DNA from: Pseudobdellovibrionaceae bacterium | GTDB taxonomy: Bacteria > Bdellovibrionota > Bdellovibrionia > Bdellovibrionales > UBA1609 | Reading direction: 5' to 3' | NCBI GenBank assembly: GCA_023898385.1 | Contig: CP060220.1 | Span: 2,655,683 to 2,719,682, forward strand | Length of the DNA stretch: 64,000 nt | Shown: positions 1 through 64,000 of the stretch, piece after piece | How the letters are laid out: every line of letters begins with the position of its first letter | Numbering within the stretch: position 1 is the first letter of the stretch | The notes under the pieces: generated by a model | Seen by the model: only the letters and a program-made list of their open reading frames with translations | What the model was told of the DNA's origin: nothing | The model's database searches: none | Program-made: the position numbers and the translations under genes

Positions 1-995
1 TTCCACTCATCCAGATCAAAGTTGTGAATCAAAACAATTTGAACGTGTTCTTTTTTTTCGTCGTCGTCTTCGGCTATGATTTTGTGGAGTTCGCCGTAAA
101 ATTTAAAAATTTCTTGGCGAATTTTTTCTTGGGCGACTTTAGAAATGGGAAAAATTCGATAGGCCCAGCCCCGCCGTGAAGAGGGAACTCCGTCTGCGGT
201 GTCAAACCGCTCAAGACATTTTTGGGTCCAATATCTAGCCAATTGAGCGGACTCTTCAATGGAATCTTCCATGTCCACGCGGCCGCGGCAGAGTTCGTAC
301 TTGCCATTTTTGAATTGAATAGATGCATTCGACTCTAGGAGTTGTAGTCCATCTATCACTTCGGTGGTTTCAACGTCGAGCGCATAAGCTAACCATTCAT
401 CGGAGTGGGTAGGTAATTTTTTATAGGCATCCAGGGTTAATAGGGCTTGCAGTGCCGAAAGCCACCCAATCGAGCCCTCTAGTTTTTTTTGTTTAAGGGT
501 TGTGGCGCTCCAAGCTGAGTACTCTTCCGGGGTCCACTGTGGGCAAATAGATTTTAAAAAAAACGGCAGCTGTTGAGTATTACATCCAAGAAATTGCAGC
601 ACCTGGTAAAACTCAACAGTTTGATCTTCAAGAAGCAGTCGGCGCGCTTTGGCGGAGGACATATCCATGTAGCGCGCAAATTCATCAACACTCATGTTGG
701 CAAACTTGGTTCGCAAACTATTGAGCACTTGTTGTCCGTCTAATGTTGAGTCCACTGAGAACGATAAGATTTTTTGCAATATGGCATCAATAGGTATGGT
801 AAGGGCGCTGGCGATTTGAATAAATTCAGGCCATTTTAAGTTTTTGTATCCTGTTTCCCACTTGTGCCATCTCGGTGTGGTTGAATGGATAAGATTGTCC
901 ATTTGTTTTTGGGTACGTTCAGCGCGCCAGTGCCGAACCAGTTGGCGGCTAAGGCGTACAAAGTCGTCTGAGGATTTGGGCGCTGTATGACTCAC
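1..995 (-). CDS. Hypothetical protein, 3'-partial (runs off left edge); possible N-terminal XRE-like helix-turn-helix
   Basis: Absent from the ORF track because no stop lies in the window. Manual reverse-strand translation is open for >300 codons down to position 1 (..SRQLVRHWRAERTQKQMDNLIHSTTPRWHKWETGYKNLKWPEFIQIASALTIPIDAILQKIL..EDDDEKKEHVQIVLIHNFDLDEW). The N-terminal stretch has an HTH-like pattern. Start unresolved: GTG 995, ATG 902, or ATG 1067/1082, which would overlap the divergent gene. Confidence 0.6.
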   Translation of the reverse strand, partial: MSHTAPKSSDDFVRLSRQLVRHWRAERTQKQMDNLIHSTTPRWHKWETGYKNLKWPEFIQIASALTIPIDAILQKILSFSVDSTLDGQQVLNSLRTKFANMSVDEFARYMDMSSAKARRLLLEDQTVEFYQVLQFLGCNTQQLPFFLKSICPQWTPEEYSAWSATTLKQKKLEGSIGWLSALQALLTLDAYKKLPTHSDEWLAYALDVETTEVIDGLQLLESNASIQFKNGKYELCRGRVDMEDSIEESAQLARYWTQKCLERFDTADGVPSSRRGWAYRIFPISKVAQEKIRQEIFKFYGELHKIIAEDDDEKKEHVQIVLIHNFDLDEW

Positions 996-1065
996 GATCA
1001 AAGACCATATTCTTATTTTCGAGGGAAAACAAGGGAACCTTAAGTTGACGAAAATCGCGTAATCC

Positions 1066-1983
1066 ATGAATAATAATTCCATGAATCAAAAGGGATTTTC
1101 TCTCATCCAGGGTCTCGTGGCCGTAGGCATTATGTCGCTTGTGGCGATGAGTGTTGCCGGCCTGTTCACTCAGATGGCGGCGAATCAAAAACGCAACAAC
1201 ATCATTTTCATGCTTCAAAATAAAAAATTAAACTTAGAGCAATCTCTAAGAGATGATCGGACATGGCAAAAAATTCTGGCACACGATAACAATCAAGGGC
1301 AATTGCAGTGTCTTAGAAAAATGCAAGACTGCATGGAAACAGCAAAAGAATTACCAGACCCTCCTGGTGAACTTATCCCTATAATTGTGGATGGGAGCAA
1401 TCGTGTGTTAGTGGATAGCACCATCACAGGTAACAATATTGGTGGCATGACTTATCAAGGTACACTTTGCCATGAGTTTGTAGATAGAGACGTGTATTTT
1501 TCTGAGAATGGAAATGATCAATGCCCCTTGCGTCTAGAAGTGCGCTGGCGACCCATTTGCGATAAAGAGACAGATACTTCCTGTTTGAACCCACAGATAC
1601 AAATTACTGGTTCCTATAAGCATTCGCCCTATCAGATGGGCAAGTTGAATCTCAATTTTGTGCAATATCAAATAGAAGTGGTGCGGCCCGGGGTGACGGC
1701 AGAGATGATCCAACAAGCCATGCAAAAATATGTCGAAGAAAAGTCTTCCGTACAGCAAGCGAGCCCCGGACTTTCGAGTTCGCCGCAGTTGCCATCAGAG
1801 ACGGCATCAAATCAAACTCCTTCCATGACGGTGGATGATGCAAAAAAAATGTTAGAGTCAGATGCACTTAAAAAACAAGATCTACCGAAAGAATTCACAG
1901 AAGGAATGAATCGATTGCTAGAGGCGCAAAAACAACTTGAGCAATTACAAAAAGAGTTGAAGTCTCAACAAGAGGCTAATTAA
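1066..1983 (+). CDS. Prepilin-type N-terminal domain protein (pseudopilin-like), Gln/Glu/Lys-rich C-terminal tail
   Basis: N-terminus MNQKG|FSLIQGLVAVGIMSLVAMSVAGLF matches the type IV prepilin cleavage/methylation motif (G|F-x-L-I-x plus hydrophobic helix), with Q instead of the usual E5. The C-terminal third is low-complexity (LEAQKQLEQLQKELKSQQEAN). Confidence 0.55.
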   Translation: MNNNSMNQKGFSLIQGLVAVGIMSLVAMSVAGLFTQMAANQKRNNIIFMLQNKKLNLEQSLRDDRTWQKILAHDNNQGQLQCLRKMQDCMETAKELPDPPGELIPIIVDGSNRVLVDSTITGNNIGGMTYQGTLCHEFVDRDVYFSENGNDQCPLRLEVRWRPICDKETDTSCLNPQIQITGSYKHSPYQMGKLNLNFVQYQIEVVRPGVTAEMIQQAMQKYVEEKSSVQQASPGLSSSPQLPSETASNQTPSMTVDDAKKMLESDALKKQDLPKEFTEGMNRLLEAQKQLEQLQKELKSQQEAN

Positions 1984-2371
1984 CGATCTTTTCGCCATTT
2001 TCGGTACGTGGCTCTGGCGGTAGCACAAAGTGTAAAACCAGATAAAGCAATGCGGCTCCGCCAAAGGAGAGGATCGCTAGAGTCAGGGCGCCCACTCGAA
2101 TTAGGCCTAACTCCACATTGTACTGTCGAGCCAATCGAAGGCAGACGCCGAGAACTTTGGGCTGCTGTGATTCAGCAATCAAGTCTTCTCGAGGAAGGGC
2201 CATGGCCAAAACAAAATAGACCAAAACACCAGTAAAGGCAAAGAAGATACTGGCAAACCAAGCAATTCTAACCAGCGTGACGTCCACATCTAAAGCGCGA
2301 GCCACTCCGGCACAGACGCCAGCGATTTTTCCATCTTTAGCTCGCAACCACACAGGTTGAACGATACCCAT
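1976..2371 (-). CDS. PspC domain-containing membrane protein (two PspC-like repeats)
   Basis: KIAGVCAGVARALDVDVTLVRIAWFASIFFAFTGVLVYFVLAMALP, and a second copy KVLGVCLRLARQYNVELGLIRVGALTLAILSFGGAALLYLVLHFVLP. This is the classic PspC-domain pattern. Confidence 0.7.
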   Translation of the reverse strand: MGIVQPVWLRAKDGKIAGVCAGVARALDVDVTLVRIAWFASIFFAFTGVLVYFVLAMALPREDLIAESQQPKVLGVCLRLARQYNVELGLIRVGALTLAILSFGGAALLYLVLHFVLPPEPRTENGEKIVN

Positions 2372-2373
2372 AG

Positions 2374-3867
2374 CTAGACTCCTTCCGCAGCAGAAACCGC
2401 TTCATCAATATCAGAGGGTGGTTGAGTCGACAATACGTCGGCGGGAGAGCCCACATCAGCTGGATCTTGTTTCTTGAGGCCTTTACGCTTTTTTCGTTTT
2501 CGTTTTTTCTTACCAGAAGCGTTGAGCTCAACGGGAGTCTCGTCCGCCGCCGAGGTGACGGTGTCGTCAAGATCATCTTCAACCAAATCTTCGGGTTCAG
2601 CATTTACCGTGGCTGCCTCAAGAGCCAGGGCCTCACCACTGCGAATATTTAAATTCGTTGGCAAACTTTTTTTACTTTTGGCGCCAAGCTTTTCAAGTCG
2701 TTGGGCTTGCACTAAAACGCGGCTTTCTAATCGCGAAAGTCCCTTTTCGTATTCGTCGCGTGCTTTTTCAAGATGTTTTCCTATTCCCACATAGGCATCC
2801 ATAAAATCACAAATTCTTTTGTGCAGCTCTTTACCGGCGTCTGAAATGCGTTCGGCGTTCTCCGCCAGTCGCTCTTCATTCCATCCAAAACGAATAACTT
2901 TCAGCAAGCCGATCAGTGTGGGAGGAGTGGCAATAAGAATTTTCTTTTCAATGGCATATTCCATTAACTCTGGATCAGCTTCTAGAGCCGCGTAAAGAAA
3001 TGATTCGTTAGGAAGAAACATCACGGTAAAGTCTGGGGATTCTTTAAGCAAATCTGAGTAGGCCCGTGAAGATAGTTTTTTAATATGGTCTTTTACGTGG
3101 CGCCCATGGCGAGAGAGTTCTAGGTTTCTCTGTTCGTCTGTGTTGGCATCGAGATAGGCCATAAAGGCATCAATGGGTGTTTTGGCATCAACCACCACGA
3201 ATCGGCCGCCGGGCATTCTGACGGTCATGTCAGGGATTATGCGATCGCCGTCATCGGTGTTTTGAGTGTCTTGAAAGACGACGTCGGAATACTCAGACAT
3301 GCCTGCTAGTTCCACACAGTTTTTCAACTGCACCTCACCCCAGCGGCCTCGAACGTGCGGTCGCTTAAGGGCGTCTTTAAGGGCTCTAGTTTCTTCACTC
3401 AATAACCCGTTGATTTCAGCCACGCGCTTTATTTCTTGTTCCACCGAAGTGAAGGCCCGAACACGATTGGTTTCAATGTGCGTGACCTGTTCATGATATT
3501 TCTTGAGGGCCTCATTAAGCGGCTGAACAAGGTGATTGATCGCGGTTTGGCGTTTTTCAAGATCGCCCTTTGCCACTTGCACTTCTTGTTGCAACATGGT
3601 TTTTGCGAGATCCATAAATTGGCGATTGTTACCCTCTAAAGCGGATGCGGCTAAACTTTTAAACGTGTCGCTCAGTTGGGCCTTTGCGCTTTCGAAGGTT
3701 TTTCTCTCCGCATCGAGGGTCGACTTGGCGGCTTCCAGTTCGGCTTGAGTGCGGGCGAGATCAATTTTTATCTCGGTAAGAAGACGTTGATGACGTCGGT
3801 TAATGTACACAGCGGCCGTCAGGGCGAACAAAAACAAGACTAAAAATACCACGGAAATAGGATCCAT
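2374..3867 (-). CDS. rmuC: DNA recombination protein RmuC
   Basis: N-terminal TM helix, long coiled coil, then an RmuC nuclease-like core (GEVQLKNCVELAGMSEYSDVVFQ..PDMTVRMPGGRFVVVDAKTPIDAF..TVMFLPNESF). Unusual acidic then poly-basic tail (GKKKRKRKKRKGLKK). Confidence 0.85.
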   Translation of the reverse strand: MDPISVVFLVLFLFALTAAVYINRRHQRLLTEIKIDLARTQAELEAAKSTLDAERKTFESAKAQLSDTFKSLAASALEGNNRQFMDLAKTMLQQEVQVAKGDLEKRQTAINHLVQPLNEALKKYHEQVTHIETNRVRAFTSVEQEIKRVAEINGLLSEETRALKDALKRPHVRGRWGEVQLKNCVELAGMSEYSDVVFQDTQNTDDGDRIIPDMTVRMPGGRFVVVDAKTPIDAFMAYLDANTDEQRNLELSRHGRHVKDHIKKLSSRAYSDLLKESPDFTVMFLPNESFLYAALEADPELMEYAIEKKILIATPPTLIGLLKVIRFGWNEERLAENAERISDAGKELHKRICDFMDAYVGIGKHLEKARDEYEKGLSRLESRVLVQAQRLEKLGAKSKKSLPTNLNIRSGEALALEAATVNAEPEDLVEDDLDDTVTSAADETPVELNASGKKKRKRKKRKGLKKQDPADVGSPADVLSTQPPSDIDEAVSAAEGV

Positions 3868-4048
3868 CGAGTTCCCTTTGCTAGAGGATATCCGGTCAAA
3901 TATGCCATAAAATGGCCCGAAAAGGCCAAATAAGGCCGCCAGATCGCGTTAAAACCTCCTGAGAGTAAAACAGAAGGGGGTGGATATGGCATAAGCCTTG
4001 AATATTAAAGGGGATGTGAACCTGTTTTATGTGGGAAGGTGATTCACA

Positions 4049-4519
4049 GTGTCTAGGTTGAAATTGCGAGTTGTAGCTTTGGTATTGGTCGTATTGGCTC
4101 CAGCGTTGGAGTGTGCGGCGGTGGAATCGACCCCGGTGTTGCCTGAAGAATCCGTGTCCGTCCCCTTACTTTTTTCTCAGTGGAAGCGAGATCAAGTGAC
4201 CGAGGCCCACAACTATGCGGTTCGCGTTAGAAACCGCCTGCTCATTGCTGGGTCCCATGAGACGCGGGGCAGCCAAAGCCAAACGCTGGCAAGTTTGGAG
4301 CAAGAACTTGAGGCCGCCCAACAACGGCTGGCCATAGCTCAAGAGCTATCTCTTGATGACTACTTCGAAATTTATTTAAAACAATTCAAGAATGAGCCTC
4401 GGTCCCTGCAATTACTTGCAGAGCGCCTGCCGCCGGAAGAGGTTTTAAAGTTGCTCGCTCGCCTGTTGGACACCCCCATTCCCCAGCCGGAGCCTGAAAA
4501 AGTAGCCAACCGTCCATAG
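4049..4519 (+). CDS. Hypothetical secreted protein
   Basis: GTG start. Signal-peptide-like N-terminus (RLKLRVVALVLVVLAPALECAAV). No recognisable family. Confidence 0.5.
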   Translation: MSRLKLRVVALVLVVLAPALECAAVESTPVLPEESVSVPLLFSQWKRDQVTEAHNYAVRVRNRLLIAGSHETRGSQSQTLASLEQELEAAQQRLAIAQELSLDDYFEIYLKQFKNEPRSLQLLAERLPPEEVLKLLARLLDTPIPQPEPEKVANRP

Positions 4520-4602
4520 ATCCATAGAAAACCCTCGTTTAACCCTGTAAACGTTTGAAAAGCCTAATAATTTTACTAAATTTCGGTAATTTCTCTGGGT
4601 TA

Positions 4603-4632
4603 CCTTGACAGCAAATTAATAGCTTACATATT
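4603..4632 (+). promoter_or_regulatory. Candidate heat-shock (sigma-32-like) promoter of groES-groEL
   Basis: cCTTGAC (4604-4609), 13 nt, then cTTACATAT (4623-4631). This resembles the CTTGAA-N13-CCCCATNT architecture. No CIRCE inverted repeat seen between 4520 and 4687. Confidence 0.3.
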
Positions 4633-4687
4633 GGAGCGGTTTTGAATCGCTATTTTTTATTTGATGTCATTAATAGGAGGAATACTC

Positions 4688-6671
<1,984 letters not shown>

Positions 6672-6700
6672 TCAGGCCAGAAGCTCATCCATTAAGCTCT

Positions 6701-6736
6701 AAAAAACCCCAGCTCATTTTGGCTGGGGTTTTTTTA
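6701..6736. terminator. Rho-independent terminator shared by convergent groEL and the 6746-8362 gene
   Basis: aaaaaaCCCCAGCtcattttgGCTGGGGttttttta: 7-bp GC stem flanked by an A-tract and a T-tract. Confidence 0.8.
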
Positions 6737-6745
6737 TGGCAAAAA

Positions 6746-8362
6746 TCAAAACAGATAGTAAAGGCCTGCAGAAAAGGTGGTGTGCTTGCGGCTTGAAGAA
6801 TTAGCACTGCCGCTCGAGAATTTAGTGGAATACAGTTCCATATCCAATGAGCCAACGGCTCTGAGGTTAAGAGCCACCCGCCTTTGGACAAACACACTGA
6901 AATTGTTAATTGTGTTATCGCTTTTTCCGCTCGAGCTGGGGCTTTCGCTCAGTTGCGGATTTAGCAAAAAGAAAAGTTCAGAACCGAGGCTCCACGAGTG
7001 GTCTTCGGCGATGGGATAGGTGCCACGCACGCCCGCTTTAAATCCGGTGTATTTAAGTGTGGTTAGTCCTGGTGGTTGTGATTCATCTACAGCTAAACGG
7101 TAAGAGGCGAATCCAGCAAGTAGCTCCACATTAGGCCCCCATACGCTCGGGCCCATACGAATTCTGTAGCCCCCCAAGAGTTCATGGGAGCTGAGTGAGT
7201 AGGAAAGTTCTCCGGGGTCACCCCCACTTCTTGGGTTGTCAGTGGAGATAATTCCCTGTCGTAGCCGTGCGTGCATAGTCCACTTGGGGGTGATCCAAAG
7301 TTCAGCTTCAATATTGGCACTCATATAATAGGGATCTTTTGCATCGTAACTGTCACCAGGGACGGTCATGCTGCCAGCAAAGTATCCTAAGCCCAGTCGT
7401 GCCCCCACTTGCCCAAAGGTGGGTGGTTTTTGAGGTAACCACGGCGAGGGGTCTTTGCCAAAGCTGATAGGGCCATCGGGCCGCGACTCAAGGGAGTGCT
7501 CGTTTTGAACCGCATCTGACAGCATTCGATCGTCTGGGTAGGCAACAAAGTCAATGCCCGCAATCTTTGTGTCTTTCTGGATGGCCCCGCTTTCTTTTTC
7601 GGTGACGATTTTACCAAAACTCAAGCTATCTTCTATTTTTAAGAGGCGAATTTTCCCGATAATTTCTTTTTCAGAGTTTATTACAAAATCAAATTTTGGA
7701 TGGCGGTTGAGTTTTATCACTTGAACGGCAGATACCATCTGCCCCTCAATTACACCATCTTGTTTGCCAATATTAAGCGTGACTCGATTGTTGTGGCGAC
7801 TTAACACAAGGCCCGTGTAAGGCAGTTTAGAAAGAGCCTTTTGCAACAATAACTCGGCTTGTTCGTTGAGATGTTTCACTTCAAAGCGCGGAAAGTTTTT
7901 TAAGGTCTCTTGGGCATAGAGTTTCTTGTCGCTAGCAAGAAATAGATCCAGCTTCATATTGATCCCATTGGGTCCTTTTGTGACACGCATGACAACAAAG
8001 GCGTCTGTTCCCAATCGTTCGCTCAGTGCCGCTACTCGTTGCGGATCTCGCTCAAGGTCTTCAGGGGCAACAATCGGCCCAATCGTGTCTATTGATTTAA
8101 GGTCCCAATGGTGATTGCTTTGTAAAAGCTTCGATAGGTGGTTTTCAATAGGACGCGCATAAATGCCTTGTAAGTTATCTGTGAGCGGCAATAGTGCTAT
8201 GCTGTGCACAGTTACAATTCGATCCAATTCACCCGAATACGGGGTGATGCTTTCATCTAAAGTTTTTGCGCCCACAGCGGAGGCCAAGAAAATACAGACC
8301 AATGTCGAGGGGATCGCTGCAAAATGTAAAAATAGTCGTCCACGTTTTACTTTTATTTTCAT
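6746..8362 (-). CDS. Putative outer-membrane protein (N-terminal periplasmic domains plus C-terminal beta-barrel)
   Basis: Signal peptide. Alternating beta-strand pattern in the C-terminal ~230 aa, ending in the aromatic OMP signature ..FSAGLYYLF. Confidence 0.6.
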   Translation of the reverse strand: MKIKVKRGRLFLHFAAIPSTLVCIFLASAVGAKTLDESITPYSGELDRIVTVHSIALLPLTDNLQGIYARPIENHLSKLLQSNHHWDLKSIDTIGPIVAPEDLERDPQRVAALSERLGTDAFVVMRVTKGPNGINMKLDLFLASDKKLYAQETLKNFPRFEVKHLNEQAELLLQKALSKLPYTGLVLSRHNNRVTLNIGKQDGVIEGQMVSAVQVIKLNRHPKFDFVINSEKEIIGKIRLLKIEDSLSFGKIVTEKESGAIQKDTKIAGIDFVAYPDDRMLSDAVQNEHSLESRPDGPISFGKDPSPWLPQKPPTFGQVGARLGLGYFAGSMTVPGDSYDAKDPYYMSANIEAELWITPKWTMHARLRQGIISTDNPRSGGDPGELSYSLSSHELLGGYRIRMGPSVWGPNVELLAGFASYRLAVDESQPPGLTTLKYTGFKAGVRGTYPIAEDHSWSLGSELFFLLNPQLSESPSSSGKSDNTINNFSVFVQRRVALNLRAVGSLDMELYSTKFSSGSANSSSRKHTTFSAGLYYLF

Positions 8363-8407
8363 AATGCAATTTTCCTATTTTCAAAAGGGTAGGTCAATTT
8401 CCTTAAA

Positions 8408-9484
8408 GTGATCATAGCCTATTGCCGATATGAAACTGTGACATTTTCAAATTACATTATTCATTTTCTAGTTGTGTTGAGTTTTTGGTTTTACGCTCTC
8501 GACTTTAGTGTGGCTCAGATGGACCCAACTTCAACACTTTTGCTTCGGCAAACCACTCGTGGGTCGTCAGAAGACGCTTTTGATACCAGTCGATATGAAA
8601 TCGCGGATCCACCAGCAAGAGTGCAGCAACCACAGGAGCCGGTGAGAAAGCTGCAAACTCCTGAAGCAAAGAAGGAACAACCGGCTTCCACACAGAACGA
8701 TGCGGGAGTGCCAATGCAGGAGCCGGCCGAGTCATCGCCATCTGCAGAATTAACTCCGCTTAGCCCCGAGCCTGCAATGAACTTGCTCGATCTCGCGGTG
8801 GCACCAACCTATATGTATCACCACGCACAAAGTAGCTATTGGTACCGTGATCATTTTTCGTCAGGCGCAGGGCTTTCGGTGGATCTCAGTGTGTGGGTGG
8901 CACCAGAAATGGCTTTATCTACAGGTCTTCTCACAAGCCTCGGGCACTCCACATCGGGCTCGGTGACGGGTGATCGCAACGTGGCCTTTCAGCACGATTG
9001 GTTTACTGCGGGCTTAAAGTTTCGCAATCTATATGGGCCAACGGCGGCCCCGATTTATCTACTATACGGCATTGAATACGCTGAGTATCGAGTGAGCGTG
9101 GACAAGACAGAGACGCAGAGAATCAGTTCCCATTCAACAGGGCCGCGGGTATTTTTTGAACTCAATAGGCCTCAGTCGGCGGGCGTATACAGTTCGGTGG
9201 GGGTTGAATTTCTGCCAAGCCTCCTGCACAAAGAAGAGGCTACAGCGCTAGATCTGCAATCGGGCACCAGCGTAAAGGCCTTTGCCGTGGGTTTGTGGTT
9301 GGGGCGAACCTACCAGCTGAACAGCGACCACCAGGTGTTTTGGAAGCTATCTCATAAAGCTGAAAATATCGTTTTTTCAGGAACCGCCAATACGGTAGAC
9401 CCTATAAGTGGAGTGGCTCCAGAAAATGTGTCAGTCACCAATAGTTTCACTATGTTTCAGTTTGGCTTTGTTTGGGGAGACTGA
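8408..9484 (+). CDS. Hypothetical secreted/outer-membrane protein
   Basis: GTG start. Hydrophobic leader ending ..FSVAQ, a Pro/Glu/Gln-rich linker, then a beta-rich C-terminal half ending FQFGFVWGD. Start codon uncertain. Confidence 0.5.
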   Translation: MIIAYCRYETVTFSNYIIHFLVVLSFWFYALDFSVAQMDPTSTLLLRQTTRGSSEDAFDTSRYEIADPPARVQQPQEPVRKLQTPEAKKEQPASTQNDAGVPMQEPAESSPSAELTPLSPEPAMNLLDLAVAPTYMYHHAQSSYWYRDHFSSGAGLSVDLSVWVAPEMALSTGLLTSLGHSTSGSVTGDRNVAFQHDWFTAGLKFRNLYGPTAAPIYLLYGIEYAEYRVSVDKTETQRISSHSTGPRVFFELNRPQSAGVYSSVGVEFLPSLLHKEEATALDLQSGTSVKAFAVGLWLGRTYQLNSDHQVFWKLSHKAENIVFSGTANTVDPISGVAPENVSVTNSFTMFQFGFVWGD

Positions 9485-10174
9485 TCGCGACAGGGGCGCG
9501 GCAGCCTCGTCGCTCTCGCTTTCGGGTACATTCTTTGATTTTTTGACTCGCTTGTAAACTACGTACACTAAAATGAGGGCCACCACGACGCTAAAGATCA
9601 CAATATTGAACTCTTTCGCCACATCTAATAAAGAATCAAGTGTGGTGGGGTCTGTTTTCAATTGATTGCCAAACCACCATCCCAGCATGATCCACACCGG
9701 CACACTGATGAGTGCGGCAAAGCCATCCAACATAAAAAATACGACGGGTCGCACTCCCAAAATACCAGACGTTAAAAAAAGCGGTGAACGCAATCCCGGT
9801 AAAAACCGAGCTGTAAAGCAAATGAAATGGGAGTTTCCCAAAACTTTTTCGCGAGCGAGTGCGATTCTTTTTTCGTTAAAGATAGATCGAAAAATCGGGA
9901 GCTTAAAAACTCGGTAACCCATTTTTCGACCCATATAAAAAAGGGTGGCATCACCAATCATGACTCCCACAAAGCACGACAAAAACGCACCGGTGAGGGA
10001 AATATTACCTAGCCCAGCCAAAAGGCCAGCTGTAATGAGGGTGATGTCTTCCGGGATCGGGATGCCAAAACCACAAATCAAAAGAACGCCAATAATGATG
10101 CTGTAGGCTGTGAACCCGCTAAAGCCCTGCATGAAAAGGATCAGTTTTAATGATAGGGTGGGCGTGGGTTCCAT
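9431..10174 (-). CDS. DedA family inner-membrane protein
   Basis: GFGIPIPEDITLITAGLLAG..GDATLFYMGRKMG..FICFTARFLPGLRSPLFLTSG is a typical DedA/SNARE-associated pattern. Confidence 0.8.
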   Translation of the reverse strand: MEPTPTLSLKLILFMQGFSGFTAYSIIIGVLLICGFGIPIPEDITLITAGLLAGLGNISLTGAFLSCFVGVMIGDATLFYMGRKMGYRVFKLPIFRSIFNEKRIALAREKVLGNSHFICFTARFLPGLRSPLFLTSGILGVRPVVFFMLDGFAALISVPVWIMLGWWFGNQLKTDPTTLDSLLDVAKEFNIVIFSVVVALILVYVVYKRVKKSKNVPESESDEAAAPLSRSVSPNKAKLKHSETIGD

Positions 10175-10190
10175 ATGGTCCTATATCCAG

Positions 10191-10219
10191 TTGGGTCCGA
10201 TGCGGAAAAACAGTATAAT
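10191..10219 (+). promoter_or_regulatory. Candidate sigma-70 promoter; would give a leaderless mRNA for the response regulator
   Basis: TTGGGT (10191-10196), 17 nt, then perfect TATAAT (10214-10219). ATG 10227 lies 7 nt after the -10 box and has no Shine-Dalgarno. Confidence 0.4.
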
Positions 10220-10226
10220 ATCTTTC

Positions 10227-10607
10227 ATGGGAATAAAACTTGTTATAGTCGATGACGCCCCGTTTATCCGAGAAGTGGTGCGAGGGGTGATAGCTGGCAG
10301 TGAAATAGAGTGTATAGGGGAAGCTGCGGATGGTGAAGCGGCGGTTCGAATCGTGTTAGAGAGAAAGCCCGATGTTGTTTTGATGGATCTCGTGTTACCG
10401 GTAAAAAGTGGAATAGAAGCGGTTGAAGAAATATTGTCGGTGGCTTCTGGAGTTCGCATCGTGGCGTGTAGTACGATGAATCAAGAAGCGATGGTTTTAA
10501 AGGCTCTGAGCGTGGGCTGTTGTGACTATATAAGTAAACCATTTGAGGCAAAACGACTGCTTCAAGTTATAAGGGGCTGCGCGGGCAAGCGCCCAGCGCA
10601 GAAATAG
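10227..10607 (+). CDS. Single-domain response regulator (CheY-like receiver)
   Basis: KLVIVDDAPFIREVV..DVVLMDLVLPVKSG..ACSTMNQ..ISKPF contains all receiver-domain landmarks. The track ORF from 10110 overlaps the DedA gene, so the internal ATG 10227 is preferred. Confidence 0.85.
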   Translation: MGIKLVIVDDAPFIREVVRGVIAGSEIECIGEAADGEAAVRIVLERKPDVVLMDLVLPVKSGIEAVEEILSVASGVRIVACSTMNQEAMVLKALSVGCCDYISKPFEAKRLLQVIRGCAGKRPAQK

Positions 10608-10610
10608 AAT

Positions 10611-10973
10611 ATGTTTGGGTTAATATCATTTTCAAAGAGTCTTGCCATAACACTGATCATTGTTTTTTTGCTGCAAATTCGGGTGGGGAATAGCACGCTC
10701 GAAGAAAAGGCAATGTTCTGGATTCATGATTCATACATTATGGCCCCGGTACAGAAGGCGGCAGAAGGCGCGGTATTGATGATTCGAGATTCGTGGAATG
10801 CGCTGACGAAAAACATCAACACCAAATATGCCGATTCGGTCAAGCGAGAAAACCAACCTGGATTTCGTGATGTGAAAATCCATTTCGACCGCAGCAAGGC
10901 CTATCTTGAGGAACAGGCCCGCAAGGCCGCTGAACAGCTTCAGGAAAACTCTGAAGGATCAGAAGAACTATAA
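10611..10973 (+). CDS. Hypothetical membrane-anchored protein
   Basis: One N-terminal TM helix (LAITLIIVFLLQI), a soluble tail, and close spacing to the upstream gene. No family recognised. Confidence 0.45.
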   Translation: MFGLISFSKSLAITLIIVFLLQIRVGNSTLEEKAMFWIHDSYIMAPVQKAAEGAVLMIRDSWNALTKNINTKYADSVKRENQPGFRDVKIHFDRSKAYLEEQARKAAEQLQENSEGSEEL

Positions 10974-10984
10974 CTATAGGGCCA

Positions 10985-11194
10985 CTATTTTCGGCCGCTG
11001 CCCTGATAGCTTTTTCTAACAGGCCTTTCTTCCTGAGAAGACTTGTTTACCAAAGCCGCCACCCGCCGTTGTTGCTTGTCTTTGTTTTGGCTGATCTTGC
11101 CTTTATCTAATGGGCAATAGGCATTCGCGCTAGCAAAAGCCGACGAAACAGAAAAAACAAAGGAGGCTGCCAATATCCATTTAATTGCTTTCAT
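10985..11194 (-). CDS. Small secreted protein (69 aa), paralog of 11402-11701
   Basis: Start taken at ATG 11194 with an AAGGAGGG RBS. Signal peptide MKAIKWILAASFVFSVSSAFASA. Shares a C..VAALVN..G-x-G-(R)K C-terminal pattern with the neighbouring small ORF. Confidence 0.5.
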   Translation of the reverse strand: MKAIKWILAASFVFSVSSAFASANAYCPLDKGKISQNKDKQQRRVAALVNKSSQEERPVRKSYQGSGRK

Positions 11195-11401
11195 CTCGCC
11201 CTCCTTATAGGGAGATCTAAAGTTAATAGCATCTTTCAATTCATTATATAGCGAGATGTGTGCCAGGTTGGCGGCCTTGAAGCTCAAAAAAAACCAGTTA
11301 ATTTAGCTAGTTACGATGCTGCCCCAGAATAGATCGTCTAATCTTTTGACAGCTGGGTGCCATATTTGCGAATTCAAGCAACTTGGCGGGGGGCTTTGGT
11401 G

Positions 11402-11701
11402 CTACTTGCCCGCGCCTTTTTCAGATTGGGCACCAGACTCTGGAGAAGCGCCATTCCCGCCATTCACTAATGCCGCAACATATGAATTTACATTTCTGGC
11501 ACTTCGATTGATCGGTGGCGCACTGGTGCTATTAGATTGCTTAGATCCACACTCATAACAGTCAGCTGTGGCAGCAGTCTCTGAATCTGAATATTTAGTA
11601 TCATTGGGGTCACTATTTACGTCTGAACCTGCCGAAAAAGCGGGTAAACCAAAAAGGCTTAAAGTGAGAAAAAAACATATTAAACGCATCATATTGTTCA
11701 T
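11402..11701 (-). CDS. Small secreted protein (99 aa), paralog of 10985-11194
   Basis: Signal peptide MRLICFFLTLSLFGLPAFSA. C-terminal ..NSYVAALVNGGNGASPESGAQSEKGAGK. Lies immediately downstream of the YD-repeat gene. Confidence 0.5.
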   Translation of the reverse strand: MNNMMRLICFFLTLSLFGLPAFSAGSDVNSDPNDTKYSDSETAATADCYECGSKQSNSTSAPPINRSARNVNSYVAALVNGGNGASPESGAQSEKGAGK

Positions 11702-11704
11702 CCT

Positions 11705-13417
11705 TTAAATTTGTAGGTCACCAGTGGCGGGAGCAATAACCTCAAGCAGGTTGTTAAATACGTTGGCCACCTGTGTGGCCACGGTTATGCCCTGTTCACT
11801 CTTGACGTTTTGAATCTTACCATTTTTATCATATTCAATACTGATACTGCCCAGGCCGGGGCGATCTACTAAGGCGGGCTTGCCAAAGCGCTCCTCATAC
11901 ATAATTGTTACTAGCTTACGAGCTTGGTCTTCAATTAGATTGATGCGACCTTTGCGATCATAGCCAATCTTAATTTTTTGTCCGCTCGAGTTGCTTGCAA
12001 CCACAAGATTGCATTTTTTTGAATCATAAGCGAACTGAGTAGAAATTTCTTTCTGAAGCTTGCGCACAGGTGCCGAGGCTGTTTTTGATTTGCCACCGGC
12101 CTTGGCTTTGGATTCATAGACAAAGTACTTCGTTGAAACCTGTGACACTTTCGTGCATTTTGTTTCATATTTAAAGAACATCTCTCTCGAGGGTTCAGTC
12201 CGCACTTTAAGTAGACCGTTGTCGTAATATTGGTAGCGGGTTCGTTGGGCGTTCTTCAGCACAGAAGTAGGTTTGCCAAAAACATCGTGATAGTAGGTGT
12301 CAGTGACTTCACCATTATTGTCTGACTTGGCTCTGTGTAGATATCGACCGGTCCCGTCTGGCTTTTCGCGATACCAAAATTCATATGAACTTTTGTTGGT
12401 TACCTTTTTGCCGCAAGTTTTCACAACCAAAGATTTGTAGTAGTCTAAAGGCTCTTTTTCAGTATCTTTATATTCGTATTTTTCAACGCACTGGCTGCGA
12501 TCCGTAAAACTCACCACCCAGTCTTTGTCCTTGTTGTATTTGATGTCTTTGAATGTTTTGTCGGGGAACGAAATTTTAGTTAAATTGTGGTGGTCGTCGT
12601 ACTGATAAGAGTAGGTAGATCCCCAAGCATTAGTCATTCCGACCAGATCTTCCCCGTCATGCACATAGCTCACCTTAATGCCGTTGGGACCAACAATTGA
12701 CTGAACCTTTTTTGCAGCACCAGCAAGTTTAAACGAAAGTTTATTTCCATTGTTGTCTACAACACTATCGATTAAACCCGATTTTGGGTCGCGGTTAATG
12801 TTTAGAAAATTTCCGTTGCGATCTTTCATTTGAATAAGTAGGCCGGCAGTATTGAATACTTCGAGAGTCCCGTCTGGCAAGTAGCGGTAGTATTTGCCTT
12901 TGCTAAATTTGATTTTCTCGTTTTCTCTTCCAAGGGCAATATACATGGTGCCAGGTTTCAGTTTCGAGCCGAGATTCAATTGGCGAACAAACTCTTCTCG
13001 AAGGAAAGTGTCAGTTTGAAGATCCTTTTCCAGTTTAGTAAAAAAAGAAGGCGTCATTTTGGGATTTCTTTTTTTCACTTCTTTAACAACTTCAGAAATG
13101 GTTTTTTTAACCTTATCTGGGTCAAAATCACGGGCCAAATAATCCACTTCCTGGCCACCACCACATTGGGTGACTTTAACGTTCCCTTCAGCTGTGGTTT
13201 CGAGCTTGGTCTCGAAATCAGAACACCACCCAAAACCAAACATGCCATTAAAAAGGGTACGGCTGTTGTAAGTTCGTTGAATTCGAAGATCATAACCTGA
13301 GTTAGGTACAATCAGATCCAACCAAGTATCAGAAAAATTCGCATTGCGCATATCCACAATGCCAAAAGCCACAGATGGCATCCATGCCAAAACCAAAAGC
13401 CCAAAAAGCTTCCTCAT
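11705..13417 (-). CDS. Secreted YD-repeat (RHS-family) protein
   Basis: Signal peptide, then repeated YD-type units (YQYDDHHNLTKISFPD, RYQYYDNGLLKVRTEP, IGYDRKGRINLIEDQ, IEYDKNGKIQNV, DRNGNFLNINRDPKSGLIDSVVDNNGN). ATG 13417 preferred over the track's TTG 13420. No recognisable C-terminal toxin domain. Confidence 0.75.
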   Translation of the reverse strand: MRKLFGLLVLAWMPSVAFGIVDMRNANFSDTWLDLIVPNSGYDLRIQRTYNSRTLFNGMFGFGWCSDFETKLETTAEGNVKVTQCGGGQEVDYLARDFDPDKVKKTISEVVKEVKKRNPKMTPSFFTKLEKDLQTDTFLREEFVRQLNLGSKLKPGTMYIALGRENEKIKFSKGKYYRYLPDGTLEVFNTAGLLIQMKDRNGNFLNINRDPKSGLIDSVVDNNGNKLSFKLAGAAKKVQSIVGPNGIKVSYVHDGEDLVGMTNAWGSTYSYQYDDHHNLTKISFPDKTFKDIKYNKDKDWVVSFTDRSQCVEKYEYKDTEKEPLDYYKSLVVKTCGKKVTNKSSYEFWYREKPDGTGRYLHRAKSDNNGEVTDTYYHDVFGKPTSVLKNAQRTRYQYYDNGLLKVRTEPSREMFFKYETKCTKVSQVSTKYFVYESKAKAGGKSKTASAPVRKLQKEISTQFAYDSKKCNLVVASNSSGQKIKIGYDRKGRINLIEDQARKLVTIMYEERFGKPALVDRPGLGSISIEYDKNGKIQNVKSEQGITVATQVANVFNNLLEVIAPATGDLQI

Positions 13418-13444
13418 CAAACGCTCCTTGTGATGAAAATGCTA

Positions 13445-13627
13445 CCCGCCTTCGAGAGTGAACAGAGGCCAGCGGGGAAAGTGTGGGGCGCCAGCACCTC
13501 ACGATGTGCATGGCGTATCCGGGTTGCGGCACGCAAGCGACGCAATCCGAAGACGACATGCGGCCACTCGTGCCGTGCTGGCGCCCCACACTTTCCCCGC
13601 TGGCCTCTGTTCACTCTCGAAGGCGGG
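13445..13627. repeat. Foldback element A1: 53-bp perfect inverted arms plus 77-nt imperfect-hairpin core
   Basis: 13445-13497 is the exact reverse complement of 13575-13627. Core 13506-13565 matches 58/60 to the reverse complement of 22099-22158. Confidence 0.9.
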
Positions 13628-13631
13628 CGAA

Positions 13632-14510
13632 CTACACTTTTATTGTAACAATTTTTTTCATTGCAACTCCACCAATAACTTGGAGAGCTAACATAATAAA
13701 GAGAGCAACCCATCCTAAAGGCTTAGTGAACAAGGGCATCACGTAAGCAGGATCAATTGCAAGAAATACAACTAACAATAGAAACGGGACTAAAGTAATA
13801 ATAATTCCTTGTGTGACACCTTGAGCTGTCATGGCTTCGATTTTCTTTTCAACTTTTTGTCGCTCACGAACCGTGGTGTTAATGGTTTGAAAAGTTTCGG
13901 CGAGATTTCCGCCTGTTTCTTTAAGAATAATTACAGAAGTCACAAACATTTGCACATCTTGCCGGGGGATCCGGTCAGCCATTTCTACCAATGCTTCTTC
14001 AAGGGACATCCCCAGGCGAATTTTGTTCAGAACAAGTTTGAATTCTTGAGACAGGGGCCCTGAGAGATTGCCAACCACTCGCTCCATAGACTGAGTGATG
14101 CTTAAACCTGCACTCACACCGTTGGCCATAATGGTCATGCCATCCACCATTTGGTCGACCAGTCGATTGCATCGTTTTTGCCAAAGGTTATTGAGGTATG
14201 TTTTTGGAAGCTGGAGGCCCAGTAAAGTAATGGCGACAGCAAATATTAAGCCGGGCACAACATTGGGCCAAAGCAGTAGAAAAACCACCAGTCCCAGGCC
14301 AAACGAAAGCAGCAAAACTGTGATGGTGATTTTCTTTTTATCCACGTCGAGCATCATTCGATCCATAAGCTCCGTGATTTCTTCTCGCGTGCCGATGGTT
14401 CTCTTGTAGAAGAATCCTATAATCCGATCCGAGTAAAGATAGGATAAGATAAATACAACTATGGCAAAAGCCGGAATGACAAAAAACTCTTCGCTGAATA
14501 ATGCGGTCAC
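13632..14510 (-). CDS. tadB: Tad/Flp pilus assembly inner-membrane protein (T2SS-F family, TadB/TadC-type)
   Basis: 292 aa with a T2SSF domain pattern (MVDGMTIMANGVSAGLSITQSMERVV..LKETGGNLAETFQTINTTVRERQKVEKKIEAMTAQG) and TM helices. Overlaps cpaF by 4 nt. Confidence 0.85.
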   Translation of the reverse strand: MTALFSEEFFVIPAFAIVVFILSYLYSDRIIGFFYKRTIGTREEITELMDRMMLDVDKKKITITVLLLSFGLGLVVFLLLWPNVVPGLIFAVAITLLGLQLPKTYLNNLWQKRCNRLVDQMVDGMTIMANGVSAGLSITQSMERVVGNLSGPLSQEFKLVLNKIRLGMSLEEALVEMADRIPRQDVQMFVTSVIILKETGGNLAETFQTINTTVRERQKVEKKIEAMTAQGVTQGIIITLVPFLLLVVFLAIDPAYVMPLFTKPLGWVALFIMLALQVIGGVAMKKIVTIKV

Positions 14511-16831
14511 TTTTCGCCTCCGCTAGTGCCGTCGCCGGAGGCTTTTTTAAGAGGCTGAGGGCGAGGGCTAGAAGTGGTTGCGGTTTGTGTTCGTGGCCGC
14601 ACAGGTGTGGGGCCAGCTTTTGAGCCCGCCGCTGGAGAATTAGGGTCACTGGCCCCGCCGTTTGATGTGAATAAGTCTCGAGGGACCATTATGCCTCGTT
14701 GCTCAAATTTTTCAATAAAGGTGGGAATACGTCCCATGGCCTGAAACTGCCCAACCACTTTTCGATTTTTATCAAAACCGGTTTCTTTAAATCGGAAGAT
14801 CTCTTGCATGGTGACGGCCTCACCCTGCATGCCAACGATTTCCGTGATGCTGCTGATTTTACGGGAGCCGTCACTGAAACGCGTGATTTGTACGATAAGA
14901 TTGACGGCACTAGCAATTTGCTCTCGAATGGCTCGAGCCGGGAGGTCCATTCCAGCCATTAAACAAAGTGTTTCAAGGCGCGAAATCGCTTCACGAGGGT
15001 TGTTAGAGTGAACTGTGGTCATTGATCCATCGTGGCCTGTATTCATCGCAGCTAGCATATCAAGGGCCGCACCATCGCGAGTTTCTCCCACCACGATGCG
15101 ATCGGGACGCATTCGGAGAGAGTTTCTAATAAGGTCGCGAATTGAAATTTCTCCGGCCCCTTCCATGTTGGCTGGTCGGGTTTCTAGGCGAACCACGTGT
15201 TCTTGTTTCAACTGTAGTTCTGCGGCGTCTTCGACAGTGATGATTCGTTCATTGGTAGGTATAAATCCAGAAAGCACATTCAATAGGGTTGTTTTACCAG
15301 TACCTGTGCCGCCTGATATAATAATGTTCAAGCCTTGTTCCACGCAAATTCTCAAAAAATCAGCCATTCCTCGCGTCATTGATTTGAAACGATCTGTATA
15401 GTCCAAAATAGTTACCCGTTCAGATGGAAATTTTCGAATGGTAACGGCAGGTCCATCGATGGCCAGAGGTTCAATCACCGCATTCACTCGGCTTCCATCG
15501 GCCAGGCGAGCATCGACATAAGGAGTTTTCTCATCGATACGCCGACCTAAAGGAGTAACAATTCTCTCGATGACATTTTTAAGCTGCTGATTGGAAGTGA
15601 ATGTCACGGGGCTTAATTGAATCTTACCACTTTTTTCAATGTAAATTTGTTTCGCGCCATTCACCATGATTTCTGTAACTCGAGCATCTTCCAGCAACTC
15701 TTCGAGCGGGCCAAGGCCCAAGGCTTCATCCAAAACTTGTTTGATCACCTGACCTCGCTCCTCGCGTGACAAGTGAGAGGCCATTCGGTCTGTGAGTTGC
15801 GACACCACACGTGTGGTTTTGTCACGCAGCTCTTTTTCTTTACTGGGGTCACCCTTGGAACTTGTAAGGTCTTTTTTTAGGTCCATTTCGCGAATGAGTT
15901 GATGGTGAATTTGCGCCTTTAATAGACTTGGGGCGTCCATTTCATTTTTTTGCCCTTTAGCCTGTGATCCCGATGGGGCGGTGCTGTCGAGAGCGGGCAG
16001 GTCTGAGGTGGATTGTGTGCCTCGAAGATTTTTTGGCCTAGAAGTGGTTTTTAATTTTTGTAACAAGCCGCCTGTCAGCCGGCGGGCGACATCGCGATAC
16101 CCCTGCGCCATGGGGCTATTGGGGGTGGTTAACATAAAAGGAGCCGATCTTTGCAGCGAAGAGTACGCAGTGGCCTCATCGTTGGCAATGAGACCGATAA
16201 TAGGGCGATTTAGACTTTGTGCAATTGAGTTGGGATTCAATGCATTTCTACCCATCTTATTGATCACCACTTGAACCATTTCGGCCGGCACGGTGGCGGT
16301 CACTAGGTCGTGTAGCATTTTTTTGGTTTGATTGACCACGAGAACTTCTGGAGTTGATACCAAGAGAATGACACTGGCATTTTCAATCGCGGCCATCTGC
16401 AAGTCCTGTAGGTCATTTCCGATATCGGCAATGATAAACTTAAAATGTTGGCTCACTGAATATAATTGTTTTTTAAACAACTCCGGGGATGCGGCAAGAG
16501 TTTGATCGGGAGTTTGCACGGCGCCCAGGTAAGACAATCCTGAGGAATGACCTGTTAGGAGCGAGCTGAGAGTTTGCGCCGTGAGGGAGGCCTTAAATTG
16601 AGTGAGGTCGTTCACGGTTTTGTTCGGTCTCACACCAAGAATGACGTTTTGGTCTCCACAGCTTCTTGCGTCGAGATCAATAAGTAACGTTTTCGACCGC
16701 ATTTCTTGCATCAGAGTAATAGCAAGGTTAGCCGCAAAAACGCTTTTACCGACGCCACCTTTGCCGCCGGCCACTACAATGAGATGTGAGTTTTCGTGAA
16801 TCGCCAAAACACCACTCCTTTGGTTACTCAT
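14507..16831 (-). CDS. cpaF: Fusion ATPase: N-terminal MinD/ParA-like (TadZ/CpaE-type) domain plus C-terminal CpaF/TadA secretion ATPase
   Basis: N-terminal deviant Walker A VVAGGKGGVGKS with a MinD/CpaE-like fold to about aa 265. C-terminal CpaF core (ISGGTGTGKTTLLNVLS, VVGETRDGAALDMLAAMNTGHDGSMTTVHSN). Pro/Ser/Thr-rich tail. Confidence 0.9.
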   Translation of the reverse strand: MSNQRSGVLAIHENSHLIVVAGGKGGVGKSVFAANLAITLMQEMRSKTLLIDLDARSCGDQNVILGVRPNKTVNDLTQFKASLTAQTLSSLLTGHSSGLSYLGAVQTPDQTLAASPELFKKQLYSVSQHFKFIIADIGNDLQDLQMAAIENASVILLVSTPEVLVVNQTKKMLHDLVTATVPAEMVQVVINKMGRNALNPNSIAQSLNRPIIGLIANDEATAYSSLQRSAPFMLTTPNSPMAQGYRDVARRLTGGLLQKLKTTSRPKNLRGTQSTSDLPALDSTAPSGSQAKGQKNEMDAPSLLKAQIHHQLIREMDLKKDLTSSKGDPSKEKELRDKTTRVVSQLTDRMASHLSREERGQVIKQVLDEALGLGPLEELLEDARVTEIMVNGAKQIYIEKSGKIQLSPVTFTSNQQLKNVIERIVTPLGRRIDEKTPYVDARLADGSRVNAVIEPLAIDGPAVTIRKFPSERVTILDYTDRFKSMTRGMADFLRICVEQGLNIIISGGTGTGKTTLLNVLSGFIPTNERIITVEDAAELQLKQEHVVRLETRPANMEGAGEISIRDLIRNSLRMRPDRIVVGETRDGAALDMLAAMNTGHDGSMTTVHSNNPREAISRLETLCLMAGMDLPARAIREQIASAVNLIVQITRFSDGSRKISSITEIVGMQGEAVTMQEIFRFKETGFDKNRKVVGQFQAMGRIPTFIEKFEQRGIMVPRDLFTSNGGASDPNSPAAGSKAGPTPVRPRTQTATTSSPRPQPLKKASGDGTSGGEK

Positions 16832-16877
16832 CGGAATAGTGGAAAAAAATAATGAGTCTAAATTTTAGGCCGAGCCT

Positions 16878-18398
16878 TTAGTCGCGAATTCGAAACTTGC
16901 GCTTAATGCGGTCCGCACCGGCACTGGCCGAGCTCTTGATGATGGGAGTGACAAAGACCACAAACTGACTCTGGTTGCGGCGAAACGACTTAGAAGCATA
17001 CAGTGAAAACAGCGGGTTGGCGCTGGTATTTTCAGGTAATCGGTTAAAGTCAGTGCCGCTTTCATTAGAAATCAATCCACCCACGGCTGCGCTCATACCA
17101 CTTCGCACGACCACAGAGGTCTGAATTTCTCGACTATTAGTGAGGGGCCCCTTATTTGTAATACCAACTAAGCTTTTCACAGAAAAATTGAGGGCAAGGC
17201 TGACGCTGTCGGACCGAGATCCAATAATTGAAGGGGTCACTGTGGTGCGAATACCTGCATCTTCAAAACTTGTGGAGTTTTGTCCCTCAGAGGTCACTGT
17301 TTGGTACGGGATGCGTTGAACTGATTCGAGCTTTCCTTGTTTACCATCTTCTACAATTAGGCTTGAGCTTTGTAAAACGCGGGCGTGTCCGTGTTCTTTA
17401 GCCCAATTTAGCTTCGGAAGTAGATTTGAGATTGTACCAGTAATGCTAGAAACCACGCCGCCGGGTCCACGGTCTGTGAACTCAAGTTGGGTGTTATCGC
17501 CTATATCAGGAGTCCATTGAAAGCGAAAACCTTTGGTGTAGTCTTTTTTGAGCTCAACGTAATGCACGACAATTTGAATGATCTTATTGGGTGTCTGCTC
17601 GGGAGCCGGTTTTACCTGGATGAGATTTACAATGAGTTCACCACTTACTTGTTTAATCAGTTTATCCATTTCAGCCTGACGTACGACAACGTCAGGCATA
17701 TACGTACGAGCAATCTTAAAGGCTCGCTCCACTTCTTCAGGGCTATTGGCCATACCTTCTAATAAAAATCGTCCGTTCACAGCCGAAACAGTGATCTCAG
17801 GATTACCAATTTTTCGTTCAATAAATTGTGCGATTTTATTTTGGGCAATCACGCTTAGAGTCACAAGAGACGCGGCCAGGTCACCATATTGTTTTACCAC
17901 GCTATGGATGCGATCCATGTCTTTTGGCAATAAGACTTCGCCGTCAACGATGACCCGGTTATTGGCAATTTTAATTTTTACACCTTCAATTTCTGCAAGG
18001 AGCGCTCGAACTTCTCTGGCCACTTTTTGCAGATCCACCTTTTTCACATCCACCCGAATATCATAGATAACGGCGCCGGTGGTGGGATCTTTAATCAAGA
18101 TGGTACCTACGCCGATCTTTTGGGGCACTAGCCGGAGGATTTTTCGGTTTGAATCAAACTGAAGTTTCAAAAGGTTTTTGTATGATCCGCCCTTGTTAAA
18201 ACCGGCAGGGGCTAGGGGCACTCGAATATCACGATCAATGCCTACAAATAGAGAGACATACATCTTTTTTCGTTGGGCAGCTTCAGAAATAGTGGCCGGG
18301 CCGAACAAAAAGACCAAGCTCAACACGGCGAGGAGGGCCAATAGTGGTCCCCTGCGGGCATCGAGTGTGAAATAGTTTTTGCTCATCCAATTCGTCAT
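16878..18398 (-). CDS. cpaC: Tad secretin CpaC/RcpA
   Basis: Signal/TM N-terminus, a BON-like region, and a secretin C-domain (RIPYQTV.., TSVVVRSGMSAAVGGLISNES.., QFVVFVTPIIK). Confidence 0.9.
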   Translation of the reverse strand: MTNWMSKNYFTLDARRGPLLALLAVLSLVFLFGPATISEAAQRKKMYVSLFVGIDRDIRVPLAPAGFNKGGSYKNLLKLQFDSNRKILRLVPQKIGVGTILIKDPTTGAVIYDIRVDVKKVDLQKVAREVRALLAEIEGVKIKIANNRVIVDGEVLLPKDMDRIHSVVKQYGDLAASLVTLSVIAQNKIAQFIERKIGNPEITVSAVNGRFLLEGMANSPEEVERAFKIARTYMPDVVVRQAEMDKLIKQVSGELIVNLIQVKPAPEQTPNKIIQIVVHYVELKKDYTKGFRFQWTPDIGDNTQLEFTDRGPGGVVSSITGTISNLLPKLNWAKEHGHARVLQSSSLIVEDGKQGKLESVQRIPYQTVTSEGQNSTSFEDAGIRTTVTPSIIGSRSDSVSLALNFSVKSLVGITNKGPLTNSREIQTSVVVRSGMSAAVGGLISNESGTDFNRLPENTSANPLFSLYASKSFRRNQSQFVVFVTPIIKSSASAGADRIKRKFRIRD

Positions 18399-18414
18399 TT
18401 CTTATCCAGTTATC

Positions 18415-19290
18415 CTATATATCTTTAAAAGGGCCCGATCGCCGAGTTTTCTTTTGTTGCGGCACAGGCTGCGGTGCCACTCGCGCCGGCTCTCGCACAG
18501 TTTCACGAACTTTTTGTGGGGCCACTTGTCCAAGTACAGTTTGCAAATCTGATGAAGGAATAGGGCGATCTGCGTGATCGCTGGGATGCCTAAGAGTTAA
18601 AAACAATGAACCTGGAGAGGTTGATAGTATGTAAATCAAATTCTGAGCTTGTACAGGTGAGGCTTCCACAGTGACCGAGTTAAACGAAAGATCATCTCGA
18701 ATATTTCGAATATACTCATCTCGTCCTTGCTTTTCAAAAAGTCGGGGCAGTTCGTTGACCACGCGAACACCTGTGGCAAGAATAACCACATCTTGTAAAA
18801 TAGTCTTTATTTCTCGGCGTTGGTTGGCACCCTTGCCGATATCAACGGCGGCCACCACGTCAACTCGGTCACCGGGCTTGATCAGTTTTGCGACGCCACG
18901 CATGTCATCAATTGGAATAGTGACGGCCCGTTTGGATGGGGCCACTTGCATGGCGAGTCCAGTAACGGGGCCTGGTTCCATAATTTTACTGCGCAAGATT
19001 TGTTCTCCAGCTTTAATGGGAGCCAATGCAACTAAACCAACAGCATCTTCGGGGTCGGCTAGATGTTCCGGCTCCAAGTAGCTCACGGGTTTACTCACAA
19101 GCTCCAACATGGAAACATCAATTGTTTGCATTTCATTGATATCAGCTTTTGCCACAACGACTTTTTTCTGAGCTCCAAATTTCTTTGTAAGTTCAGCACT
19201 TTTTTCTTGAGTGTAACTATAAAGAAGAAACACGGCAAAAATGGCGGAAAAAACCGATATCCATAATGTCCTCGTTTCGTTCTGATTCAT
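18415..19290 (-). CDS. cpaB: Flp pilus assembly protein CpaB/RcpC
   Basis: N-terminal TM, SAF-like segment (VVVAKADINEMQTIDVSMLEL..APIKAGEQILRSKI), and RcpC region (RAVTIPIDDMRGVAKLIKPGDRVDVVAAV). Confidence 0.85.
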   Translation of the reverse strand: MNQNETRTLWISVFSAIFAVFLLYSYTQEKSAELTKKFGAQKKVVVAKADINEMQTIDVSMLELVSKPVSYLEPEHLADPEDAVGLVALAPIKAGEQILRSKIMEPGPVTGLAMQVAPSKRAVTIPIDDMRGVAKLIKPGDRVDVVAAVDIGKGANQRREIKTILQDVVILATGVRVVNELPRLFEKQGRDEYIRNIRDDLSFNSVTVEASPVQAQNLIYILSTSPGSLFLTLRHPSDHADRPIPSSDLQTVLGQVAPQKVRETVREPARVAPQPVPQQKKTRRSGPFKDI

Positions 19291-19304
19291 ACACTTACCC
19301 TTTT

Positions 19305-19817
19305 TTATTCACCACAATTTGCGGTGACACAAATGCCGTATCCCACCATCACCCACCCCGGGCTGACCTCGACAGCATTACCGCCATCTTTTCGGTAGGT
19401 TTCTTCAATTTCATAAATTCTTTCTGAATGATCTTTTGAAGTGCCCTTAATTTCTTTCTGAGAGCCTGGACCACGACCAAAGGCTAAGGGCCTCTCAGAG
19501 GCAAAAAAGTTTTGGTCATTACTTAGGTCGGCCTCCGACACCACAGCATGAAAGCGGTAACCTGTGGGTGCGTAGTTGAGCAGGTCACCCTGTCCTTGAT
19601 CTCGAAAAAAGCTTACGTTGGTTCGATTTCGAAAGGTTTCAAAGGCGTAGGTTCGCGCCCCGATGGAATGCAAAATTGCGGTGTGAACAAAACCAAACAG
19701 ACCAAGTCCATAGGTAATGAGAACAACGAAGACGACCACAAGAGGCAGGGCTTCAATAGTGGCAAGACCTTTTTGATTGTTGTGAACATGACAAGGGCGT
19801 TTAATCATTGTCAGCAC
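19305..19817 (-). CDS. TadE-like pseudopilin
   Basis: NQKG|LATIEALPLVVVFVVLITYGLGLF is a TadE-type N-terminal motif. Confidence 0.7.
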   Translation of the reverse strand: MLTMIKRPCHVHNNQKGLATIEALPLVVVFVVLITYGLGLFGFVHTAILHSIGARTYAFETFRNRTNVSFFRDQGQGDLLNYAPTGYRFHAVVSEADLSNDQNFFASERPLAFGRGPGSQKEIKGTSKDHSERIYEIEETYRKDGGNAVEVSPGWVMVGYGICVTANCGE

Positions 19818-20452
19818 CCGTTATCCGAAACAGGTTGATAACCCCGTCGGCTATATCGCCCGGCCTCTTTATAAGAGCCGCTGCCGATTTGTTGGATATG
19901 CTGCCAGCGCTGAGAATTAAAATAGTCACACTGTTTTTGCGTAACCTCCCGAGAAAGAAAGCTACCCACCTTAGTGGTAAAGCCGTCAGAATCATTGCTG
20001 TCGCCGGAGGTGGAGCCAAAAAACGGAATTTGAAAATCCAGGATGTGCGAGGTTAAAGTGATTTGGACGCCGTGAAACGCCTGTCTATCTGGCGGGCTGT
20101 GGTCTGTGTACTGCGAGGCTTCTTTTGCCGGTTCATCAATAATTTTTGCTTCTTTGCTAAGTGTGAACCACCCATTGTCTAGAACGCCGGAAAAAACACC
20201 ATTGTTTCTGAGTTGGGCATACTTTCTTTGAGCATAGTCAAATTGGGACTCGTGATCCTTGTGAGAGCCCAAATAGCTTCGAGCTGTAGCAAAAGTCATA
20301 TATTGAGCTATTTCTACTGTGGTGAGCGTGATTGCCAGTGAAAAAAGAATCACGGTTAAACCCAGTATCAGCGTCATGGCAAACAGGTAGTCAAGGGTGA
20401 TAAAGCCCCGTTGTTTTTTGAGTTTAGAGGGTTTAAGAGTGGACCACTTCAT
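19811..20452 (-). CDS. TadE/TadG-like pseudopilin
   Basis: KKQRG|FITLDYLFAMTLILGLTVILFSLAI is a prepilin-like leader plus hydrophobic helix (D at the usual E position). Operon position between other tad genes. Confidence 0.6.
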   Translation of the reverse strand: MKWSTLKPSKLKKQRGFITLDYLFAMTLILGLTVILFSLAITLTTVEIAQYMTFATARSYLGSHKDHESQFDYAQRKYAQLRNNGVFSGVLDNGWFTLSKEAKIIDEPAKEASQYTDHSPPDRQAFHGVQITLTSHILDFQIPFFGSTSGDSNDSDGFTTKVGSFLSREVTQKQCDYFNSQRWQHIQQIGSGSYKEAGRYSRRGYQPVSDNGC

Positions 20453-20700
20453 TATGGTTTCACCGTTAAGTGTCTTGCATGTTGATTGGGGTGTTTATTG
20501 TAGCTGCGCGAGGGCGGCTCCCATACGCCATTTTCAATCATTCCAGAAAGAGCCAACCATGGGCCATTGACGAGTTGGGCAATCAATTGATTTTGGCGAA
20601 ATGTTTGAGCAATAAAAAGCGTTAATCCAATGACTAAAACCATCATAAGTATAAGTTCAGTGGTCATTTGGCCCAGTTGATTTTTTTTGAGGGTCTTCAT
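20452..20700 (-). CDS. Flp-like minor pilin/pseudopilin (83 aa)
   Basis: Start at ATG 20700, in an ATGA overlap with the peptidase gene stop. MKTLKKNQLG|QMTTELILMMVLVIGLTLFIAQ resembles an Flp-type G|xxxxE leader. Confidence 0.6.
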   Translation of the reverse strand: MKTLKKNQLGQMTTELILMMVLVIGLTLFIAQTFRQNQLIAQLVNGPWLALSGMIENGVWEPPSRSYNKHPNQHARHLTVKP

Positions 20701-21206
20701 AGGCTGCCCCCGAACGGCCCAACTGCCAAATGCGTGAGCCACCCAAAAACCAAAGCCACGGTGAAGGGTATTTTGTGTAATGAAAGCTGTTTTCGGCTTT
20801 TATCAAAAGTGGCAATCTTGGCCGTGTTTTTTAAAAGTTGAATTAGGTCTTTTTGTAGAGTCACTCGAATTAAACCGAGAAGGGCGCCCCAAATAAAAGC
20901 ATACATCAGTACCCACAAAACGGCTGTGGCATCCGTAGCGAGGGCAAAGGCGAAGATTAATTTTACATCACCGCCGCCGATCATGCGGGCTAGAAAAAGA
21001 GGTATGGTTAACCCGATAGCCACAGTCAGTGAAAGCAGGGCGGTTTGCAGGCCAGCCATCCCATTGAATAAACCGGCAGAGCCAATAGCAATAACAGCGG
21101 CCGACAGTGTCAGCCAGTTATGAACTTTTTTTGATCTGAGGTCATCCACCAGGCCCGCAATTAGAATCAGGCTCGGCAAAAGGTAAGACAAGACAGCGAG
21201 GCTCAT
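20697..21206 (-). CDS. cpaA: A24-family prepilin peptidase (CpaA/TadV)
   Basis: Polytopic membrane protein with both catalytic Asp contexts (LIAGLVDDLRSKKVHNWL and MIGGGDVKL). GGAGAAGG RBS before ATG 21206. Confidence 0.85.
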   Translation of the reverse strand: MSLAVLSYLLPSLILIAGLVDDLRSKKVHNWLTLSAAVIAIGSAGLFNGMAGLQTALLSLTVAIGLTIPLFLARMIGGGDVKLIFAFALATDATAVLWVLMYAFIWGALLGLIRVTLQKDLIQLLKNTAKIATFDKSRKQLSLHKIPFTVALVFGWLTHLAVGPFGGSL

Positions 21207-21400
21207 CGTTGAACCTTCTCCCACCTGAGGCGCTGGCCATTGCGCAAAAAGCCGTGCCCCACGGAAATATTGCGTTCCATGCGCGCAGCTAAGCGGGGCG
21301 TGGCATTGCGAAAGGTTTCAATGGGTCCACTGTCACCAAAGAAAACCCCCAACATGATAAACGCATAAATAGATAATAAGAGTATAAACTCGGTACTCAT
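21203..21400 (-). CDS. Small membrane protein (65 aa) whose N-terminus resembles a processed Flp pilin
   Basis: MSTEFILLLSIYAFIMLGVFFG aligns with the post-cleavage part of Flp (AVEYILLLVVVVGIVIFFG). ATGA overlap with the cpaA start. Confidence 0.5.
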   Translation of the reverse strand: MSTEFILLLSIYAFIMLGVFFGDSGPIETFRNATPRLAARMERNISVGHGFLRNGQRLRWEKVQR

Positions 21401-21428
21401 AATAAGTGATTCCTGTAGGTATCAATAC

Positions 21429-21620
21429 TTATTCGCCGAGTGAGACGCCGCCGATACCACCACTGAGTTCATCCACCTTCCCTTTGATGACGGTTTTAAG
21501 TTGCGGACCAAAAAAGATAACGATGCCAACAACTACAACTAAAAGCAGGATGTATTCCACCGCACCTTGGCCGGACTCATCATTCCAAAGTTGTTTTGCA
21601 AATTTTTTGAGATTCTTCAT
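21429..21620 (-). CDS. flp: Flp family type IVb pilin
   Basis: 63 aa. MKNLKKFAKQLWNDESGQG|AVEYILLLVVVVGIVIFFG is the canonical Flp motif. AAGGGGA RBS. Confidence 0.9.
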   Translation of the reverse strand: MKNLKKFAKQLWNDESGQGAVEYILLLVVVVGIVIFFGPQLKTVIKGKVDELSGGIGGVSLGE

Positions 21621-22034
21621 GACAATTCCCCTTTATTGTTTCCTTCTTTTCGGCCAGGTGCCGAAAAAAATTAATATTTACCCCTGAAAAATCACGCGCT
21701 GTGGGAATATGAAATCACGTTACAGATATTCGTTTTAACAACTTCAGTTTAACATAACTCATTGAAATAGAAGCACTATAAATTAATACCGTAAAAAACT
21801 TCGACAGTGATGGCTTTCTCCTTAAAGGACTTACGGCCTGGGTCCTGTAAAAATATTGGGCGCTTCGTTCTTCTCTTCTCATGAGGCTTTAAATTGGTTT
21901 TTCCACTGGGCAGGACCCATAAGGGGGGCATTGGTTTGCTGGCCAATATGTTAAGATAATTATTGAGAGCTCCGATGAGTGGTTTGTTCGGCTGCTGGCT
22001 CATAGATGGGAACATGGACGGGACACAGACTGGG

Positions 22035-22221
22035 CACAGACGAAGGCACAGAGACCAAGACGATTGGATGCGGATGCCTGCGTCTGCCTGGCGCTTTCGG
22101 CCGCATGTCGTCTTCGGATTGCGTCACTGGCGTGCCGCAACCCGGATACGCCATGCACGACGCGAACGGCAGACGCAGGCATCCGCATCCAATCGTCTTG
22201 GTCTCTGTGCCTTCGTCTGTG
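22035..22221. repeat. Foldback element A2: 54-bp perfect inverted arms plus 79-nt core (inverted relative to A1)
   Basis: 22035-22088 is the exact reverse complement of 22168-22221. Core 22099-22158 matches the reverse complement of 13506-13565 at 58/60. Arms are unrelated to the A1 arms. Confidence 0.9.
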
Positions 22222-22254
22222 ATCTGGGTTTTTCTTCTTTTTAGGAGATGGTGA

Positions 22255-23103
22255 TTGGGTTTTCATAGGCGACATTTTAGACCATTGTCCTGCCAGGCTG
22301 GGCAGGGGGCGGTGGAGTACATTTTAATGTTGGTCATAGTGGTTTCCATCGTTATTGGTTTGATCTATCAATTTAATAAAGATTTTGAACGATATGCGAA
22401 CGCCTTTTTCGGGGATTATCTCACTTGTTTGATTGCTATGGGAGAGTTGCCTTCCTTGGGTGGTGGAGGTGGCAGCGAATCGGCTTGCCTTGCTGAATTG
22501 CAGGCCTTTAATCAGGCGGGTCAGCAAATGGCTTCGCGTGGAGCGGGTGCTGGAAATAAATCTGGTGAAAACGCAGAGGGTGAAGAGGGTGACGGCGAGG
22601 GTGAAGAGGGTTCGGGTGGTGACTCTAAGGCCAACAAGCGAAGTGGTGGTGGTGCCACAGCTGGTGGTGGTGTACGCAGCCGTCGTCGGGGTAATCGTTT
22701 TCGCGCTGGAAATAAATGGAAAGATCAAGAGGTGGCCTCGCAGAAATCAGGTAAAGAAGAAAGTGCCACGGCCGGGTATGTAAATGTTAATTCTCCCACT
22801 TCGGGTGGTAATGCGGAGCCTTTACGTCAAAATCGCATGTTGATTTCTCGTGGTGGCGCCAGTGAAAAAGAAGAAAAAGAAGCCAAAAGAGCTAAGCCTT
22901 TGGTGAAAACAGAAGAAGCCAGAGGGCGAGGTCAACGAATCAAAATCAATAGAACACTCGCCAGTGACCAGAAAGATCTCGACGTGGAGGCTGAATTCAC
23001 TCTGGGAGGTCTTGTGCGATTTTTGATCATCGTGGGGATACTCATTGCCTTGTTGATGTTTTTGGGTGGTCAAGCCCTTCAACTTTCTAAATCCATGGAA
23101 TAG
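22255..23103 (+). CDS. Flp-prepilin-like protein with ~230-aa Gly/Glu/Lys/Arg-rich extension and C-terminal TM helix
   Basis: TTG start with GGAG 6 nt upstream. ..SCQAGQG|AVEYILMLVIVVSIVIGLIY is nearly identical to the Flp leader and helix. The rest is low complexity (GEGEEGSGGDSKANKRSGGGATAGGG..) and ends with LVRFLIIVGILIALLMFLGG. Confidence 0.6.
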   Translation: MGFHRRHFRPLSCQAGQGAVEYILMLVIVVSIVIGLIYQFNKDFERYANAFFGDYLTCLIAMGELPSLGGGGGSESACLAELQAFNQAGQQMASRGAGAGNKSGENAEGEEGDGEGEEGSGGDSKANKRSGGGATAGGGVRSRRRGNRFRAGNKWKDQEVASQKSGKEESATAGYVNVNSPTSGGNAEPLRQNRMLISRGGASEKEEKEAKRAKPLVKTEEARGRGQRIKINRTLASDQKDLDVEAEFTLGGLVRFLIIVGILIALLMFLGGQALQLSKSME

Positions 23104-23134
23104 CAGGGAAAATTTTTTTGATGCTCGCCGACAA

Positions 23135-23704
23135 ATGGCGCCACGCATCTTCAAAAGTTTTCAGAAGGACGTTAGTCGTTTATTTTTTGGCACGGGAAAT
23201 ATACAACTAAAATCTAATAGAAGCGTACTGATTTGGGGAAATCAGTTGGGTAGTGACGTCGTCGGCATAGGGGGGATAATGCTGGGGCCGCAGGTCGTAG
23301 AAATTTGCCGGCAAGGCAAAGTCAGCATTGATACAGCCAATGAACGGGTGGCTGTGATTTGGCGTTTTACTAAAACTCAAAGTCAACTCGTGGACAGGCT
23401 TATTGCTCAATTGGAGGCGGTTAATCACGACCAGCTGGATCGGGTCAACGAACTTGAGACAGAGATCAATGATCTTATTAATCGTTGGCACTCAAAAATA
23501 CGTAAGTTGGGTGGTTGTCCCAAGGGTTTGTGGATGGCCGACTTCGACTCCGGAGATGGGTATTTCAGTTGGAAATTTCCGGAGCGTGAAATCCTCTATT
23601 GGCGGCCCTATGAAGACGGTTTCGCCGATCGAATGCCGGTCGAAAAGTGGTTGCGTCGCCGGAATCTCCAAGCCACAGCGTATGCGGCTTCGATTTTGCC
23701 GTAA
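23135..23704 (+). CDS. DUF2203-like protein
   Basis: C-terminal ..RKLGGCPKGLWMADFDSGDGYFSWKFPEREILYWRPYEDGFADR resembles the DUF2203 signature (v.g...GlvDF....G..v.LCW..gE..i.yWH....GfaGR). Start set at ATG 23135 to avoid overlap; uncertain. Confidence 0.5.
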   Translation: MAPRIFKSFQKDVSRLFFGTGNIQLKSNRSVLIWGNQLGSDVVGIGGIMLGPQVVEICRQGKVSIDTANERVAVIWRFTKTQSQLVDRLIAQLEAVNHDQLDRVNELETEINDLINRWHSKIRKLGGCPKGLWMADFDSGDGYFSWKFPEREILYWRPYEDGFADRMPVEKWLRRRNLQATAYAASILP

Positions 23705-23761
23705 AGTTTGCGCCTCTCTCATTTATCGCTTATAAGTTGGCCCTCACAAGGAGGGGCGTAA

Positions 23762-25387
23762 ATGAGAGTAGCCCTCGCTCAAATGAATTCGACGTTAGGT
23801 GATTTTGCAGGCAACAGGGATAAGATGTTGTCGCTTTGTCACAAAGCGATTTTAGACGAATGCGATCTCATAGTATTTCCAGAAGCCAGTTTGTTTGGGT
23901 ATCACCCGGTGGATCTTTTGGAGCGCCCGAGTATCGTTAAAGAACAGCTCAAAGAGCTGAAAGCCTTCCAGCAGAAAATGCCAAAAGGATTAGTGGCCCT
24001 CGTGGGGGCCATAACGATAAATCCGAAACAAGATGGTAAACCCTATTTCAACTCGGCTGTGCTAATGGAAAGAGGCAAGAAGCCGAAAGTTTTTGCCAAA
24101 CAACTGTTGCCCACATACGACGTATTTGATGAAGGTCGGCACATTGAGCCGGGAGCACTAAAAAACAACATTTTTCGCTTTAAGGGTCACAAAGTTTTGG
24201 TGACTGTTTGTGAAGACATCTGGGCCTGGCCGCTCAAAAAGCATCACGGATCAAATTACGCAAAAAATCCAATTAAAGAAATGAGATCGCGGGACGTAGA
24301 TCTTGTCATTAACCTTAGTGCCTCGCCGTTTACGGATAAGAAGCTAAAATCAAGACGATTTGTGACAAAGAAAACGGCAGAGCACCTGAAAGCACCGCTG
24401 ATTTATGTAAATTTGGTGGGCGCACAGGATGAAATTATTTTTGATGGAGGCAGTTTTGTTACCGAGCCCAAGGGCGGGGTATCGTTGCAATTGCCCCGTT
24501 TTGAAGAAAGCTATGCTGTATACGATACAAAATTGAAGACTCAATCACACCTGCACAAGGTAGACTCCAATGTGAATGAACTTAGGCGCAAGGCCATCGT
24601 ATTGGGAATCAAAGACTTTGCAGCAAAGGTGGGCCTACAAAAAGCACACCTCGGCCTTAGCGGTGGGATTGACTCGGCGGTAGTGGCCTGTTTAGCCGCC
24701 GAGGCTTTGGGCCCAGAAAATGTCACAGCAGTGGCAATGCCAGGCCCATATAGCACCGGTGAAAGCTTGCGTTTGGCAAAGGAGCTTGCCGACAATCTAA
24801 AGATGAAAATCTTTGAAGTGGGAATCGATCATTCATACAAGAACATTCTAGGAGATCTCAAGAATTGGATGCCCACAGATTCAATCACTGTGGCTCACGA
24901 GAACCTTCAGGCTCGACTTCGAATGGTGGTGTTGATGTCTTTTAGCAATGTGCACGGTAGCTTGTTGCTAAATACCAGTAACAAAAGTGAAATGGCTACG
25001 GGCTACTCGACGTTGTATGGGGATATGTCTGGTGGCTTATCGCCCATTGGTGATTTGCTAAAAACAGAAGTTTACGAGTTGGCACGGTATTACAATCAGT
25101 TGGGTTCTTTTATACCTGAATCGATCATATCGAGACCGCCATCAGCAGAGTTGCGACCCAACCAAACAGATCAGGATTCGCTTCCGCCTTATAGTGAACT
25201 AGACCCCGCAGTTGAAAAACTGGTGGAAAACTACCGATCACCGAAGTCGACTTTGGATCATCGCGTGTTGCAACTAATGATGAAAAGTGAATTCAAACGG
25301 TGGCAAGCACCGCCAATATTAAAAGTGTCCGATCATGCCTTTGGTCGGGGCCGACGTCTGCCGTTGGCCCATAAAGCCTGGTATTGA
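23762..25387 (+). CDS. nadE: Glutamine-dependent NAD+ synthetase
   Basis: N-terminal CN-hydrolase domain (MRVALAQMNSTLGDF..FPEASLFGY..VTVCEDIW) plus a C-terminal NAD synthetase domain (GLSGGIDSAVVA). Confidence 0.95.
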   Translation: MRVALAQMNSTLGDFAGNRDKMLSLCHKAILDECDLIVFPEASLFGYHPVDLLERPSIVKEQLKELKAFQQKMPKGLVALVGAITINPKQDGKPYFNSAVLMERGKKPKVFAKQLLPTYDVFDEGRHIEPGALKNNIFRFKGHKVLVTVCEDIWAWPLKKHHGSNYAKNPIKEMRSRDVDLVINLSASPFTDKKLKSRRFVTKKTAEHLKAPLIYVNLVGAQDEIIFDGGSFVTEPKGGVSLQLPRFEESYAVYDTKLKTQSHLHKVDSNVNELRRKAIVLGIKDFAAKVGLQKAHLGLSGGIDSAVVACLAAEALGPENVTAVAMPGPYSTGESLRLAKELADNLKMKIFEVGIDHSYKNILGDLKNWMPTDSITVAHENLQARLRMVVLMSFSNVHGSLLLNTSNKSEMATGYSTLYGDMSGGLSPIGDLLKTEVYELARYYNQLGSFIPESIISRPPSAELRPNQTDQDSLPPYSELDPAVEKLVENYRSPKSTLDHRVLQLMMKSEFKRWQAPPILKVSDHAFGRGRRLPLAHKAWY

Positions 25388-25392
25388 TTCAA

Positions 25393-26022
25393 TTACAAAA
25401 GGGCTAGTTGTTTAGGCTGAGGCTCTATTTGCGGAAATTTTAGCTCGGCCTTTCCGGTTAGCGCGATAAGATTTTCAAGGGGTGGCATGGCCCCGGGGCC
25501 ACTTATTTTTTCTATGATTTTTAGGAAGAGTTGACCACAGTATGAGGCGTCTTCTTCGGCCCGGTGAAATTGGCCCGACGGAATCTTTAGATGCTGCACC
25601 AGTGTGCCTAACTTATAGTTCGGCAGCCCAGGAAACACCTTTTTGCTGATACTGTAGGTATCAATGATGGTCCCTTTGGGGGCTTTGGCTTCATACTTTT
25701 CAATGTCCGCAGTGAGAAACTGGTAATCAAACACAGCGTTGTGGGCAATGATTATTGAATTGTCACAAAATTCAGCAAACGGCTCAAGCAGGGTTTCTAT
25801 TGTGGGTTTTCCCACAACCATGTCGTCAGTGATTCCGTTAACGGCAGAAGCGTCTTCTGGAATATGCATCTTTGGGTCTACCAACGTAGAAAACACAGCA
25901 TCCACGCCACCCACATCAAAGCGGATAGCACCAATTTCTACAATTCGGTCGACGCCAGCCAAGGTGCCCGTAGTTTCCAAGTCAAAAGCTACAAATGTCA
26001 TAGATTTTTTTTTACCGGACAT
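25393..26022 (-). CDS. DnaQ-family 3'-5' exonuclease (DNA polymerase III epsilon-like)
   Basis: Exo I FVAFDLETTG, Exo II IIIAHNAVFDYQFL, Exo III HRAEEDASYCGQLF. Confidence 0.85.
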   Translation of the reverse strand: MSGKKKSMTFVAFDLETTGTLAGVDRIVEIGAIRFDVGGVDAVFSTLVDPKMHIPEDASAVNGITDDMVVGKPTIETLLEPFAEFCDNSIIIAHNAVFDYQFLTADIEKYEAKAPKGTIIDTYSISKKVFPGLPNYKLGTLVQHLKIPSGQFHRAEEDASYCGQLFLKIIEKISGPGAMPPLENLIALTGKAELKFPQIEPQPKQLALL

Positions 26023-26057
26023 CTATGCTTGGTTCAAGGATGAGTTTTTTGCCAACG

Positions 26058-26330
26058 ATGACCTTTTTGCCCTGTGATAAGAGGGTATCTATAAAGCCTG
26101 GCCAAACCGTGCTCGATGTTGCGCTGAGTAATGGTGTGGAATTGGATCACTCCTGTGGTGGCATGGGAAGTTGTACCACCTGCCGTGTGTTTGTTGAATC
26201 ACCACTGGAAAATTTGAGCGAAAGAACCGATTTGGAAAGGGAAAGAGCCGAAGAGCGTGGATTTCTAGAAAACGAACGGCTCGCCTGTCAACTTGAAGCC
26301 ATGGATGAAATGGTGGTGCGCATCGATTAA
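26058..26330 (+). CDS. 2Fe-2S ferredoxin (adrenodoxin/Fdx-type)
   Basis: HSCGGMGSCTTCRV plus a distal ..ERLACQ.. cysteine. Start taken at ATG 26058 (MTFLPCDKRVSI..). The track start at 26025 abuts the divergent gene. Confidence 0.8.
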   Translation: MTFLPCDKRVSIKPGQTVLDVALSNGVELDHSCGGMGSCTTCRVFVESPLENLSERTDLERERAEERGFLENERLACQLEAMDEMVVRID

Positions 26331-26371
26331 AGGGTCTGCAAAAGGAGAACAGGCAACAAGAAGCCAGCGGT

Positions 26372-27589
26372 CTATTCTACATAAAATGGATTTGTGAATA
26401 TCCACGGCACCCAGAGATTGTTATCTGGAAAAGGAAACAGAGGTCGAACCCTTACCTCCACCCTATAAGTGCCCGGGCTTTCTAGGGCATGTTCCCAAGT
26501 CGGATTTTTACTCGAAGCAATTCGTTCACCATTTCTAAAAAGTACTATCTCAAATGGCACAACAGGTTTGTCGGGCAGGCGAACAACCAACGCCATCGTT
26601 TTTTGAAAGTTAACTATGCTGCCAATGGGATACACATTTTCATTCTTGGCCTTGATCACAGCATTAAAACCTTTGGGATTGGCCAAAATATCCATGCTCA
26701 TATAGAGCTGACCTTTTTCGATGGCCTGAACAATCTTCGCTCGATCATTTGCGGCATTTCCAGTGAGCTCAGATTTCAACAAAATGTGATTTTGAGCCAT
26801 CCGAAAAATTGTTTCGTATTGAGGAAACTTAAGGTCATTGCCTAAAGATTGAATCCTCTGTTCAGCATCAGAACCCAAATATCCAGACATGTGCCGAGTT
26901 TTTGTAAGTCGATCCCAAATGGGAATTTCATTAAGTCCCGACCGTGAGAACAGTCGGGCAACAGCTAAATCAGAATGAAATGGATAGATCAATAGCGACC
27001 ATAACAGAGAGCCTCTGGCGTGTTTCCACGTGTCTTGCCACACGCTTTTAAGATTCACAATTTCCATACCATCAAGACCGGGCGGATACGGGCCGGACCA
27101 AGCAAAACCGTCGATAGTTGGATGAGCTAACACAAAAAATCCCCGTTGAGCGCTTCTACTTTTTTGGCTCAACATATCAGCAAATAGAGCTTGAGATTGC
27201 CCAGGTCCAAGCAGGTGGTCGCGAGTGGTGGCATTAAGATTAAGCAGTCGCGAGTCTAAGTAGCTGTACTCACCATCTATAAAGACAAACAGTTTGTTGT
27301 GATACCCTTCAGCAGAGGTGTCGCGTTCAAACGCGTTAAAATCGGTAAGAAACAAAAAATCCAAGTCGGCTTCTTGGGCTGATTTAATAATATCGTCAAC
27401 GCTTCCCGTGCCAGTGCTGGCATCGGAGTGCACATTAATGACTCCGCGGTAATCATAAAATCCAGGAGGGTCTGCGACCTCAAGCGAAGGTGCTATTATT
27501 CTAAAATCAGACTGACTGATAAAAAGCCCATAGACAACATAAGCCACGATGGCAAAAAAGAATGTGAAAATGATTTTTCTTCTGATCAT
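26372..27589 (-). CDS. Membrane-anchored PHP-domain-like metallohydrolase (hypothetical)
   Basis: N-terminal TM helix. VINVHSDASTGTGSVDDIIKSAQEADLDFLFLTD resembles the first PHP motif. The rest is unassigned. Confidence 0.45.
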   Translation of the reverse strand: MIRRKIIFTFFFAIVAYVVYGLFISQSDFRIIAPSLEVADPPGFYDYRGVINVHSDASTGTGSVDDIIKSAQEADLDFLFLTDFNAFERDTSAEGYHNKLFVFIDGEYSYLDSRLLNLNATTRDHLLGPGQSQALFADMLSQKSRSAQRGFFVLAHPTIDGFAWSGPYPPGLDGMEIVNLKSVWQDTWKHARGSLLWSLLIYPFHSDLAVARLFSRSGLNEIPIWDRLTKTRHMSGYLGSDAEQRIQSLGNDLKFPQYETIFRMAQNHILLKSELTGNAANDRAKIVQAIEKGQLYMSMDILANPKGFNAVIKAKNENVYPIGSIVNFQKTMALVVRLPDKPVVPFEIVLFRNGERIASSKNPTWEHALESPGTYRVEVRVRPLFPFPDNNLWVPWIFTNPFYVE

Positions 27590-27597
27590 CGTTTAAT

Positions 27598-28626
27598 TTA
27601 CATCGGCGTCTTGCTGTAGCCAGGAAATACCACTTTCAGTTGTTGTCCGAGCTTTCCAGGTACGCCTCGATCTTTCCCGTTATGGATAAGGTTCACGGCA
27701 CCGCCATCACTAAAATCGATGGCGATTTTTTTATTGCCCTTAATGGCATGAACTTCCTCTGGCTTCAACTTGATGCGCTCAAGCGGTCCTCCATCCACAC
27801 GGAACAAAATATTCACGTGATCAAGGGCTTGGATAATGACCTCTTGGGGGTTGATGGGGAGCTTCGTAATTTCTTCGGCCATAGCGGATTGACGTTCAGC
27901 TGCTGGTAGCGAGTCTGTTTTTTGTTCTACAATTTTTTCTTGGTTATTCAGATCAGAAGCCGCTGGTTTCTCTTCTGGAGTTTTTTCTGCAACCGGGGGT
28001 GGTTCCGGTGGGGGTGCCGGACTCGTTTCGTTTGAGACTTCTTTGGGCACTGTGACGTCAGTTTCTTTTTCTATGGGCAGATCTTGTTTAACCGGTTCCT
28101 TGGGTGTTTCGGCTTCAAGAGTTTGCTCTGAAAATTCTGCGGGGGCAGTGTCTTCTGGAGGAGCATTTTCTGTAATAGGATTCACGGAGGTTGGGGCGAC
28201 TTGCCTTTCATTTTCGTACTTTTCTATGGTGTTTTTTATTCCGGCAATAATGAATATGAGTAAAATTACAGCTGCTGCGGCCAGGGCATTAGAAGCTTTG
28301 AGGCGACCCTGCAAAAAGGGAAGGCGCTCTAGCCAGGAAGGTTGGGGCGGAGGGGTCTCTTCGATTTGATGAGACGTCAAATGGTCATCCACGATACCCA
28401 TTTCTTGGTTGAATTCGCTCATGATTTTGTCGGCATCGAGCTTGAGGTAAGTGGCATAGGTTCGAACAAACCCACGCAAAAAAGTAAGAGGTGGCATATC
28501 ATCGGTAGCCCCCTCTTCCATGCGTTCAATGACTCGGGCACTGATTTTCGTTGCCATGGACACTTCACTAATAGAGATGCCCTGCTTTTTTCGTGTGCTT
28601 TTTAGGACTTGGCCCGTTTGCTTCAT
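27598..28626 (-). CDS. rodZ: RodZ-like cytoskeleton protein (HTH plus TM plus DUF4115-like C-terminus)
   Basis: N-terminal XRE HTH (LKSTRKKQGISISEVSMATKISARVIERMEEG..LRGFVRTYATYLKLD), a central TM helix, a Pro/Glu-rich linker, and a beta-rich C-terminal domain. Adjacent to the pilW-like gene, as in other Proteobacteria. Confidence 0.75.
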   Translation of the reverse strand: MKQTGQVLKSTRKKQGISISEVSMATKISARVIERMEEGATDDMPPLTFLRGFVRTYATYLKLDADKIMSEFNQEMGIVDDHLTSHQIEETPPPQPSWLERLPFLQGRLKASNALAAAAVILLIFIIAGIKNTIEKYENERQVAPTSVNPITENAPPEDTAPAEFSEQTLEAETPKEPVKQDLPIEKETDVTVPKEVSNETSPAPPPEPPPVAEKTPEEKPAASDLNNQEKIVEQKTDSLPAAERQSAMAEEITKLPINPQEVIIQALDHVNILFRVDGGPLERIKLKPEEVHAIKGNKKIAIDFSDGGAVNLIHNGKDRGVPGKLGQQLKVVFPGYSKTPM

Positions 28627-28637
28627 ACGTTTGAAAC

Positions 28638-29393
28638 CTATTTCATAAGCTCGATGATTCCTCGGGCTTGTTTTGAATAAATACCATCGGGTTGAGATTT
28701 CAGCAGTTCATTAAGGCGTGTGAGAGCTTCTTCTCGATTCCCAGATTGATAATAGCTAAGAGCACCATAGTACCGTGGCTCATCAAAGCGTGGATCTTTA
28801 CATAAACTGACGCTGCGATCAAATGCCTGGGCCGCGGCCATGTATTGTTTTTCTTCATAAAGAGTGCGCCCGTAATAATTATAGCTGATACAATTTTGAT
28901 CATTAATAGAAATGGCCTGTCGGATGGCTTCTTTGGCTTTTTCGAAATCTTGATTTTTAAAGTAGGCCATACCTAAATTGGACCAAGACCGATCAGGGAA
29001 AGCGTAGGTGAGGTCATTCACGCAGGTTTTTAACTCTTGTATGGCTTGTGGGTAGTCGCCTTGTTCAATCAGAATTCGGGCTAAATTGTTTCTTGCTTCA
29101 GTGTAGGCCGGATCGAGTTGTAAGGCTCGACGGGCATGGCGTTCGGCATCAACGAGTTTGTTTCGTACATAATAAGCCAGCGCCAAATTGTTTTGCACAA
29201 GCTTGTTGTCGGGATCTTGTTCGTGGGCGTTGAGCAGTTCTTTTAGAGCCAGAGGGTAATTGCCGTTGGCGAGATGAGCCGTTCCGATTTTTAGGTGAAG
29301 GTGGGCTCGCTCTTGGCGCTCCAACACCTGCTGTGAACCGCAACCGACCAAGTAACTAAATATGACTGATATCGCTCCGATTCTTGTCAACAT
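28638..29393 (-). CDS. pilW: TPR lipoprotein, PilW/PilF-like (type IV pilus biogenesis/stability)
   Basis: Lipobox-like YLVGC. About 250 aa of TPR repeats. Conserved neighbourhood with rodZ. Confidence 0.55.
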   Translation of the reverse strand: MLTRIGAISVIFSYLVGCGSQQVLERQERAHLHLKIGTAHLANGNYPLALKELLNAHEQDPDNKLVQNNLALAYYVRNKLVDAERHARRALQLDPAYTEARNNLARILIEQGDYPQAIQELKTCVNDLTYAFPDRSWSNLGMAYFKNQDFEKAKEAIRQAISINDQNCISYNYYGRTLYEEKQYMAAAQAFDRSVSLCKDPRFDEPRYYGALSYYQSGNREEALTRLNELLKSQPDGIYSKQARGIIELMK

Positions 29394-29510
29394 ACTAAAA
29401 AAACTAACAAATTTTTAATTGATGCGCAAAATCACTGACTGATGCGTTGAGTTAGTTTCGCGAAGGTGACCTCAAAACTCAGCGGCCATCAATCCCTTAC
29501 TTAGGGCTGT

Positions 29511-30641
29511 CTAAATATGTTTGAGCAACACGATAGACTCAATGTGGTCGGACTGAGGAAACATATCTATGGGCTGAAGACGAACCACATTGTATAGAGA
29601 TTTCAACTTACCTAAATCCCTCATAAGGGTGGACGGATTGCAGCTAACATAAATGATGATGGGCGGCTGCAATCGAAGCAACTCGTCCATCACTTGATTC
29701 TCGCAGCCCTGTCGGGGTGGGTCGAGCACCATCAACGCAGGACGGGGGTCTAGTGAGCCCAGAAAATCAGCTACATCGGCACATTCTAGGGTGGCCCGAG
29801 CCCCCAAAGAAGGGTCCATCCACTTACGTCCCATACTACAGCTAGTGTCGCTGAGCTCTACCCCGGTTACAGATATGTTGGGAAACGCCTTTGCCAGTGG
29901 CCAGGTGATGTTTCCAGCTCCGGCGTACAAATCAAAAATTTGTGAAAACTGATCAGAAGATTCCTGGGCCCACATCACTACGGTCTCGATGAGCTTTTCG
30001 TTCTGAGCTGCATTCACCTGGGCAAACAACAAGGTGCCTGGGTCTTTTTGTGTTTTTCGAATGTGGATTTTATTATCAAGCCCTCGGGCCACTTCAAAGC
30101 GTGTCATTTTGTCTTGGTTTTGAGTTTGAGATCGCACCTCGGGAAGGGCCTCAATAAGTGACTCTTCAGAAATCAAACAATCTTCTATGGGGATAAAGCT
30201 GTTGGTTCCGCGAGCATAGTAACCCACGAGGCCATTTACCGAGTGCAGTTGAATTCGGTTTCTGTACCTGAACTCGTTTGGCGACGGCAAAATGGGCAGT
30301 ACAGTCAAGGTCTGGTCAGGTAAGTTTCTAGATACAAAATCGTTAATGATCTGCTGTTTTTGGAACAGTTGCTCAGAGTATTCAACGTGTTGAAGGGGAC
30401 AGCCGCCACATTGATGGGCCACGGGACAAGGGGGTGTGCGTCGGTGCATCGAAGAAGAAATCACCTCAACAACCTTAGCTTCGGCAAAAGTTTTTTTGAC
30501 AGTGGTGATGCGAGCTTTGACGGTTTCTTCAGGAGCTGCGCCCTCTACAAATACAACAAAGCCGCGGTGTTTGCTAACGCCGCGGCCCCCATTGTAGGAT
30601 AGTTTTTCTACCCTCAACTCTAGTTCATCACCAACATTCAT
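29511..30641 (-). CDS. 23S rRNA (uracil-C5)-methyltransferase, RlmD/RumA family
   Basis: TRAM-like N-terminus, Fe-S cysteines (CPVAHQCGGCPLQH), and a SAM-MTase core (FDLYAGAGN, LDPPRQG, YVSCNP). Confidence 0.8.
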   Translation of the reverse strand: MNVGDELELRVEKLSYNGGRGVSKHRGFVVFVEGAAPEETVKARITTVKKTFAEAKVVEVISSSMHRRTPPCPVAHQCGGCPLQHVEYSEQLFQKQQIINDFVSRNLPDQTLTVLPILPSPNEFRYRNRIQLHSVNGLVGYYARGTNSFIPIEDCLISEESLIEALPEVRSQTQNQDKMTRFEVARGLDNKIHIRKTQKDPGTLLFAQVNAAQNEKLIETVVMWAQESSDQFSQIFDLYAGAGNITWPLAKAFPNISVTGVELSDTSCSMGRKWMDPSLGARATLECADVADFLGSLDPRPALMVLDPPRQGCENQVMDELLRLQPPIIIYVSCNPSTLMRDLGKLKSLYNVVRLQPIDMFPQSDHIESIVLLKHI

Positions 30642-31067
30642 TTATTTGTTTACGAGTTCGCTTTTTTCAAAAAACAACGACAGTTCGCGCTCGGCACTGG
30701 CGGGGCTATCGCTACCGTGAACGGCATTTTCACCCACATTGTCGCCGTAGAGGGCTCGAATGGTTCCAGGCGCGGCATCTGCCGGATTCGTGGCGCCCAT
30801 TATTTCGCGATTTTTACTAACGGCGTTTTCTCCATAAAGAGCCATCAGCATGACTGGTCCAGAAGTCATAAACTCAACAAGTTCGCCAAAAAATGGGCGT
30901 TCGCGATGTTCAGCATAGAACTCTTCACATTGACTTCGTTCTAGGCGAACGAGTTTAGCTGCCGCAATTTTAAGACCACTTTCTTCGAACTTATTGATAA
31001 TGGCACCCATGGCGTTTTTCTTTACGGCATTGGGTTTAATAATACTAAAGGTCATTTCCGCAGACAT
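30642..31067 (-). CDS. ndk: Nucleoside-diphosphate kinase
   Basis: [18 protein letters not shown] are canonical Ndk motifs; 141 aa. Confidence 0.97.
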
Positions 31068-31096
31068 GAATCTCTCCTAGTTATGCGCGTTTTTAC

Positions 31097-31966
31097 TCAA
31101 TTTAAACTGTCTTTCAGGGTTTTGCCGAGATCCGCCGGGCTGCGAGCAATTTTGCAACCAGCCGACTCCAGTGCCTCAAATTTTGCGGCGGCGGTTCCTT
31201 TGCCTCCGCTAATAATGGCCCCGGCATGACCCATTCGCTTTCCAGGAGGTGCCGTAGCACCGGCTATAAACGCTGTCACGGGTTTTTTAAATTCTCTTCT
31301 AATGTATTCAGCGGCATCCTCTTCGGCGGACCCACCAATTTCGCCAATCAGAATCACCGCTTCGGTGTCCGGGTCGGCATTATACAGTTCCAGTACATCA
31401 ATGAAATTAGTTCCATTGACGGGATCTCCACCAATTCCCACGCAAGTGCTTTGTCCCAAGCCAAGCTGGCTCAATTGCCATACGGCTTCGTAAGTGAGTG
31501 TTCCAGAGCGCGAGAGAACACCTATCTTGCCGGGTTTATGAATATGGCCTGGCATAATACCGATTTTACATTGGCCGGGTGTAATCACGCCGGGGCAGTT
31601 AGGTCCTACCAGGCGAGATTTTTTGCCCTCCATAAACCGTTTTACTTTAACCATGTCGAGCACCGGGATTCCCTCAGTGATACAAACAATCAATCCAATT
31701 CCTGCATCAACAGCTTCCATGATGGCGTCAGCGGCAAATGGTGGCGGTACATAGATCACGCTAGCTGTGGCACCAGTTTTTTCTACACACTCTTCTACAG
31801 TGTTAAATACAGGCAAATTAATGTGTTGAGTGCCACCCTTGCCAGGAGTGACTCCACCCACCATATTGGTGCCGTAGGCCACAGCTTGTTCTGAGTGAAA
31901 AGTACCGTTGGCCCCAGTAAACCCTTGGCACATCACCTTTGTGTTTTTATCAATAAGAATAGACAT
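31097..31966 (-). CDS. sucD: Succinyl-CoA synthetase alpha subunit
   Basis: [34 protein letters not shown] is the canonical sequence. Confidence 0.98.
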
Positions 31967-33135
31967 TAGTGGCCTCCTTTAATGGCCGCGAGAACTTTTT
32001 CTGCAGCATCGGTGAGATCATCAGCGGGAGTTATATTCAAGCCACTCTCAGAGAGGAGCTTTTTGCCCAGTTCAACGTTGGTGCCCTCTAGGCGAACAAC
32101 CAAGGGGAGCTCTAACCCGACTTCTTGGGTGGCCGCGATGACACCCTCGGCGATAATGTCGCATTTCATGATGCCGCCAAAAATGTTTACTAAGACGGCT
32201 TTCACGTTTGGATCTTTAAGAATGAGCTTAAAGGCCGCGGTGACTTTTTCTTTGTTGGCGCCTCCACCCACATCCAAAAAGTTGGCGGGCTCTCCGCCAT
32301 GTAGCTTAATGATGTCCATGGTGGCCATGGCTAGTCCCGCTCCGTTCACCATGCAGCCCACATTGCCATCCAGTTTAATGAACGCCAAATCGTATTCGCT
32401 GGCTTCCACCTCGGCCGGATCCTCTTCAGTGAGATCACGATACTCCACAACTTTGGGTTGACGATAAAGTGCATTGGAGTCGAAATTCATTTTTGCATCG
32501 AGCGTGATTACATCGCCGTCTTTTGTTGTGACCAAGGGATTGATCTCAGCCAACGAGCAGTCGCTAGCGACAAAGGCATTGTAGAGAGAAATAAAACTAT
32601 TCACTGCTTTATTCACAAGTTTGCCTTCCAGACCCACGGCAAAGGCAAGTTGTCGCGCTTGAAAGGGCATCAATCCGGTCACAGGATCCACTGTGACCCG
32701 ATGGATTCGCTCAGGTGTCTTGGCAGCCACCTCTTCAATATCCATTCCGCCTTCGGAGCTTGCCATCATGGTGATCCTGCTGGTTTCACGGTCTAAAAGA
32801 GCGGCTACGTAGTATTCTTTTTCAATGGCACAGCCTTCTTCAATGAGTATTTTGTGAACCGTTTTACCCTCAGGCCCTGTTTGATGAGTGACCAAATTCA
32901 TTCCCAAAATATTTTCAGCGTGTGTGCGAACCTCGTCCAATGATTTGGCCACTTTCACGCCACCACCTTTACCGCGACCACCGGCGTGGATTTGGGCTTT
33001 GACCACCCAAACGCTACCTCCGAGATTTTTTGCTGCTGATACGGCTTCATCTGCCGTCGTGGCTACTTGTCCTTTGAGGGTTGTCACCCCAAACTGGCGA
33101 AGAAGTTCTTTTGCTTGATACTCATGAATGTTCAT
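31966..33135 (-). CDS. sucC: Succinyl-CoA synthetase beta subunit
   Basis: [28 protein letters not shown].. is the canonical sequence. ATGA-type junction with sucD. Confidence 0.98.
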
Positions 33136-33146
33136 TCTGTTGCCTC

Positions 33147-34163
<1,017 letters not shown>

Positions 34164-34260
34164 TCAATGATTTGCTACATGCCACATTATTTGTCACAAT
34201 ATTCGCAGCGCATGTGATAGTAGTTCGTGAGTGAGTGGGGAATTGGGCGTGGCGTCAACG

Positions 34261-35010
34261 ATGATTCAGCTTCAAGATGTGTCCATTAGTTTTTCTGGAG
34301 AGACCCTCCTGTCAGGGGTCAACCTGTCGGTGGCTCCAGGAGAAGTGTTGGTGCTTGTTGGCCCAAGCGGGCACGGCAAATCCGTGCTGTTAAAGTTGAT
34401 GGCGGGGATTCTTAAACCTAGTTCGGGAAAGGTTTTTGTTGATGGTAAAGACATCAACGCCCTGCCGACCCGGGAGCACGAAGAGCTCGTCAAACGAATG
34501 GGCTTTCTATTTCAAAAAAATGCGCTGTTTGATTCCCTCACCTCGGGCGAAAATATTGCCTTCCCCATGCGTGAAACAACCAAGCGGACTGAAATTGAGA
34601 TACAGGAAAAAATAGACTGGTTTTTACATAGAGTTGCAATACCTCACGCCAAAGATCTTTACCCGGATGAAATTAGTGGAGGAATGCAAAAGCGGTTGGG
34701 CATTGCGCGGGCCTTGGTATTGAATCCAGAGATCATATTTTACGACGATCCCACCGCCGGGCTTGATCCCATCACCAGCCGGATGATTATTGATTTGATT
34801 TTGGAACTACAAAAAGACAACAATTCTACTGTGGTGGCAGTGACCAATGATATGAACCGGGCCTATCAGATGGCCGACAAGATAGCGATGGTTGTGGATC
34901 GTGAGGTGATTGTCACGGGTTCGGTCAAGGATACTCAAGCGCATCTGGATCCACGGGTGAAGCAATTTATTCGTGGTGACCTCAATGGACCGCTCACGGA
35001 GAGCCCGTGA
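34261..35010 (+). CDS. Mla/MCE-type ABC transporter ATPase 1 (degenerate catalytic residues)
   Basis: Walker A GPSGHGKS and an intact signature ISGGMQKR. However Walker B is IIFYDDPT (Asp in place of the catalytic Glu) and the H-loop is VTNDM (Asn in place of His). Confidence 0.85.
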   Translation: MIQLQDVSISFSGETLLSGVNLSVAPGEVLVLVGPSGHGKSVLLKLMAGILKPSSGKVFVDGKDINALPTREHEELVKRMGFLFQKNALFDSLTSGENIAFPMRETTKRTEIEIQEKIDWFLHRVAIPHAKDLYPDEISGGMQKRLGIARALVLNPEIIFYDDPTAGLDPITSRMIIDLILELQKDNNSTVVAVTNDMNRAYQMADKIAMVVDREVIVTGSVKDTQAHLDPRVKQFIRGDLNGPLTESP

Positions 35011-35741
35011 TTGAGTTCAAAAATTTAGTCAAAAATTTTGGCAGCAAAAAGGTTCTGAAGGATATCTCGTTTTCAGTGCCAAAGGGCGAGGTGCTCTTTA
35101 TCTTGGGAACCTCTGGGACCGGAAAATCAGTGCTACTGAAAACCTTGGTGGGTTTATTGCGTCCCACCAGTGGTGAAGTGTGGGTAGATGGCGAAGAGAT
35201 CAGTCATATATCTGAGGAAGCTTATTTAGAAATTCGAAAGAAGTGCGGGATGGTGTTTCAGCACCCGGCCTTATTTGATTCCCTCACTGTTTTTGAGAAC
35301 GTGGCTTTTGGGTTAAGGCGTCATTATAATTGGACTGAGGAGAAAATCCAAAAAAGAGTGCGAGAGTGCCTGGCACTTGTGCACCTTAAGGACGTAGAAC
35401 ATAGACTCCCTCAAGATATTTCCTATGGAATGCAAAAGCGGGTGAGTCTGGCTCGAACTGTCGCCGTTGGTCCGCAAGTGCTTCTCTATGACGAGCCCAC
35501 AACGGGCCTCGATCCAGTGACGACAAATGCTGTTAATCAGTTGATTCTCGAGTTGTCTAAACAGCTCCAAGTTACATCGATGGTCGTCAGTCATGATATG
35601 CACTGTGCATTGGATATAGCTGATCGCATTATTGTTTTGGATCAAGGTCAAATTGTAGAAGAAGGAACTCCCGCAGAACTCCAAAAAAGCAATCAACCAT
35701 TGGTGAAGGAGTTCTTATCTGAGGTGGTGGCCGGTGGTTAA
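35007..35741 (+). CDS. Mla/MCE-type ABC transporter ATPase 2 (degenerate signature)
   Basis: Walker A GTSGTGKS, Walker B LLYDEPT and H-loop VVSHD are canonical, but the signature motif is ISYGMQKR (SYGM instead of SGGM). Confidence 0.85.
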   Translation: MIEFKNLVKNFGSKKVLKDISFSVPKGEVLFILGTSGTGKSVLLKTLVGLLRPTSGEVWVDGEEISHISEEAYLEIRKKCGMVFQHPALFDSLTVFENVAFGLRRHYNWTEEKIQKRVRECLALVHLKDVEHRLPQDISYGMQKRVSLARTVAVGPQVLLYDEPTTGLDPVTTNAVNQLILELSKQLQVTSMVVSHDMHCALDIADRIIVLDQGQIVEEGTPAELQKSNQPLVKEFLSEVVAGG

Positions 35742-36510
35742 AGGTCTGACAAATGTGGTGACCGATATGGGTGGTGGCCTACTTTTTTTGGGTGATGTTT
35801 TTAGGGTCGCCGTAAAAAAGCCACCGAGTCTTCATATCGTTTCTGAACAAATTTGGCGCGTGACAACCCAAAGCGTATCAACCACGGCCATGGCTGGTTT
35901 TTTTGTGGGGGCGATCTCCACGGTGCAATTCACTTTGCAGGTAAAGGAGTTTGGGGCGCTTGGATATTTGGGTGGTCTCTCAACAAGCGGCACCATCCGA
36001 GAGGTGGGGCCACTCTTGATTGCCTTTATGTTGAGTGGAAAGGTGGGTGCCTTTACTTCAGCGGAGTTGGGGACGATGCGGGTGACCGAACAGATTGATG
36101 CCATTCGGTGTCTGGGCGCCAATCCCCTTCAAGAAATCATCTTGCCACGTTTTTTGGGTATTATAGTTTCCAGCTTCTTTTTGCTCGCAGCTGGGTTGAT
36201 GATGTCCATATTAGGTGGGCTATTGATGGGAATGGTTTTTTCAGGAATCAATCCCGATGAGTATTTGCGCCATATTCCGACCATTGTCACTTGGTCATCT
36301 ATCGTGAGTGGGCTGTTTAAATGTTTTGTATTTGCTTTCGTTTTGGCTTCCATCTGTACTTATAAAGGATACACGACCACCGGCGGCGCCAAGGGTGTTG
36401 GGCGGTCGGTGGTGAACACGGCAGTGGCGACCATGGTCGGGATTGTTGTTGCAGATTGGCTGACTAGTTTTATGGGTGAAATTGCAATGAGGTTGTTTCT
36501 CGGGGAGTGA
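35734..36510 (+). CDS. MlaE-family ABC permease 1
   Basis: MlaE/YrbE pattern (REVGPLLIAFMLSGKVGAFTSAELGTMRVTEQIDAIRCLGANP). Confidence 0.85.
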   Translation: MVKGLTNVVTDMGGGLLFLGDVFRVAVKKPPSLHIVSEQIWRVTTQSVSTTAMAGFFVGAISTVQFTLQVKEFGALGYLGGLSTSGTIREVGPLLIAFMLSGKVGAFTSAELGTMRVTEQIDAIRCLGANPLQEIILPRFLGIIVSSFFLLAAGLMMSILGGLLMGMVFSGINPDEYLRHIPTIVTWSSIVSGLFKCFVFAFVLASICTYKGYTTTGGAKGVGRSVVNTAVATMVGIVVADWLTSFMGEIAMRLFLGE

Positions 36511-37286
36511 CTTTGGTATCAGCGTTGGGAAATCACATCATCAATACTTTCTCTGCACTTGGAGAAATGGTGGACCTTGTCTCAAAGACAATAGCGTACA
36601 CAGTCAGGCCCCCATATAGATTTAAAGATATAGTGCACCAATTGCATTTCGTCGCCGTTGAGAGCGCACCCATTGTGATACTCTGTGTGTGTTTTGCGGC
36701 AGTTGTGACTATTATTGAAGCCTCATTCCACATGAAAATGGTGGTTCAAAATGATGCCCTTGTGCCGGGTTTTGCAGCACTTTTAATCTTGCGTGAACTG
36801 GGTGCTGTTGTTGCCGCGTTACTTGTGACATCACGAGTCGGGGCTGGCTTGGCCGCAGAAGTGGGTTCGATGCAAATAACAGAACAAATTGATGCCTTGC
36901 GGATGTTGGGAATCAACCCCATTCGATTTTTGGTGGTGCCACGATTCGTAGCCTGTGTGCTTGGTGGCTTTGTTCTTTCCATATTGGCCAATCTTATTTG
37001 TCTCTATGCCGCCATGTTGGTGAGTCAATTTATGTTGGGTTACTCACCAGGTGGTTTTTTAATGGGAATGCGAGCCTTCGTTGATTTTAAAGATCTCGTT
37101 TTTGCCGTGATCAAGGGCACTGTATTTGGAGCGGTGATTCCATTGTTCAGCTGCTACTATGGGTTTCGATGTCAGTCTGGAGCTGAGGGTGTGGGCTTGG
37201 CCACCACCCGAAGTGTAGTCGCTACATCCGTGGCCATTATTGTTTTGGATTTTTTATTGGGTTGGTTGTTTTCATACTTTTACTAA
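36507..37286 (+). CDS. MlaE-family ABC permease 2
   Basis: Paralogous MlaE pattern (RELGAVVAALLVTSRVGAGLAAEVGSMQITEQIDALRMLGINP). 4-nt overlap with permease 1. Confidence 0.85.
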   Translation: MTLVSALGNHIINTFSALGEMVDLVSKTIAYTVRPPYRFKDIVHQLHFVAVESAPIVILCVCFAAVVTIIEASFHMKMVVQNDALVPGFAALLILRELGAVVAALLVTSRVGAGLAAEVGSMQITEQIDALRMLGINPIRFLVVPRFVACVLGGFVLSILANLICLYAAMLVSQFMLGYSPGGFLMGMRAFVDFKDLVFAVIKGTVFGAVIPLFSCYYGFRCQSGAEGVGLATTRSVVATSVAIIVLDFLLGWLFSYFY

Positions 37287-37298
37287 GGAAGAGGAATA

Positions 37299-38072
37299 AT
37301 GAAACCAGAAACGAAAGTAGGCTTACTTTTTATATTATCAATGATCTTGGTGGTGGTTTTTGGCTATTACCTGGGCGTGCTTAATCCCTTCTCTAATAGC
37401 AGAGACGTATATGTGGGTTTCAATTTTGCCGGCGGCATAGAGGTGGGCTCACCCGTTCGGGTCATGGGTGTTAAAGTGGGCAAGGTGAAGGCCGTGGATT
37501 TCATGCCGCAGATGAAGGTGGGCGGCGAGGAAGTTAAGCTTCGCGTCAAAATCTCTGTGGATCGCATGGCGTGGGAATCCGTACGGGAGGACAGTCAATT
37601 TTACATTAACTTGGCTGGCGTCATCGGCGAGAAATTCTTAGAAATTACACCAGGTTCCATTGAACAGCCGGCTCTTAAAGCGGGCGCTACGGTGCGCGGC
37701 GTCGATCCGCCAAGGATTGACCAATTGATTTCTCAAAGTTACGGATTGGCGGGCAAGATATTGGAGTTTGTTGAGACAAATGAAGGGTCAGTGATCGACA
37801 CGATCAATACCCTTAATAAGTTGGTGGTCAATTTTGATCAACTGTTGAAGCAGTTGGAGTCTACCAGCAGTAAGGCAGATCTTATAAAGCTGCTACGCAA
37901 TATGACGGTGCTTACCGATGACCTTGTGTATTTCACCGGTGAGCTTCGTGGTCCGGAGGGGCAGAAAACTTTGAAGCTCGTCAATCAGTTGATTTGGCGG
38001 CTAGATGAACTTGATGCGAAGGCCATCAAAAAGTTTCTGCAAGACGAGGGCATTAAAGCTAAATTATTTTAG
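37299..38072 (+). CDS. MlaD/MCE-domain substrate-binding protein
   Basis: N-terminal TM then an MCE domain (YVGFNFAGGIEVGSPVRVMGVKVGKVKAV). Extended helical C-terminus. Confidence 0.8.
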   Translation: MKPETKVGLLFILSMILVVVFGYYLGVLNPFSNSRDVYVGFNFAGGIEVGSPVRVMGVKVGKVKAVDFMPQMKVGGEEVKLRVKISVDRMAWESVREDSQFYINLAGVIGEKFLEITPGSIEQPALKAGATVRGVDPPRIDQLISQSYGLAGKILEFVETNEGSVIDTINTLNKLVVNFDQLLKQLESTSSKADLIKLLRNMTVLTDDLVYFTGELRGPEGQKTLKLVNQLIWRLDELDAKAIKKFLQDEGIKAKLF

Positions 38073-38105
38073 CGCAAATGGGGCAATAGCGTAGGGGAGG
38101 TTAGT

Positions 38106-38720
38106 TTGATTAGGCGAGTTGTAGTTTCGATATCTATATGTATGGCGGTTTTTTCTTTAGCCAATGGGGCTAATGCGGCCATTTTAGTGGAAGAGGCGGG
38201 GCAATCGCTTTATTCAGCATCCGAAACAAAAATTTCTTCGGATGTCCTCGACTTTAGGTCCCATCGGCGGGTGGGATTTGGTTGGGCCGCAGCAGGAGCA
38301 CTGGGGCTTTTGGGTTTGCAGTTGGAGTTGAACTTCACTCCAGATGTGAGTGTTGTTGGTGGATTCGGAATATCCCGCGGCTTTCAGGCGTTCTCATTTC
38401 AGGTAAAAAGAGTGTTAGCTGGAAAATGGTTTGCTCCTTATGTCGCTGGCGGATTTGCCCGCTGGTACAATGTGGGACACAACGGAGCCATGGTAGATTC
38501 TAGCCCCGACTTTCTTAGCCAAAGATTTTTATCTGAGACCGAGCGTCAGACGGGTCAGTTTGGTGAAAACATGATATTCCCATCGGCGGGTATTCAATAT
38601 CTACAATTATCTGGTGATTGGGCCGGAGCTTCTTTGTATGCCGAGGTGATGATGATGATTGATATGGATGACTTTGTCGCCGCTCCCACAGCCGGTTTGG
38701 GAATGATGTACTACTTTTAA
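38106..38720 (+). CDS. Small outer-membrane beta-barrel protein (hypothetical)
   Basis: Signal peptide ending ANA. Gly/aromatic-rich alternating strands. C-terminal ..GLGMMYYF OMP signature. Confidence 0.55.
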   Translation: MIRRVVVSISICMAVFSLANGANAAILVEEAGQSLYSASETKISSDVLDFRSHRRVGFGWAAAGALGLLGLQLELNFTPDVSVVGGFGISRGFQAFSFQVKRVLAGKWFAPYVAGGFARWYNVGHNGAMVDSSPDFLSQRFLSETERQTGQFGENMIFPSAGIQYLQLSGDWAGASLYAEVMMMIDMDDFVAAPTAGLGMMYYF

Positions 38721-38748
38721 CTGGATCGTATTCGTCGCAGTTTTGGGT

Positions 38749-38783
38749 AAAAAAAAACCCTCGGCAAAGCCGAGGGTTTTTTT
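38749..38783. terminator. Bidirectional rho-independent terminator
   Basis: aaaaaaaaaCCCTCGGCaaaGCCGAGGGttttttt lies between convergent genes. Confidence 0.85.
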
Positions 38784-38801
38784 GTCTTAAGTAGTAATAA
38801 A

Positions 38802-39011
38802 TTACTTCTTACGACGAGCAGTTTTCTTAGCTGCTTTCTTGCGAGTGGCTTTTTTAGCAGCCTTCTTGCGAGTAGCTTTTTTAGCTGTTTTCTTTGCAGC
38901 TTTTTTGCGAGTAGCTTTTTTAGCTGTTTTCTTAGCTGCTTTTTTACGAGTAGCTTTCTTTGCAGTTGTAGTTGTCTTCTTAGCGGCTTTTTTTCTTTTC
39001 TTCGCTGCCAT
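38802..39011 (-). CDS. Histone H1-like lysine/alanine-rich DNA-binding protein (70 aa)
   Basis: ATG 39011 with an AGGAGG RBS. MAAKKRKKAAKKTTTTAKKATRKKAAKKTAKKATRKK.. is built from 39-bp (13-aa) tandem units. Confidence 0.75.
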   Translation of the reverse strand: MAAKKRKKAAKKTTTTAKKATRKKAAKKTAKKATRKKAAKKTAKKATRKKAAKKATRKKAAKKTARRKK

Positions 39012-39151
39012 GTATATCCTCCTGGGATGTGTTCTTTGTTGTTTACCAAAGTTGGTTACATCTAAAAGTGTACCCACGTGACTCTATTCGTCAATCAAAA
39101 ATATTTCTTTAGCTTTTTTTTTGCATGAAGGGTGTTTTGTGGAGGTGAACA

Positions 39152-39898
39152 GTGAGTTGGATAATTCTCATTCAAATTGTATCCGGATACTGTTTTTTTG
39201 TCCGAACATTAGACAATTTCGCACGAGAACTGGAAATTTCAGCAAGTATGCTGACAAAATTTGGCACTGCATATTCCGTATGGGTTATTTTAGGAGTCAA
39301 AATTTTGTCTTTATCATCTTCATCACTTGCATGTTGGATTCTGGTACCCACCCTCTTACCCTTTGTTATCAAGGCATTCCGAGTTTGGTGGTGGAAAAAA
39401 AACTTAGCTAAGCAGTTTTATTTATTCATCAATGAAATTGTTTTGAACATGCACTCGGGGATGTCTTTGCGGCAATCAATGCGGATGATTTTGCCACAAA
39501 CGCACCCCAGATTTCGCAAAAGATTGGAAAAATTGACGGAATTTGTTGTTTTTTCGCCACACATTTCGCCAAAAACTTTTCTGCCCGAAGAGTGTGAATT
39601 GATCTCTGTACTAAAAAAAATAGATCAAGAGACTCATTCGGGACTTCAGCACATCGAAAATTACCGGAGAAAACTAAAAATCACTTTAGATTTTCGACAT
39701 AGGTCCGGACAAATTTTGGGTCAAATTCGTCTTCAAGCCATCATCTTGAGTGTTTTGTATTCCATCTTGTTGGCCTATTCGATTCAGCAACGATCGTTTT
39801 TTGAATATTTGGAGCTCACTTTTCTATCCATTGGACTCTTCATGTTTGGTTTATTGTGGATATTTTGGGCAGGTCGGAGAATTAAATGGAAGATTTAG
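39152..39898 (+). CDS. T2SS-F family (TadB-like) membrane protein, divergent
   Basis: GTG start with a GGAGG RBS. TM helices flank a T2SSF-like loop (FINEIVLNMHSGMSLRQSMRMIL..HSGLQHIENYRRKLKITLDFRHRSGQILGQIRLQAIIL). Confidence 0.5.
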   Translation: MSWIILIQIVSGYCFFVRTLDNFARELEISASMLTKFGTAYSVWVILGVKILSLSSSSLACWILVPTLLPFVIKAFRVWWWKKNLAKQFYLFINEIVLNMHSGMSLRQSMRMILPQTHPRFRKRLEKLTEFVVFSPHISPKTFLPEECELISVLKKIDQETHSGLQHIENYRRKLKITLDFRHRSGQILGQIRLQAIILSVLYSILLAYSIQQRSFFEYLELTFLSIGLFMFGLLWIFWAGRRIKWKI

Positions 39899-40317
39899 CG
39901 CCGCCACTGAAGTTCGTACTCGCTCTTCGCGTGGGCCTTGAGAGCGGAAACAGCGTGAGTTCCACGATTCAGAGATACACGAAGGCCCACCGAGATGACT
40001 TTTCTCAGGCGCTGGAGAGGATGTTGTTCGATAGGAACCGCGGTATTGAAAATCCGGATTGGATAAATTCAATGCCGAGTGTCTACCGGCGAGCGATTGT
40101 TCGATTGATCATCCGGGGACTGCACGGGCAGCCGATTCTCACTGAAGTTGCGGCCATTGAAGCGGAACTTGTTGCGGCCTGTGATATTGAAATTGAATCC
40201 ACTTTGCAACGACTTCCCGTGATCACTTTGATTCCATTGTTGCTGATTCAGTTTCCAGCATTTTTGATCTTACTCATCGGCCCACTTCTGGGCCAACTCA
40301 TTAAGGGGTTACAATAA
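39886..40317 (+). CDS. T2SS-F family (TadC-like) membrane protein, short and divergent
   Basis: LALRVGLESGNSVSSTIQRY..RLIIRGLHGQPILTEVAAIEAELVAACDIEIESTLQRLPVITLIPLLLIQFPAFLILLIGP matches T2SSF domain logic. Overlaps the upstream gene by 13 nt. Confidence 0.5.
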   Translation: MEDLAPPLKFVLALRVGLESGNSVSSTIQRYTKAHRDDFSQALERMLFDRNRGIENPDWINSMPSVYRRAIVRLIIRGLHGQPILTEVAAIEAELVAACDIEIESTLQRLPVITLIPLLLIQFPAFLILLIGPLLGQLIKGLQ

Positions 40318-40712
40318 TGGATACATATAAAATTTCAATTTTCTTCGGTGCTGTGTTGTTGTTGGTTGGCTCGTTCACGCGGGCTGAAATCCCTGAAAAA
40401 TCTGAAATTGATACCAATCAATTGGTTGCCATTCGTGCCCTACAGCAGGAGAAGCTCGCCAGCGAAGAGATTAAAATTTGGCAACGGGCCTGTAAAAATC
40501 AAAAAGACCTTGGGTTCCCCCCAACCTTTTGTTATGCGGCCCCAGAAGCCAATCATTACGAACTGGATCGACGGTGTATCGCTACAGCAAAAAAGCTGTC
40601 CTCTGAGAAACTGATCTATCGATTTTTGCAAGCACCCAAAGTCTCAGATTTGTGTCGGCGACATCTGGAGGCGCGGCGTAAGATTCTTGTGTACAAGAAA
40701 TTATTGCCTTAA
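40317..40712 (+). CDS. Secreted four-cysteine protein (hypothetical)
   Basis: Signal peptide. TAATG overlap with the upstream gene. No family recognised. Confidence 0.5.
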   Translation: MDTYKISIFFGAVLLLVGSFTRAEIPEKSEIDTNQLVAIRALQQEKLASEEIKIWQRACKNQKDLGFPPTFCYAAPEANHYELDRRCIATAKKLSSEKLIYRFLQAPKVSDLCRRHLEARRKILVYKKLLP

Positions 40713-40744
40713 TTTTTGGCAGTAATCTTGAAAGTAATAAGGTT

Positions 40745-41818
40745 ATGAGAACGTCAATGGTTCCAGAGAAAATGCCTTATCAACTTGAAAAATGGCTCGG
40801 ACAGGGCACGAGCGCTACTGTGTTTCTAGCTAGCCGAGTGGACGAGGTGTCCGGAGCGCGACAGCAGGTGGCCATCAAGTTTCTTAATTCCGAGAAGTTG
40901 GTCGAGGCATGGAGACAAGAGCTTCAAAGTTTGCAACAAGTGGATTCCCCCTATTGCCTCCGCTTGTTGGGATTTGAGCGCTTTTCCGGCAAGCCAGCAA
41001 TCATCTTGGAATATGTAGAGGGATTAAGTCTTCGGCAATTGGCAGAATGGGGGCCCCTATCTGAGGATCTAATGGTAGAAATCATCGCTCAAGCTCAACA
41101 GGGGCTTAAAGACTTAAATCAAAGAGGACTTAATCACGGAGATTTGAGCCCCGCTAATATGATGATAAATACATCGGGGCAGGTGAAACTTTTAGATTTT
41201 GGATTGGCAAACAGTTCACCCCAAGGACGACAATTTACTCCACCCTTCGCGGCCCCTGAAGTTTTATATGGCGAACCTCACAACTTGTATGCCGACTATT
41301 TCAGCCTGGGCCTGGTTATGTCGTTTCTGGGTTTTTCTCAAAAAAAACTTACAGGATTGTTACACCCCGAGCCTCATCGGCGCACGGGTTTAGCCAGCGA
41401 ATCTTGTCAGGAACTGCGTCAGGTCTTGGGAGAACTAGTAAAAAGTAGAATGCAGGAACTTGCAGACAGAGAAGCCAAAACCAAGGTCCAAGAACAGCAA
41501 AGATCTCATCCTTATTACGCCTTTGGAGTGCTTACATCTATTATATATATTTTTTTAGTTATGGTGCCGGGATCGCAGTCCTGGTCCATGGTCGTGCCTG
41601 GCGAAGGCCAGGCACGGCTTTCCGTATATACAAATGAATGGACCGAAGTCTATTTAGATGGCCAGCGTCTTGGTTACTCACCTATTAAAAACCTTGCCAT
41701 CAAACCGGGTGCCCATCGTCTGAATTGGAATCGGAAAAATAACTCTGGCGAGTCTACGCTGACCATTTTGCCCGAAGAGAGTCTAGTTCTGGGCGATCAA
41801 GATTTTGTTGGTTTCTAG
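40745..41818 (+). CDS. Ser/Thr protein kinase with TM helix and PEGA-like C-terminal domain
   Basis: Gly-loop LGQGTSATVF, VAIKF, catalytic loop HGDLSPANMMI (atypical vs HRDLKPxN), DFG, APE. Then a TM helix (YAFGVLTSIIYIFLVMV) and a PEGA-like segment (RLSVYTNEWTEVYLDGQRLGYSP). Confidence 0.8.
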   Translation: MRTSMVPEKMPYQLEKWLGQGTSATVFLASRVDEVSGARQQVAIKFLNSEKLVEAWRQELQSLQQVDSPYCLRLLGFERFSGKPAIILEYVEGLSLRQLAEWGPLSEDLMVEIIAQAQQGLKDLNQRGLNHGDLSPANMMINTSGQVKLLDFGLANSSPQGRQFTPPFAAPEVLYGEPHNLYADYFSLGLVMSFLGFSQKKLTGLLHPEPHRRTGLASESCQELRQVLGELVKSRMQELADREAKTKVQEQQRSHPYYAFGVLTSIIYIFLVMVPGSQSWSMVVPGEGQARLSVYTNEWTEVYLDGQRLGYSPIKNLAIKPGAHRLNWNRKNNSGESTLTILPEESLVLGDQDFVGF

Positions 41819-41883
41819 AATTATGTATTTAATCGAGGCGAAGTTTCACCTCTTTGACTAAGTCCTGGGGTCCACCTATTGTG

Positions 41884-42045
41884 AAGGCACGCTTCGAAGA
41901 AGCCAACCGCCGCGGGAGCCCACCTGCAAAAAGGCTCAGACATTCGTTCGGCAGCAGTGCTCGCTTTTAGCGAGCACTGCACCGATCCGAACTCGCTTTT
42001 TGCAGATGGGCTCCCGCGGCGGTTGGCTTCTTCGAAGCGTGCCTT
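41884..42045. repeat. Foldback element B1: 50-nt arms (49/50 complementary) plus nested-hairpin core
   Basis: 41884-41933 pairs with 41996-42045 with one mismatch. Segment 41928-42009 is 82/82 identical to 42920-43001. The inner hairpin is gcagtgctcgc-tttta-gcgagcactgc. Confidence 0.9.
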
Positions 42046-42057
42046 TAGATTTTACTT

Positions 42058-42888
42058 TTGGAGTTGTTCTTGGATATTTTTCAGTCGATTTTTTTAGGGA
42101 TCGTTCAGGGTCTTACTGAGTTTTTGCCCATTTCTAGTTCTGGGCACTTGGTAATTTTTCAAGAATTGCTAGGCGTGGAGCAGCACAGTATTGCTTTTGA
42201 TGTAGCGGCTCATTTGGGGACCGTCTTGACGGTCATCACGCTCTATTTTGCAACTGTGCGCCAGATGCTTTGGGAGGTGATCACTTATCCTTCTCATCGA
42301 CGGTTCACTCCTGGCATCAAGCTGATGTTATTGATCGTCGTGGGGAGTGTTCCAACAGCCATCATTGGTCTGAGTCTTAAGGATATGTTTGAGTCGTTGT
42401 TTTCTAATTTGTTGGCTGTGGGTATTTTTTTGACAATCACGGGTTTGATTTTGTTTTTAACTCGAAACAAGGCTCGCATTTCACGGCATATTGATGTGCA
42501 TAGCCTCGAAGACGTAAAGGCCATGCACTACTGGCAGGCAGCACTTATTGGTGTGGCGCAAGGTATGGCTATCGCGCCTGGAATTAGTCGTTCGGGATCG
42601 ACCATAGCAGCGGGCTTGGCACTGGGAATCGATCGAAAAACCACGGCGCTTTTTAGTTTTATGTTGTCATTGCCGGCAATTATGGGCGCTGGATTATTGC
42701 AGTTGCGTCATATTACCAGTTGGGATCACCAAGTGTTGTTGAGCTTAGGTGTGGGCTTTTTGACGGCCTATTTATCGGGTTTGATGGGCTTATGGGGAAT
42801 TTTGTATTTTGTAAAAAAAGGCCGACTTGAATATTTTAGTTATTATCTTTGGGTTGTTGGGCCGGCAGTTATATTCTGGAGCCTATGA
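42058..42888 (+). CDS. uppP: Undecaprenyl-diphosphate phosphatase
   Basis: IVQGLTEFLPISSSGHLVI.., ..GISRSGSTI.. are canonical UppP/BacA motifs. TTG start with no in-frame ATG nearby and no obvious SD. Confidence 0.9.
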   Translation: MELFLDIFQSIFLGIVQGLTEFLPISSSGHLVIFQELLGVEQHSIAFDVAAHLGTVLTVITLYFATVRQMLWEVITYPSHRRFTPGIKLMLLIVVGSVPTAIIGLSLKDMFESLFSNLLAVGIFLTITGLILFLTRNKARISRHIDVHSLEDVKAMHYWQAALIGVAQGMAIAPGISRSGSTIAAGLALGIDRKTTALFSFMLSLPAIMGAGLLQLRHITSWDHQVLLSLGVGFLTAYLSGLMGLWGILYFVKKGRLEYFSYYLWVVGPAVIFWSL

Positions 42889-42889
42889 G

Positions 42890-43023
42890 CCACCAGCCGC
42901 CGCGCCGGAACCCATCTGAAAAAAGGCTCAGACATTCGTTCGGCAGCAGTGCTCGCTTTTAGCGAGCACTGCACCGATCCGAACTCGCTTTTTGCAGATG
43001 GATTCTGGCGCGGCGGCTGGCGG
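42890..43023. repeat. Foldback element B2: 36-nt arms (32/36 complementary) plus the same core as B1, same orientation
   Basis: 42890-42925 pairs with 42988-43023. The core is identical to B1. Starts 1 nt after the uppP stop codon. Confidence 0.9.
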
Positions 43024-43076
43024 ATCATGGGCATCCAAAGGGAATCCGATACCTTTTGGATGGGGAGGGGAAAGAT

Positions 43077-43286
43077 ATGGAAACTACAAAATCATGGAAC
43101 TTGCAAAAAGAACAATTGGAAGTTCTCGAACAACTTGTTGAAGAGCTCATGAAAGACGAGCCCTGTGAGGATACGGTCAAGTCGTATATGGGTCAGACAG
43201 GGATTCCCTATACATCTGATCCCATTGAGCGTATTAACGTTGTGTTGAGAGCCTTGAATTTTTCAGAACCAGAGAGAGAAGTTTAG
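43077..43286 (+). CDS. Small acidic hypothetical protein (69 aa)
   Basis: ATG 43077 preceded by GGAGGGG. METTKSWNLQKEQLEVLEQLVEELMKDEP.. Stop lies 2 nt before the next gene. Confidence 0.45.
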   Translation: METTKSWNLQKEQLEVLEQLVEELMKDEPCEDTVKSYMGQTGIPYTSDPIERINVVLRALNFSEPEREV

Positions 43287-43288
43287 TT

Positions 43289-44446
43289 ATGACTGATAGG
43301 GACAATCAAAGTTTAGGATTTGAGACCCGGGCCATTCATGCCGGTCAAAAACCAGATCCCACAACCGGCGCCATTATGACTCCCATTTATTTATCAAGCA
43401 CATTTGTGCAGGAGTCACCCGGCCATCATACAGGATTTGAATACAGCCGCACCGGAAATCCCACTCGCACCGCTTATGAAGCATGTATTGCAAGCCTTGA
43501 AGGTGGACGATTTGGGTTTGCATTCGCTTCAGGTTGTGCCGCTTCAACAACAGTGATGCATATTCTTAAGGCCGGCGACCACGTGGTGGCCTGTGACGAC
43601 ATATATGGGGGAAGCTTTCGGCTTTTTGATAAAATCATTCGAAACAACGGCATCGATTTTAGTTTTGTGGACCTCACCGATGTAAACCAATTTGCCGCAG
43701 CCATTAAGCCTGAGACTCGTCTGGTTTGGATCGAGTCGCCGACAAATCCCATGTTAAAACTCATGGACATCAAAAAATTGTCGGAGATGGCGCACAAACA
43801 CAATATTTTGGTGGCTGTTGATAATACATTTATGAGCCCCTATTTTCAAAAACCATTGAGCCTTGGGGCCGATATAGTGGTTCACTCGGCGACAAAGTTT
43901 ATTAATGGACACAGCGATATAGTAGGCGGCGTGATTGTGACCGATCGTGATGATCTGGCCGAGAAAATCGCCTTTTTGAGTAATTCTATGGGACCGGTAG
44001 CGGCGACATTTGATTCTTATATGTGTTTGCGAAGTTTGAAAACTTTGGCTGTGCGGATGCGAGCGCATCAAGAAAATGCCATAGCCATAGCCCAATTTTT
44101 AGAGGGCCATCCCAAAATAGAAAAAGTCATTTACCCAGGACTGGCCAGTCATCCCCAACATGGTTTAGCTAAAGAGCAGATGTCAGGTTATGGGGGCATG
44201 ATCAGTGCCTATTTAAAGGGAGGATTGTCAGAGGCACGAGCCTTTTTGGAAAAGGTAAAAATCTTCAGCTTGGCGGAGAGTTTAGGCGGAGTGGAGTCCC
44301 TTGTGGAGCACCCTGCGATTATGACCCACGCCAGTGTGCCCGCAGAAACTCGACGGGCCCTGGGCATTGCCGACAACTTTGTGCGATTGAGTGTGGGTAT
44401 TGAGACCCAGGATGACCTGATAAAGGATCTTGAACAGGCACTATGA
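43289..44446 (+). CDS. Cystathionine gamma-synthase/gamma-lyase family PLP enzyme
   Basis: Cys/Met-metabolism PLP family: ..YSRTGNPT.., ..VVHSATKFINGHSD.. (PLP lysine), 385 aa. Confidence 0.9.
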   Translation: MTDRDNQSLGFETRAIHAGQKPDPTTGAIMTPIYLSSTFVQESPGHHTGFEYSRTGNPTRTAYEACIASLEGGRFGFAFASGCAASTTVMHILKAGDHVVACDDIYGGSFRLFDKIIRNNGIDFSFVDLTDVNQFAAAIKPETRLVWIESPTNPMLKLMDIKKLSEMAHKHNILVAVDNTFMSPYFQKPLSLGADIVVHSATKFINGHSDIVGGVIVTDRDDLAEKIAFLSNSMGPVAATFDSYMCLRSLKTLAVRMRAHQENAIAIAQFLEGHPKIEKVIYPGLASHPQHGLAKEQMSGYGGMISAYLKGGLSEARAFLEKVKIFSLAESLGGVESLVEHPAIMTHASVPAETRRALGIADNFVRLSVGIETQDDLIKDLEQAL

Positions 44447-44520
44447 CGCAGCTACTAAATGGCTATAAATTGACTTTTTAGCCAACGAGCGGGTAGAGAT
44501 AGGCCTTTGCGAAAATTTAT

Positions 44521-44596
<76 letters not shown>

Positions 44597-44601
44597 AAAA
44601 T

Positions 44602-44630
44602 AAAAAAGCCCGAGTGGGCTTTTTTTATTT
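44602..44630 (+). terminator. Rho-independent terminator after tRNA-Phe
   Basis: aaaaaAGCCCgagtGGGCTttttttattttt. Confidence 0.75.
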
Positions 44631-44749
44631 TTGATGGTTTGGCCGAAGCCAAACCATGATGGTCTCCGACCTTCTCCTCGCTTTGCTCGTCGTGCGGTCT
44701 CGACCACAAGCTGCATCAAAATGCTTTGCATTTTGCCGCAGTCTTGAAA

Positions 44750-44772
44750 GGTTCAATTCCGTCCCGAGCCAC
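44750..44772 (+). repeat. Direct repeat of the tRNA-Phe 3' end (att-like scar)
   Basis: ggttcaattccgtcccgagccac is identical (23/23) to 44572-44594 inside the tRNA. It is followed at 44814-44846 by a second, similar terminator hairpin (aaaaAGCCCtttGGGCTttttttg). Confidence 0.85.
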
Positions 44773-44942
44773 TCGTGATCTTTATACAGTACATTTTTTT
44801 GTTTGGGTCACTCAAAAAGCCCTTTGGGCTTTTTTTGTTTTTTTGGATTGAGTTTATTCCCTTTCATTTAACTTATGCCACTAGTGCGATGACGACCCCG
44901 GGGTTGAATTCTTGCGCAAAGTGTCGTAGTTGTTTCAGCCTT

Positions 44943-45953
44943 ATGGATTTATTGGCTGAAGTTCGACGTAATCCTTTCTTGTTGGCTCCTATGGCTGGAA
45001 TTACCGACTGTGCCTTTCGCAGTTTTATGCGGGAGATGGGCTGTGGTGCGGTGGTGACGGAGTTGGTGTCGGCAACGGGGTTGCAGTTTAACTCTGAGAA
45101 AACTCGAAAGCTGATGGCGTTTGCTGAAGACCAGCACCCCGTGGGGGTTCAGATTTTTGGTGATGATCCTTCTCACTTGGCAGAAGCCGCCATTCAGGTG
45201 GAGGCCGCCGGTGCTGATTTTGTGGATCTTAATTTTGGTTGCCCGGTTCCGAAAGTGGTGAAGAAGGGGGCTGGGGCTGCCACGTTAAAAGATCTCGTTC
45301 ATATGCGAGAAATTCTTCGCGCTATTAAAAAGTCAGTATCCATTCCTGTCACCATTAAGATTCGCACTGGTTGGGATGAAAAAAGCAAAAATGCAATCGA
45401 TGTGGCTCAGCTGGCTTTTGATGAAGGTATAACCTGGGTGGCAATTCATGGGCGGACGCGAGCAGCCGGTTACTCTGGGTTAGCTGATTGGGATTATATT
45501 TCAGAGGTAAAGGCAAAAAGCCCCCTTCCCATTATAGGAAACGGCGATATTCGGTCTGCCGAGCAGGCCTTAGAAAGATTAAATCAATCGGGGTGTGATG
45601 GCGTGATGATCGGGCGGGGTTGTCTAAAAAATCCGTGGGTCTTTAGAGAGGCTATGGACCTTTATCAAGAACGACCCAGTCAGTACGAGCGAGACTTTAC
45701 TTGGCTTTTCGGCACTCTTCACCAGCAATTGTTGAAATACGCTGATGACCGCATTGTGCCACTGCAAATTAAAAAGTTAGCGGCTTGGTATTCTGCTGGC
45801 TATCCTGCATCTGCGCAGTTCCGAAAAGAGATTTTTCAGCAGAAGGATCAAAGTTCAGTTTTTTCTATGGTGACTGACTATTTTTCCACAATTGCACATC
45901 TTCCCGCACCCGACACAAGTGGTGAAGCGTTTTTAATGGGTGGACACGGCTGA
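44943..45953 (+). CDS. tRNA-dihydrouridine synthase (DusB-like)
   Basis: LAPMAGITDCAFRSF.., DLNFGCPVPKVVKKGAGAA.., IHGRTR. The track start at 44775 reads through the tRNA-fragment repeat and a terminator. ATG 44943 preferred, ATG 44889 possible. Confidence 0.85.
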   Translation: MDLLAEVRRNPFLLAPMAGITDCAFRSFMREMGCGAVVTELVSATGLQFNSEKTRKLMAFAEDQHPVGVQIFGDDPSHLAEAAIQVEAAGADFVDLNFGCPVPKVVKKGAGAATLKDLVHMREILRAIKKSVSIPVTIKIRTGWDEKSKNAIDVAQLAFDEGITWVAIHGRTRAAGYSGLADWDYISEVKAKSPLPIIGNGDIRSAEQALERLNQSGCDGVMIGRGCLKNPWVFREAMDLYQERPSQYERDFTWLFGTLHQQLLKYADDRIVPLQIKKLAAWYSAGYPASAQFRKEIFQQKDQSSVFSMVTDYFSTIAHLPAPDTSGEAFLMGGHG

Positions 45954-45976
45954 TTCTACAGGCGTAACCTATCATC

Positions 45977-46891
45977 ATGAAAAATGTGATTGAGGCAAAG
46001 AATCTCACCAAATCTTTTGGACCCCATCGAGCCGTAAATGGTCTCAATTTAGAAATCCGAGAAGGTGAATGCTTTGGGTTGCTGGGGCCAAATGGTGCAG
46101 GAAAATCCTCAGCTATGCGGATGTTCTATTGCGTGTCGCCGATTACATCGGGAGAGCTTTACGTTCTGGGTTTGGACGTAAAAAGAACTCCAAAAAAAAT
46201 CAAATCGTCTATCGGAGTAGTGCCACAAGAAGATGGGCTCGATCCCGATTTTAGCGTTTTAGATAATCTCCTCGTATTTTCTAGATATTTGGGGCTCGAT
46301 CCGAAAAAAGCAAGAGTCAGAGCCAACGAACTACTGAGGCTCATGCACCTAGAAGACTATGCAGATCATCCTGTGGATCACCTCAGTGGAGGAATGCGCC
46401 GCAGGCTAACCATCGCAAGGGCGCTTCTGAATGAACCAAAGATGTTGTTTTTGGATGAGCCCACAACAGGGCTCGATCCTCAGGCACGCTACTGGATCTG
46501 GGAGTTTTTAAAGGATCTTCGTTCAAAGGGCACAAGCGTCCTCTTGACGACCCACTATATGGAAGAGGCAGAAACTCTTTGCGACCGCCTGGTGATTATG
46601 GACAAAGGCCGAGTGTTAGCGCAGGGGACGCCCCGGGATCTCATATTGGAACTTGTTGGCCACGAAGTGATTGAGTTTGAAATTCCCATAGTAGATCAAA
46701 ATTACTATTTAAGTCAGCTCAAGGATAAATTCGCCTATCAGATATTAAATCAACGAGTGCGACTCTTTGTAAAAGGGGCAAAAGACAAACAAATGGCCCT
46801 TACAATTATCAATAGTGATAAGATTATTATTCGAAAATCTACTTTAGATGATGTGTTTTTAAAGCTAGCTGGACATGAACTCCGCAACTAG
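45977..46891 (+). CDS. ABC-2-type exporter ATP-binding protein
   Basis: GLLGPNGAGKSS, LSGGMRRRLTIARAL, LFLDEPTTGLD, and a DrrA/NodI-like C-terminal extension. Confidence 0.85.
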   Translation: MKNVIEAKNLTKSFGPHRAVNGLNLEIREGECFGLLGPNGAGKSSAMRMFYCVSPITSGELYVLGLDVKRTPKKIKSSIGVVPQEDGLDPDFSVLDNLLVFSRYLGLDPKKARVRANELLRLMHLEDYADHPVDHLSGGMRRRLTIARALLNEPKMLFLDEPTTGLDPQARYWIWEFLKDLRSKGTSVLLTTHYMEEAETLCDRLVIMDKGRVLAQGTPRDLILELVGHEVIEFEIPIVDQNYYLSQLKDKFAYQILNQRVRLFVKGAKDKQMALTIINSDKIIIRKSTLDDVFLKLAGHELRN

Positions 46892-46900
46892 GAAAACGAA

Positions 46901-47710
46901 ATGGTCTTAAAGAAAACTTTTCCTATCGTGTTTGATTTATTCACCTTTCCCGACTGGGGACGGGGAGTATTAAGCGTTTGGTGGAGAAATTTTCTCTATT
47001 TTCGGTATACTCTTTTAGTTTCTTTCTTTTGGATCATTATAGAACCTGTTCTTTATTTGGGCGCAATCGGCTACGGCATTGGCGTAATGGTGGAACGAGT
47101 AGACGGAATGCCTTATCTGCAGTTTTATGCACCAGCATTGATGGCTATTACGGGAATGTTTGTGGCTTATTTTGAAGGGACCTATGGAAGCTTTACTAAG
47201 CTAACGAGACAAAATACCTATGGTACGATTCTGCTTACGCCCATATCAGCACAAGAAATCGCATTGGGTGAAATACTGTGGGCCGCAAGTAAAGGATTTT
47301 TCAGCGTGATAGGAGTGACGCTTGTGATGGCTGCCATTGGACTTATAAAAACCTGGATGGTGATTCCGGCTCTGGCGATCAATGCCCTCGTCTGCTGGCT
47401 GTTTGGTGCATTTGGGGTACTAATGGCAGCGTACGCGAAAACCTATGATAGCTTTATTTATTCTCAGTCGGCAGCGATTGTACCCATGGCCTTATTCAGT
47501 GGCACCTACTTTCCACTCACTCAATTGCCCGTGGTGGCACAAAAAGCGGCCCTACTGTTGCCTCTCACACATGGGGTGGCGGCAAGTCGAGCCTTGATGT
47601 CAGGGGTGCCCACTCCATCGGTGGCGTTGAACGCGGCTGTGCTGATTACACTTACAGTTCTTGTTACAAATTGGGCTGTGGCACAAATGCAGCGGCGAAT
47701 TGTATCGTAA
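46901..47710 (+). CDS. ABC-2 family transporter permease
   Basis: Six predicted TM segments. Paired with the upstream ATPase; NodJ/DrrB-like organisation. Confidence 0.75.
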   Translation: MVLKKTFPIVFDLFTFPDWGRGVLSVWWRNFLYFRYTLLVSFFWIIIEPVLYLGAIGYGIGVMVERVDGMPYLQFYAPALMAITGMFVAYFEGTYGSFTKLTRQNTYGTILLTPISAQEIALGEILWAASKGFFSVIGVTLVMAAIGLIKTWMVIPALAINALVCWLFGAFGVLMAAYAKTYDSFIYSQSAAIVPMALFSGTYFPLTQLPVVAQKAALLLPLTHGVAASRALMSGVPTPSVALNAAVLITLTVLVTNWAVAQMQRRIVS

Positions 47711-47714
47711 CAAA

Positions 47715-48713
47715 TTAGCCATTCGATGAATTGAGAAGGCCGTTATTTTTCATCCAATCCACACTTTGTTTGATTGCATAGGCTGCCGGCTTGGGGTTAA
47801 ATCCCAACTCGGCTTTAGCTTTACTGGCGTCAAACCAATGATACAGTGTGGAGGCCCAGGCATTTTCAGAGTTGATTGGCCCCTTTTTGTCCTTTTTTTC
47901 TAAATAGTCCCCATAGCGTCCTATGGCATGCACCAGCCAACCAGGTAGTTTAATTCGCGGCGGAGCCACCCCGGCTTCATGAGCTATGAGTCGAAAGACA
48001 TCTTTAATAAGTAGGTTTTCGCCAGCCAAGATGTACCGTTCACCACTTCTGCCGAGATCTATTGAAGCTACAATGGCGTCAACAACATCTTCAACAGAGA
48101 TGACGTTGACACCTCCAGGAGGATAAAATGGGAATTTCCCCTGAGCGACTTTGACTTGCACCTTGCGGCTGCCCTTTTTGGCATCTCCGGGTCCATAAAT
48201 TGTTGAGGGGTTTAGGGCCACAGCCTGAATTCGATTTTTTCTCGCGGCCTCAAGAACAATCTCTTCAGCCTTTCTTTTTGTTTCAAAATAACCAAGATCA
48301 AGATGGCTTAAGTTATAATCAGAATTTTCATCGAGGGGAGCCTTTCCATCAAAGCTTGCACCCACAGCCACAACTGAACTTAAGTAAACAAGTTTTTTGA
48401 CTCCATGTTTAGCACATGATTCCACAATATTATTTGTTCCCACTACATTTGCCAAAATCATGGCGGGCCTCATTGCGCGGGAGTAACCAACCAATCCTGC
48501 TAAATGGAAAACAAGATCTTGATTGGTCACAGCTTGGTCGACAGCTCCAGAATCAGATACGTCTCCAAGGGTGTGTTCAACCCGGAGGTTTTTTATTTCA
48601 TCAAGATCACTGCGCTCTCGACGTAAGACTCGAACTTCATGACCTTCGTCCAGAAGTCTGCGAGTCAGCCACGATCCAACAAAACCCGTCGCTCCAGTGA
48701 CTAACACTTTCAT
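47715..48713 (-). CDS. NAD-dependent epimerase/dehydratase family (extended SDR)
   Basis: MKVLVTGATGFVGSWL Rossmann motif. YxxxK-region context (YFETKRKAE). Confidence 0.8.
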   Translation of the reverse strand: MKVLVTGATGFVGSWLTRRLLDEGHEVRVLRRERSDLDEIKNLRVEHTLGDVSDSGAVDQAVTNQDLVFHLAGLVGYSRAMRPAMILANVVGTNNIVESCAKHGVKKLVYLSSVVAVGASFDGKAPLDENSDYNLSHLDLGYFETKRKAEEIVLEAARKNRIQAVALNPSTIYGPGDAKKGSRKVQVKVAQGKFPFYPPGGVNVISVEDVVDAIVASIDLGRSGERYILAGENLLIKDVFRLIAHEAGVAPPRIKLPGWLVHAIGRYGDYLEKKDKKGPINSENAWASTLYHWFDASKAKAELGFNPKPAAYAIKQSVDWMKNNGLLNSSNG

Positions 48714-48820
48714 GGTCTAATTCCTTGGTTATTTGCGAAATCACTTCACATCTGCAGTTCAGTTGATAACATTTATTAATAGAAGTCGGAACGAAATTCA
48801 TTCAGACCAAGAGGACCAAT

Positions 48821-49288
48821 ATGAGCACCAAAAAGATGCTACAAAACTTGTATCTATTCAAGGGGTTAGGCGAAGACCAGATGCAAAAGATTGATTCGAT
48901 CGCCAACCTTGAAACTTTTGTTCCTGGTGACGATATTTTTGGACAAGGTGATCCCGCCACGGCTCTATATATGATTCAATTTGGAAGTGTTCGAATTCTT
49001 CAAAAAACTGCAGGTGGTGACAGTATCGAAGTGGCCTCGCTAGGTACCGGGTCTCATTTTGGCGAAATGGCGTTTCTTGACGGTGAGCCGCGATCAGCTT
49101 CGGCCACGCCCATTGAAAAATCAGATATCGTGGTTTTAGACTATGCCAAGCTTGATGAAGTATTGAGCGACGACTTTTCTATTGCTGTTCATTTTTATAA
49201 ACAACTAGCCCACTTCTTGGCTGGTCGTTTAAGGATCACAACTAACGATTTGAGTTTTGCTAGAAGTCAAAACCTAAGTCACTTCTAG
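48821..49288 (+). CDS. Cyclic-nucleotide-binding domain protein
   Basis: cNMP-binding fold: LFKGLGEDQMQKI..FGQGDPATALYMIQFGSVRI..GSHFGEMAFLDGEPRSASA. Confidence 0.8.
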   Translation: MSTKKMLQNLYLFKGLGEDQMQKIDSIANLETFVPGDDIFGQGDPATALYMIQFGSVRILQKTAGGDSIEVASLGTGSHFGEMAFLDGEPRSASATPIEKSDIVVLDYAKLDEVLSDDFSIAVHFYKQLAHFLAGRLRITTNDLSFARSQNLSHF

Positions 49289-49302
49289 TCAACGGGTAGC
49301 CC

Positions 49303-50073
49303 ATGGATATTTCAAGCTTCCTTGGTATCGCAGTCGCCCTTTTCGGAATAGTGGTGGGTAATGCCATAGAGGGGGGTCACTTTGGTTCCCTTATTCAATT
49401 TACTGCGTTTATTATTGTATTTGGTGGCACTCTAGGTGCCACTATGTTGGCCAACAGGGCGAGTGACCTAAAGCTAGGTTTGAAGCTCCTTGGCTGGGGA
49501 TTTCGCGCTGATAACGATGAACTTCGCACAAGGGTGGCTGGTGAAATCGTTGATGTGGCAAACTTCGTTCGAAAAGAATCAATGCTGGCAGCCGAAGGGC
49601 GTGTGGGGAGCCTCACACATCCCTTCATGAGAAAAGTATTTAAACTGATGGTTGATGGGACAGAAGCGAATACCTTGCGTGATATTTTTGAAAAAGAAAT
49701 GGAAACAGAAGAAGATCAGTGGATAGCTGGTGCAAAAGTTTGGATGGATGCCGGTGGGTATGCGCCAACCATAGGTATTCTTGGAGCCGTTTTAGGGTTG
49801 ATTCATGTCATGGGTAATCTGACAAATACGTCAGAACTTGGTAAAGGAATTGCAGTTGCATTTGTAGCGACAATTTATGGGGTTGGATCTGCGAATTTAC
49901 TATTTTTACCCATTGCCAATAAAATACAAAGAAAAGCCAAGGCTGAAACTCGCACCAAAGAAATGATCTTAGAAGGAGCTATCTCCATAGTTTCCGGTAT
50001 GCACCCTCGCTTGATTCAAGAAAAAATGGATGGATTTCTTGAGACAGCAAGTCGATTGCCTTTGGTGAGATAA
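49303..50073 (+). CDS. motA: Flagellar motor stator protein MotA/PomA
   Basis: 256 aa with the MotA pattern, including the C-terminal ..YGVGSANLLFLPIANKI.. plug/channel region. Confidence 0.85.
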   Translation: MDISSFLGIAVALFGIVVGNAIEGGHFGSLIQFTAFIIVFGGTLGATMLANRASDLKLGLKLLGWGFRADNDELRTRVAGEIVDVANFVRKESMLAAEGRVGSLTHPFMRKVFKLMVDGTEANTLRDIFEKEMETEEDQWIAGAKVWMDAGGYAPTIGILGAVLGLIHVMGNLTNTSELGKGIAVAFVATIYGVGSANLLFLPIANKIQRKAKAETRTKEMILEGAISIVSGMHPRLIQEKMDGFLETASRLPLVR

Positions 50074-50077
50074 AAAA

Positions 50078-50827
50078 ATGGCACGTCGTCGAAAAAAAAC
50101 CGAAGACCACGAGAATCATGAGCGTTGGCTCGTATCATATGCCGATTTCATAACCTTGTTATTTGCGTTTTTCGTCGTGATGTATGCCATTTCTAGTCAC
50201 GACTTGAAAAAGGCCGAGAGTTTTGAGCAATCTATTCGTGAACATCTGACAAAGTTTGGTGGTGGCCAGGGCAAAGCCGGAGGGTTAAATCGTTCCACAA
50301 AAGAAAGTTCTCCAGTTGAGCCACCCATTCCCCAACATCAAACACCGGGTGATATGCAGAAGGTGCAATTCAAAGTGGAGACCTACCTTGAAGAAAATAT
50401 GTCGCCTGATGAGCTAGAGCGTGTCGTTAAGGACATTCGCTCAGACAACCTGGGTGTGCGCATATCCGTAGCAGCGGATGAAATTTTTCCTCAGGGCTCA
50501 TACCGATTCAAATCGGATGCTGTTTCTACTTTGAACAAAATTGGCCGTCTGCTACACGATGCCGGCAAAAAAGTCATTGTTGAGGGTCACACAGACCTTA
50601 TTGGTAAAAACAAAGATCTTATTCCAACGCCTTGGGAGTTATCGTCAATGCAGGCCACAACCGTTGCAAGATTTCTAATTAAGTTCCATGATATCAGTGG
50701 AAAAATGGTTTCTGCTGTGGCGTACGGCGATGAGCGGCCCCTTTTTCCGGATTCTGAAAATGAGGCCTATAGAGCTCGAAATCGGCGAATAGACTTTCTC
50801 GTGGTGACGGAGAGCTCACCACTCTAA
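50078..50827 (+). CDS. motB: Flagellar motor stator protein MotB (OmpA-like C-domain)
   Basis: HERWLVSYADFITLLFAFFVVMYA (conserved Asp in the TM helix). C-terminal OmpA-like ..GHTD..ELS..RA..V..NRRIDF. Confidence 0.85.
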   Translation: MARRRKKTEDHENHERWLVSYADFITLLFAFFVVMYAISSHDLKKAESFEQSIREHLTKFGGGQGKAGGLNRSTKESSPVEPPIPQHQTPGDMQKVQFKVETYLEENMSPDELERVVKDIRSDNLGVRISVAADEIFPQGSYRFKSDAVSTLNKIGRLLHDAGKKVIVEGHTDLIGKNKDLIPTPWELSSMQATTVARFLIKFHDISGKMVSAVAYGDERPLFPDSENEAYRARNRRIDFLVVTESSPL

Positions 50828-50834
50828 GTCATAT

Positions 50835-51584
50835 CTATTCGCGGATTATAGTGACTGATTTAATGACAACGTCTTCAGCGGGCTTGTCATTAATTCCTGT
50901 TTTCACAGAACCAATCTTTTTAACCACATCCATTCCCTCAACAATTTCGCCAAAAATGGAATAACCGGCTTTTGGCCTTTGTGCATCCAAGTGGGGGACG
51001 GCGCCTAAAGTAATAAAGAACTGGCTGCCATTCGTATTTGGTCCTCGATTGGCCATCGACAAAATGCCTTCTTTGTCATGCCGAAGGTTTGGGTGAAACT
51101 CGTCTTCAAAAGTATATCCCGGTCCGCCACGTCCTGTACCCATTGGGCATCCACCTTGGATCATAAAGCCATCAATAATTCGGTGGAACGTGAGGCCGTC
51201 ATAGAATCGACGCTTTGTTGGTTTGTTGGTTTCAGGATCAGTAAACTCTTTTGTTCCTTCAGCTAATCCGACAAAGTTATCAACGGTTTTTGGGGCGCGT
51301 TTAAAATGAAGGCGGGCTTTAAATTGGCCCATACTGGTATCAAACAATGCAAACATACGCTTGGTCCTTTGTGTTTTCTGAGTTTTTTGTACAATTTTTG
51401 GAGAAGTTTTCTTGCTAGAATCTGTTTCGCCGGCGGCTTCTGATTTGGTGGAGGGCTCTGCAACCACGGGCGAAGTCTCTGGTTGAGTGAGCTTGCCTTC
51501 TTGTGCTCTTGCAAAACTAAACATCAAAAAAGCACTTAAATAAATAATCAGGGCCAGTCCCCATGGGTTCTTGCGGGAAAACAT
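50835..51584 (-). CDS. Periplasmic cyclophilin-type peptidyl-prolyl isomerase
   Basis: Signal peptide, a low-complexity linker, then FHRIIDGFMIQGGCP..LSMANRGPNTNGSQFFIT. Confidence 0.9.
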   Translation of the reverse strand: MFSRKNPWGLALIIYLSAFLMFSFARAQEGKLTQPETSPVVAEPSTKSEAAGETDSSKKTSPKIVQKTQKTQRTKRMFALFDTSMGQFKARLHFKRAPKTVDNFVGLAEGTKEFTDPETNKPTKRRFYDGLTFHRIIDGFMIQGGCPMGTGRGGPGYTFEDEFHPNLRHDKEGILSMANRGPNTNGSQFFITLGAVPHLDAQRPKAGYSIFGEIVEGMDVVKKIGSVKTGINDKPAEDVVIKSVTIIRE

Positions 51585-51773
51585 AGTTTTATCTCCTTAG
51601 AAGTCGTGCTGAGATAGCAAAAGTATCGAGGTCTCCACCTGGGGTCAAGAAAGGGACGGAGGGGATCAAAAAAAGTGGTATGACAGTCTTGAGGGAGACC
51701 CAGCCATTATACCGCCTTGCATCGAATGATTGGCCAAAACGGCTGCAAAATCAGTGGGGTTCCTGAGCTGTGA

Positions 51774-54230
51774 TCAGCGCAGTGGAATCAGGATTTCTGC
51801 TGAGTGGACCAAGACGTCCCGCAGCTGATGAGAAATTTGATCCTGTGCGCCGTTAAGGTATTTGCATAAACGGATGTAACTCTCCGATGTCCAATTGATA
51901 CGGCTGCCACTGGCCTGGGAGAAAATTTGATAAAGCTGTTCAATCAACCGCAAATAAGAATAGTGCTCGGCCAACTGTCGACCCTGCTTCTCGTCAAGAC
52001 AATGACCCCCAACGAGAGCGTCAATCAGGGCGGTGACACTTCCCGATTTTAGTTTCTGCCCTGTTTTTAAGCAGGCAATCTGCACTGCAAACTCAATATC
52101 CACAATGCCGCCGGCTTCATATTTGAGATCAATGGAGTTTTCAGAGGAAGGTTTTAAGATTTTTTTTCTAATATCAGTAAGTTCCTCAAGTTCAGACTGA
52201 TCGAGCCCGCGCTCCACACATAGGGTTCGAAGAGCGTTGTCTCGGCCAGATCCATCGAGCCGGCGGGCTCGCAAGTACGACTGTCGTTCCCAGGCGGCCG
52301 CCTTCTCCTTGATGTACTCTTCGAGATCTTTTTCCGGAACAAGCAGTGGTCCAGCGCTTCCGGATGGGCGCAACCGTAGGTCAATGGGATAGAGTTGGCC
52401 GCCCCGGTGAGGGTCAGTTAGGCGAGATATAAAACGTCTGGCAACTTTATTGTCGTCGTCGTTGGGGGCAGTTGGAGTGACAAAAACAAAATCAAGATCT
52501 GATTTTAATCCTAGTTCTCGACTGCCCCATTTTCCCAAACACAATATATCAACGCGAGCATCGGGAAAGTCTTCCTTTAGGCGTCCCAACAACAGGGAGC
52601 AGATCTCATCAGCGGCGGCCGTCATTTGCATAGAAAAAGAATTCAAATCTTTAGATTTTAACAGCTGGTTGGCGGCGATAATTTCGGTCAGCTTTTTTCT
52701 ATCCGTTAATTCTTCAAGCAACTGTTCGAAATCAGAAGATAAAACATCCTGACGTCGGAGGATAAAACCATCTAAAATCTCGGGTCGAGAGGCCACCAGA
52801 TGACCCAGGTAGGGCGAAGTACTAAACAATACACATAAATCACTCATGAGTGCGCGTTCTCGTAGCAAGAGAGTAAAAAATGAAGCCTTGGCCCGAGTGT
52901 TTTTAATAAAATCAATGAGGAGCTTAAGCCCCAAATTCAAGTCGACCCCGACATTCGCCAACTCTCCTATAAAATGATATAGAAGTTGCCGACGGATCTT
53001 CTCATCTCGTTGGCCAGAAGTGGACTTTGCAGTGAGTTGAATAAGCTTTGGCCAATCATTTTCGACCACAGTTTGATCAAAGCCCAATGACTTAAGCCAT
53101 TGTTGTTGTGATTCGAGTGTAGTCGGTAGGGCCTCCCTGTCGATCTCGATTTTACCCAGTAACTCGCTCACCGTTGAGTCAACAAACTGCATTTTGTTGG
53201 CAACCTGTGTGGGAGTATTTTCTTCAATGATTTTGGGGTAGGGCACCTTAAGCGAGTGAGTTTGTCGGTCATTGATGCTCTGAATACCATTTTCAAGTTC
53301 ACGCAGGTCCCAGTAATACTTAAGAAGTTTCCGCAATGTGTCCTCTGGCATAAGCTGATTTTCAATCAAACGGGCCACAGCCAAATCTGTTGACTGTAGT
53401 CGAAGCGTGGCGATTTTACCTCCGTGAATCACTTGTAAGGCGTGAATGAACAGCTCAATATCGCGGATACCGCCGACTCCCAGTTTGAGATTGAGTTGTC
53501 CTTGATTCTTGTTCTGCTGGTAATCTTGAATAAACCCGCGCAGGTGCTTAAGGTCATCAAACAAGGTGTAGTCTAGAAACCGACGATAGCAAAAGTCATC
53601 GGCCATGCTGCGAACCTCATCAAGCAACGGCTGTGGTCCGCATAAGGGACGGAGTCGAACAAGGGCCAGTCTTTCCCAAGTCGCACCTTGAGTCCAATAG
53701 TAATCTTCAAACTGGGACCGGGAAGACACAAGCGGGCCTAATTTTCCTCCGGGCCGGAGGTCTGCATCCACGCGCAAACAGAAGCCATAATTGTTGGTGT
53801 GGCTTAGCGATTGAATAATTTTTTGAACCAATGCGAGATCTTCACCAGAGGCTGGTTTGGCGCTAACAAACATCAGATCCACGTCCGAGGATAAATTCAG
53901 CTCGCACGCCCCAAGCTTTCCAACGGCAAAAATCCCAAGGTTTGTATTCTCCAAGCCGCCATTCTTTGTCCAGACTTGGTTGATTAAAGTGTCTGCAGCA
54001 TGGCTCCAATATTGGCATACATCAGAAGCCGTTGCCGTTTTAAGTAAGGTGGCCATTGCGGCTCTCAGCCAATGATGATGCCGCTGCCATCTCAGTGAAT
54101 ACTCCCAACCCTCGTTGCACGGGTTATTCACGATGTTCAAATACCGATCTACGGCGGGGGAATACTGTCGAACCAGTAGGATCTGTTCCGCGGAGTATTC
54201 TTCAAGCGCTGGAATTTTCTCGCCAGACAT
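51774..54230 (-). CDS. glnE: Glutamine synthetase adenylyltransferase/adenylyl-removing enzyme (GlnE)
   Basis: Two nucleotidyltransferase modules (GKLGACELNLSSDVDLMFV and LGKWGSRELGLKSDLDFVFV). ATG 54230 preferred (TAATG junction with the tolB stop) over the track start at 54251. Confidence 0.85.
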   Translation of the reverse strand: MSGEKIPALEEYSAEQILLVRQYSPAVDRYLNIVNNPCNEGWEYSLRWQRHHHWLRAAMATLLKTATASDVCQYWSHAADTLINQVWTKNGGLENTNLGIFAVGKLGACELNLSSDVDLMFVSAKPASGEDLALVQKIIQSLSHTNNYGFCLRVDADLRPGGKLGPLVSSRSQFEDYYWTQGATWERLALVRLRPLCGPQPLLDEVRSMADDFCYRRFLDYTLFDDLKHLRGFIQDYQQNKNQGQLNLKLGVGGIRDIELFIHALQVIHGGKIATLRLQSTDLAVARLIENQLMPEDTLRKLLKYYWDLRELENGIQSINDRQTHSLKVPYPKIIEENTPTQVANKMQFVDSTVSELLGKIEIDREALPTTLESQQQWLKSLGFDQTVVENDWPKLIQLTAKSTSGQRDEKIRRQLLYHFIGELANVGVDLNLGLKLLIDFIKNTRAKASFFTLLLRERALMSDLCVLFSTSPYLGHLVASRPEILDGFILRRQDVLSSDFEQLLEELTDRKKLTEIIAANQLLKSKDLNSFSMQMTAAADEICSLLLGRLKEDFPDARVDILCLGKWGSRELGLKSDLDFVFVTPTAPNDDDNKVARRFISRLTDPHRGGQLYPIDLRLRPSGSAGPLLVPEKDLEEYIKEKAAAWERQSYLRARRLDGSGRDNALRTLCVERGLDQSELEELTDIRKKILKPSSENSIDLKYEAGGIVDIEFAVQIACLKTGQKLKSGSVTALIDALVGGHCLDEKQGRQLAEHYSYLRLIEQLYQIFSQASGSRINWTSESYIRLCKYLNGAQDQISHQLRDVLVHSAEILIPLR

Positions 54231-55615
54231 TACTGTAAAAACGGCGACCACTTCGGCCGAAAGTACTCATTTTTGTCAAATGTAATGCGACGTTCGTTTG
54301 TACCATCTACGTTCACGATATAGATCTGGTATTTTCCTGTGCGATCGCTTGAAAACATAATATGGCGTCCATCAGGAGAAAAACTGGGGTCTTCGTTGTT
54401 GGCCCAACTTCCATTTGTCCTTCTGGCAGAGGTGAGGCGAGACAAACCGGTACCATCTTTCTTCATTACAAAAATATCAAAATGCCCTTTGTCTTGTCCG
54501 GCGAATGCGATCATCTTGCCATCCGGCGACCAGGCGGGGCTTGAGTTGTAAACACCAGCGAACGTGAGACGCTTCATCGTCGAGCCATCCGTATTCATGG
54601 TATAAATCATAGGCCGACCGCTTCGGGTCGATGAAAAGGCAATGCTACTGTTGTCCGCTGAAATAGCAGGCTCCATATTTAGCGCATTGTAAGGGCCGAA
54701 AGTGATCTGGGTGTAATTCTCACCGTCACCGGTCAAACGAAAGATATCGGGATTGCCCTTAAAGGTCATTGTCAGAAGCAAGTTGTTACCATCAGGTAAA
54801 AACGCAGCACCTGTATTGTTTCCTTTGCGAGTCGAAACCAGCCATCTTTTGCCGGTGGGGAGCTCGTAAGTCAGTAGGTCCCAGTTGCGGGTTTGGTTTC
54901 GACCGCGTTGTAATAGTGCGCTATAGGCGATCTTTTTTCCATCAGGTGACCAAGCGGGCGATGTGGCAATGGTGCGGTGGTCGGTGATTTTCCGCTCATT
55001 TTGGCCGTCCCAATCCATTACGTAGATTTCTTTGAAATGGCTGCCATCATTTCGTCGCGAGACCACCATTTGCGTGGTAAACATCCCCGGCTTATTGGTG
55101 AGTTTCTCTACTAGATCATTAGCAAAACTATGCGCCATCTTTCTGGCGGCAAAGATAGGTCCCTCGTAAGTCTTGCCGAACACCAATTTGGCTTGGGGGA
55201 CGTAATAAACATAGATTTCGAGATTGAGCTTGTCTCCGATTACTTTGTATCCGCCTCGAATCAAAAACTCAGTGCCTATGGATTTCCAACTCTGAAAATC
55301 AAAACCGTTAGGCGCGCCCGGGGCAGGTCGCAAGCCGACTTTTGTGGTGTCTTCAAGATACGCATCTTGACTAATAAATGTGAAAAGCGATGAGACGCTC
55401 AAATCATTGCTAACCACATTGAACAAGGTCTGACCGGCACGAAGATGTTCGCTGTTTTTTTGACTGCCGTAGTACTGAAACGGCGGGAGTGCCACGAGGC
55501 TTTTTTTCACCTTGGCAGCGCCCACATCGATATAAATCTTATTTTGTGCAAGGCTCAAAGAGGATACAAAAACAAAAACCAATATGGCAGACACTTTAGA
55601 TATTAAATTGAACAT
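54230..55615 (-). CDS. tolB: Tol-Pal system beta-propeller protein TolB
   Basis: Signal peptide, a TolB N-domain, and repeated WD-like blades (SPAWSPDGKKIAYS, SPAWSPDGKMIAFA, PSFSPDGRHIMFSS). Confidence 0.9.
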   Translation of the reverse strand: MFNLISKVSAILVFVFVSSLSLAQNKIYIDVGAAKVKKSLVALPPFQYYGSQKNSEHLRAGQTLFNVVSNDLSVSSLFTFISQDAYLEDTTKVGLRPAPGAPNGFDFQSWKSIGTEFLIRGGYKVIGDKLNLEIYVYYVPQAKLVFGKTYEGPIFAARKMAHSFANDLVEKLTNKPGMFTTQMVVSRRNDGSHFKEIYVMDWDGQNERKITDHRTIATSPAWSPDGKKIAYSALLQRGRNQTRNWDLLTYELPTGKRWLVSTRKGNNTGAAFLPDGNNLLLTMTFKGNPDIFRLTGDGENYTQITFGPYNALNMEPAISADNSSIAFSSTRSGRPMIYTMNTDGSTMKRLTFAGVYNSSPAWSPDGKMIAFAGQDKGHFDIFVMKKDGTGLSRLTSARRTNGSWANNEDPSFSPDGRHIMFSSDRTGKYQIYIVNVDGTNERRITFDKNEYFRPKWSPFLQ

Positions 55616-55630
55616 TAGGCTCTCCCTTTT

Positions 55631-56368
55631 TTATTCTGGAAAGTTTAAAACAAGCGCACCTTGTTGTAGGGCACCACGTAGTCGATCAGGCGGTGCCGGA
55701 AAAGGGGAGCTGGCTTCAATTGTACTTAAAACGATCTCATCAAATACTGAATTTCCTGACGAGATCAAAATTTGTTTGCCGGTGACATACCCTCGCTCAT
55801 CCAAACTCACAGTGGCCTGGGCCTTTAGATCTGCATCGGCAAGCCATTGCGGGAGGTCCCAGTTTTCGCGGATTCGCACTTTTATCTGAGAATAGTAGTC
55901 ATCAAACTGAATGCGAGTTAATCCGGTGAAGCTGTCGCCACTTGAAATAATATTACCGGCATAGGTCGGTGGGGGAGGCGAATTTTTAGGTTTCGATTCG
56001 AGGCTTTTGGCGATGTCATCAATGGCAGACTCGGTTTTCAGCTTTTTGATCGCCTCTTCGAGAGTTGATTGTTTAGATTTTTTATTATCAATTTTTTTCT
56101 TTGGTTTCGGGGTGTCTTTTGCTACGGGCTTAGCGAGGGGCTTTGGTTGGGGCTTGGCATTCACTTCTGGCTTCACATCGGGAGCCATTTTTTCAGGGAG
56201 TGCCACCATGTCCACACGAATAGCGTTTTGAATGATTAGATCTTTACTTGGAAACCAAAGTGTCTTTACCGTAAAAACTACAAAAAGCGCGAGGTGAAAA
56301 CCGACGGACAGGACTATGAACTGCTGAAAGCGATCATCGAATGGAGAGTGTTGGCTGACAGCACTCAA
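55631..56368 (-). CDS. tolA: TolA/TonB-like energy transducer
   Basis: N-terminal TM helix, a Lys/Pro-rich linker, and a TonB_C-like C-terminus. Position between tolR and tolB. Confidence 0.7.
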   Translation of the reverse strand: MSAVSQHSPFDDRFQQFIVLSVGFHLALFVVFTVKTLWFPSKDLIIQNAIRVDMVALPEKMAPDVKPEVNAKPQPKPLAKPVAKDTPKPKKKIDNKKSKQSTLEEAIKKLKTESAIDDIAKSLESKPKNSPPPPTYAGNIISSGDSFTGLTRIQFDDYYSQIKVRIRENWDLPQWLADADLKAQATVSLDERGYVTGKQILISSGNSVFDEIVLSTIEASSPFPAPPDRLRGALQQGALVLNFPE

Positions 56369-56790
56369 AGTGACGACCCCTTCGGGAGCGTAACAAGTCC
56401 AATTTGTGAAATTCCAGCCGATTTGATTTCGCCCATGGCTTGGGCGACTATGCCGTAGCTGACACTTTTGTCGGCCTGGATGAATATTTCTTTGTTTTTT
56501 CTTGTCGCAAAAATGGCCTTCAACTTACTCGAGAGTTGAGGCATATCAATCTGGTTTTTCCCCACAAAGATTCGGCCATTTTTTTTAATTTCTAAAATAA
56601 AAGGCTCATCACTTGGCGATGTTCCTGTGGCCGCTGTTTCGGGGAGATCTACATCGATCCCCTGTTGCATCATGGGGGCAGTGACCATAAAAATAACAAG
56701 TAGAACTAACATCACATCAACAAATGGCGTGACGTTGATTTCACTCATTACCACTCGACTGCTTTTATTTGATGGTTGTGCCATGCCCAT
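56365..56790 (-). CDS. tolR: ExbD/TolR family protein
   Basis: EINVTPFVDVMLVLLVIFMVT is the canonical ExbD/TolR N-terminus. Confidence 0.85.
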   Translation of the reverse strand: MGMAQPSNKSSRVVMSEINVTPFVDVMLVLLVIFMVTAPMMQQGIDVDLPETAATGTSPSDEPFILEIKKNGRIFVGKNQIDMPQLSSKLKAIFATRKNKEIFIQADKSVSYGIVAQAMGEIKSAGISQIGLVTLPKGSSL

Positions 56791-56823
56791 AGTGTAACTC
56801 TCCGCTCGGTTTTGCAGACTGGA

Positions 56824-57573
56824 CTAGCGGTCTTTAAAGAAATTTCGCTTTGCCACGTTTAGAAAATCTGCGGCAAAATTATTTAGGTCCATTTCTTGTT
56901 TACGCAATTTACTGATGTAGTGATTGTATCCCACAGTGGCCGGAATCGCCGCAGCCAAGCCCACGGCTGTAGCGATAAGGGCTTCAGAAATCCCAGGTGC
57001 CACGACGGCAAGGCTTGCCATTTTCGTTGCACCAATTTTTTGAAAGGCCCCCATAATTCCCCAAACAGTGCCAAACAATCCAATAAAGGGCCCCGTGCTA
57101 CCGGTGGTGGCTAAGATAGAAAGGCGAGACTCAAAGTTGGCAATCTCAAGGTCAATGGCTTTTCGCAAGGCCCGGTCCAAGTTGTCTATTCCAGAAAGCA
57201 AAGGAGCAGAAGACTCATCTCCATCGTCTTTTGATCGAGCCAATTTAGATCCGGCCATCTTTTGCAGTTCTTGATAGCCGGTTTTAAATACACTGGCCGC
57301 CGGACTCTGGGCATGATCCCCTACGGAACGATTGATGTCATCCAGAGAGGGCGCGCGCCAAAAAACATCAAAGAACGGTTCATTGGCATCTTCGGCGGCA
57401 TCAAACTGCTTTTTCTTTAAAAAGATAATGGCCCAGCAGACCACTGACATGGTCACGAGGGTAATCAGCGTTAGCTGAACAATGGGGCTGGCAGACATAA
57501 TAGCATGCCAAGCAGTTACGTTTACGGAAAGTGAAGCTTCATTTACGGTGTCGGCCCAGGCGTAGTTCATCAT
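56824..57573 (-). CDS. tolQ: MotA/TolQ/ExbB proton-channel protein
   Basis: ..ATTGSTGPFIGLFGTVWGIMGAF..VAPGISEALIATAVGL.. is the canonical pattern. Confidence 0.85.
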   Translation of the reverse strand: MMNYAWADTVNEASLSVNVTAWHAIMSASPIVQLTLITLVTMSVVCWAIIFLKKKQFDAAEDANEPFFDVFWRAPSLDDINRSVGDHAQSPAASVFKTGYQELQKMAGSKLARSKDDGDESSAPLLSGIDNLDRALRKAIDLEIANFESRLSILATTGSTGPFIGLFGTVWGIMGAFQKIGATKMASLAVVAPGISEALIATAVGLAAAIPATVGYNHYISKLRKQEMDLNNFAADFLNVAKRNFFKDR

Positions 57574-57636
57574 AGATTAAAAGGCTAATGCCAATTAAAG
57601 GATTATTCAATCCCTGTGGTTAATTGATGAATCTCA

Positions 57637-58548
57637 TCATTTTACTGTATCTGCTTGACCGAGTTGTTCAGTGTGTTTTTGAACCTGGGCCAGGAGATCC
57701 TTAGTGGGGCGATCAGTCAAAATCCCTGACGCGTACTGAGCAAGGGGGCTAGATAGAAATTCTGGCCAAGAGGATGCCAAAAGCACAAGCTTAATCTGTC
57801 GTCTGTGGAGCTCCTTTGCCATATCCTCCGTAACAGCACCCACCGCGGTGACCTTTAGCGGTGAAATCACTAAATCTGGCCGCAACGACATAACTGATGT
57901 CATGTTCAACGCTGAAAACACACGGGCTTTCATCGTATTTGTTGGGTCAGAGGTGTACAGCCAACGAGGTTTTTTATCTTTAATGTAGGCAATGGGTTGG
58001 GGTCGGGGGCTGGTGATGACCACCCGGTCCTCAAGGCCGTGTTGATCAATCAAGGCCATCAACTGATCAAGAGCCACAGGAGAAAAGTCCTGAACATCAA
58101 GTACAAACACGGCTTGTGGTAACAGCAAAAACAGTTCTTCAGGAGTGGGATAGGCGCCTGTATCAGAATACAAAGGTGAGTTTCCAGGCACACCTGGACG
58201 TAGGTCGTGTAACTTCATTTGCCTCAAAGGTTGATTTTCATCAGTTCGTGCATCTGGATGGATGACCCAATGATTGTCGGCCGTCAGCCAAAGCCGGGCT
58301 TCTAGCCAGACCTTTGCCGAGACAGAATAGGCGTCCTGGAATGCGGCCAGTGTGTAAGGGGCATGTTTAGCACCGCTTCCGCCGGCAGCAATCACTAAGC
58401 TTTGTTGCTTAAGTAGGGGGTGGTCGAAGGCCGTGAACTCCTGCTGCAAACCCAGGTAGCGCAGGACAAATAGGGTCATGCCCCCCCAGAGAATGGCGAT
58501 GGCACTAATCATCAAAAGGCGAACAACAGGACGAATCATGCTAGGCAA
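57637..58548 (-). CDS. Glycerophosphodiester-phosphodiesterase-like protein, catalytic residues apparently lost
   Basis: Membrane anchor. VIAAGGSGAKHAPYTLAAFQDAY..WLEARLWLTADNHWVIHPD aligns by eye with the GDPD motif iaHRG..PENTl.Af..A..ElDv..T.D...vv.HD, with HRG changed to AGG and HD changed to HP. Confidence 0.45.
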   Translation of the reverse strand: MPSMIRPVVRLLMISAIAILWGGMTLFVLRYLGLQQEFTAFDHPLLKQQSLVIAAGGSGAKHAPYTLAAFQDAYSVSAKVWLEARLWLTADNHWVIHPDARTDENQPLRQMKLHDLRPGVPGNSPLYSDTGAYPTPEELFLLLPQAVFVLDVQDFSPVALDQLMALIDQHGLEDRVVITSPRPQPIAYIKDKKPRWLYTSDPTNTMKARVFSALNMTSVMSLRPDLVISPLKVTAVGAVTEDMAKELHRRQIKLVLLASSWPEFLSSPLAQYASGILTDRPTKDLLAQVQKHTEQLGQADTVK

Positions 58549-58751
58549 CCTACTGATATCCTTGGCTTTTGTCTAGACAATAGGGTCGTCAATTTGATTT
58601 GATAAATAGGGTAAAAATTAACTTAATTAGGTTGAAATAAGGCCCATTTTCAGTTAATTTTCTTTTACGAATCTGGTATTCAAACCCAATTGTTTCAACC
58701 ACTTGAAATGTAAAGTCAGGATTTAAGTATCAGATCACGGGTAGGTCGAAA

Positions 58752-59225
58752 ATGAACCGGATTAATCGAAAAGTTGAATATGCACTAATGGCCCTCAAAT
58801 TTATGAGTGGCAAATACGCGGGCCAGTTGACTACGGTCAAAGAAATCTGTGATGCCACCGGCAGTCCCTTTGATGCCACAGCGCGGGTCATGCAAGTCAT
58901 GGTTCATCATAAATTGCTGCAATCAGAGCAGGGTGCCCACGGTGGATACTTATTGATTAAAGATCTCAACAAGGTCTCGTTTTTTGAGCTCGTAGAAATG
59001 ATACTTGGACCGCTAGGAATCACAAAGTGTTTGCATTCGTCTGAGTGTGATCTCATTGAAACTTGTAATGTTTTGCCCACGGTATCAGTCCTTAATAATA
59101 GATTGGCTGAATTTTATAAAAGTCTGACTCTGGCGGAACTTTTACAACTTGACCAACGAGAGGTTAAATCTACACCTCAAGCAACAAATCAGGGGGAAGT
59201 GTTGGAGGAGGTTAAGCCTCAATGA
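58752..59225 (+). CDS. Rrf2-family transcriptional regulator (IscR/SufR-like)
   Basis: [18 protein letters not shown].. winged-helix start. A Cys triad (C..C-x5-C: [14 protein letters not shown]). 4-nt overlap with sufB. Confidence 0.8.
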
Positions 59226-60670
59226 GCGCCAAAACCCCGGGCGAAGCCGTAGACCGCGATTACAAATACGGATTTTATACTGATATTGAAGTGGATGAAG
59301 TTCCAAAGGGTCTGAGTGAAGAAATCATTCGAATGATTTCTGCAAAAAAACAAGAGCCCGAGTGGATGCTAAAGATCCGGCTCCGCGCCTTCGAGACGTG
59401 GAAAAAAATGACCGAACCCCAATGGGCACACGTGGATTATGAGCCCATAGATTATCAAGAGATTAGATACTACTCGGCACCCAAGAAAGAAAGCGATGAC
59501 GGTGGTCCAAAGAGCTTAGATGATTTAGACCCTGAATTACTAAAAACATTTGAACGTTTGGGAATACCGCTGGCAGAACAAAAGAGAATCTCTGGCGTTG
59601 CGATAGATGTAGTATTTGATAGTGTATCTGTGGGCACCACACATCAAGAGGAGCTGGCAAAACACGGTGTGATTTTCTGCTCTATTTCGGAGGCCATTAA
59701 AGAGCATCCTGAGCTTGTGAAAAAATATCTAGGCTCAGTTGTACCCATGGCGGACAATTTCTTTTCAAGCTTAAACACGGCAGTATTTACTGACGGCTCG
59801 TTTTGCTACATTCCAAAAGGCGTTCGGTGCCCTATCGACCTATCTACATATTTTCGAATCAACGCTAAAGATACCGGGCAATTTGAGCGAACACTTGTCA
59901 TTGCTGATGAGGGAAGTTTCGTAAATTACCTAGAGGGCTGTACGGCACCCATGCGCGATGAAAATCAGCTTCATGCGGCAGTGGTGGAGTTGGTCGCACT
60001 TGAGGGCGCTGAGATAAATTATTCTACTGTACAAAACTGGTATTCCGGAGACAAAGAGGGGCGCGGAGGCATTTATAATTTTGTTACCAAGCGGGGAAAA
60101 TGCGCAGGCAAAAACTCTAAGATTTCTTGGACACAAGTGGAGTCTGGCTCAGCGATCACCTGGAAGTATCCCAGCGTTATCTTACAGGGCGACAACTCTG
60201 TGGGTGCCTTTTACTCAGTGGCGTTGACCCACGATAAAATGCAGGCAGACACTGGCACTAAGATGATTCATTTGGGGAAGAATACAAAAAGCACTATTAT
60301 ATCAAAGGGTATTTCAGCAGATCATTCTAGTAACGCCTACCGCGGACTCGTAAAAATAATGCCAAAGGCAGAAGGGGCTCGCAACTATTCCCAATGTGAC
60401 TCCATGCTTGTAGGTGATCGTGCTAGCGCTCATACATATCCCTATCTTGAGGTGAAAAATAAATCGGCAATTATTGAACACGAGGCTTCGACTTCGCGGA
60501 TCAGTGCGGATCAGTTGTTCTATCTGCAGTCAAGGGGTCTTGATACTGAACAATCGGTTGCCATGTTAGTTAATGGATTTTGCAAAGATGTATTTAAGCA
60601 CTTACCACTCGAATTTTCAGTCGAGGCGGTGAAGCTTATTGAAATGAAACTAGAAAATAGTATTGGATAA
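59222..60670 (+). CDS. sufB: Fe-S cluster assembly protein SufB
   Basis: 482 aa with canonical SufB sequence throughout. Confidence 0.97.
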
Positions 60671-60685
60671 AAGGTCACAGTTGTA

Positions 60686-61456
60686 ATGTTAAAAATCAAA
60701 AATTTACACGCCGATATCGATGGATCTGAAGTGTTAAAGGGTTTGGGCTTAGAAATTAACCCGGGCGAAGTTCACGCCATTATGGGTCCTAATGGGTCTG
60801 GAAAAAGTACCCTGTCAAAAGTGCTGGCGGGTCATCCGGCCTATGAAGTAACTGCCGGAAGCGTGGAATATGAAATTAACTTTAAATACAAAAACTTGTT
60901 GGAAATGGCTCCAGACGAGAGAGCCAAAGAGGGCATTTTTTTGGCGTTTCAATATCCCGTAGAAGTTCCTGGAGTGAGCAATTTTTCATTTTTAAAATCG
61001 TCATTCAATGCGATTTGCAAACACCAAGGCGTTGCCGAAATGAGCGATTCTGAATTCAGGATGTTTGTTTATGAAAAGGCCAAGCTTGTTCAAATGGACC
61101 CTCACTTTTTAGATCGTTCAGTCAACGAAGGGTTTTCGGGGGGCGAGAAAAAACGAAATGAAATTCTGCAAATGGCGGTGCTAAATCCCCGATTATCGCT
61201 GCTCGACGAGATAGACTCTGGCTTAGATATTGATGCATTAAAAATTGTCGCTAATGGCGTAAATAAGCTTAGAACCAGCGACAACGCCGTATTGATGATC
61301 ACTCATTATCAACGGCTTCTTAACTACATTGAACCCGATTTTGTTCATGTGTTGGCGGGTGGAAAAATAGTCGAATCGGGTGACAAATCGCTGGCTCTGA
61401 AGCTTGAAAAACAAGGGTATGATTGGATTGCAAGCCCTGCGGCCACAGTTCAATAA
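60686..61456 (+). CDS. sufC: Fe-S cluster assembly ATPase SufC
   Basis: [47 protein letters not shown]. Confidence 0.97.
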
Positions 61457-61470
61457 AGTTGGTGCCTGAT

Positions 61471-62766
61471 ATGCAATTGGTGAACTTTAGAGAAGCTAAA
61501 TATCAACAAGCCGAACAGCAAGGGTGGCCTGGGCGAAAAGACGAGCAGTGGAAATACACTAATCTTAAGGGCCTACAGTCAGTGGATTTGAATTATCGTC
61601 TCAGTCCACCGGAAAAGTCAGACATAGAAGCTGTCCGAAAGCATGTTCAAGGCATGCGGCTCAAAGATGCCAACGCTGTGGTTTTTGTTAACGGAAAGTA
61701 TGTGAGTGAGTTGAGTGCGCGATCGTCCAATGAACTTGAGATCTCAACATATCAGTCTTGGCTGGAAAATAAAAAAAATGAGCCGCGATTTATTCAGATT
61801 CAGTCCAAATTTGACAGAGTTAGCTTTAGAGAAAAACACCACAACATGTTTGTGGACTTAAACGCGGCGACTTTTCAAGACGGCGTAATGATTGAGGTGC
61901 GGCCCCATAAAGTAGTGAAAGGCCTCATCCAAGTGATGCATTTTTTCACGGGTTCATTGTCATCGGGAGTTGGCAGCCTGCGAACGATTGTTCCACGCCA
62001 CACTTATCTTCTCGGCCGAGGCTCACAAGCGTGTGTAATGGAGCAATACTATTCTGTGGCCGAAGCCCCCTACTTTACCAATGCCGTGAGCGATATGGTG
62101 TTAGAAAGCGGATCTTCATTAGAATTTGTGAAGGCCCAACACAACAGTGTAAATAGTTACCATATTCATCAAGTCAGAGCCTTTTTGGGTCGGGACAGCC
62201 AGTTATATTCTTACGAATTGACTCTCCAAGGGGGAGTGACGCGAAATAATTTAAACGTGGCTTTAACAGAAGAAGGGGCCGGTGCCATGGTGAATGGTCT
62301 GTTTTTGGCCAAAGGCTCTGAACATGTAGACAACCATACGCTCTTGCATCACGACTGTGGCCACACTTCAAGTCACCAATTGTATAAGGGCGTTCTTTCT
62401 GGCACTTCTCGGGGCGTTTTCAATGGCAAAATTTTAATATCAGAAAATGCGCAAAAGGTGGATTCAAGTCAGTTGAGTAAAAATTTGTTGTTAAGTGGCG
62501 ACGCCGAGATTGATGCAAAGCCAGAGTTAGAAGTATACGCCGATGACGTTAAAGCCAATCACGGCGCTACGGTGGGACAAATTGATGCCGAGCAATTGTT
62601 TTATTTAATGAGTCGCGGAATATCAAAACCAAATGCAATGACCATGTTAATGGAGGGGTTTGTCAAAGAATCAACGTCAAACCTGCAGACGACGTCTTTA
62701 AGAAAATTGGTAGACCAATTTGTCAAAAAAGGCTTTCAACAATTTACAGTGGGGACGACGGACTAA
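61471..62766 (+). CDS. sufD: Fe-S cluster assembly protein SufD
   Basis: SufD beta-helix C-terminal pattern (..DAKPELEVYADDVKANHGATVGQIDAEQLFYLMSRGI..). ATG 61471 preferred over the track start, which overlaps sufC. Confidence 0.9.
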   Translation: MQLVNFREAKYQQAEQQGWPGRKDEQWKYTNLKGLQSVDLNYRLSPPEKSDIEAVRKHVQGMRLKDANAVVFVNGKYVSELSARSSNELEISTYQSWLENKKNEPRFIQIQSKFDRVSFREKHHNMFVDLNAATFQDGVMIEVRPHKVVKGLIQVMHFFTGSLSSGVGSLRTIVPRHTYLLGRGSQACVMEQYYSVAEAPYFTNAVSDMVLESGSSLEFVKAQHNSVNSYHIHQVRAFLGRDSQLYSYELTLQGGVTRNNLNVALTEEGAGAMVNGLFLAKGSEHVDNHTLLHHDCGHTSSHQLYKGVLSGTSRGVFNGKILISENAQKVDSSQLSKNLLLSGDAEIDAKPELEVYADDVKANHGATVGQIDAEQLFYLMSRGISKPNAMTMLMEGFVKESTSNLQTTSLRKLVDQFVKKGFQQFTVGTTD

Positions 62767-63989
62767 TGGAAGACGCTACGACCATGTCGCAGATTAAAGA
62801 GATGTTCCCATTGGCTGTTCATGAGGTGAACGGGCAGCCGCTTGTTTACCTTGACAGTGCGGCAACCACCTTGAAGCCTGAAGTTGTCATAGATCGCATG
62901 GAGCAATTTTATCGTTACCAAACGGCCAATGTACATAGAGGCGCCCATTTTCTAAGTGATCGTGCCACAGAAATGTTTGAACAAGCTCGAAGTGCCATAG
63001 CGTCGTTTATTAATGCCAATTCATCGTCTGAGATCGTGTTCACTCGAGGAACAACAGAATCGATTAATTTGGTAGCCCAATCTTTTGGTCGGTCTCAGCT
63101 CAAGCCGGGTGACGAGATTATTCTCACCGAAATGGAGCACCATTCTAATATTGTGCCCTGGCAGTTAGTGGCAGAGGCTACTGGGGCGGTCATTAAAGTG
63201 ATTCCTGTTGATGACAGCGGCGACTTGGTTTTGACGGAGTACGAAAAGCTTTTGTCGCGTCGGACGAAAATAGTATCAGTTGTGGTGTGTTCAAACAGCT
63301 TGGGCACTGTGAACCCAGTAAAGGCTATTATCGAGAAGGCCAAGACCGTGAACGCCACAGTCGTCTTAGATGCAGCCCAATCGATTTCTGCGTTGCCCAC
63401 AGATGTGCAAGATCTAGATTGTGATTTTCTCGCCTTTTCAGGACACAAAATATTTGGTCCCTATGGCATTGGCGTGTTGTATGGCAAAGAGGAACTATTG
63501 AATCGCATGCCTCCCTATCAGGGTGGCGGTTCTATGATCGACACGGTGTCTTTTAAAAAGACGACATTTTTACAGGCGCCAACACGATTTGAGGCGGGAA
63601 CTCCCAATATTTCAGGGGCCATCGGTTTGGGTACAGCCATTGAGTTTGTGAACTCAATAGGTCTTGGGCGAATTAAACAGCATGAAGAGGCCCTTCTCAG
63701 TTATGCTACAAAAAGAGTTTCAGAGATCCCAGGATTGTCTGTTATCGGGACGTCGCCATCAAAAGCAAATATACTGTCGTTTCTAATCGATGAAATACAT
63801 CCTGCAGATGTGGCAAGTCTTCTGGACCAGCAGGGTGTGGCCGTTCGTTCTGGCCACCATTGCTGTCAGCCTTTGATGGAGAGGTTTAAAATTCGTGGGA
63901 CCTTGCGGGCTTCATTTTCGGTGTATAACAACGCTTCTGATGTGGATGTTTTAGTGGCGGCACTGAAAAAGGCAAAGGAGTTTTTCTAG
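62766..63989 (+). CDS. sufS: Cysteine desulfurase SufS (group II)
   Basis: ..FSGHKIFGPYGIG.. (PLP Lys) and ..RSGHHCCQP.. (active-site Cys). TAATG junction with sufD. A further ORF (ATG 63990, AAGGAG RBS) begins at the window edge. Confidence 0.95.
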   Translation: MEDATTMSQIKEMFPLAVHEVNGQPLVYLDSAATTLKPEVVIDRMEQFYRYQTANVHRGAHFLSDRATEMFEQARSAIASFINANSSSEIVFTRGTTESINLVAQSFGRSQLKPGDEIILTEMEHHSNIVPWQLVAEATGAVIKVIPVDDSGDLVLTEYEKLLSRRTKIVSVVVCSNSLGTVNPVKAIIEKAKTVNATVVLDAAQSISALPTDVQDLDCDFLAFSGHKIFGPYGIGVLYGKEELLNRMPPYQGGGSMIDTVSFKKTTFLQAPTRFEAGTPNISGAIGLGTAIEFVNSIGLGRIKQHEEALLSYATKRVSEIPGLSVIGTSPSKANILSFLIDEIHPADVASLLDQQGVAVRSGHHCCQPLMERFKIRGTLRASFSVYNNASDVDVLVAALKKAKEFF

Positions 63990-64000
63990 ATGAAAGCAGT

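Follow-up and report, generated by a model that had tools for sequence, protein, structure and literature searches.

A foldback repeat with a conserved core and locus-specific arms at a tad/YD-repeat gene junction in a Pseudobdellovibrionaceae bacterium

Between the last gene of a tad/flp operon and a YD-repeat gene, the genome of a Pseudobdellovibrionaceae bacterium (GCA_023898385.1, contig CP060220.1) carries a 183-bp stretch that can fold back on itself over almost its whole length. What kind of element is this, how did it come to lie at this junction, and how are its long arms kept complementary? Here, we analyzed a window of 64,000 nt of this contig (positions 2,655,683 to 2,719,682; all coordinates below count from its first letter), for which a first-pass annotation made from the letters alone was available, together with related copies from genomes and metagenomes.

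Anatomy of the foldback element

The foldback, hereafter A1, and the two genes that enclose it comprise the following features.

11705–13417, minus strand: RHS/YD-repeat (DUF6531) lipoprotein-like gene, assigned by Pfam and homologues; its ATG at 13417 is 27 nt from A1.
13445–13497, no strand: left arm of A1, 53 nt, 68% GC, exact reverse complement of 13575–13627, with a locus-specific sequence.
13498–13574, plus strand: core of A1, a conserved 77-nt quasi-palindrome with fixed single mismatches; the plus orientation is set by GCGTATCCGGGTTGCGGCA.
13513–13531, plus strand: 5' block of the core, GCGTATCCGGGTTGCGGCA, invariant, holding a fixed G.T position and the 5' side of the internal loop.
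13532–13539, plus strand: core apex, variable, a short stem and loop.
13542–13555, plus strand: 3' block of the core, GCAATCCGAAGACG, invariant in 19/19 aligned copies and forming the 3' side of the internal loop.
13575–13627, no strand: right arm of A1, 53 nt, complementary to the left arm at every position.
13628–13631, plus strand: CGAA boundary motif, asymmetric, abutting the right arm and filling the entire gap to the tadB-like stop codon.
13632–14510, minus strand: T2SSF/TadB-like gene, the last of the tad/flp operon (Pfam T2SSF, E = 2.3e-21; homologues annotated 'tight adherence protein B').

The palindrome described by the first-pass annotation is exact: 13445–13497 and 13575–13627 are complementary at 53/53 positions, no shuffle gave such a match, and the pairing reaches 60 nt at 97%. 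The 77 nt between the arms, which had been read as an imperfect hairpin, do form one, with single mismatches and an apex at about 13532–13539, and folding of the complete unit bears out the one long rod that had been proposed (stem of about 85 bp). The fold was computed at −167.3 kcal/mol as minus-strand RNA (z = −17.4) and at −102.6 kcal/mol as DNA (z = −17.7). The GC-richness that had been visible by eye amounts to 66.1% for A1 vs 46.3% for the window; as a family-wide trait it belongs to the core only, with arm GC ranging from 0.24 to 0.68 across the copies introduced below.

The placement of A1 was likewise confirmed, 4 nt from the stop codon at 13632–13634 and 27 nt upstream of the ATG at 13417, which has the ribosome-binding site AAGGAG upstream of it in the junction sequence. 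Both gene labels (last tad gene, YD-repeat gene) agree with Pfam and with the source annotations. An adjacent T-tract is absent, as noted before, and so is a terminator consensus. The five mirror-image open reading frames that had been ascribed to the element all overlap it: 13329–13589 and 13417–13713 on the minus strand, and 13430–13648, 13458–13691 and 13483–13746 on the plus strand. Regarding the earlier concern that the palindrome might be an assembly artefact, an independent assembly (ENA ERZ28656079, L037) spans A1 and both flanking genes with 1937/1938 identity.

Sibling copies and family distribution

In total, the window contains two copies of family A (A1 and A2) and two of a second foldback family, B.

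22035–22221, minus strand: A2, the sibling of A1, with the same core family in opposite orientation and perfect 54-nt arms unrelated to those of A1.
41884–42045, plus strand: B1, of the second foldback family, with a distinct 62-nt core and 50-nt arms with 1 mismatch.
42881–43032, plus strand: B2, with the core of B1 and decayed outer arms that are 87% complementary.

A2 precedes a conserved 282-aa gene by 33 nt and flp by 412 nt, B1 sits between a Ser/Thr kinase gene and bacA, and B2 overlaps the bacA stop codon. The motif ATCCGAA, common to the A and B cores, was judged by our own estimate to be compatible with chance.

We defined a family A foldback as a core with GCGTATCCGGGTTGCGGCA, a variable apex and GAYGCAATCCGAAGACG, enclosed by self-complementary arms of at least 27 bp; A1 shows all of these, with the blocks at 13513–13531 and 13540–13555 and perfect arms of 53 bp. 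Scans yielded 19 loci in metagenomes and 9 in genomes, all 9 in Bdellovibrionota MAGs. Altogether, about 20 further copies are known beyond the window, from Bdellovibrionota MAGs or soil/wastewater metagenomes and, among our finds, nowhere else. A six-frame search for more copies with core peptides returned one protein only. Short-read contigs frequently break within these foldbacks, and some metagenome contigs are chimeric via the common core, for example L011.

Such broken and chimeric contigs could suggest that the rods themselves arise from assembly or sequencing, for instance as foldback chimeras. Against this, A1, A2 and B2 were each recovered intact in independent assemblies from other samples (L037 for A1, L014 for A2, which is complete there, and L001 and L002 for B2), and copies with the same anatomy come from many samples and MAGs; we give an artefact virtually no credence.

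A conserved core between unrelated arms

The A1 core is 96–100% identical to the cores of L009, L036, L011/L020 and L008 and shares 96.7% identity with A2 over 60 nt, while the median core identity among 19 distinct copies is 81%. The invariance of the two blocks is partly forced by the search patterns, which demanded 13–20 nt of the GCGTATCCGGGTTGCGGCA block; for the metagenome matches, the 3' block GCAATCCGAAGACG lay outside the search pattern. Across the family, cores measure about 77–92 nt, are GC-rich and keep their mismatches fixed. Core pairing was found in 95.2% of the cells vs 25–43% when the partners were slid, and 48 double-change cells were counted vs 17.4 ± 3.3 in shuffles, with 0/500 reaching the observed value. 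This covariation is apparent in the apical stem (CAC/GTG, CATC/GATG, CATCGC/GCGATG, CATTGC/GCAATG), which is closed by GAAA, GAA, GTTA, GATA or GCCA loops.

The boundary from the conserved core to the unrelated arms is sharp. Arm identity between copies has a median of 0.25 vs 0.22 for shuffled arms and 0.81 for the core, and the left arm of A1 is unrelated to the arms of other copies except for a residual ACAGAGGYCAGC common to A2 and L036. Some subfamilies have an extra conserved asymmetric loop and an extra outer helix beyond the arms, with short subfamily-specific loop motifs. Together with a one-sided CGA-type motif in about 40% of the copies, these loop motifs are the only conserved boundary features: CGA lies at most 5 nt from the right arm in 7/19 copies vs 1/19 on the control side, with about 0.8 expected by chance.

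Comparison with known repeat and hairpin families

The first-pass annotation had recognised no known family in this foldback and had considered its stem far longer than a terminator needs. In agreement with this, our checks against Rfam and for attC R-boxes, REP/REPIN/MITE-type terminal repeats and a terminator consensus were all negative. At gathering thresholds, Rfam release 15 reported only tRNA-Phe in the whole window and no family at A1. A permissive search of 13380–13700 gave MIR1437 (95.8 bits, threshold 168), MIR918 (77.5, threshold 268) and MIR1858 (75.8, threshold 137); the MIR1437 match is near-equal on both strands (95.8 and 94.8 bits), and these sub-threshold matches to plant miRNA precursors are generic long-hairpin matches.

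REPINs resemble family A in being short, non-coding, multi-copy, extragenic and non-autonomous, in clustering with other copies, and in forming long hairpins as ssDNA or RNA with compensatory stem changes and long persistence (PMC3116915). However, they carry conserved REP 16–25-mers at their ends around a less conserved spacer, whereas in family A the conservation is central and the ends are locus-specific: the ends of the 19 copies are unrelated and conserved REPIN/REP ends are absent. The conserved parts showed no REP hallmarks such as 5' GTAG, and no RAYT (Y1 HUH transposase) was found among about 50 window ORFs or, for the loci, among the best 25 of 94 families of the neighbouring ORFs. 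MITE-type conserved terminal inverted repeats are absent as well, with arms that differ at every locus, and the conserved ends needed by classical transposases are missing or very short. Correia/NEMIS, ERIC/IRU, RUP and Nezha elements share with A1 a length of 100–200 bp and an intergenic, sometimes intra-operonic position, but are conserved over their full length with terminal inverted repeats and target-site duplications, whereas family A has unrelated arms and a consistent duplication was not found. Transcripts of those elements can fold as hairpins, affecting mRNA processing.

Like family A, attC sites, IS200/IS605 ends and the CTX-phage attP hairpin are imperfect hairpins in which structure prevails over sequence; their specificity for strand and protein comes from bases that are constantly unpaired or mismatched. 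IS200/IS605 elements have tetranucleotide target or cleavage sites, which the one-sided CGA flank motif recalls; yet they bear two different small subterminal hairpins, whereas A1 is one 180-bp rod. Unlike family A, attC sites have conserved R boxes at the base, a variable middle, cassette arrays and an adjacent integrase gene. GTTRRRY is absent at the ends of A1, A2 and B1 (nearest to B2, it lies 19 nt outside), the copies lie outside cassette arrays, and the window has no integrase.

Rho-independent terminators are also GC-containing hairpins just past stop codons, often between convergent genes. Their stems measure 5–15 bp and are followed by a U-tract, in contrast to a stem of about 85 bp and no U-tract here, and family A has a conserved core and some copies upstream of genes. 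No intrinsic-terminator signature was found at A1 or A2, and a terminator or promoter reading of these two was dropped for want of consensus signals. Finally, template-switch correction of quasipalindromes produces one-step mirrored substitutions and indels and keeps arms perfect as observed below (PMC8794818, PMC7202029, PMC8604942, PMC5941160), but it is a mutational process rather than an element family and leaves the core conservation and the spread of copies unexplained.

Insertion at the tad/YD-repeat junction

At five orthologous sites in other Bdellovibrionales, the spacer between the tadB-like and the YD-repeat gene measures 21–35 nt and contains no hairpin and neither arm, whereas the gap in the window consists of 31 nt plus the 183-nt foldback. 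Since the empty sites lack arm and hairpin and the residual spacer matches theirs, both arms of A1 are foreign to the site. A1 as a whole, arms included, is thus shown to be an insertion. The empty sites are too diverged for target reconstruction. Direct repeats of 3–6 nt flank the copies with no constant length or position, and a consistent target-site duplication was not found at their flanks. For rebuilding the element in the 80% relative L034, no closer orthologue of the downstream gene was found (best match 54%), and no population showed polymorphism for the excision or insertion of a copy.

The sharp limit between core and arms could also mean that arms are made on the spot, either because a mobile core enters the loop of an existing hairpin, such as a terminator, or because insertion triggers an inverted duplication of one flank. 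The palindrome of L030, in which the final ~7 codons of dapB and its stop codon recur in inverted form, and the extra outer helices past an internal loop in several copies would fit this origin. For A1, however, the five empty sites without arm or hairpin, with spacers of 21–35 nt matching the 31 nt here, led us to reject both local inverted duplication and insertion into an existing hairpin; in addition, the A1 arms have 68% GC in a genome of 46% GC. Arms were moreover co-duplicated with their cores in L012/L015 and are partly shared between L010 and L012, and a composite of about 440 bp (small hairpin, B copy and A copy) is about 93% identical amid unrelated flanks. Among these copies, arms are thereby shown to travel with the element on duplication, and we consider their origin on the spot improbable.

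Arms drift and are mirrored

In the 19 copies, arms of 27–63 bp add up to 794 bp with 6 mismatches (99.2% self-complementary), and G.T-type mismatches account for 3 in 794 pairs. Related copies differ mostly by changes that occur on both arms: 9 substitutions and 3 indel columns are mirrored and 1 unmirrored between L010 and L012, 3 changes are mirrored and 1 unmirrored between L012 and L015, and indels of 19 and 17 nt match on both arms between L025 and L030. The latter two are the only clean orthologous pair in which both sites are filled. Here, the third codon positions of dapB are 50.7% identical and the arms 30/57 identical, whereas the core is identical at 77/77 positions beyond the boundary base. 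For the copies aligned, this shows arms that diverge at about the neutral rate, with changes including indels mirrored on the partner arm, around a near-constant core.

A constant scaffold with hypervariable, perfectly paired arms resembles a hairpin-RNA expression cassette, and the arms might then be acquired, programmable sequences (phage, plasmid or prey spacers, or antisense guides) that are expressed as hairpin RNA and diced to small RNAs. The mutually unrelated arms of most copies and the long-hairpin miRNA precursors as the only weak Rfam matches would be in line with this. Nevertheless, 13 arms had no match among 50,697 phage or 72,556 plasmid records, the rest of the window contains no match to the arms, the search for an associated gene set found none, and the copies are scattered singly instead of in arrays. 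Between related copies, the arms are homologous and have drifted apart gradually, at the neutral rate, and we regard acquisition as very improbable. Cores A/B/C had one chance-level match against phages and plasmids (E = 5e-3), inside a Sulfitobacter toxin gene, and a core 23-mer had 0 matches in viral contigs.

Perfect inverted repeats of 27–63 bp around an asymmetric segment also recall an invertible switch, in which recombination between the arms flips the core and toggles expression of the neighbour genes. The cores of A1 and A2 do lie in opposite orientations, and template switching between inverted-repeat arms inverts spacers (PMC8604942). But only one core orientation was seen in A1 vs L037, A2 vs L014, B2 vs L001/L002 and L025 vs L030 (at assembly level, at which rare flipping is possible), the duplicated copies L012 and L015 share their orientation, and neither a promoter consensus in or beside the core nor an invertase gene nearby was present. 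A switch therefore seems to us highly doubtful.

Gene context and a possible RNA role

Most copies adjoin gene ends, with a gap of −20 to +25 nt to the stop codon, many of them between convergent genes, and all neighbours are housekeeping genes. A2, L009 and L026 lie 33–40 nt upstream of gene starts, and the gene beside A2 is real. The core occurs in both orientations relative to the neighbour genes. Of 9 cases that could be scored, 7 have the nearest upstream gene placed so that it would transcribe the same core strand, a bias that is not significant (binomial p ~0.18). The strand difference in core stability has a mean of 2.3 kcal/mol and is not decisive, with neither strand clearly more stable.

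One explanation for the position at gene ends and for the covarying core helices would be an RNA element selected by the host: a rod in 3' or intercistronic UTRs acting as terminator, 3'-exonuclease block or RNase III site, with the core as an RNA–protein motif. A core that stays frozen between orthologues whose synonymous sites are near saturation fits a function at each locus. Selfish repeats do not usually show such constancy between orthologues, and a host function per locus, for example as an RNA element, could account for it; the shared transcribed strand would point the same way if the 7/9 cases were more than chance. On the other hand, the two orientations, the copies ahead of gene starts, the missing U-tract and terminator consensus, the lack of a clearly more stable strand and the five orthologous tad junctions without any hairpin all speak against it. 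Arms nearly devoid of G.U pairs and with mirrored indels argue for DNA-level copying rather than selection on RNA pairing. We thus consider an RNA element rather unlikely, though it deserves attention.

Proposed mechanism

Taken together, we find it fairly probable that A1 represents a single inserted member of a non-autonomous foldback family dispersed in Pseudobdellovibrionaceae and related Bdellovibrionales, in which the two arms probably serve as templates for one another and the core probably acts as a recognition site. DNA-level copying, and not selection on each pair, probably keeps the arms perfect, because one mismatch in a 50-bp stem barely alters stability and G.T pairs are nearly absent. 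Candidate processes would be intramolecular template switching or hairpin-templated repair during replication. Previous studies describe that template switching homogenises inverted-repeat arms and makes compensatory changes in one step (PMC8794818, PMC7202029, PMC8604942, PMC5941160). Arm-to-arm gene conversion or repeated regeneration of the arms during transposition would be expected to leave similar patterns, and template switching itself is what we infer. Copying would also erase the core mismatches, yet these persist, which suggests that purifying selection maintains an asymmetric recognition site in folded form.

The core and the CGA-type boundary motif may serve as a handle for a putative protein acting in trans, whether a host factor that binds nucleic acids or the enzyme by which the element, folded as a single strand, is mobilised. 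No candidate for either role was found in the window or among the neighbour genes of the loci: the window has no transposase, integrase or reverse transcriptase, and no recurrent family emerged from 88 neighbouring ORFs among the best 25 of 94 families. A bolder version, which we put forward only tentatively, is that the rods are mobile or maintained DNA delimited by structure, namely the foot of the hairpin, and not by terminal sequence; a putative Bdellovibrionota enzyme would read the core and the one-sided CGA as folded ssDNA, while the helices could drift freely because either arm is constantly re-copied from its partner.

Implications

For the host, A1 splits a conserved junction between tad and YD-repeat genes and may change the expression of the adhesion-pilus operon. 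As a side effect, the last tad gene and the YD-repeat gene are separated by a very stable hairpin, which, if transcribed, would form a barrier at the 3' side or a site of processing between the two.

Family A is apparently an undescribed repeat family of Bdellovibrio-like predatory bacteria; a literature search for palindromic, MITE or stem-loop repeats of Bdellovibrio found nothing relevant. The usual intergenic palindromic repeats (REP/REPIN, MITEs) have conserved ends, and family A shows the reverse layout. Conserved asymmetric loops alternate with helices that drift at a neutral rate while retaining about 99% complementarity and mirrored indels, an unusually clean case from nature of two hairpin arms evolving in concert. 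This speaks for DNA-level copying, rather than pairwise selection, as a process able to maintain long perfect stems. At the same time, the very strong constraint on a non-coding core of about 77 nt, in a predatory phylum that has received little study, implies a putative protein partner. On the practical side, the rods break short-read assemblies, yield chimeric contigs and generate spurious 'hypothetical proteins' in Bdellovibrionota MAGs, such as H6626_11515. If the rods are indeed read by an enzyme as folded ssDNA, they would represent a new class of folded-ssDNA recombination or transposition substrate and would offer a natural system for the direct measurement of template-switch homogenisation.

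Structure and position of the foldback A1

Read in reverse complement, the two arms of A1 (13445-13497 and 13575-13627) agree at 53/53 positions, their pairing reaches 60 nt at 97%, and no match to this palindrome was found in any shuffled sequence. Folding of the minus strand as RNA (-167.3 kcal/mol, z = -17.4) and of the DNA (-102.6 kcal/mol, z = -17.7) bore out the view of the first-pass annotation that the 77 nt between the perfect arms form an imperfect hairpin and that the whole of A1 is one rod. Its further description was confirmed as well: A1 is more GC-rich than its surroundings (66% vs 46% for the window), is covered by five mirror-image ORFs, has no adjacent T-tract and sits between the following genes. 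Neither A1 nor A2, its sibling in the window, has an associated promoter or terminator consensus.

13632-14510, minus strand: T2SSF/TadB-like gene, stop codon 4 nt from A1
13445-13627: A1
13417: ATG of the RHS/YD-repeat gene, A1 ending 27 nt before this start

An assembly artefact, earlier named as a possible objection, is contradicted by independent assemblies: L037 (ENA ERZ28656079) carries the complete A1 with both flanking genes at 1937/1938 identity. In another assembly (L033) the contig breaks 30 nt inside an A1 arm, as palindromes break short-read assemblers.

A1 as an insertion at the tadB-like/YD-repeat junction

The pairing of the tadB-like with the YD-repeat gene is a conserved feature of Bdellovibrionales, and the five other orthologous junctions have a short spacer and no hairpin.

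Length of the tadB-like/YD-repeat spacer
L035: 28 nt
L038: 27 nt
L039: 26 nt
L040: 21 nt
L041/L042: 35 nt
Window: 214 nt, i.e. 31 nt plus the 183-nt A1

By this sequence comparison, the whole of A1, both arms included, is a lineage-specific insertion. The arms could alternatively have been made locally, or the core could have been inserted into an existing hairpin. A palindrome downstream of dapB at another locus (L030) does run into the 3' end of that gene, and palindromes may thus sometimes extend outward. For A1, however, both origins are excluded, as the empty orthologous sites rule out arms copied from local sequence and, being hairpin-free, arms that were the stem of an older hairpin.

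In the closest relative (L034, TadB-like protein 80% identical), the contig ends 30 nt past the stop codon (987-1016) within other GC-rich sequence, GCTCCAGGGGATTTGCCTGGGCCCACCTGT; a rod whose arms differ from those of A1 probably fills this junction.

Family members and distribution

The window contains four long foldbacks belonging to two families, A and B; besides A1, these are:

22035-22221: A2, core opposite to that of A1, 96.7% core identity over 60 nt
41884-42045: B1, 62-nt core different from A, on one side of bacA/uppP
42881-43032: B2, with the B1 core in direct orientation to B1, on the other side of bacA/uppP

The arms of A2 are perfect over 54 nt and unrelated to those of A1. A2 precedes the flp pilin gene by 412 nt, so that A1 and A2 bracket the entire tad locus with oppositely oriented cores. 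It also lies 33 nt upstream of a conserved gene (22255-23103, plus strand) whose 282-aa product has 715 homologues in the representative library and matches no Pfam family; this region shows a raised GC content (51%) and a strong GC skew (0.22). B2 overlaps the stop codon of bacA; decay has left its outer arms 87% complementary.

Scanning metagenomes with a 20-mer of the core gave 19 matching loci, their samples being soil or rhizosphere, digester or wastewater, and peat. In the species-representative genome collection, a gapped core pattern matched 9 loci, every one of them in a Bdellovibrionota MAG (seven in one uncultured Pseudobdellovibrionaceae MAG, one in a second and one in a 'Bdellovibrionales bacterium' MAG); gathering copies by exact core patterns biases both the apparent conservation and this taxonomic range. 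The 'hypothetical protein' H6626_11515 (P0121) on a 3.33-Mb Pseudobdellovibrionaceae contig is a further family A copy in translation. Gene callers likewise turn rods into spurious proteins at 13417-13713 (minus strand) in the window and at 539-880 in L036.

At some loci (L012, L015, L006), family B or C copies stand directly beside family A copies. Family C was seen as a single copy (L006, 1059-1202), with a 78-nt core and 33-nt arms with one mismatch, 80 nt from a family A copy. At L021 (~1200-1290; match 1254-1273, minus strand), a family A core carries, in place of the apical loop, an extended stem of 14 bp (CATCAATCAGATGG...CCATCTGATTGATG); past GCAATC its 3' half diverges, and the variant may be truncated or chimeric. 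The core flanks are not complementary in three metagenome contigs (L011, L020, L008), and L011 joins the left arm of one element to the right arm of the L036 element; the common 77-nt core evidently gives rise to chimeric joins in metagenome assemblies.

A conserved core between variable arms

In the 19 distinct copies of family A, the core measures 77-106 nt (59-68% GC) and contains the invariant blocks GCGTATCCGGGTTGCGGCA and GCAATCCGAAGACG; this invariance is partly forced by the search patterns, although the metagenome scan left the 3' block free and the genome scan the outer portions of both blocks. Covariation is seen in the helices flanking these blocks (e.g. CATG/CATG, CGGCG/CGCCG, CATTG/CAATG) and in the apical stem. 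In the structure test, 95.2% of cells were paired compared to 25-43% with slid partners, and 48 double-change cells were observed against 17.4 +/- 3.3 in shuffles, none of 500 reaching 48. One strand shows the fixed core mismatches as purine-purine or G.T, the other as pyrimidine-pyrimidine or C.A, and neither is clearly the more stable. Altogether, the core is strongly constrained and asymmetric.

The arms (27-63 bp, GC 0.24-0.68) are between loci no more alike than shuffled sequence (median identity 0.25 vs 0.22), and only 6 mismatches occur in 794 pairs. Inner arm segments are common within subfamilies; the arms of A1, A2 and L036, for example, retain ACAGAGGYCAGC. A CGA-type motif lies at most 5 nt past the right arm in 7/19 copies, including CGAA at A1, compared to 1/19 on the control side and a chance expectation of ~0.8. 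In several copies, the rod runs on past an asymmetric internal loop into a further helix, and one soil subfamily conserves this loop (ATCGAT left, CGAGGAC right). The family can thus be described as rods in which conserved asymmetric loops are split by helices of arbitrary sequence.

Evolution of the arms

Changes in the arms are mostly mirrored. L010 and L012 differ by 9 substitutions and 3 indel columns present on both arms and by one unmirrored change; for L012 and L015, 3 mirrored changes stand against 1. L025 and L030 carry orthologous copies downstream of dapB (DapB 80% identical). Many substitutions and matching indels of 19 and 17 nt separate their arms, yet each palindrome is essentially perfect. 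Judged by this single clean orthologous filled/filled pair as neutral yardstick, the arms (30/57 identical; dapB third codon positions 50.7%) drift at an approximately neutral rate under a mirror constraint, with the core frozen (77/77 past the boundary base).

Arms also travel with the core by duplication: a ~440-bp composite made up of a 14-bp hairpin (TCTCTAAAGGGTGG/CCACCCTTTAGAGA), one family B copy and one family A copy occurs in L012 (5790-6215) and L015 (1235-1660) at about 93% identity within unrelated flanks, which suggests that rod clusters can be duplicated as a unit. Phage and plasmid searches lent no support to arms acquired as guides or spacers, nor did anything support the rod as an invertible switch.

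Genomic context

Copies fill intergenic gaps nearly whole, -20 to +25 nt from the nearest stop codon, and many lie between convergent genes. Together with the frozen orthologous core, these positions at gene ends would suit a host-selected RNA element (a stabiliser, terminator or RNase III site). We consider this main alternative rather unlikely, because the core occurs in both orientations (split 7 to 2 with respect to the nearest upstream gene, without significant bias), some copies lie upstream of genes (A2, L009, L026), a U-tract is absent, the arms are perfect at the DNA level and five orthologous junctions do without a hairpin.

The gene content of the window is that of ordinary core chromosome (RmuC, GroEL, tad, NadE, SucCD, Mdh, Mla, BacA, Dus, GlnE, TolB, Suf) with no transposase, integrase or reverse transcriptase, and no recurrent protein family accompanies copies elsewhere among the best 25 of 94 families. 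Within tad, a single 774-aa ORF (14507-16831, minus strand) combines a CpaE/TadZ-like ParA/MinD domain with a CpaF/TadA-like T2SSE ATPase, a fusion also present in orthologues (called products 750-830 aa). A tRNA-Phe (GAA) at 44521-44596 is followed by A/T-rich inverted repeats, AAAAAGCCC...GGGCTTTTT (44586-44846), which, in contrast to the rods, look like ordinary bidirectional terminators.

A possible mechanism and relation to known elements

A1 is a non-autonomous, multi-copy foldback inserted at the tad locus. Since a single mismatch in a 50-bp stem is almost cost-free, G.T pairs are nearly absent and indels are mirrored, selection for pairing is probably not what keeps the arms perfect. 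Instead, a templated DNA process probably copies one arm from the other, candidates being intramolecular template switching at the hairpin during replication, hairpin-templated repair and arm-to-arm conversion. Known effects of template switching are the correction of quasipalindromes and the homogenisation of the arms of inverted repeats (PMC7202029, PMC8604942, PMC5941160), and it can introduce multi-base compensatory changes in one event (PMC8794818). Such copying should also wipe out the core mismatches; their strict retention points to purifying selection acting on a folded, asymmetric site. Most economically, the core can be read as a recognition handle for a trans-acting protein on the folded strand, which could be an element-spreading enzyme or a host factor. 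More speculatively, the one-sided CGA motif fits a strand-specific reaction.

In logic, the closest relatives are attC sites and IS200/IS605 ends, folded strands recognised via mismatched bases, but their defining motifs and genomic context are absent here. Classical MITEs show conservation over all of their sequence, terminal repeats and target duplications; in the A1 family, no conserved terminal repeats were found, nor any consistent target duplication. REPINs, closest in lifestyle, have conserved ends and a variable centre (PMC3116915), a layout that the A1 family reverses. With these hallmarks missing and nothing comparable in Rfam, A1 is assigned to no named family, in agreement with the first-pass annotation. 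Nothing comparable appeared in the viral contigs scanned, the phages and plasmids searched for the cores, or the literature searched, and the foldback family is genuine and seemingly undescribed.

We regard the family as a kind of intergenic palindromic repeat element whose evolutionary signature is unusual. If A1 is transcribed at the tad locus, a highly stable hairpin would separate the last tad gene from the YD-repeat gene, two genes that are otherwise tightly coupled.

Follow-up and report, generated by a model that had tools for sequence, protein, structure and literature searches.

Genes and hairpins of the window

The window analysed here is a stretch of 64,000 nucleotides (64 kb) from a Pseudobdellovibrionaceae bacterium (contig CP060220.1, positions 2,655,683 to 2,719,682). 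The genes identified among 40 open reading frames (ORFs) scanned with Pfam are of the usual chromosomal kind, and include a Tad/Flp pilus operon and genes for an RHS protein, NadE, GroEL, SucCD, Mla, Suf, BacA, a Ser/Thr kinase and RmuC. These ORFs do not include a transposase, a reverse transcriptase, an HUH nuclease or an integrase, and no partner protein for the hairpin core described below was identified among the window genes. In an Rfam scan of the window, tRNA-Phe alone passes the threshold. Long hairpins of two families, referred to here as A and B, are present in the window.

Some other features of the window are recorded in passing. The RmuC-family gene lies at 2374-3867 on the minus strand (Pfam E = 2e-90). 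A role in restricting recombination at short inverted repeats has been attributed to this family, but the occurrence of the gene in the window is probably a coincidence. In the part of the window with the lowest GC content, a tandem array at 38817-38965 is made up of six copies of a 44-nt unit (64-86% identity, with a spacing that alternates between 27 and 12 nt), and seems to encode, on the minus strand, a putative repeat protein rich in Lys and Ala. The tRNA-Phe gene (44521-44596) is followed by two similar hairpins composed of an A tract, a GC stem and a T tract (44596-44642 and 44814-44846), which look like bidirectional terminators.

The element at the centre of this study, A2, is a 187-nt hairpin (22035-22221), the arms of which are complementary at 54 of 54 positions around a 79-nt apex, confirming the initial annotation of the locus. 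Its parts are as follows.

22035-22088, no strand: left basal arm of A2, 54 nt, 59% GC, of a sequence specific to A2
22089-22167, minus strand: apical module of A2, an imperfect hairpin with a type-2 neck and a C(GCCA)G loop, from the consensus fold of seven cores
22168-22221, no strand: right basal arm of A2, with its end 33 nt upstream of a 282-aa gene that starts with TTG at 22255

The apical module is recognised by nhmmer with an E value of 7.5e-24, and its G.U pairs and GNNA loop are carried by the minus strand. The folding energy of A2 is about -160 kcal/mol on either strand, corresponding to z scores of -18.6 to -20.4 relative to dinucleotide shuffles. The reverse complement of 22099-22158 is identical at 58 of 60 positions to 13506-13565 of a second hairpin, A1, and both differences, at 13535 (A/C) and 13538 (C/T), fall within the apical loop, exactly as had been described. 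It had also been proposed that similarity decays gradually outside this 60-nt core, at about 12 of 20 positions. The measured ungapped identity of the A1 and A2 flanks directly outside the core is lower, at 10 of 20 on each side, and this zone corresponds to a “neck” that occurs as two subtypes with compensated pair changes. A 27-nt core probe allowing up to three mismatches finds only the A1 and A2 sites in the window, and matches none of 100 shuffles. The left arm of A2, at the same tolerance of three mismatches, has no second match inside the window.

Two short similarities adjoin A2. The pentamer CTGGG directly adjoins the left arms of A2 (22030-22034) and of another copy, L093 (473-477), and is seen again at 22224-22228, 2 nt beyond the right end of A2, and in none of the other copies. 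Just to the left of A2, the 17-nt sequence CGGCTGCTGGCTCATAG (21989-22005) matches the reverse-complemented outer arm of the family-B hairpin B2 (42883-42899) at 16 of 17 positions, which may be due to chance or represent a remnant of an element (BLAST E = 0.39 in the local set).

Distribution of family A

Family A is represented by five complete copies (A1, A2, L008, L010 and L093), and by at least eight distinct loci if half-arms in chimeric contigs are included. Apart from A2, the complete copies are:

13445-13627 of the window, plus strand: A1, with arms at 13445-13497 and 13575-13627 that are complementary at 53 of 53 positions, and its core at 13498-13574
140-318 of L008: copy with two to three mismatches between its arms
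1022-1192 of L010: copy with arms complementary at 46 of 46 positions, cut by the contig end
478-653 of L093: copy with arms complementary at 50 of 50 positions

A 21-nt core probe matched six metagenome contigs, and further contigs were reached via neighbouring proteins and via a spurious ORF over the core. The latter, USN46822.1 (H6626_11515, annotated as a hypothetical protein), was the one hit of a six-frame translation of the core against 5.8 billion proteins, and leads to copy L093. The 21-nt probe has no match in 185,579 species-representative genomes, a set that does not contain this lineage; in the same set, the closest relatives of the NadE protein are from Bdellovibrio and Bdellovibrionales metagenome-assembled genomes (MAGs), at no more than 61% identity. 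Neither the family-A nor the family-B core is present in IMG/VR. Judging from the contigs recovered, family A appears to be confined to one uncultured Pseudobdellovibrionaceae lineage, where it is found in several independent metagenome assemblies. In other Bdellovibrionota (80 loci, 1.45 Mb) there is no hairpin with arms of at least 30 nt, nor any core detectable with nhmmer, and such hairpins are not a generic genome feature. No orthologous locus was found in a sister species, as the relatives of the neighbouring protein are either 100% or at most 55% identical, and the element is absent from two syntenic distant relatives.

L011 is the same as A2 base for base, and L096 the same as A1, with each coming from another sample. 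Since they are identical in independent assemblies, the hairpins are real DNA and not an assembly artefact. Contigs that end within an arm are L001, L002, L004, L005, L094, L095 and L097. L003 and L009 were considered as candidate “armless” copies and rejected, as both are assembly chimeras joined via the common core: the right side of L009 is the right arm of L093, and L003 fuses A2 with a third copy. Chimeric short-read contigs of this kind also give rise to spurious ORFs, for example USN46822.1 and P0002. L007 (170-420) and L012 (255-510) have a complete core, but the pairing of their arms is poor. In L007 only 5 bp of pairing extend past the neck, and in L012 the inner ~19 nt and outer ~17 nt of the arms are paired while the middle ~30 nt differ. 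These two may be decayed copies that have kept their core, or additional assembly chimeras.

The apical module of family A

The conserved unit is larger than the 60 nt originally delimited, comprising 79-85 nt (the 60-nt core plus the neck). Alignment and consensus folding of seven cores give an imperfect hairpin with 28 consensus pairs. At its tip is a CAC/GUG helix under a C(GNNA)G loop, below which are a 9-bp helix with an invariant G.U pair and a 3x3 internal loop (AUC/AAG), and further parts of the module are two short helices, one of which holds a second invariant U.G pair. The neck subtypes are CACGA...TCGTG and CGCG...GCG, with L007 carrying a compensated CCCGA/TCGGG variant, and covariation is seen at three neck pairs (AU/GC/CG, AU/UA and UA/CG). 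At the middle of the loop, the seven cores have CA, CC, AT, TT, AA, AA or a single A, and the ~70 remaining core positions are the same in all seven. A conserved mismatch bubble of 2-3 nt separates the module from the arms.

The module is asymmetric with respect to strand. Both G.U(T) pairs and the GNNA loop lie on one strand, the one that reads GCATGG, and the complementary strand has A.C mismatches and a TNNC loop instead. Both of the mismatches in the arms of L008 are also G.T on the GCATGG strand. Because of the asymmetry of the G.U pairs and the loop, the module is apparently read in single-stranded form, as either ssDNA or RNA, and it is most plausibly a candidate recognition structure for a protein.

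Genomic context and a possible role as RNA

All copies seen are intergenic, and where the downstream start could be located (A1, A2 and L093) it is 23-34 nt away. A1, which has a type-1 neck and the opposite orientation to A2, is located between a tadC-like gene and the RHS gene, 5 nt past one stop codon and 34 nt ahead of the next start, and on the basis of this spacing is almost certainly co-transcribed with its neighbours. Relative to the downstream gene four copies are antisense and one is sense, which is not significant, and there is no significant orientation rule with respect to replication either (its direction being judged from GC skew), as A1 and A2 differ from each other. Terminator-like sites do not overlap the elements, and in most copies the tails are not T tracts.

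The inverted pair A1 and A2 brackets the 8.4-kb Tad/Flp pilus operon (13632-21224), which comprises a tadC-like gene, a CpaE/F-like ATPase, a secretin, RcpC and a prepilin peptidase. The closeness of A1 and A2 is unlikely to result from random scatter of ~10 copies over 3.3 Mb. The gene to the right of A2 has other upstream neighbours in two syntenic relatives (L102 and L103), placing A2 at a synteny break.

The short distances to downstream starts and the almost certain co-transcription of A1 could point to a role in RNA, with the elements acting as hairpins for RNase III processing, stability or translation control in operon transcripts and 5' untranslated regions, and with pairing maintained by selection. 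G.U pairs and GNNA loops are typical RNA features, and there is a precedent in bacterial MITEs (miniature inverted-repeat transposable elements), the transcripts of which form long stem-loops that affect adjacent mRNAs (PMC2229807). However, the four copies A1, A2, L010 and L093 together have 203 arm pairs (53+54+46+50) with no mismatch and no G.U pair, and selection can not be expected to keep 54 of 54 pairs or to mirror a 2-nt indel of the kind found in family B. A generic double-stranded RNA function would also leave the invariance of the core unexplained, the orientation to the downstream gene is mixed, and the elements match no Rfam family and lack a terminator-like T tract. We therefore consider a role as RNA quite improbable as an account of the family.

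Sequence, composition and origin of the family-A arms

The perfect arm stretches of the five complete copies are 46-54 nt long (with L010 cut by the contig end). The arms of A1 and A2 had been reported to share no obvious similarity, which is borne out by a Smith-Waterman score of 9 as compared to a mean of 7.7 for shuffles (p = 0.25). Among 45 arm-arm comparisons between copies, none is above shuffles after correction. The sole hint of residual homology is a 13-mer, AACAGAGGYCAGC, present in A1 and L093 (p = 0.013), and was dropped since, with 45 tests, it loses significance on correction.

The GC content of the arms is 54-68%, as compared to a mean of 46.1% (standard deviation 8.0%) for 50-nt windows of the genome, with a joint p of ~5e-8. 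A GC excess of this size means that the arms were not drawn at random from local or host DNA. In the 5' to 3' direction leading to the core, eight arms contain 95 A, 43 T, 127 C and 113 G, and this T-poor 5' arm is seen in every copy, on either strand, for example at 13445-13497, at 22035-22088 and, in family B, at 41884-41920. Internal short repeats, as a test for stuttering synthesis, are marginal when pooled (p = 0.06-0.09), with significance for a single copy in A2 only (p = 0.02).

No source for the arms was found. In the window and the fetched loci, the only matches of the arms are to themselves and to the same two hairpins in other assemblies. BLAST searches returned no match in 50,697 phage records and only chance-level matches in 72,556 plasmids (E = 0.8), and IMG/VR contains no match to 20-22-nt probes derived from the arms of A1 and A2. 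Five arms translated in six frames had no match among 5.8 billion proteins, but this search had no power, as it also missed the positive control P0001, with 16 residues from the L093 arm.

These results bear on the earlier suggestion that the arms carry information, as hairpin-RNA guides or as a memory of phage, plasmid or prey DNA. Such a role would suit arms that are copy-specific, ~50 nt in length and of a composition foreign to the host genome, in a lineage that, from its taxonomy, is probably predatory. Yet the phage, plasmid and IMG/VR searches, in collections that are limited, lend it no support, the elements are single and dispersed and not arrayed, there are no effector genes in the window, and the same arms are fixed in metagenomes of different samples. 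The ordinary drift seen in the arms of family B also counts against it, and we regard information-carrying arms as highly improbable.

Also suggested was that a small core inserts at the centre of pre-existing long palindromes. Conceivably, single-stranded hairpin loops could attract elements that target ssDNA, but there is no empty GC-rich palindrome (arms of at least 20 nt with a short loop) in the 64-kb window and ~10 kb beyond it, and none with arms of at least 30 nt in 1.45 Mb of related genomes. This weakens the proposal to the point that it is hardly credible.

A more serious contender is that only the core is mobile, in which case ~80 nt would insert and build a new perfect inverted repeat each time, for example by the folded core priming itself and copying ~50 nt of DNA, whether adjacent, captured or untemplated, and the copies would be young. 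We think this possible, if on balance unlikely. It would explain why the cores are near-identical and the arms without residual similarity in 45 tests, why the arms are flawless in four of the five complete copies, why their lengths cover a narrow range (from at least 46 nt, in the contig-cut copy, to 54 nt), and why there is a sharp border between core and arm at the conserved bubble of 2-3 nt. The middle loop bases change in nearly every copy, as if remade, and the GC-rich, T-poor 5' arms are unlike host DNA. However, the same composition says that the arms were not copied from local flanks, the searches above yield no source for them, the covarying neck pairs suggest long-term evolution, and we know of no enzyme that would make arms de novo around a core. 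In a more specific version, the apical hairpin would be a mobile single-stranded module that acquires its ~50-bp GC-rich, T-poor arms from non-local DNA by self-primed fold-back synthesis; this DNA would be captured or made without a template, and the arms and loop would be born with each copy by an undescribed mechanism of transposition or capture. This version we judge to be distinctly unlikely.

Family B carries mirrored changes in its arms

A second family, with a core unrelated to that of family A and the same overall architecture, is represented by two hairpins:

41884-42045, plus strand: B1, with a 62-nt imperfect apical hairpin and 50-nt arms that have one mismatch, upstream of bacA/uppP
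42881-43032, plus strand: B2, with the core of B1 (62/62) and six mismatches in 45 arm pairs, downstream of bacA

B1 and B2 are in direct orientation and bracket the single gene bacA/uppP (42058-42888) in a cassette-like manner. In contrast to the core-only scenario, their arms are clearly homologous, over ~38 nt, with similarity dropping outward from the core in the same gradient that had been noted for family A. When the four arms are aligned over 45 columns, 28 columns are identical in all four, and ten differ between the copies yet are mirrored within each copy. Among the mirrored changes is a 2-nt indel, CC being present in both arms of B2 and in neither arm of B1. Unmirrored mismatches number seven, one in B1 and six in B2 (four transitions and two transversions).

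The alignment indicates that the arms of family B are inherited and then diverge, which argues against arms made anew with each copy, at least in this family, and that changes pass from one arm to the other. Transfer between the arms is supported in particular by the mirrored indel, which can not plausibly arise from independent mutation and selection. Of the explanations initially offered for perfectly paired, copy-specific arms, the copying of one arm from the other is thus directly supported by the ten mirrored positions, indel included. Very strong selection on pairing is weakened as an explanation, since it can not give mirrored indels and B2 tolerates mismatches at 6 of 45 pairs. The core, on the other hand, resists change, as it is identical at 62 of 62 positions despite ~22% mirrored divergence in the arms; as a rough estimate, the probability that 62 core positions remain unchanged at this divergence is 0.78^62, or less than 1e-6.

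Comparison with known palindromic repeats

Known bacterial MITEs are bounded by conserved terminal inverted repeats (4-24 bp) and usually by a TA target-site duplication, and their stems contain mispairs (PMC2229807, Table 1). The hairpins are similar to MITE-like repeats such as Correia/NEMIS, ERIC/IRU, RUP and RPE in size (100-200 bp), and in being interspersed, mostly intergenic, multicopy and lineage-restricted with a long stem-loop (PMC2229807). They differ in that conservation is apical, the arms are perfect over 46-54 nt (to which the neck adds a few pairs), and the termini are unrelated. The outer 12 nt are unrelated between copies and so do not constitute conserved terminal inverted repeats, and no direct repeat indicative of a target-site duplication adjoins the arms of A1, A2, B1, B2, L008 or L093.

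In REPINs, the arms (REPs) are conserved and the central spacer is variable. The REP/REPIN system, with its RAYT (a Y1 HUH protein), is similar in involving extragenic palindromes, and recognition of a folded strand would suit the strand asymmetry of the core. However, the REPIN pattern is reversed here, the apex being conserved at 58 of 60 positions or better and the arms being copy-specific, and no RAYT-like gene is found among the 40 window ORFs scanned with Pfam.

Integron attC sites are comparable in being defined by structure and in recombining in a folded, single-stranded form that has extrahelical features specific to one strand; family B also resembles an attC cassette in flanking a single gene in direct orientation. 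Their basal R''/L''-L'/R' boxes are conserved, and their centre is variable. No attC boxes (RYYYAAC...GTTRRRY) were found by regular-expression search of both strands of the six elements and 20 nt of flank. Whereas attC sites have bulged arms and occur in arrays, here the arms are perfect and the copies dispersed, and family A is scattered among housekeeping genes, with no integrase in the window and so no indication of cassettes arrayed by IntI. The view that the pattern is the inverse of that in MITEs, REPINs and attC sites therefore holds up: there are no conserved termini, target-site duplications or attC R boxes. Nor is there a core confined to two places or a set of conserved arms, either of which would have spoken against it, as the core is present at more than two loci and the arms differ from copy to copy.

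The elements are not intrinsic terminators, lacking the short GC stem followed by a T tract. Permissive Rfam scans give only sub-threshold hits to uc_338 (35.8 bits, gathering threshold 120) and MIR7125 (31 bits, threshold 100), both of which are generic long-hairpin models.

The closest parallel in terms of process is quasipalindrome correction (the Ripley model; PMC7202029, PMC5941160), in which one arm is copied from the other, giving mirrored substitutions and indels. Family B has the signature of such template-switch correction, with ten mirrored as compared to seven unmirrored positions. Quasipalindrome correction has been described as a source of mutations in short inverted repeats, and not as the upkeep of a repeat family with 50-bp arms and a conserved apex. 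On this comparison, the best reading of the element class is an interspersed, foldback-type palindromic repeat of ~150-190 nt located on the chromosome, and the element is best filed as a variant interspersed palindromic repeat that is a member of no named family.

A proposed model of a constrained apex with arms templated from one another

The explanation that we tentatively prefer, at somewhat less than an even chance, is that of a lineage-specific palindromic repeat with a constrained apex read as a single strand, and with arms kept complementary by DNA synthesis templated from arm to arm. According to this model, the basal stem would carry no sequence information, and Watson-Crick complementarity would persist through repeated re-synthesis of one arm on its partner. 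This would probably take place by template switching within the hairpin during replication or repair (“quasipalindrome correction”), and possibly also at the time a copy arises. Any change confined to one arm would be either erased or mirrored, such that the arms would drift apart between copies and stay perfect inside each copy, with the apex fixed. In bacteria, it is established that imperfect inverted repeats are made perfect by template switching (PMC7202029), and the process has been invoked to account for why perfect inverted repeats are conserved in Proteobacteria (PMC5941160).

Arm-to-arm templating would account for arms that are exclusively Watson-Crick paired, for mirrored substitutions and indels, and for the tolerance of decaying copies. 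Templating at the level of DNA is favoured over selection at the level of RNA because G.U pairs, which RNA selection would tolerate, are missing from the 203 arm pairs. The decaying copies (L008 with two to three mismatches and B2 with 6 of 45) suggest that pairing is restored intermittently and is not absolutely enforced. The model is also supported by positions that seem to be free, namely the middle of the loop and the neck pairs, which look saturated while the core is invariant.

Some observations are less easily accommodated. Correction can not make arms diverge faster than mutations are supplied, and given that the family-A arms are unrelated, templating needs old copies together with very strong purifying selection on ~70 core nucleotides per locus, unpaired ones included. 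Frequent conversion of the core is an alternative to such selection, but would homogenise the loop too, and the loop is not homogenised. The GC-rich arms and the excess of A over T are not predicted by templating, and biased correction or selection for stability would be needed in addition. Finally, the direct evidence of mirrored changes is from family B and not from family A, and it is mainly from family B that we infer the templating mechanism; we likewise infer the single-strand reading of the module and any protein partner. What the sequences show directly is the architecture, the constraint on the core, the mirrored changes in the arms and the strand asymmetry.

Implications

The hairpin family is genuine, reproducible across independent assemblies and of unusual architecture. 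One practical consequence concerns the quality of MAGs from this lineage, which is affected because the hairpins break short-read assemblies and yield chimeric contigs. With a conserved apex and free arms, the elements reverse the rule for bacterial palindromic repeats, and the pattern suggests that one arm of the stem is copied from the other. Family B, with its mirrored substitutions and indel, is a natural case of long-palindrome evolution by arm-to-arm templating. If the arms are instead made de novo with each copy, a new mechanism of mobility would be implied. If templating is true, template-switch correction would prove able to maintain perfect palindromes of 50 bp genome-wide, and the elements would also point to a new protein that recognises the conserved core in its folded, single-stranded form.

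Follow-up and report, generated by a model that had tools for sequence, protein, structure and literature searches.

REP and REPIN sequences, which are mobilised by RAYTs of the IS200/IS605-like Y1 type, are non-coding, intergenic, imperfect hairpins of tens to ~100 nt that are GC-rich compared with their surroundings and lie within operons. They leave no direct target duplication and are thought to move as folded single-stranded DNA. REPs measure 20-40 nt, occur in hundreds of copies and carry a GTAG/CGTC tag at the foot, and REPINs have conserved ends and a variable middle. MITEs and palindromic repeats such as Correia/NEMIS, ERIC, Rickettsia RPE and bcr1 are self-complementary, non-autonomous insertions of 100-190 bp in short spacers or at gene ends, which can supply stop codons or extend ORFs and share transcripts with the adjacent genes. 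In MITEs, the terminal inverted repeats are conserved from copy to copy, the target site is duplicated directly, and a parent IS usually exists. Hairpins can also serve as insertion targets: certain IS elements enter REP hairpins, and certain group II introns are placed beside terminator hairpins. The attC sites are imperfect palindromes of 57-141 bp that are recognised by structure, flank single genes and vary between copies; they occur with IntI and mobile cassettes, and their base (R''/R', L''/L' and extrahelical bases) is conserved and their apex variable. Both attC and ssoA sites depend on structure more than on sequence.

The mitochondrial GC clusters of yeast and sponges are GC-rich hairpin insertions of ~30-60 nt in AT-richer genomes, present at high copy number, with several families sharing one architecture; they encode no enzyme and show a lineage-specific distribution (PMC4478555, PMC2800124). 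For inverted repeats in general, template switching homogenises and extends the arms, and in quasipalindromes it produces mirrored multi-nucleotide changes in one step as well as outward arm extension (PMC7202029, PMC3820800, PMC8604942, PMC13100816). Here we analyse two families of long foldbacks, named A and B, in a stretch of 64 kb of chromosomal DNA (the window) from a Pseudobdellovibrionaceae MAG, following an initial annotation of the same DNA. The two repeat families are undescribed; they represent an unusual repeat, though probably not a new biological system.

Results

Structure of the B1 foldback

The B1 foldback covers 162 nt (41884-42045, + strand) with a GC content of 60%, compared with 46% in its flanks. 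Its two arms (41884-41933 and 41996-42045), each of 50 nt and separated by 62 intervening nucleotides, pair at 49 of 50 positions (98%), and the inverted-repeat scan returned the same pairing that the initial annotation had described. An asymmetric loop of 12 nt versus 3 nt separates the arms from a short helix of GTTCGG (41948-41953) and CCGAAC (41987-41992), which closes another asymmetric internal loop of 2 nt versus 6 nt, found exactly as annotated. The apical hairpin, which the annotation gave as 11 bp around a loop of 5 nt, has a perfect stem of 12 bp, GCAGTGCTCGCT-TTT-AGCGAGCACTGC (41954-41980, + strand). The small palindrome GCTTCGAAGAAGC, which had also been noticed before, was located within the outer arm at 41891-41903. 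Structure prediction, put forward in the annotation as a check, showed B1 to be strongly folded as RNA (MFE -138.2 kcal/mol, z = -17.9, 0 of 200 shuffles equally stable) and as DNA (-90.5 kcal/mol, z = -18.8).

A foldback scan of the whole window identified four structures of this size only, namely B1, B2, A1 and A2. They recur in other assemblies, with at least eight other samples' contigs (from JGI, NCBI GCA_020434665.1, ENA and Logan) being 99.8-100% identical at the foldbacks. Independent assemblies cover B2, the core and right arm of B1, and all of A1; assembly L025 confirms A1 end to end. The Logan contigs stop 29-30 nt inside the arms, where a de Bruijn graph with a k of ~31 (an assumed value) would be expected to break at a true palindrome. 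All these assemblies are near-clonal, and neither strain polymorphism nor empty sites were found among them.

Comparison of B1 with B2

The B2 foldback (42877-43036, + strand) has arms that are ~87% complementary and an MFE of -114.9 kcal/mol (z = -14.9). Alignments and an nhmmer profile match delimit the part that B1 has in common with B2, the element proper, to 41903-42027 (+ strand) in B1, comprising inner arms of ~25-33 nt and the central module; its counterpart in B2 spans 42893-43021 (+ strand) and starts 3-4 nt past the uppP stop codon. The two copies have 108 nt in common at 93% identity within a homologous unit of ~125 nt. The differences are distributed unevenly: none falls in an 82-nt stretch made of the core and the innermost arm bases (41928-42009, + strand, in B1), whereas the inner arms, over ~63 nt, contain seven substitutions and one indel (~11%). 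Alignment against shuffled controls showed the inner ~33 nt of the arms to be clearly homologous, and no homology was detected in the outermost 16-19 nt (p = 0.92). In B1, the locus-specific left outer arm of 19 nt (41884-41902, + strand) pairs perfectly with the right outer arm (42027-42045, + strand). Its GC content of 53% is ordinary for the genome, and the B outer arms overall lie at 53-56%.

The sequence changes between B1 and B2 preserve the pairing. Eight base pairs are altered on both sides, and two compensatory pairs (A:U to G:C and G:C to A:U) lie within the homologous inner arms. Furthermore, a 2-nt indel in the inner arms is mirrored, with CC on the left and GG on the right, which is most simply explained if one arm was copied from the other. 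In the B consensus structure, 100% of the cells are standard pairs, and shifting the 3' partners by 1-3 columns lowers this share to 32-41%. Since all consensus cells pair despite the changes and the indel, the B inner arms are actively held complementary, and the arms co-evolve.

The outer arm of B2 can be traced further. Its left part (42877-42892, + strand) is the native 3' end of uppP, TGG AGC CTA TGA (W S L stop), followed by GCCA. UppP homologues end in W-(S/T/G)-(L/M/I) plus 0-4 residues, and several stop exactly after the motif; because this C-terminal motif is conserved in homologues, the left outer arm is pre-existing host coding sequence. The right outer arm (43021-43036, + strand) is an inverted copy of the uppP end, with 13 of 16 positions matching and one gap (P = 2.5e-4, anchored null over 20,000 genomic positions). 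At least here, the outer arm derives from the host flank by inverted duplication and did not arrive with the element. This flank-copy step is evidenced for one arm pair only, at B2. A comparison with the rest of the window rejected other places in it as the source of the outer arms. An origin of the B inner arms from a native uppP terminator, hinted at by L020, received weak support (P≈0.04 in one of five tests) and was set aside.

Family A and its third copy

The A1 foldback (13445-13627, - strand; 183 nt) lies between tadB and an RHS-repeat gene and has arms of 60 nt that are 97% complementary. A2 (22035-22221, + strand; 187 nt) lies upstream of the ORF at 22255, inverted relative to A1, and its arms pair perfectly (54/54). 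A three-way alignment placed the 60-nt core of the family at 13506-13565 (- strand) in A1, at 22099-22158 in A2 and at approximately 712-771 of contig L036 in the third copy, A3. The cores of A1 and A2 are 96.7% identical in opposite orientations and pass abruptly into the arms. Along the entire 53-54 nt, the arms of A1 and A2 showed no homology signal against shuffled controls (p = 0.54), and their interpretation as diverged homologues was rejected on this value. Seventeen pairs are altered on both sides. The arms (53-54 bp) have a GC content of 59-68%.

A3 was reached by a HMMER search with a spurious 98-aa ORF that runs across A1; the search returned P0121, which is the translated A core, and the contig of P0121, L036, carries the core upstream of thrS. 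The A3 copy is assigned to the same genome because the thrS protein of L036 is identical to one on the 3.33-Mb contig of this genome. The core is kept in A3, and the apical loop alone varies among the three A copies (TTGC, TGGC, TTTC). A3 and A1 have ~10 further nucleotides per side in common. The A3 arms are 28 nt long and 71% complementary (fold -77 kcal/mol), and the GC-rich stretch at A3 spans ~200 nt, in keeping with a full-size foldback whose arms have decayed. The genome thus holds at least three known copies of family A and at least two of family B, and A displays a gradient like that of B, in which the core is conserved, the region next to it semi-conserved, and the arms locus-specific and of varying quality.

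These comparisons bear on how the initial annotation had interpreted the two families. Its view that A and B are unrelated in sequence and have the same layout, a GC-rich body (60-66% versus 41-46% in the flanks) around a conserved, imperfect apical module with differing arms that still pair, agrees with our data. The proposed semi-conserved inner arms were found between B1 and B2 and between A1 and A3, and were not found between A1 and A2. Pairing of unrelated outer arms was likewise seen, with no homology between copies in B (p = 0.92) or A (p = 0.54), except that the B2 pair turned out to be the uppP end and its inverted copy. The annotation had also taken the one architecture as a sign of a common mechanism. 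A shared generating process is likely because both families have the same layout with maintained pairing (8 pairs in B, 17 in A); the outer arms need not belong to a propagated blueprint, and the flank copy at B2 points away from a dedicated design and towards a generic replication process, in which a strong hairpin causes template switching by fold-back.

Genomic context of the foldbacks

The window is ordinary core chromosome, encoding RmuC, GroEL, the tad/cpa pilus operon, NadE, sucCD, mdh, mla and a Ser/Thr kinase, as well as uppP, a Cys/Met PLP enzyme, tRNA-Phe, dus, motAB, tol and suf. The uppP gene (42070-42888, + strand; PF02673, E = 2.8e-72) encodes an undecaprenyl-diphosphatase of the BacA family whose 272-aa product is identical to P0001, and it is bracketed by B1 and B2 in direct orientation. 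A contig of 3,330,855 bp encodes an identical UppP. B1 sits between the kinase gene, which stops at 41818, and uppP, which starts at 42070; B2 begins at the uppP stop codon, and ~30 nt separate its end from the Shine-Dalgarno sequence of an ORF of 69 aa. A1 and A2 bracket the tad operon including flp (21429-21620), and the ORF downstream of A2 is Flp/TadE-like.

The local row of kinase, uppP, small ORF and metC-like gene is conserved, and five relatives with UppP proteins 53-62% identical to the present one keep the same gene order over ~20 kb. The gap from kinase to uppP measures ~-50 (an overlap), 16, 66 and 290 nt in the relatives, one being without a called kinase, and 240 nt in the window; the gap from uppP to the next ORF is 0-118 nt in the relatives and 168 nt in the window. 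No long inverted repeat (at least 20 nt, above ~81% complementarity) was found in ~80 kb from the relatives. Because the five syntenic relatives have short spacers free of long hairpins, B1 and B2 are lineage-specific insertions flanking uppP. The elements contain 60-66% GC, compared with 41-46% in the flanks and 46% in the genome, and almost no equally long segment from elsewhere in the 64 kb is as GC-rich; compositionally, they are foreign to this genome. The uppP gene was also considered as a mobile cassette, which was rejected by its synteny in the five relatives.

The core has the same orientation relative to the downstream gene in all five copies (chance ~1/8), and the window copies end 12-30 nt upstream of the Shine-Dalgarno sequence of the next gene. 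Neither a direct target-site duplication nor a common target motif was found at the junctions of the four window copies, and no termini common to families A and B were found.

Searches for known families, further copies and enzymes

At gathering score, Rfam matched only the tRNA in the window, and in E-value mode it returned only plant and animal miRNA-hairpin models far below their gathering scores, so that identity with a known RNA family was rejected at both settings. Searches of plasmids, phages and E. coli genomes gave no significant matches to cores or arms, only chance alignments of 50 or 31 nt (E≈0.003-0.05), and an origin from these sources was rejected. The arms as captured viral DNA were rejected as well, as exact 22-nt arm probes and both core probes had zero matches in IMG/VR.

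The B apex matched eight chance palindromes only, in unrelated high-GC genomes, among GTDB species representatives, and the same uppP locus only in a metagenome collection; these two scans recovered part of the known carrier contigs, and the absence of B elsewhere is suggestive, not proven. Within the 278 kb examined, nhmmer found no further degenerate copies. As regards dispersal, B was matched at its two uppP sites only, which comes near to what the annotation itself had named as refuting, namely no further copies anywhere, and A does have a third copy elsewhere. The annotation had also proposed looking for a cognate protein; neither a transposase, integrase, resolvase, RAYT, Y1/HUH nuclease nor RT gene was found in the 64-kb window (Pfam; for transposases, ORFs of at least 110 aa).

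Discussion

Two families of palindromes with a conserved apex and locus-specific arms are described here, and the question is how they arose. We find it evenly balanced whether they are small, GC-rich, palindromic, non-autonomous insertions of a REPIN/MITE-like kind whose arms were homogenised and extended by template switching, and this is the reading that we prefer. B1 would then be one of two copies of a ~125-bp non-coding palindromic element in which inverted inner arms, conserved between the copies, enclose an imperfect central module of 62 nt. Both B copies would have entered short spacers on either side of uppP, in this lineage alone, and family A would be a second, sequence-unrelated element of like kind. 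Replication may repeatedly switch template across the very stable hairpin (as in quasipalindrome or fold-back events), which would carry changes from one arm to the other and keep them complementary. When one flank is copied inverted across the hairpin base, the palindrome would grow outward into locus-specific sequence; such copying across the base, as proposed, may be the reason why the outer arms are unrelated between copies and pair nevertheless. Incidentally, the operon transcript would carry a giant stem-loop whose end lies 12-30 nt before the Shine-Dalgarno sequence of the gene that follows.

The signs of quasipalindrome template switching are present, in the form of the mirrored indel, the two compensatory pairs and the extension of the B2 arm into the flank. 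From them we infer template switching as the process. The elements would move by way of a trans-acting enzyme encoded elsewhere and would be largely neutral or selfish. The mobility is read only from the insertions and the multiple copies, because direct duplications, termini common to both families and a candidate enzyme are all missing from the window. The two B copies lie 1 kb apart and could reflect one local duplication instead of transposition.

Several observations do not fit the preferred reading smoothly. The A arms, at 59-68% GC, are too GC-rich for copies of the local flank, which counts against it. If template switching perfects the arms, the conserved mismatches of the core escape correction, and the preferred reading does not account for this. 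The core is far more conserved than the arms (0/82 versus ~11% in B, and likewise in A3), which suggests core constraint or a recent arrival of the core, and purely neutral or selfish decay does not predict it. Template switching also does not account for the origin of the cores.

The main rival reading takes the apical module alone (the 60-85-nt A core or the ~125-nt B unit) as the mobile unit, which would insert at the apex of pre-existing palindromes, either terminator-like hairpins or older palindromic elements, so that the arms are older targets. We consider this unlikely. The modules do sit exactly at the symmetry centre of every foldback, the core/arm boundary in A is sharp, and near-identical cores between arms of 71-100% complementarity fit young cores in targets of varied age. 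A small hairpin downstream of uppP in L020 is weakly like the right half of B (P≈0.04, one of five tests). Palindromes that could have served as such targets, long and GC-rich but core-less, are however absent from the 64 kb and from ~80 kb of the relatives, and perfect palindromes of 54-60 bp would be improbable and unstable as prior targets. Moreover, the relatives have no conserved hairpin over the last uppP codons, and the arms are compositionally foreign as well.

It seems quite unlikely that the hairpins are functional cis-acting RNAs for uppP and the tad/cpa operon (RNase III sites, 5'/3' stabilisers, terminators or insulators) with the core as a protein-binding module. Cores far more conserved than arms, compensatory changes that maintain pairing, and pairs of elements placed around defined units (uppP; the tad operon with flp) would all suit such a role, as would the common orientation of the five copies to the downstream gene and the position of the window copies 12-30 nt before the Shine-Dalgarno sequence, the orientation having a chance probability of only ~1/8. 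The structures are missing, though, from all five syntenic relatives, and the advantage of folding on one strand is inconsistent, with B folding better on the antisense strand and the A copies disagreeing with each other. Terminator-like sites were not called either (0 sites in an intrinsic terminator scan of 41500-43400); the stems here reach 50-80 bp, and ordinary terminators in the window look different (44604-44632, 44814-44842). Near-perfect helices of 50-60 bp exceed the need of any known bacterial regulatory stem, Rfam families are unmatched, and the mirrored indel is simpler to explain at the DNA level.

A variant of the insertion model, which we regard as decidedly improbable, would have the hairpin self-prime the copying of the upstream target, giving an inverted target-site duplication at each insertion; the arms would be templated afresh at every locus, leaving the apical module as the only part to be inherited and recognised. 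The footprint of such a self-primed fold-back during insertion would be the same as that of template switching. If true, it would account for two unrelated families with one architecture and would be a propagation mechanism undescribed for bacterial mobile DNA.

It is very improbable that the hairpins are folded single-stranded recombination or priming sites (attC-like or single-strand-origin-like) of an integron-like or rolling-circle element. Two similar hairpins do flank a single gene in direct orientation, and the B apex contains TAGCGA, which we take to resemble the CS-6 motif of ssoA. But uppP is native and syntenic in all relatives and hence no cassette, R''/R' (RYYYAAC/GTTRRRY) is absent at the hairpin bases (the GTT in GGTTGGC of B1 is not kept in GGCTGGC of B2), the conserved part is apical here and basal in attC, and the window encodes no integrase or Rep. 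Finally, the foldbacks as assembly or sequencing artefacts, produced by chimeric fold-back reads, can practically be dismissed, since short-read contigs do often end within the elements but several independent assemblies of different samples read through B2 and A1 identically, and the Logan ends 29-30 nt inside the arms fit a real palindrome (assumed k ~31).

If the preferred reading of template-switched insertions is right, these loci offer natural, datable palindromes in which template switching around a small inserted hairpin brings about both growth and self-repair. Such switching has mostly been studied through reporter constructs in E. coli and yeast, and here it can be read from a conserved coding arm. 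In practical terms, the hairpins break short-read assemblies. In this predatory-bacterium lineage they also put stem-loops of -115 to -160 kcal/mol into the transcription units of uppP and of the tad pilus, with a possible effect on expression. The elements provide no evidence of any new system for defence, regulation or recombination.

Comparison with known systems

The foldbacks resemble REP and REPIN sequences in being non-coding, intergenic, GC-rich hairpins within operons that lack direct target duplications. They differ in size and number, with units of 60-125 nt (160-187 nt with arms) in two to three known copies, and the feet of the hairpins in the window carry no common tag. REPINs keep their ends and vary in the middle; here the apex is conserved, the outer arms are locus-specific, and the window holds no RAYT gene. 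With MITEs and the bacterial palindromic repeats they share self-complementarity, the lack of autonomy and a location in short spacers or at the ends of genes. In contrast to MITEs, the termini differ between copies, as the B outer arms (p = 0.92) and the A arms (p = 0.54) are not conserved and only the B inner arms are; the flank is duplicated inverted, not direct, and the four window copies show no direct target-site duplication. Since the conserved part is apical and not terminal, the criteria used for MITEs and REPs (conserved ends, direct duplications) would miss both families.

The likeness to attC lies in imperfect palindromes that flank a single gene, and the distribution of conservation is the opposite: the base sequences differ between copies and the apex is conserved, intI is absent from the window, and the bracketed uppP is native and syntenic. 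Intrinsic terminators, with a stem of ~5-14 bp and a following U-tract, do not describe these structures. Retron msr/msd is not indicated either, as the genes downstream encode UppP, the 69-aa ORF, the RHS-repeat protein and the Flp/TadE-like protein, and RT is absent. The mitochondrial GC clusters come close in being GC-rich hairpin insertions that encode no enzyme, are lineage-specific and combine several families with one architecture, and they differ in being organellar, shorter and of high copy number. To our knowledge, an inverted duplication of the flank has not been reported for them. For the arms, the counterpart is quasipalindrome template switching, in which mirrored changes and outward extension take the form seen here; the described cases concern short inverted repeats and a few nucleotides, whereas an extension here would amount to 16-19 bp in family B and conceivably to as much as 54-60 bp in family A.

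Arrangement of the foldback pairs and their arms

The two foldback families bracket their genes in different orientations. The family-A copies A1 (13445-13627) and A2 (22035-22221) are mutually inverted and enclose the entire tad/cpa pilus operon, including flp (21429-21620) and the genes for the prepilin peptidase, cpaB, the secretin, cpaF and tadB. The family-B copies B1 (41884-42045) and B2 (42877-43036) are in direct orientation, and uppP (42070-42888) alone lies between them. Recombination between A1 and A2 would invert the tad/cpa operon, and recombination between B1 and B2 would delete uppP.

We located a third family-A copy, A3, elsewhere in the same genome (L036:655-850), in a divergent intergenic region upstream of thrS (L036:1019-2986). 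Its 28-nt arms are decayed and indel-bearing, with 71% complementarity, and its conserved apical core is intact. A gene caller annotated a 75-aa ORF (P0121) across A3, which is spurious. The A2 arm (22035-22088) is composed of short internal direct repeats, with CACAGA, AGACGA and GGATGC each occurring twice, and its ends are complementary to each other (CAGACG and CGTCTG). CACAGAC recurs in the left flank of A2, 11 nt upstream. The arm repeats together with the flanking CACAGAC may have been left behind by repeated rounds of slippage or template switching.

The uppP locus in the window and its relatives

Between assemblies, the sole indel seen across the uppP locus lies outside the foldbacks: in one near-clonal JGI contig (L017), uppP is one codon short, the missing triplet corresponding to window positions 42538-42540 in the context GCAGGCAGC. 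Among syntenic relatives, one contig (L020) carries a small native hairpin 3' of uppP, CCTGTGCAAAAAT...ATTTTGGTGCAGG (L020:5855-5895), which bears a weak likeness to the B element's right half: 26 of the 39 columns in the alignment match, with P≈0.04 in one comparison out of five. This hairpin may point to a native terminator as the origin of the B inner arms, or the likeness may be due to chance. In another relative, the region L033:8917-10001 holds a Ser/Thr kinase gene called about 100 aa shorter, at 264 aa, and a gap of 290 nt between it and uppP, in which a long inverted repeat is absent. The short kinase and the gap possibly reflect decay of the 3' end of the kinase gene.

Upstream of B1, a sigma-70-like promoter match (TTGACT-17-TATTGT, 9/12) occupies 41854-41882, its end lying 2 nt before B1. 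Such matches are no commoner than chance (2 sites against 2.8 expected). If the promoter is real, a uppP transcript would have B1 as its 5' end.

Elsewhere in the window, imperfect tandem repeats with spacing alternating between 27 nt and 12 nt were observed at 38817-38965, within a minus-strand ORF (38717-39049) whose product is a repetitive peptide rich in Lys, Leu and Gln and without a match in Pfam. Downstream of the gene for tRNA-Phe(GAA) (44521-44596) lie two terminator-like hairpins of ordinary type, AAAAGCCCGAGTGGGCTTTTTT and AAAAAGCCCTTTGGGCTTTTTTT (within 44586-44846), which exemplify the normal appearance of a terminator in this genome.

Follow-up and report, generated by a model that had tools for sequence, protein, structure and literature searches.

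Hairpin repeats with a conserved apex and variable arms on both sides of an ancestral uppP gene in a Pseudobdellovibrionaceae bacterium

Two long hairpins, B1 and B2, bracket the uppP gene of a Pseudobdellovibrionaceae bacterium, and on balance we think it probable that both are copies of one non-coding intergenic repeat, GC-rich and able to form a hairpin (of the general MITE, REP or ERIC kind, with an unusual build in which the apex is conserved and the arms vary), and that they flank an ancestral gene. The analysis covered a window of 64,000 nucleotides (the whole stretch of DNA under study, positions 2,655,683 to 2,719,682 of contig CP060220.1 in assembly GCA_023898385.1), and all coordinates given below are those of the window.

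Results

B1 and B2 are long GC-rich hairpins with an identical core

B1 is a 162-nt hairpin (41884-42045, + strand) located between a Ser/Thr kinase gene and uppP, and its 50-nt arms (41884-41933 and 41996-42045) are 98% complementary and enclose a loop of 62 nt. B2 (42881-43032, + strand) is 152 nt long and lies directly 3' of uppP; its 45-nt arms (42881-42925 and 42988-43032) are 87% complementary and, as in B1, enclose a loop of 62 nt, the left arm covering the last two codons and the stop codon of uppP. When folded as RNA, B1 and B2 have predicted free energies of -138 and -114.9 kcal/mol, respectively, with z-scores of -17.8 and -13.5 relative to dinucleotide shuffles. The G+C content of the arms is 59-67% compared with 40-46% for the flanking DNA, a difference of 13-27 points, on which grounds we rejected a derivation of the arms from the neighbouring DNA by inverted copying. 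A consensus scan for intrinsic terminators, which have a short GC stem of 5-20 bp, a loop of 3-8 nt and a U-tract, does not call either hairpin; the loops here are 62 nt long. Ordinary terminators are present elsewhere in the window at 38751-38783 and 44602-44625.

The portions of the two hairpins that are homologous to each other (about 41903-42027 in B1 and about 42893-43021 in B2) are 93% identical over 108 nt. A preliminary description of this DNA, made from the sequence alone, had reported two elements in direct orientation with identical 82-bp cores 992 bp apart, and base-by-base comparison bore this out, the core at 41928-42009 in B1 (+ strand) being repeated exactly at 42920-43001 in B2. 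A 34-nt probe taken from this core had no match in any of 100 shuffles. The core contains an apical 12-bp hairpin (GCAGTGCTCGCT TTT AGCGAGCACTGC) together with an asymmetric internal loop. None of the 82 core positions differs between B1 and B2. In the arms, two base pairs have changed in a compensatory manner, and a 2-nt indel is placed symmetrically, as CC on the left and GG on the right. Each arm is shared over its inner 26 nt only, the outer 12-19 nt being different and not alignable, and B1 carries a perfect 19-bp outer palindrome, followed 3' of the hairpin by a T-rich run (TTTAGATTTTACTTTT), neither of which is found in B2. The stable hairpins that the preliminary description had expected at both ends of a read-through uppP transcript agree with the predicted folds. 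It had also placed the start of B2 at 42890; homology to B1 does begin close to this position, but the pairing in fact reaches back over the uppP stop to 42881.

uppP and its start signals are older than the repeats

The uppP gene (42070-42888, + strand) encodes a 272-aa undecaprenyl-diphosphate phosphatase of the BacA family (Pfam BacA, E = 2.8e-72) and starts with TTG. The longest open reading frame around it runs from 42058 to the stop codon at 42886-42888, and while the stop was correctly located in the preliminary description, the start had been put at the TTG at 42058, with no visible Shine-Dalgarno sequence. We found that the protein on deposit, P0001, which has 272 aa and is 100% identical, begins at the TTG at 42070, which aligns with the N-termini of UppP homologues, and that a Shine-Dalgarno GGAG (42060-42063, + strand) is present 6 nt upstream of it as part of TTTTGGAG. 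The same TTTTGGAG-N6-TTGGA arrangement is conserved in the closest relative that has no element (L009), where the start region reads TTTTGGAGgatcaaTTGGAC compared with TTTTGGAGttgttcTTGGAT in the window, and a second close element-free relative (L024) also has a TTG start, after AAAGGTGA. Since these signals are the same in relatives without elements, the TTG start and ribosome binding site of uppP are ancestral and intact. The preliminary description had seen the promoter and ribosome-binding environment of the gene as occupied by the element; B1 ends 14 nt before the Shine-Dalgarno and 24 nt before the start codon, and in the predicted fold the ribosome binding site is unpaired despite the flanking stem-loops.

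The Ser/Thr protein kinase gene upstream (40745-41818, + strand; assigned by Pfam) is full length, and its C-terminus aligns with those of relatives. On the 3' side, a small native-looking hairpin, CATCCAAAGG...CCTTTTGGATG (43032-43062, + strand), lies between B2 and the Shine-Dalgarno of the next open reading frame, which encodes a conserved protein of 69 aa without a Pfam match (43077-43286, + strand) and is the syntenic 3' neighbour of uppP; it is followed by metB (43289-44446; Cys_Met_Meta_PP, E = 1.2e-157). A weak sigma-70-like site (TTGACT-17-TATTGT, 41854-41882, + strand, 9/12 matches) ends 1 nt before B1. Sites of this type are not above chance in the region (4 found against 4.9 expected), and that B1 would form the 5'-terminal hairpin of the uppP transcript if this site were used is only a lead.

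We compared the uppP loci of eleven relatives (Bdellovibrionales MAGs and metagenome contigs, one of them present in two assemblies), in which UppP is 50-62% identical. All eleven loci have the order ABC/MlaE/MlaE/MlaD, three small ORFs, usually a Ser/Thr kinase gene, uppP, an ORF of 64-75 aa and metB, with dus after metB in those that extend far enough. When hairpins were sought as inverted-repeat arms of at least 14-20 nt, depending on the run (the L023 locus was read directly), no long hairpin was found to adjoin uppP in ten of the eleven. The spacers upstream of uppP in the relatives range from -50 to 62 nt, with the kinase gene overlapping uppP or about 16-30 nt away from it, and those downstream are mostly 3-91 nt, with one of 304 nt that has no hairpin. 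In the window the corresponding distances are 251 nt between the kinase gene and uppP and 188 nt after uppP. B1 makes up 162 nt of the former and B2 144 nt of the latter, its other 8 nt overlapping the end of uppP. The repeats thus lengthen each spacer by about 150-160 nt and separate uppP from the kinase gene, placing one stem-loop 14 nt before its Shine-Dalgarno and another across its stop codon.

UppP identities track those of the neighbouring MetB, and there is no sign of recent transfer. The gene uppP, its neighbours, its TTG start and its Shine-Dalgarno are shown to predate B1 and B2. Since the gene is syntenic, has a native ribosome binding site and lacks the elements in relatives, we conclude that B1 and B2 are best read as insertions beside an ancestral gene and not as parts of a cassette.

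A second hairpin family has the same conserved-apex build

Four long hairpins are present in the 64-kb window, the two B elements and two members of a second family, A. A1 (13445-13627, + strand) lies 4 nt after the stop codon of a Tad-type T2SSF gene and has 60-nt arms, 97% complementary, around a loop of 63 nt. A2 (22035-22221, - strand), whose core is inverted relative to that of A1, has 54-nt arms that are 100% complementary and is located in the divergent region upstream of an flp pilin gene. Both A1 and A2 adjoin Tad/Flp pilus genes. The 60-nt cores of A1 and A2 are identical at 58 of 60 positions in opposite orientation, and their arms are no more alike than shuffled controls (p = 0.2 and 0.16). 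The B1/B2 pair shows the same pattern over what looks like a shorter span of time. In A2 there are also about 10 extra nucleotides on each side between core and arms.

No terminal inverted repeat is conserved across A1 and A2. Likewise, we found no consistent target-site duplication: the only candidate was CTGGG beside A2, offset by 2 nt, with none at B1, B2, A1 or the related hairpin of L012 described below. The term repeat family as used here rests on five elements, A1, A2, B1, B2 and the B-type element of L012. To judge from their sequences, the A and B elements are hairpin repeats with a conserved apex and self-complementary arms that appear to change fast.

Near-identical cores on unrelated arms might alternatively mean that mobility belongs to the core alone, a unit of about 60-95 nt that ends in short terminal inverted repeats (AAAAAG/CTTTTT for B, GCATG/CATGC for A). 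Such a core would home to the apex of palindromes already in place, such as terminators or other palindromic repeats; the arms would then be older palindromes of the host or of another family, and the elements would be nested insertions. The additional nucleotides in A2 fit such a scheme, as do the outer palindrome and T-rich run that B1 does not share with B2. So does the G+C content, which in the arms follows the host (0.45 in a 36%-GC genome and 0.6 in a 46%-GC genome) and in the core is constant at 0.58-0.66. There is also precedent for insertion into palindromic repeats, as IS elements are known to target REP palindromes (PMC1525189). However, palindromes of 45-60 bp without a core were found neither in the 64-kb window nor in about 150 kb of DNA from relatives, the ordinary terminators here have stems of only 10-15 bp, and no arm sequence occurs a second time in the window. 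We regard mobility of the core alone as rather unlikely.

A B-type core adjoins uppP in a distant relative

A hairpin of 146 nt is located 11 nt after the uppP stop codon in a Bdellovibrionaceae MAG represented by two assemblies (L012/L013). Its arms are 51 nt long and 96% complementary, and its apex matches the B core in three collinear blocks, AAAAAGGCTCAGRCAT, GCAGTGCTCG and GAACTCGCTTTTTG, in which 39 of 40 positions are identical. The arms are unrelated to those of B or marginally similar at best (p = 0.045), and the apical hairpin of the B core is not maintained in L012, the sequence blocks alone being kept. A Y1_Tnp gene is present 2.7 kb from this hairpin. The L012 lineage is not sister to the window organism (UppP 54% and MetB 64% identical, the MetB value being the lowest of the set), and in L023, the nearest relative of the L012 lineage, the 58 nt that follow uppP contain no hairpin. 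Two independent gains of a B-type element at uppP are the most parsimonious history. Vertical inheritance of a hairpin 3' of uppP was considered and set aside as less parsimonious, since L012 is non-sister and ten intervening or neighbouring lineages are without it.

All three B-type copies that we found touch uppP and are oriented as the gene. With about 62 spacers in the window, the chance of two B copies flanking any one gene is approximately 0.03, and as a third copy is found at uppP in another lineage, purely random insertion predicts the association poorly. The association of B-type elements with uppP is suggestive, the L012 genome having been examined around uppP only, so that there is an ascertainment bias.

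A potential explanation that would not need to invoke a selfish repeat is that B acts in cis and is dedicated to uppP, either as a structured RNA in the 5'-UTR or 3'-UTR or as a protein-bound DNA site. It would have been selected to control how the gene is expressed, by insulating it from the kinase operon, stabilising its mRNA or placing it under envelope-stress control, and would later have been duplicated upstream of the gene in this lineage. This would account for gene-oriented copies touching uppP in two non-sister lineages, for core blocks that are so well conserved between organisms with such divergent MetB proteins, and for the recovery of the B core at this locus alone from the JGI metagenome collection. 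Yet the element is absent from ten relatives, including the nearest on both sides, which marks it as dispensable and patchy, and L012 has retained the blocks but not the apical hairpin. When the arm mismatches were inspected for a strand bias of G.U over C.A, none was found on the sense strand. The similarly built A family, moreover, adjoins pilus genes in either orientation, and the ascertainment bias at L012 bears on this explanation too. We consider a dedicated uppP element an unlikely origin for B1 and B2, which we continue to regard as repeat insertions.

Searches for further copies and for known families

When a 20-mer of B was searched against genome-collection contigs, three chance matches were obtained in unrelated phyla, none with a hairpin, and a 24-mer of B matched this uppP locus only among JGI metagenome contigs. 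Viral contigs matched neither the A core nor the B core, nor a signature pattern of B, and nhmmer profiles of the two cores recovered no degenerate extra copies over 232 kb. Translated in all six frames, the cores of A, B and L012 gave nothing at E <= 10 against 5.8 billion proteins. Phages and plasmids matched the A and B cores at chance level only; the arms gave none or chance matches there and have no second match in the window, and their origin as captured, spacer-like foreign DNA was rejected. The best of these phage and plasmid matches to a core, 51 nt at 82% inside a Sulfitobacter mqsR gene (E = 4e-3), was judged to be coincidental. In Rfam, no family reached its gathering score for the elements, which drew sub-threshold matches to generic plant miRNA-precursor hairpins only, and tRNA-Phe alone passed the gathering threshold in the window. 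Our literature search found no report of such elements in Bdellovibrio-like bacteria.

A mobile uppP cassette is largely refuted, and B1 and B2 are not assembly artefacts

The preliminary description had presented uppP as packaged in a cassette between the two elements. In full, this would make uppP a mobile gene and the B elements its recombination sites or ends, resembling integron attC sites or the ends of a composite transposon, which capture, excise or move it. It is true that direct repeats with an identical 82-bp core bracket exactly one gene and that B-type elements are seen next to uppP only. The same description had, however, set against its own proposal the case in which orthologous loci carry uppP in the same place without elements and with normal expression signals, and this is what was found: the slot is ancestral in the eleven relatives, ten of them free of adjoining elements, the ribosome binding site and start are retained, and the agreement of UppP with MetB identities gives no hint of transfer. 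Pfam scans of 56 of the larger ORFs, which cover the 64-kb window from end to end, revealed housekeeping genes only, with no integrase or transposase and with RmuC as the only recombinase. The ends of B1 and B2 have neither the attC R'' (RYYYAAC) nor the R' (GTTRRRY) motif, and the GTT that comes closest, GGTTGGCT of the right arm, does not fit GTTRRRY; here the preliminary description had been right in seeing no integrase and no attC consensus. A composite transposon was also discarded, as B1 and B2 are 152-162 nt long without an ORF.

Seven assemblies, including the source and the diverged strain L014, which has an in-frame 3-nt deletion in uppP, keep the arrangement B1-uppP-B2, and among the contigs that carry the B core none has uppP deleted. 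Recombination between the cores had been proposed to delete the gene or excise it as a circle, and in principle the 82-bp direct repeats could indeed allow loss of uppP by RecA-type homologous recombination, although no deleted form is seen among these contigs. As an alternative, it had been suggested that the elements might prove to be independent insertions found beside many unrelated genes, but no other B copy was recovered from the collections searched. We conclude that a mobile uppP cassette is very improbable, and on the comparison of loci this reading is largely refuted.

Every short-read contig of this organism breaks inside B1, and hairpins with such perfect 50-nt arms break every short-read assembly at the uppP locus. 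Six other contigs from the same organism, obtained from different samples, begin inside B1 and traverse uppP; four of them cover B2 in full at 100% identity, and the two shortest stop inside it. The right arm of B1, uppP and B2 are carried by L004-L008 and L014, and B2 is present and identical in L004, L005, L006, L014 and L015. The left arm and core of B1 are confirmed by an independent MAG contig, L022, which ends inside the B1 core and overlaps L004/L005 by 50 nt. The notion that the hairpins are fold-back chimeras in the assembly of the long contig, which the breaks within B1 might seem to favour, is refuted for B1 and B2 and has next to no probability left, since these independent assemblies jointly cover all of B1 and B2 at 100% identity and the hairpin of L012 reads the same in both assemblies of that MAG.

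Discussion

The A and B elements share a number of features with the Correia elements of Neisseria and with ERIC/IRU and REP/BIME sequences: they are non-coding and intergenic, fall in the range of 100-190 nt, are placed only nucleotides away from start or stop codons and form long stem-loops when co-transcribed. Those families are, however, defined by conserved terminal inverted repeats, whereas in A and B it is the apex that is conserved and not the arms. MITEs are defined by target-site duplications as well, and A and B have no consistent duplication. The classical MITE definition does not describe them, as the arms of A1 and A2 are unrelated, those of B1 and B2 have only their inner 26 nt in common and there is no duplication of fixed length. 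REPINs, which are mobilised by RAYT proteins of the Y1/HUH type, are also long hairpins in extragenic space, but their two arms are conserved REP sequences and the spacer is variable, the reverse of what is seen here. We saw no REP-like short palindrome family, and a tblastn search of the window with the Y1_Tnp of L012 found no homologue (best E = 0.48).

An integron cassette with its attC site resembles B1-uppP-B2 in that imperfect palindromes, directly oriented, enclose a single gene. Such a cassette bears one attC, at its 3' end, and not one on both sides. Integron cassettes carry accessory, variable genes, whereas uppP is found in the same slot in the eleven relatives, is syntenic and has its own ribosome binding site, and there is no IntI, no R''/R' site and no cassette array. 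Taken together, we regard the A and B elements as an undescribed variant of the palindromic intergenic repeats of bacteria, unusual in that the apex is conserved and the arms vary, and one that may have an affinity for uppP.

We propose that the second B copy would have arisen from the first by a short-range copy event, either local transposition or copying mediated by replication or recombination, and that the identity of the two cores may reflect recent copying or gene conversion. The complementarity of the arms would be kept by a process that acts from arm to arm at the DNA level, base-by-base selection being an unlikely cause. Two observations point to such a process: the symmetric 2-nt indel and compensatory changes that distinguish B1 from B2 beside an unchanged 82-nt core, and the arms of A1 and A2, which are unrelated and yet 97-100% complementary within each pair. 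Candidates are intramolecular template switching between the inverted-repeat arms and an event in which a small palindromic core inserts at the apex of a palindrome that is already there. Template switching is reported to homogenise inverted-repeat arms (PMC8604942, PMC5941160), and quasipalindrome correction of this kind would explain symmetric indels and paired substitutions without selection. It is, however, a mutational process and not a class of element, and alone it leaves unexplained why cores that are nearly identical should have unrelated arms.

A more far-reaching possibility is that A and B represent an undescribed type of hairpin element in which what is inherited or moves, and spreads between lineages, is the small conserved core at the apex, the 45-60-bp arms are rebuilt in each copy by self-templating (fold-back synthesis or arm-to-arm conversion), and B homes to, or is retained at, the flanks of uppP. 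We put this forward as a speculation with a small chance of being correct. That all three B copies touch uppP may reflect either a target preference for the site or retention there on account of an effect on the transcript.

Any RNA that reads through the locus would carry hairpins of -115 to -138 kcal/mol just 5' of the uppP ribosome binding site and at its stop codon. These would uncouple uppP from the kinase gene and give it a more autonomous transcript unit, and would offer sites to RNase III, block exonucleases or bring about partial termination, as do Correia, ERIC and REP sequences. Correia elements are reported to create promoters and to be bound or cleaved by RNase III (PMC2649163). 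By analogy, an effect of B1 and B2 on the ends of the uppP mRNA, through processing, stability or termination, is likely.

For uppP itself the outcome is deflationary, in that a housekeeping gene of the ordinary, syntenic kind has a repeat insertion on either side, and the consequences in practice are modest. The B hairpins probably reshape the transcripts of the uppP operon, and if the conserved-apex, variable-arm architecture holds genome-wide, it would point to a mode of palindrome movement or maintenance that lies outside the MITE and REPIN models.

Assembly breaks at the hairpin repeats flanking uppP

In all short-read assemblies of the window organism (L004-L008, L014 and L022) the contig breaks at B1, one of the two hairpin repeats flanking uppP, and the contig ends map to window positions 41928-42039, inside the repeat. 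B2, the second of these repeats (87% paired), is spanned by four of six short-read contigs, and the two shortest of the six end where the B2 core ends.

Variation around uppP

L014, a JGI metagenome contig, carries an in-frame 3-nt deletion in uppP that removes one GCA, and with it one Ala codon (around 610-620 of the contig, about 42531-42536 of the window); both B1 and B2 are unaltered in it. Between uppP and metB the window encodes a 69-aa ORF (43077-43286) that gave no match in a Pfam search, and an ORF of 64-75 aa is conserved in this interval in nearly all relatives examined. The distant Bdellovibrionaceae MAG (assemblies L012 and L013) is without this usual ORF; there, a B-type hairpin (L012 6836-6981, equivalent to L013 3918-4063) lies 11 nt 3′ of uppP, and a Y1_Tnp (PF01797) gene is found 2.7 kb downstream.

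Other repeats and polymorphisms in the window

A second hairpin family is represented by A1 (13445-13627) and A2 (22035-22221), whose 60-nt cores are identical at 58 of 60 positions and lie in opposite orientations; their arms, of 54-60 nt, are unrelated between copies and 97-100% self-complementary. Both neighbour Tad/Flp pilus genes, A1 lying 4 nt from the T2SSF stop and A2 within the region 5′ of the flp pilin gene. The window also carries an RmuC-family gene (2374-3867, minus strand); this family has been associated in E. coli with restricting inversion events at short inverted repeats.

A 110-aa ORF (38717-39049, minus strand) is made of degenerate 27/12-nt tandem repeats, and its predicted product is Lys/Ala-rich and histone-H1-like in composition. 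It had no match in a Pfam search; relatives have a small ORF at the equivalent position.

In the repeat region at the tRNA-Phe 3′ end (44573-44773), the final 23 nt of the tRNA gene, GGTTCAATTCCGTCCCGAGCCAC, recur at 44751-44773, and the 155 bp separating the two copies are missing from L004, another assembly of the same organism. We conclude from this sequence comparison that the window and L004 differ by an att-like insertion/deletion polymorphism at the tRNA-Phe 3′ end.
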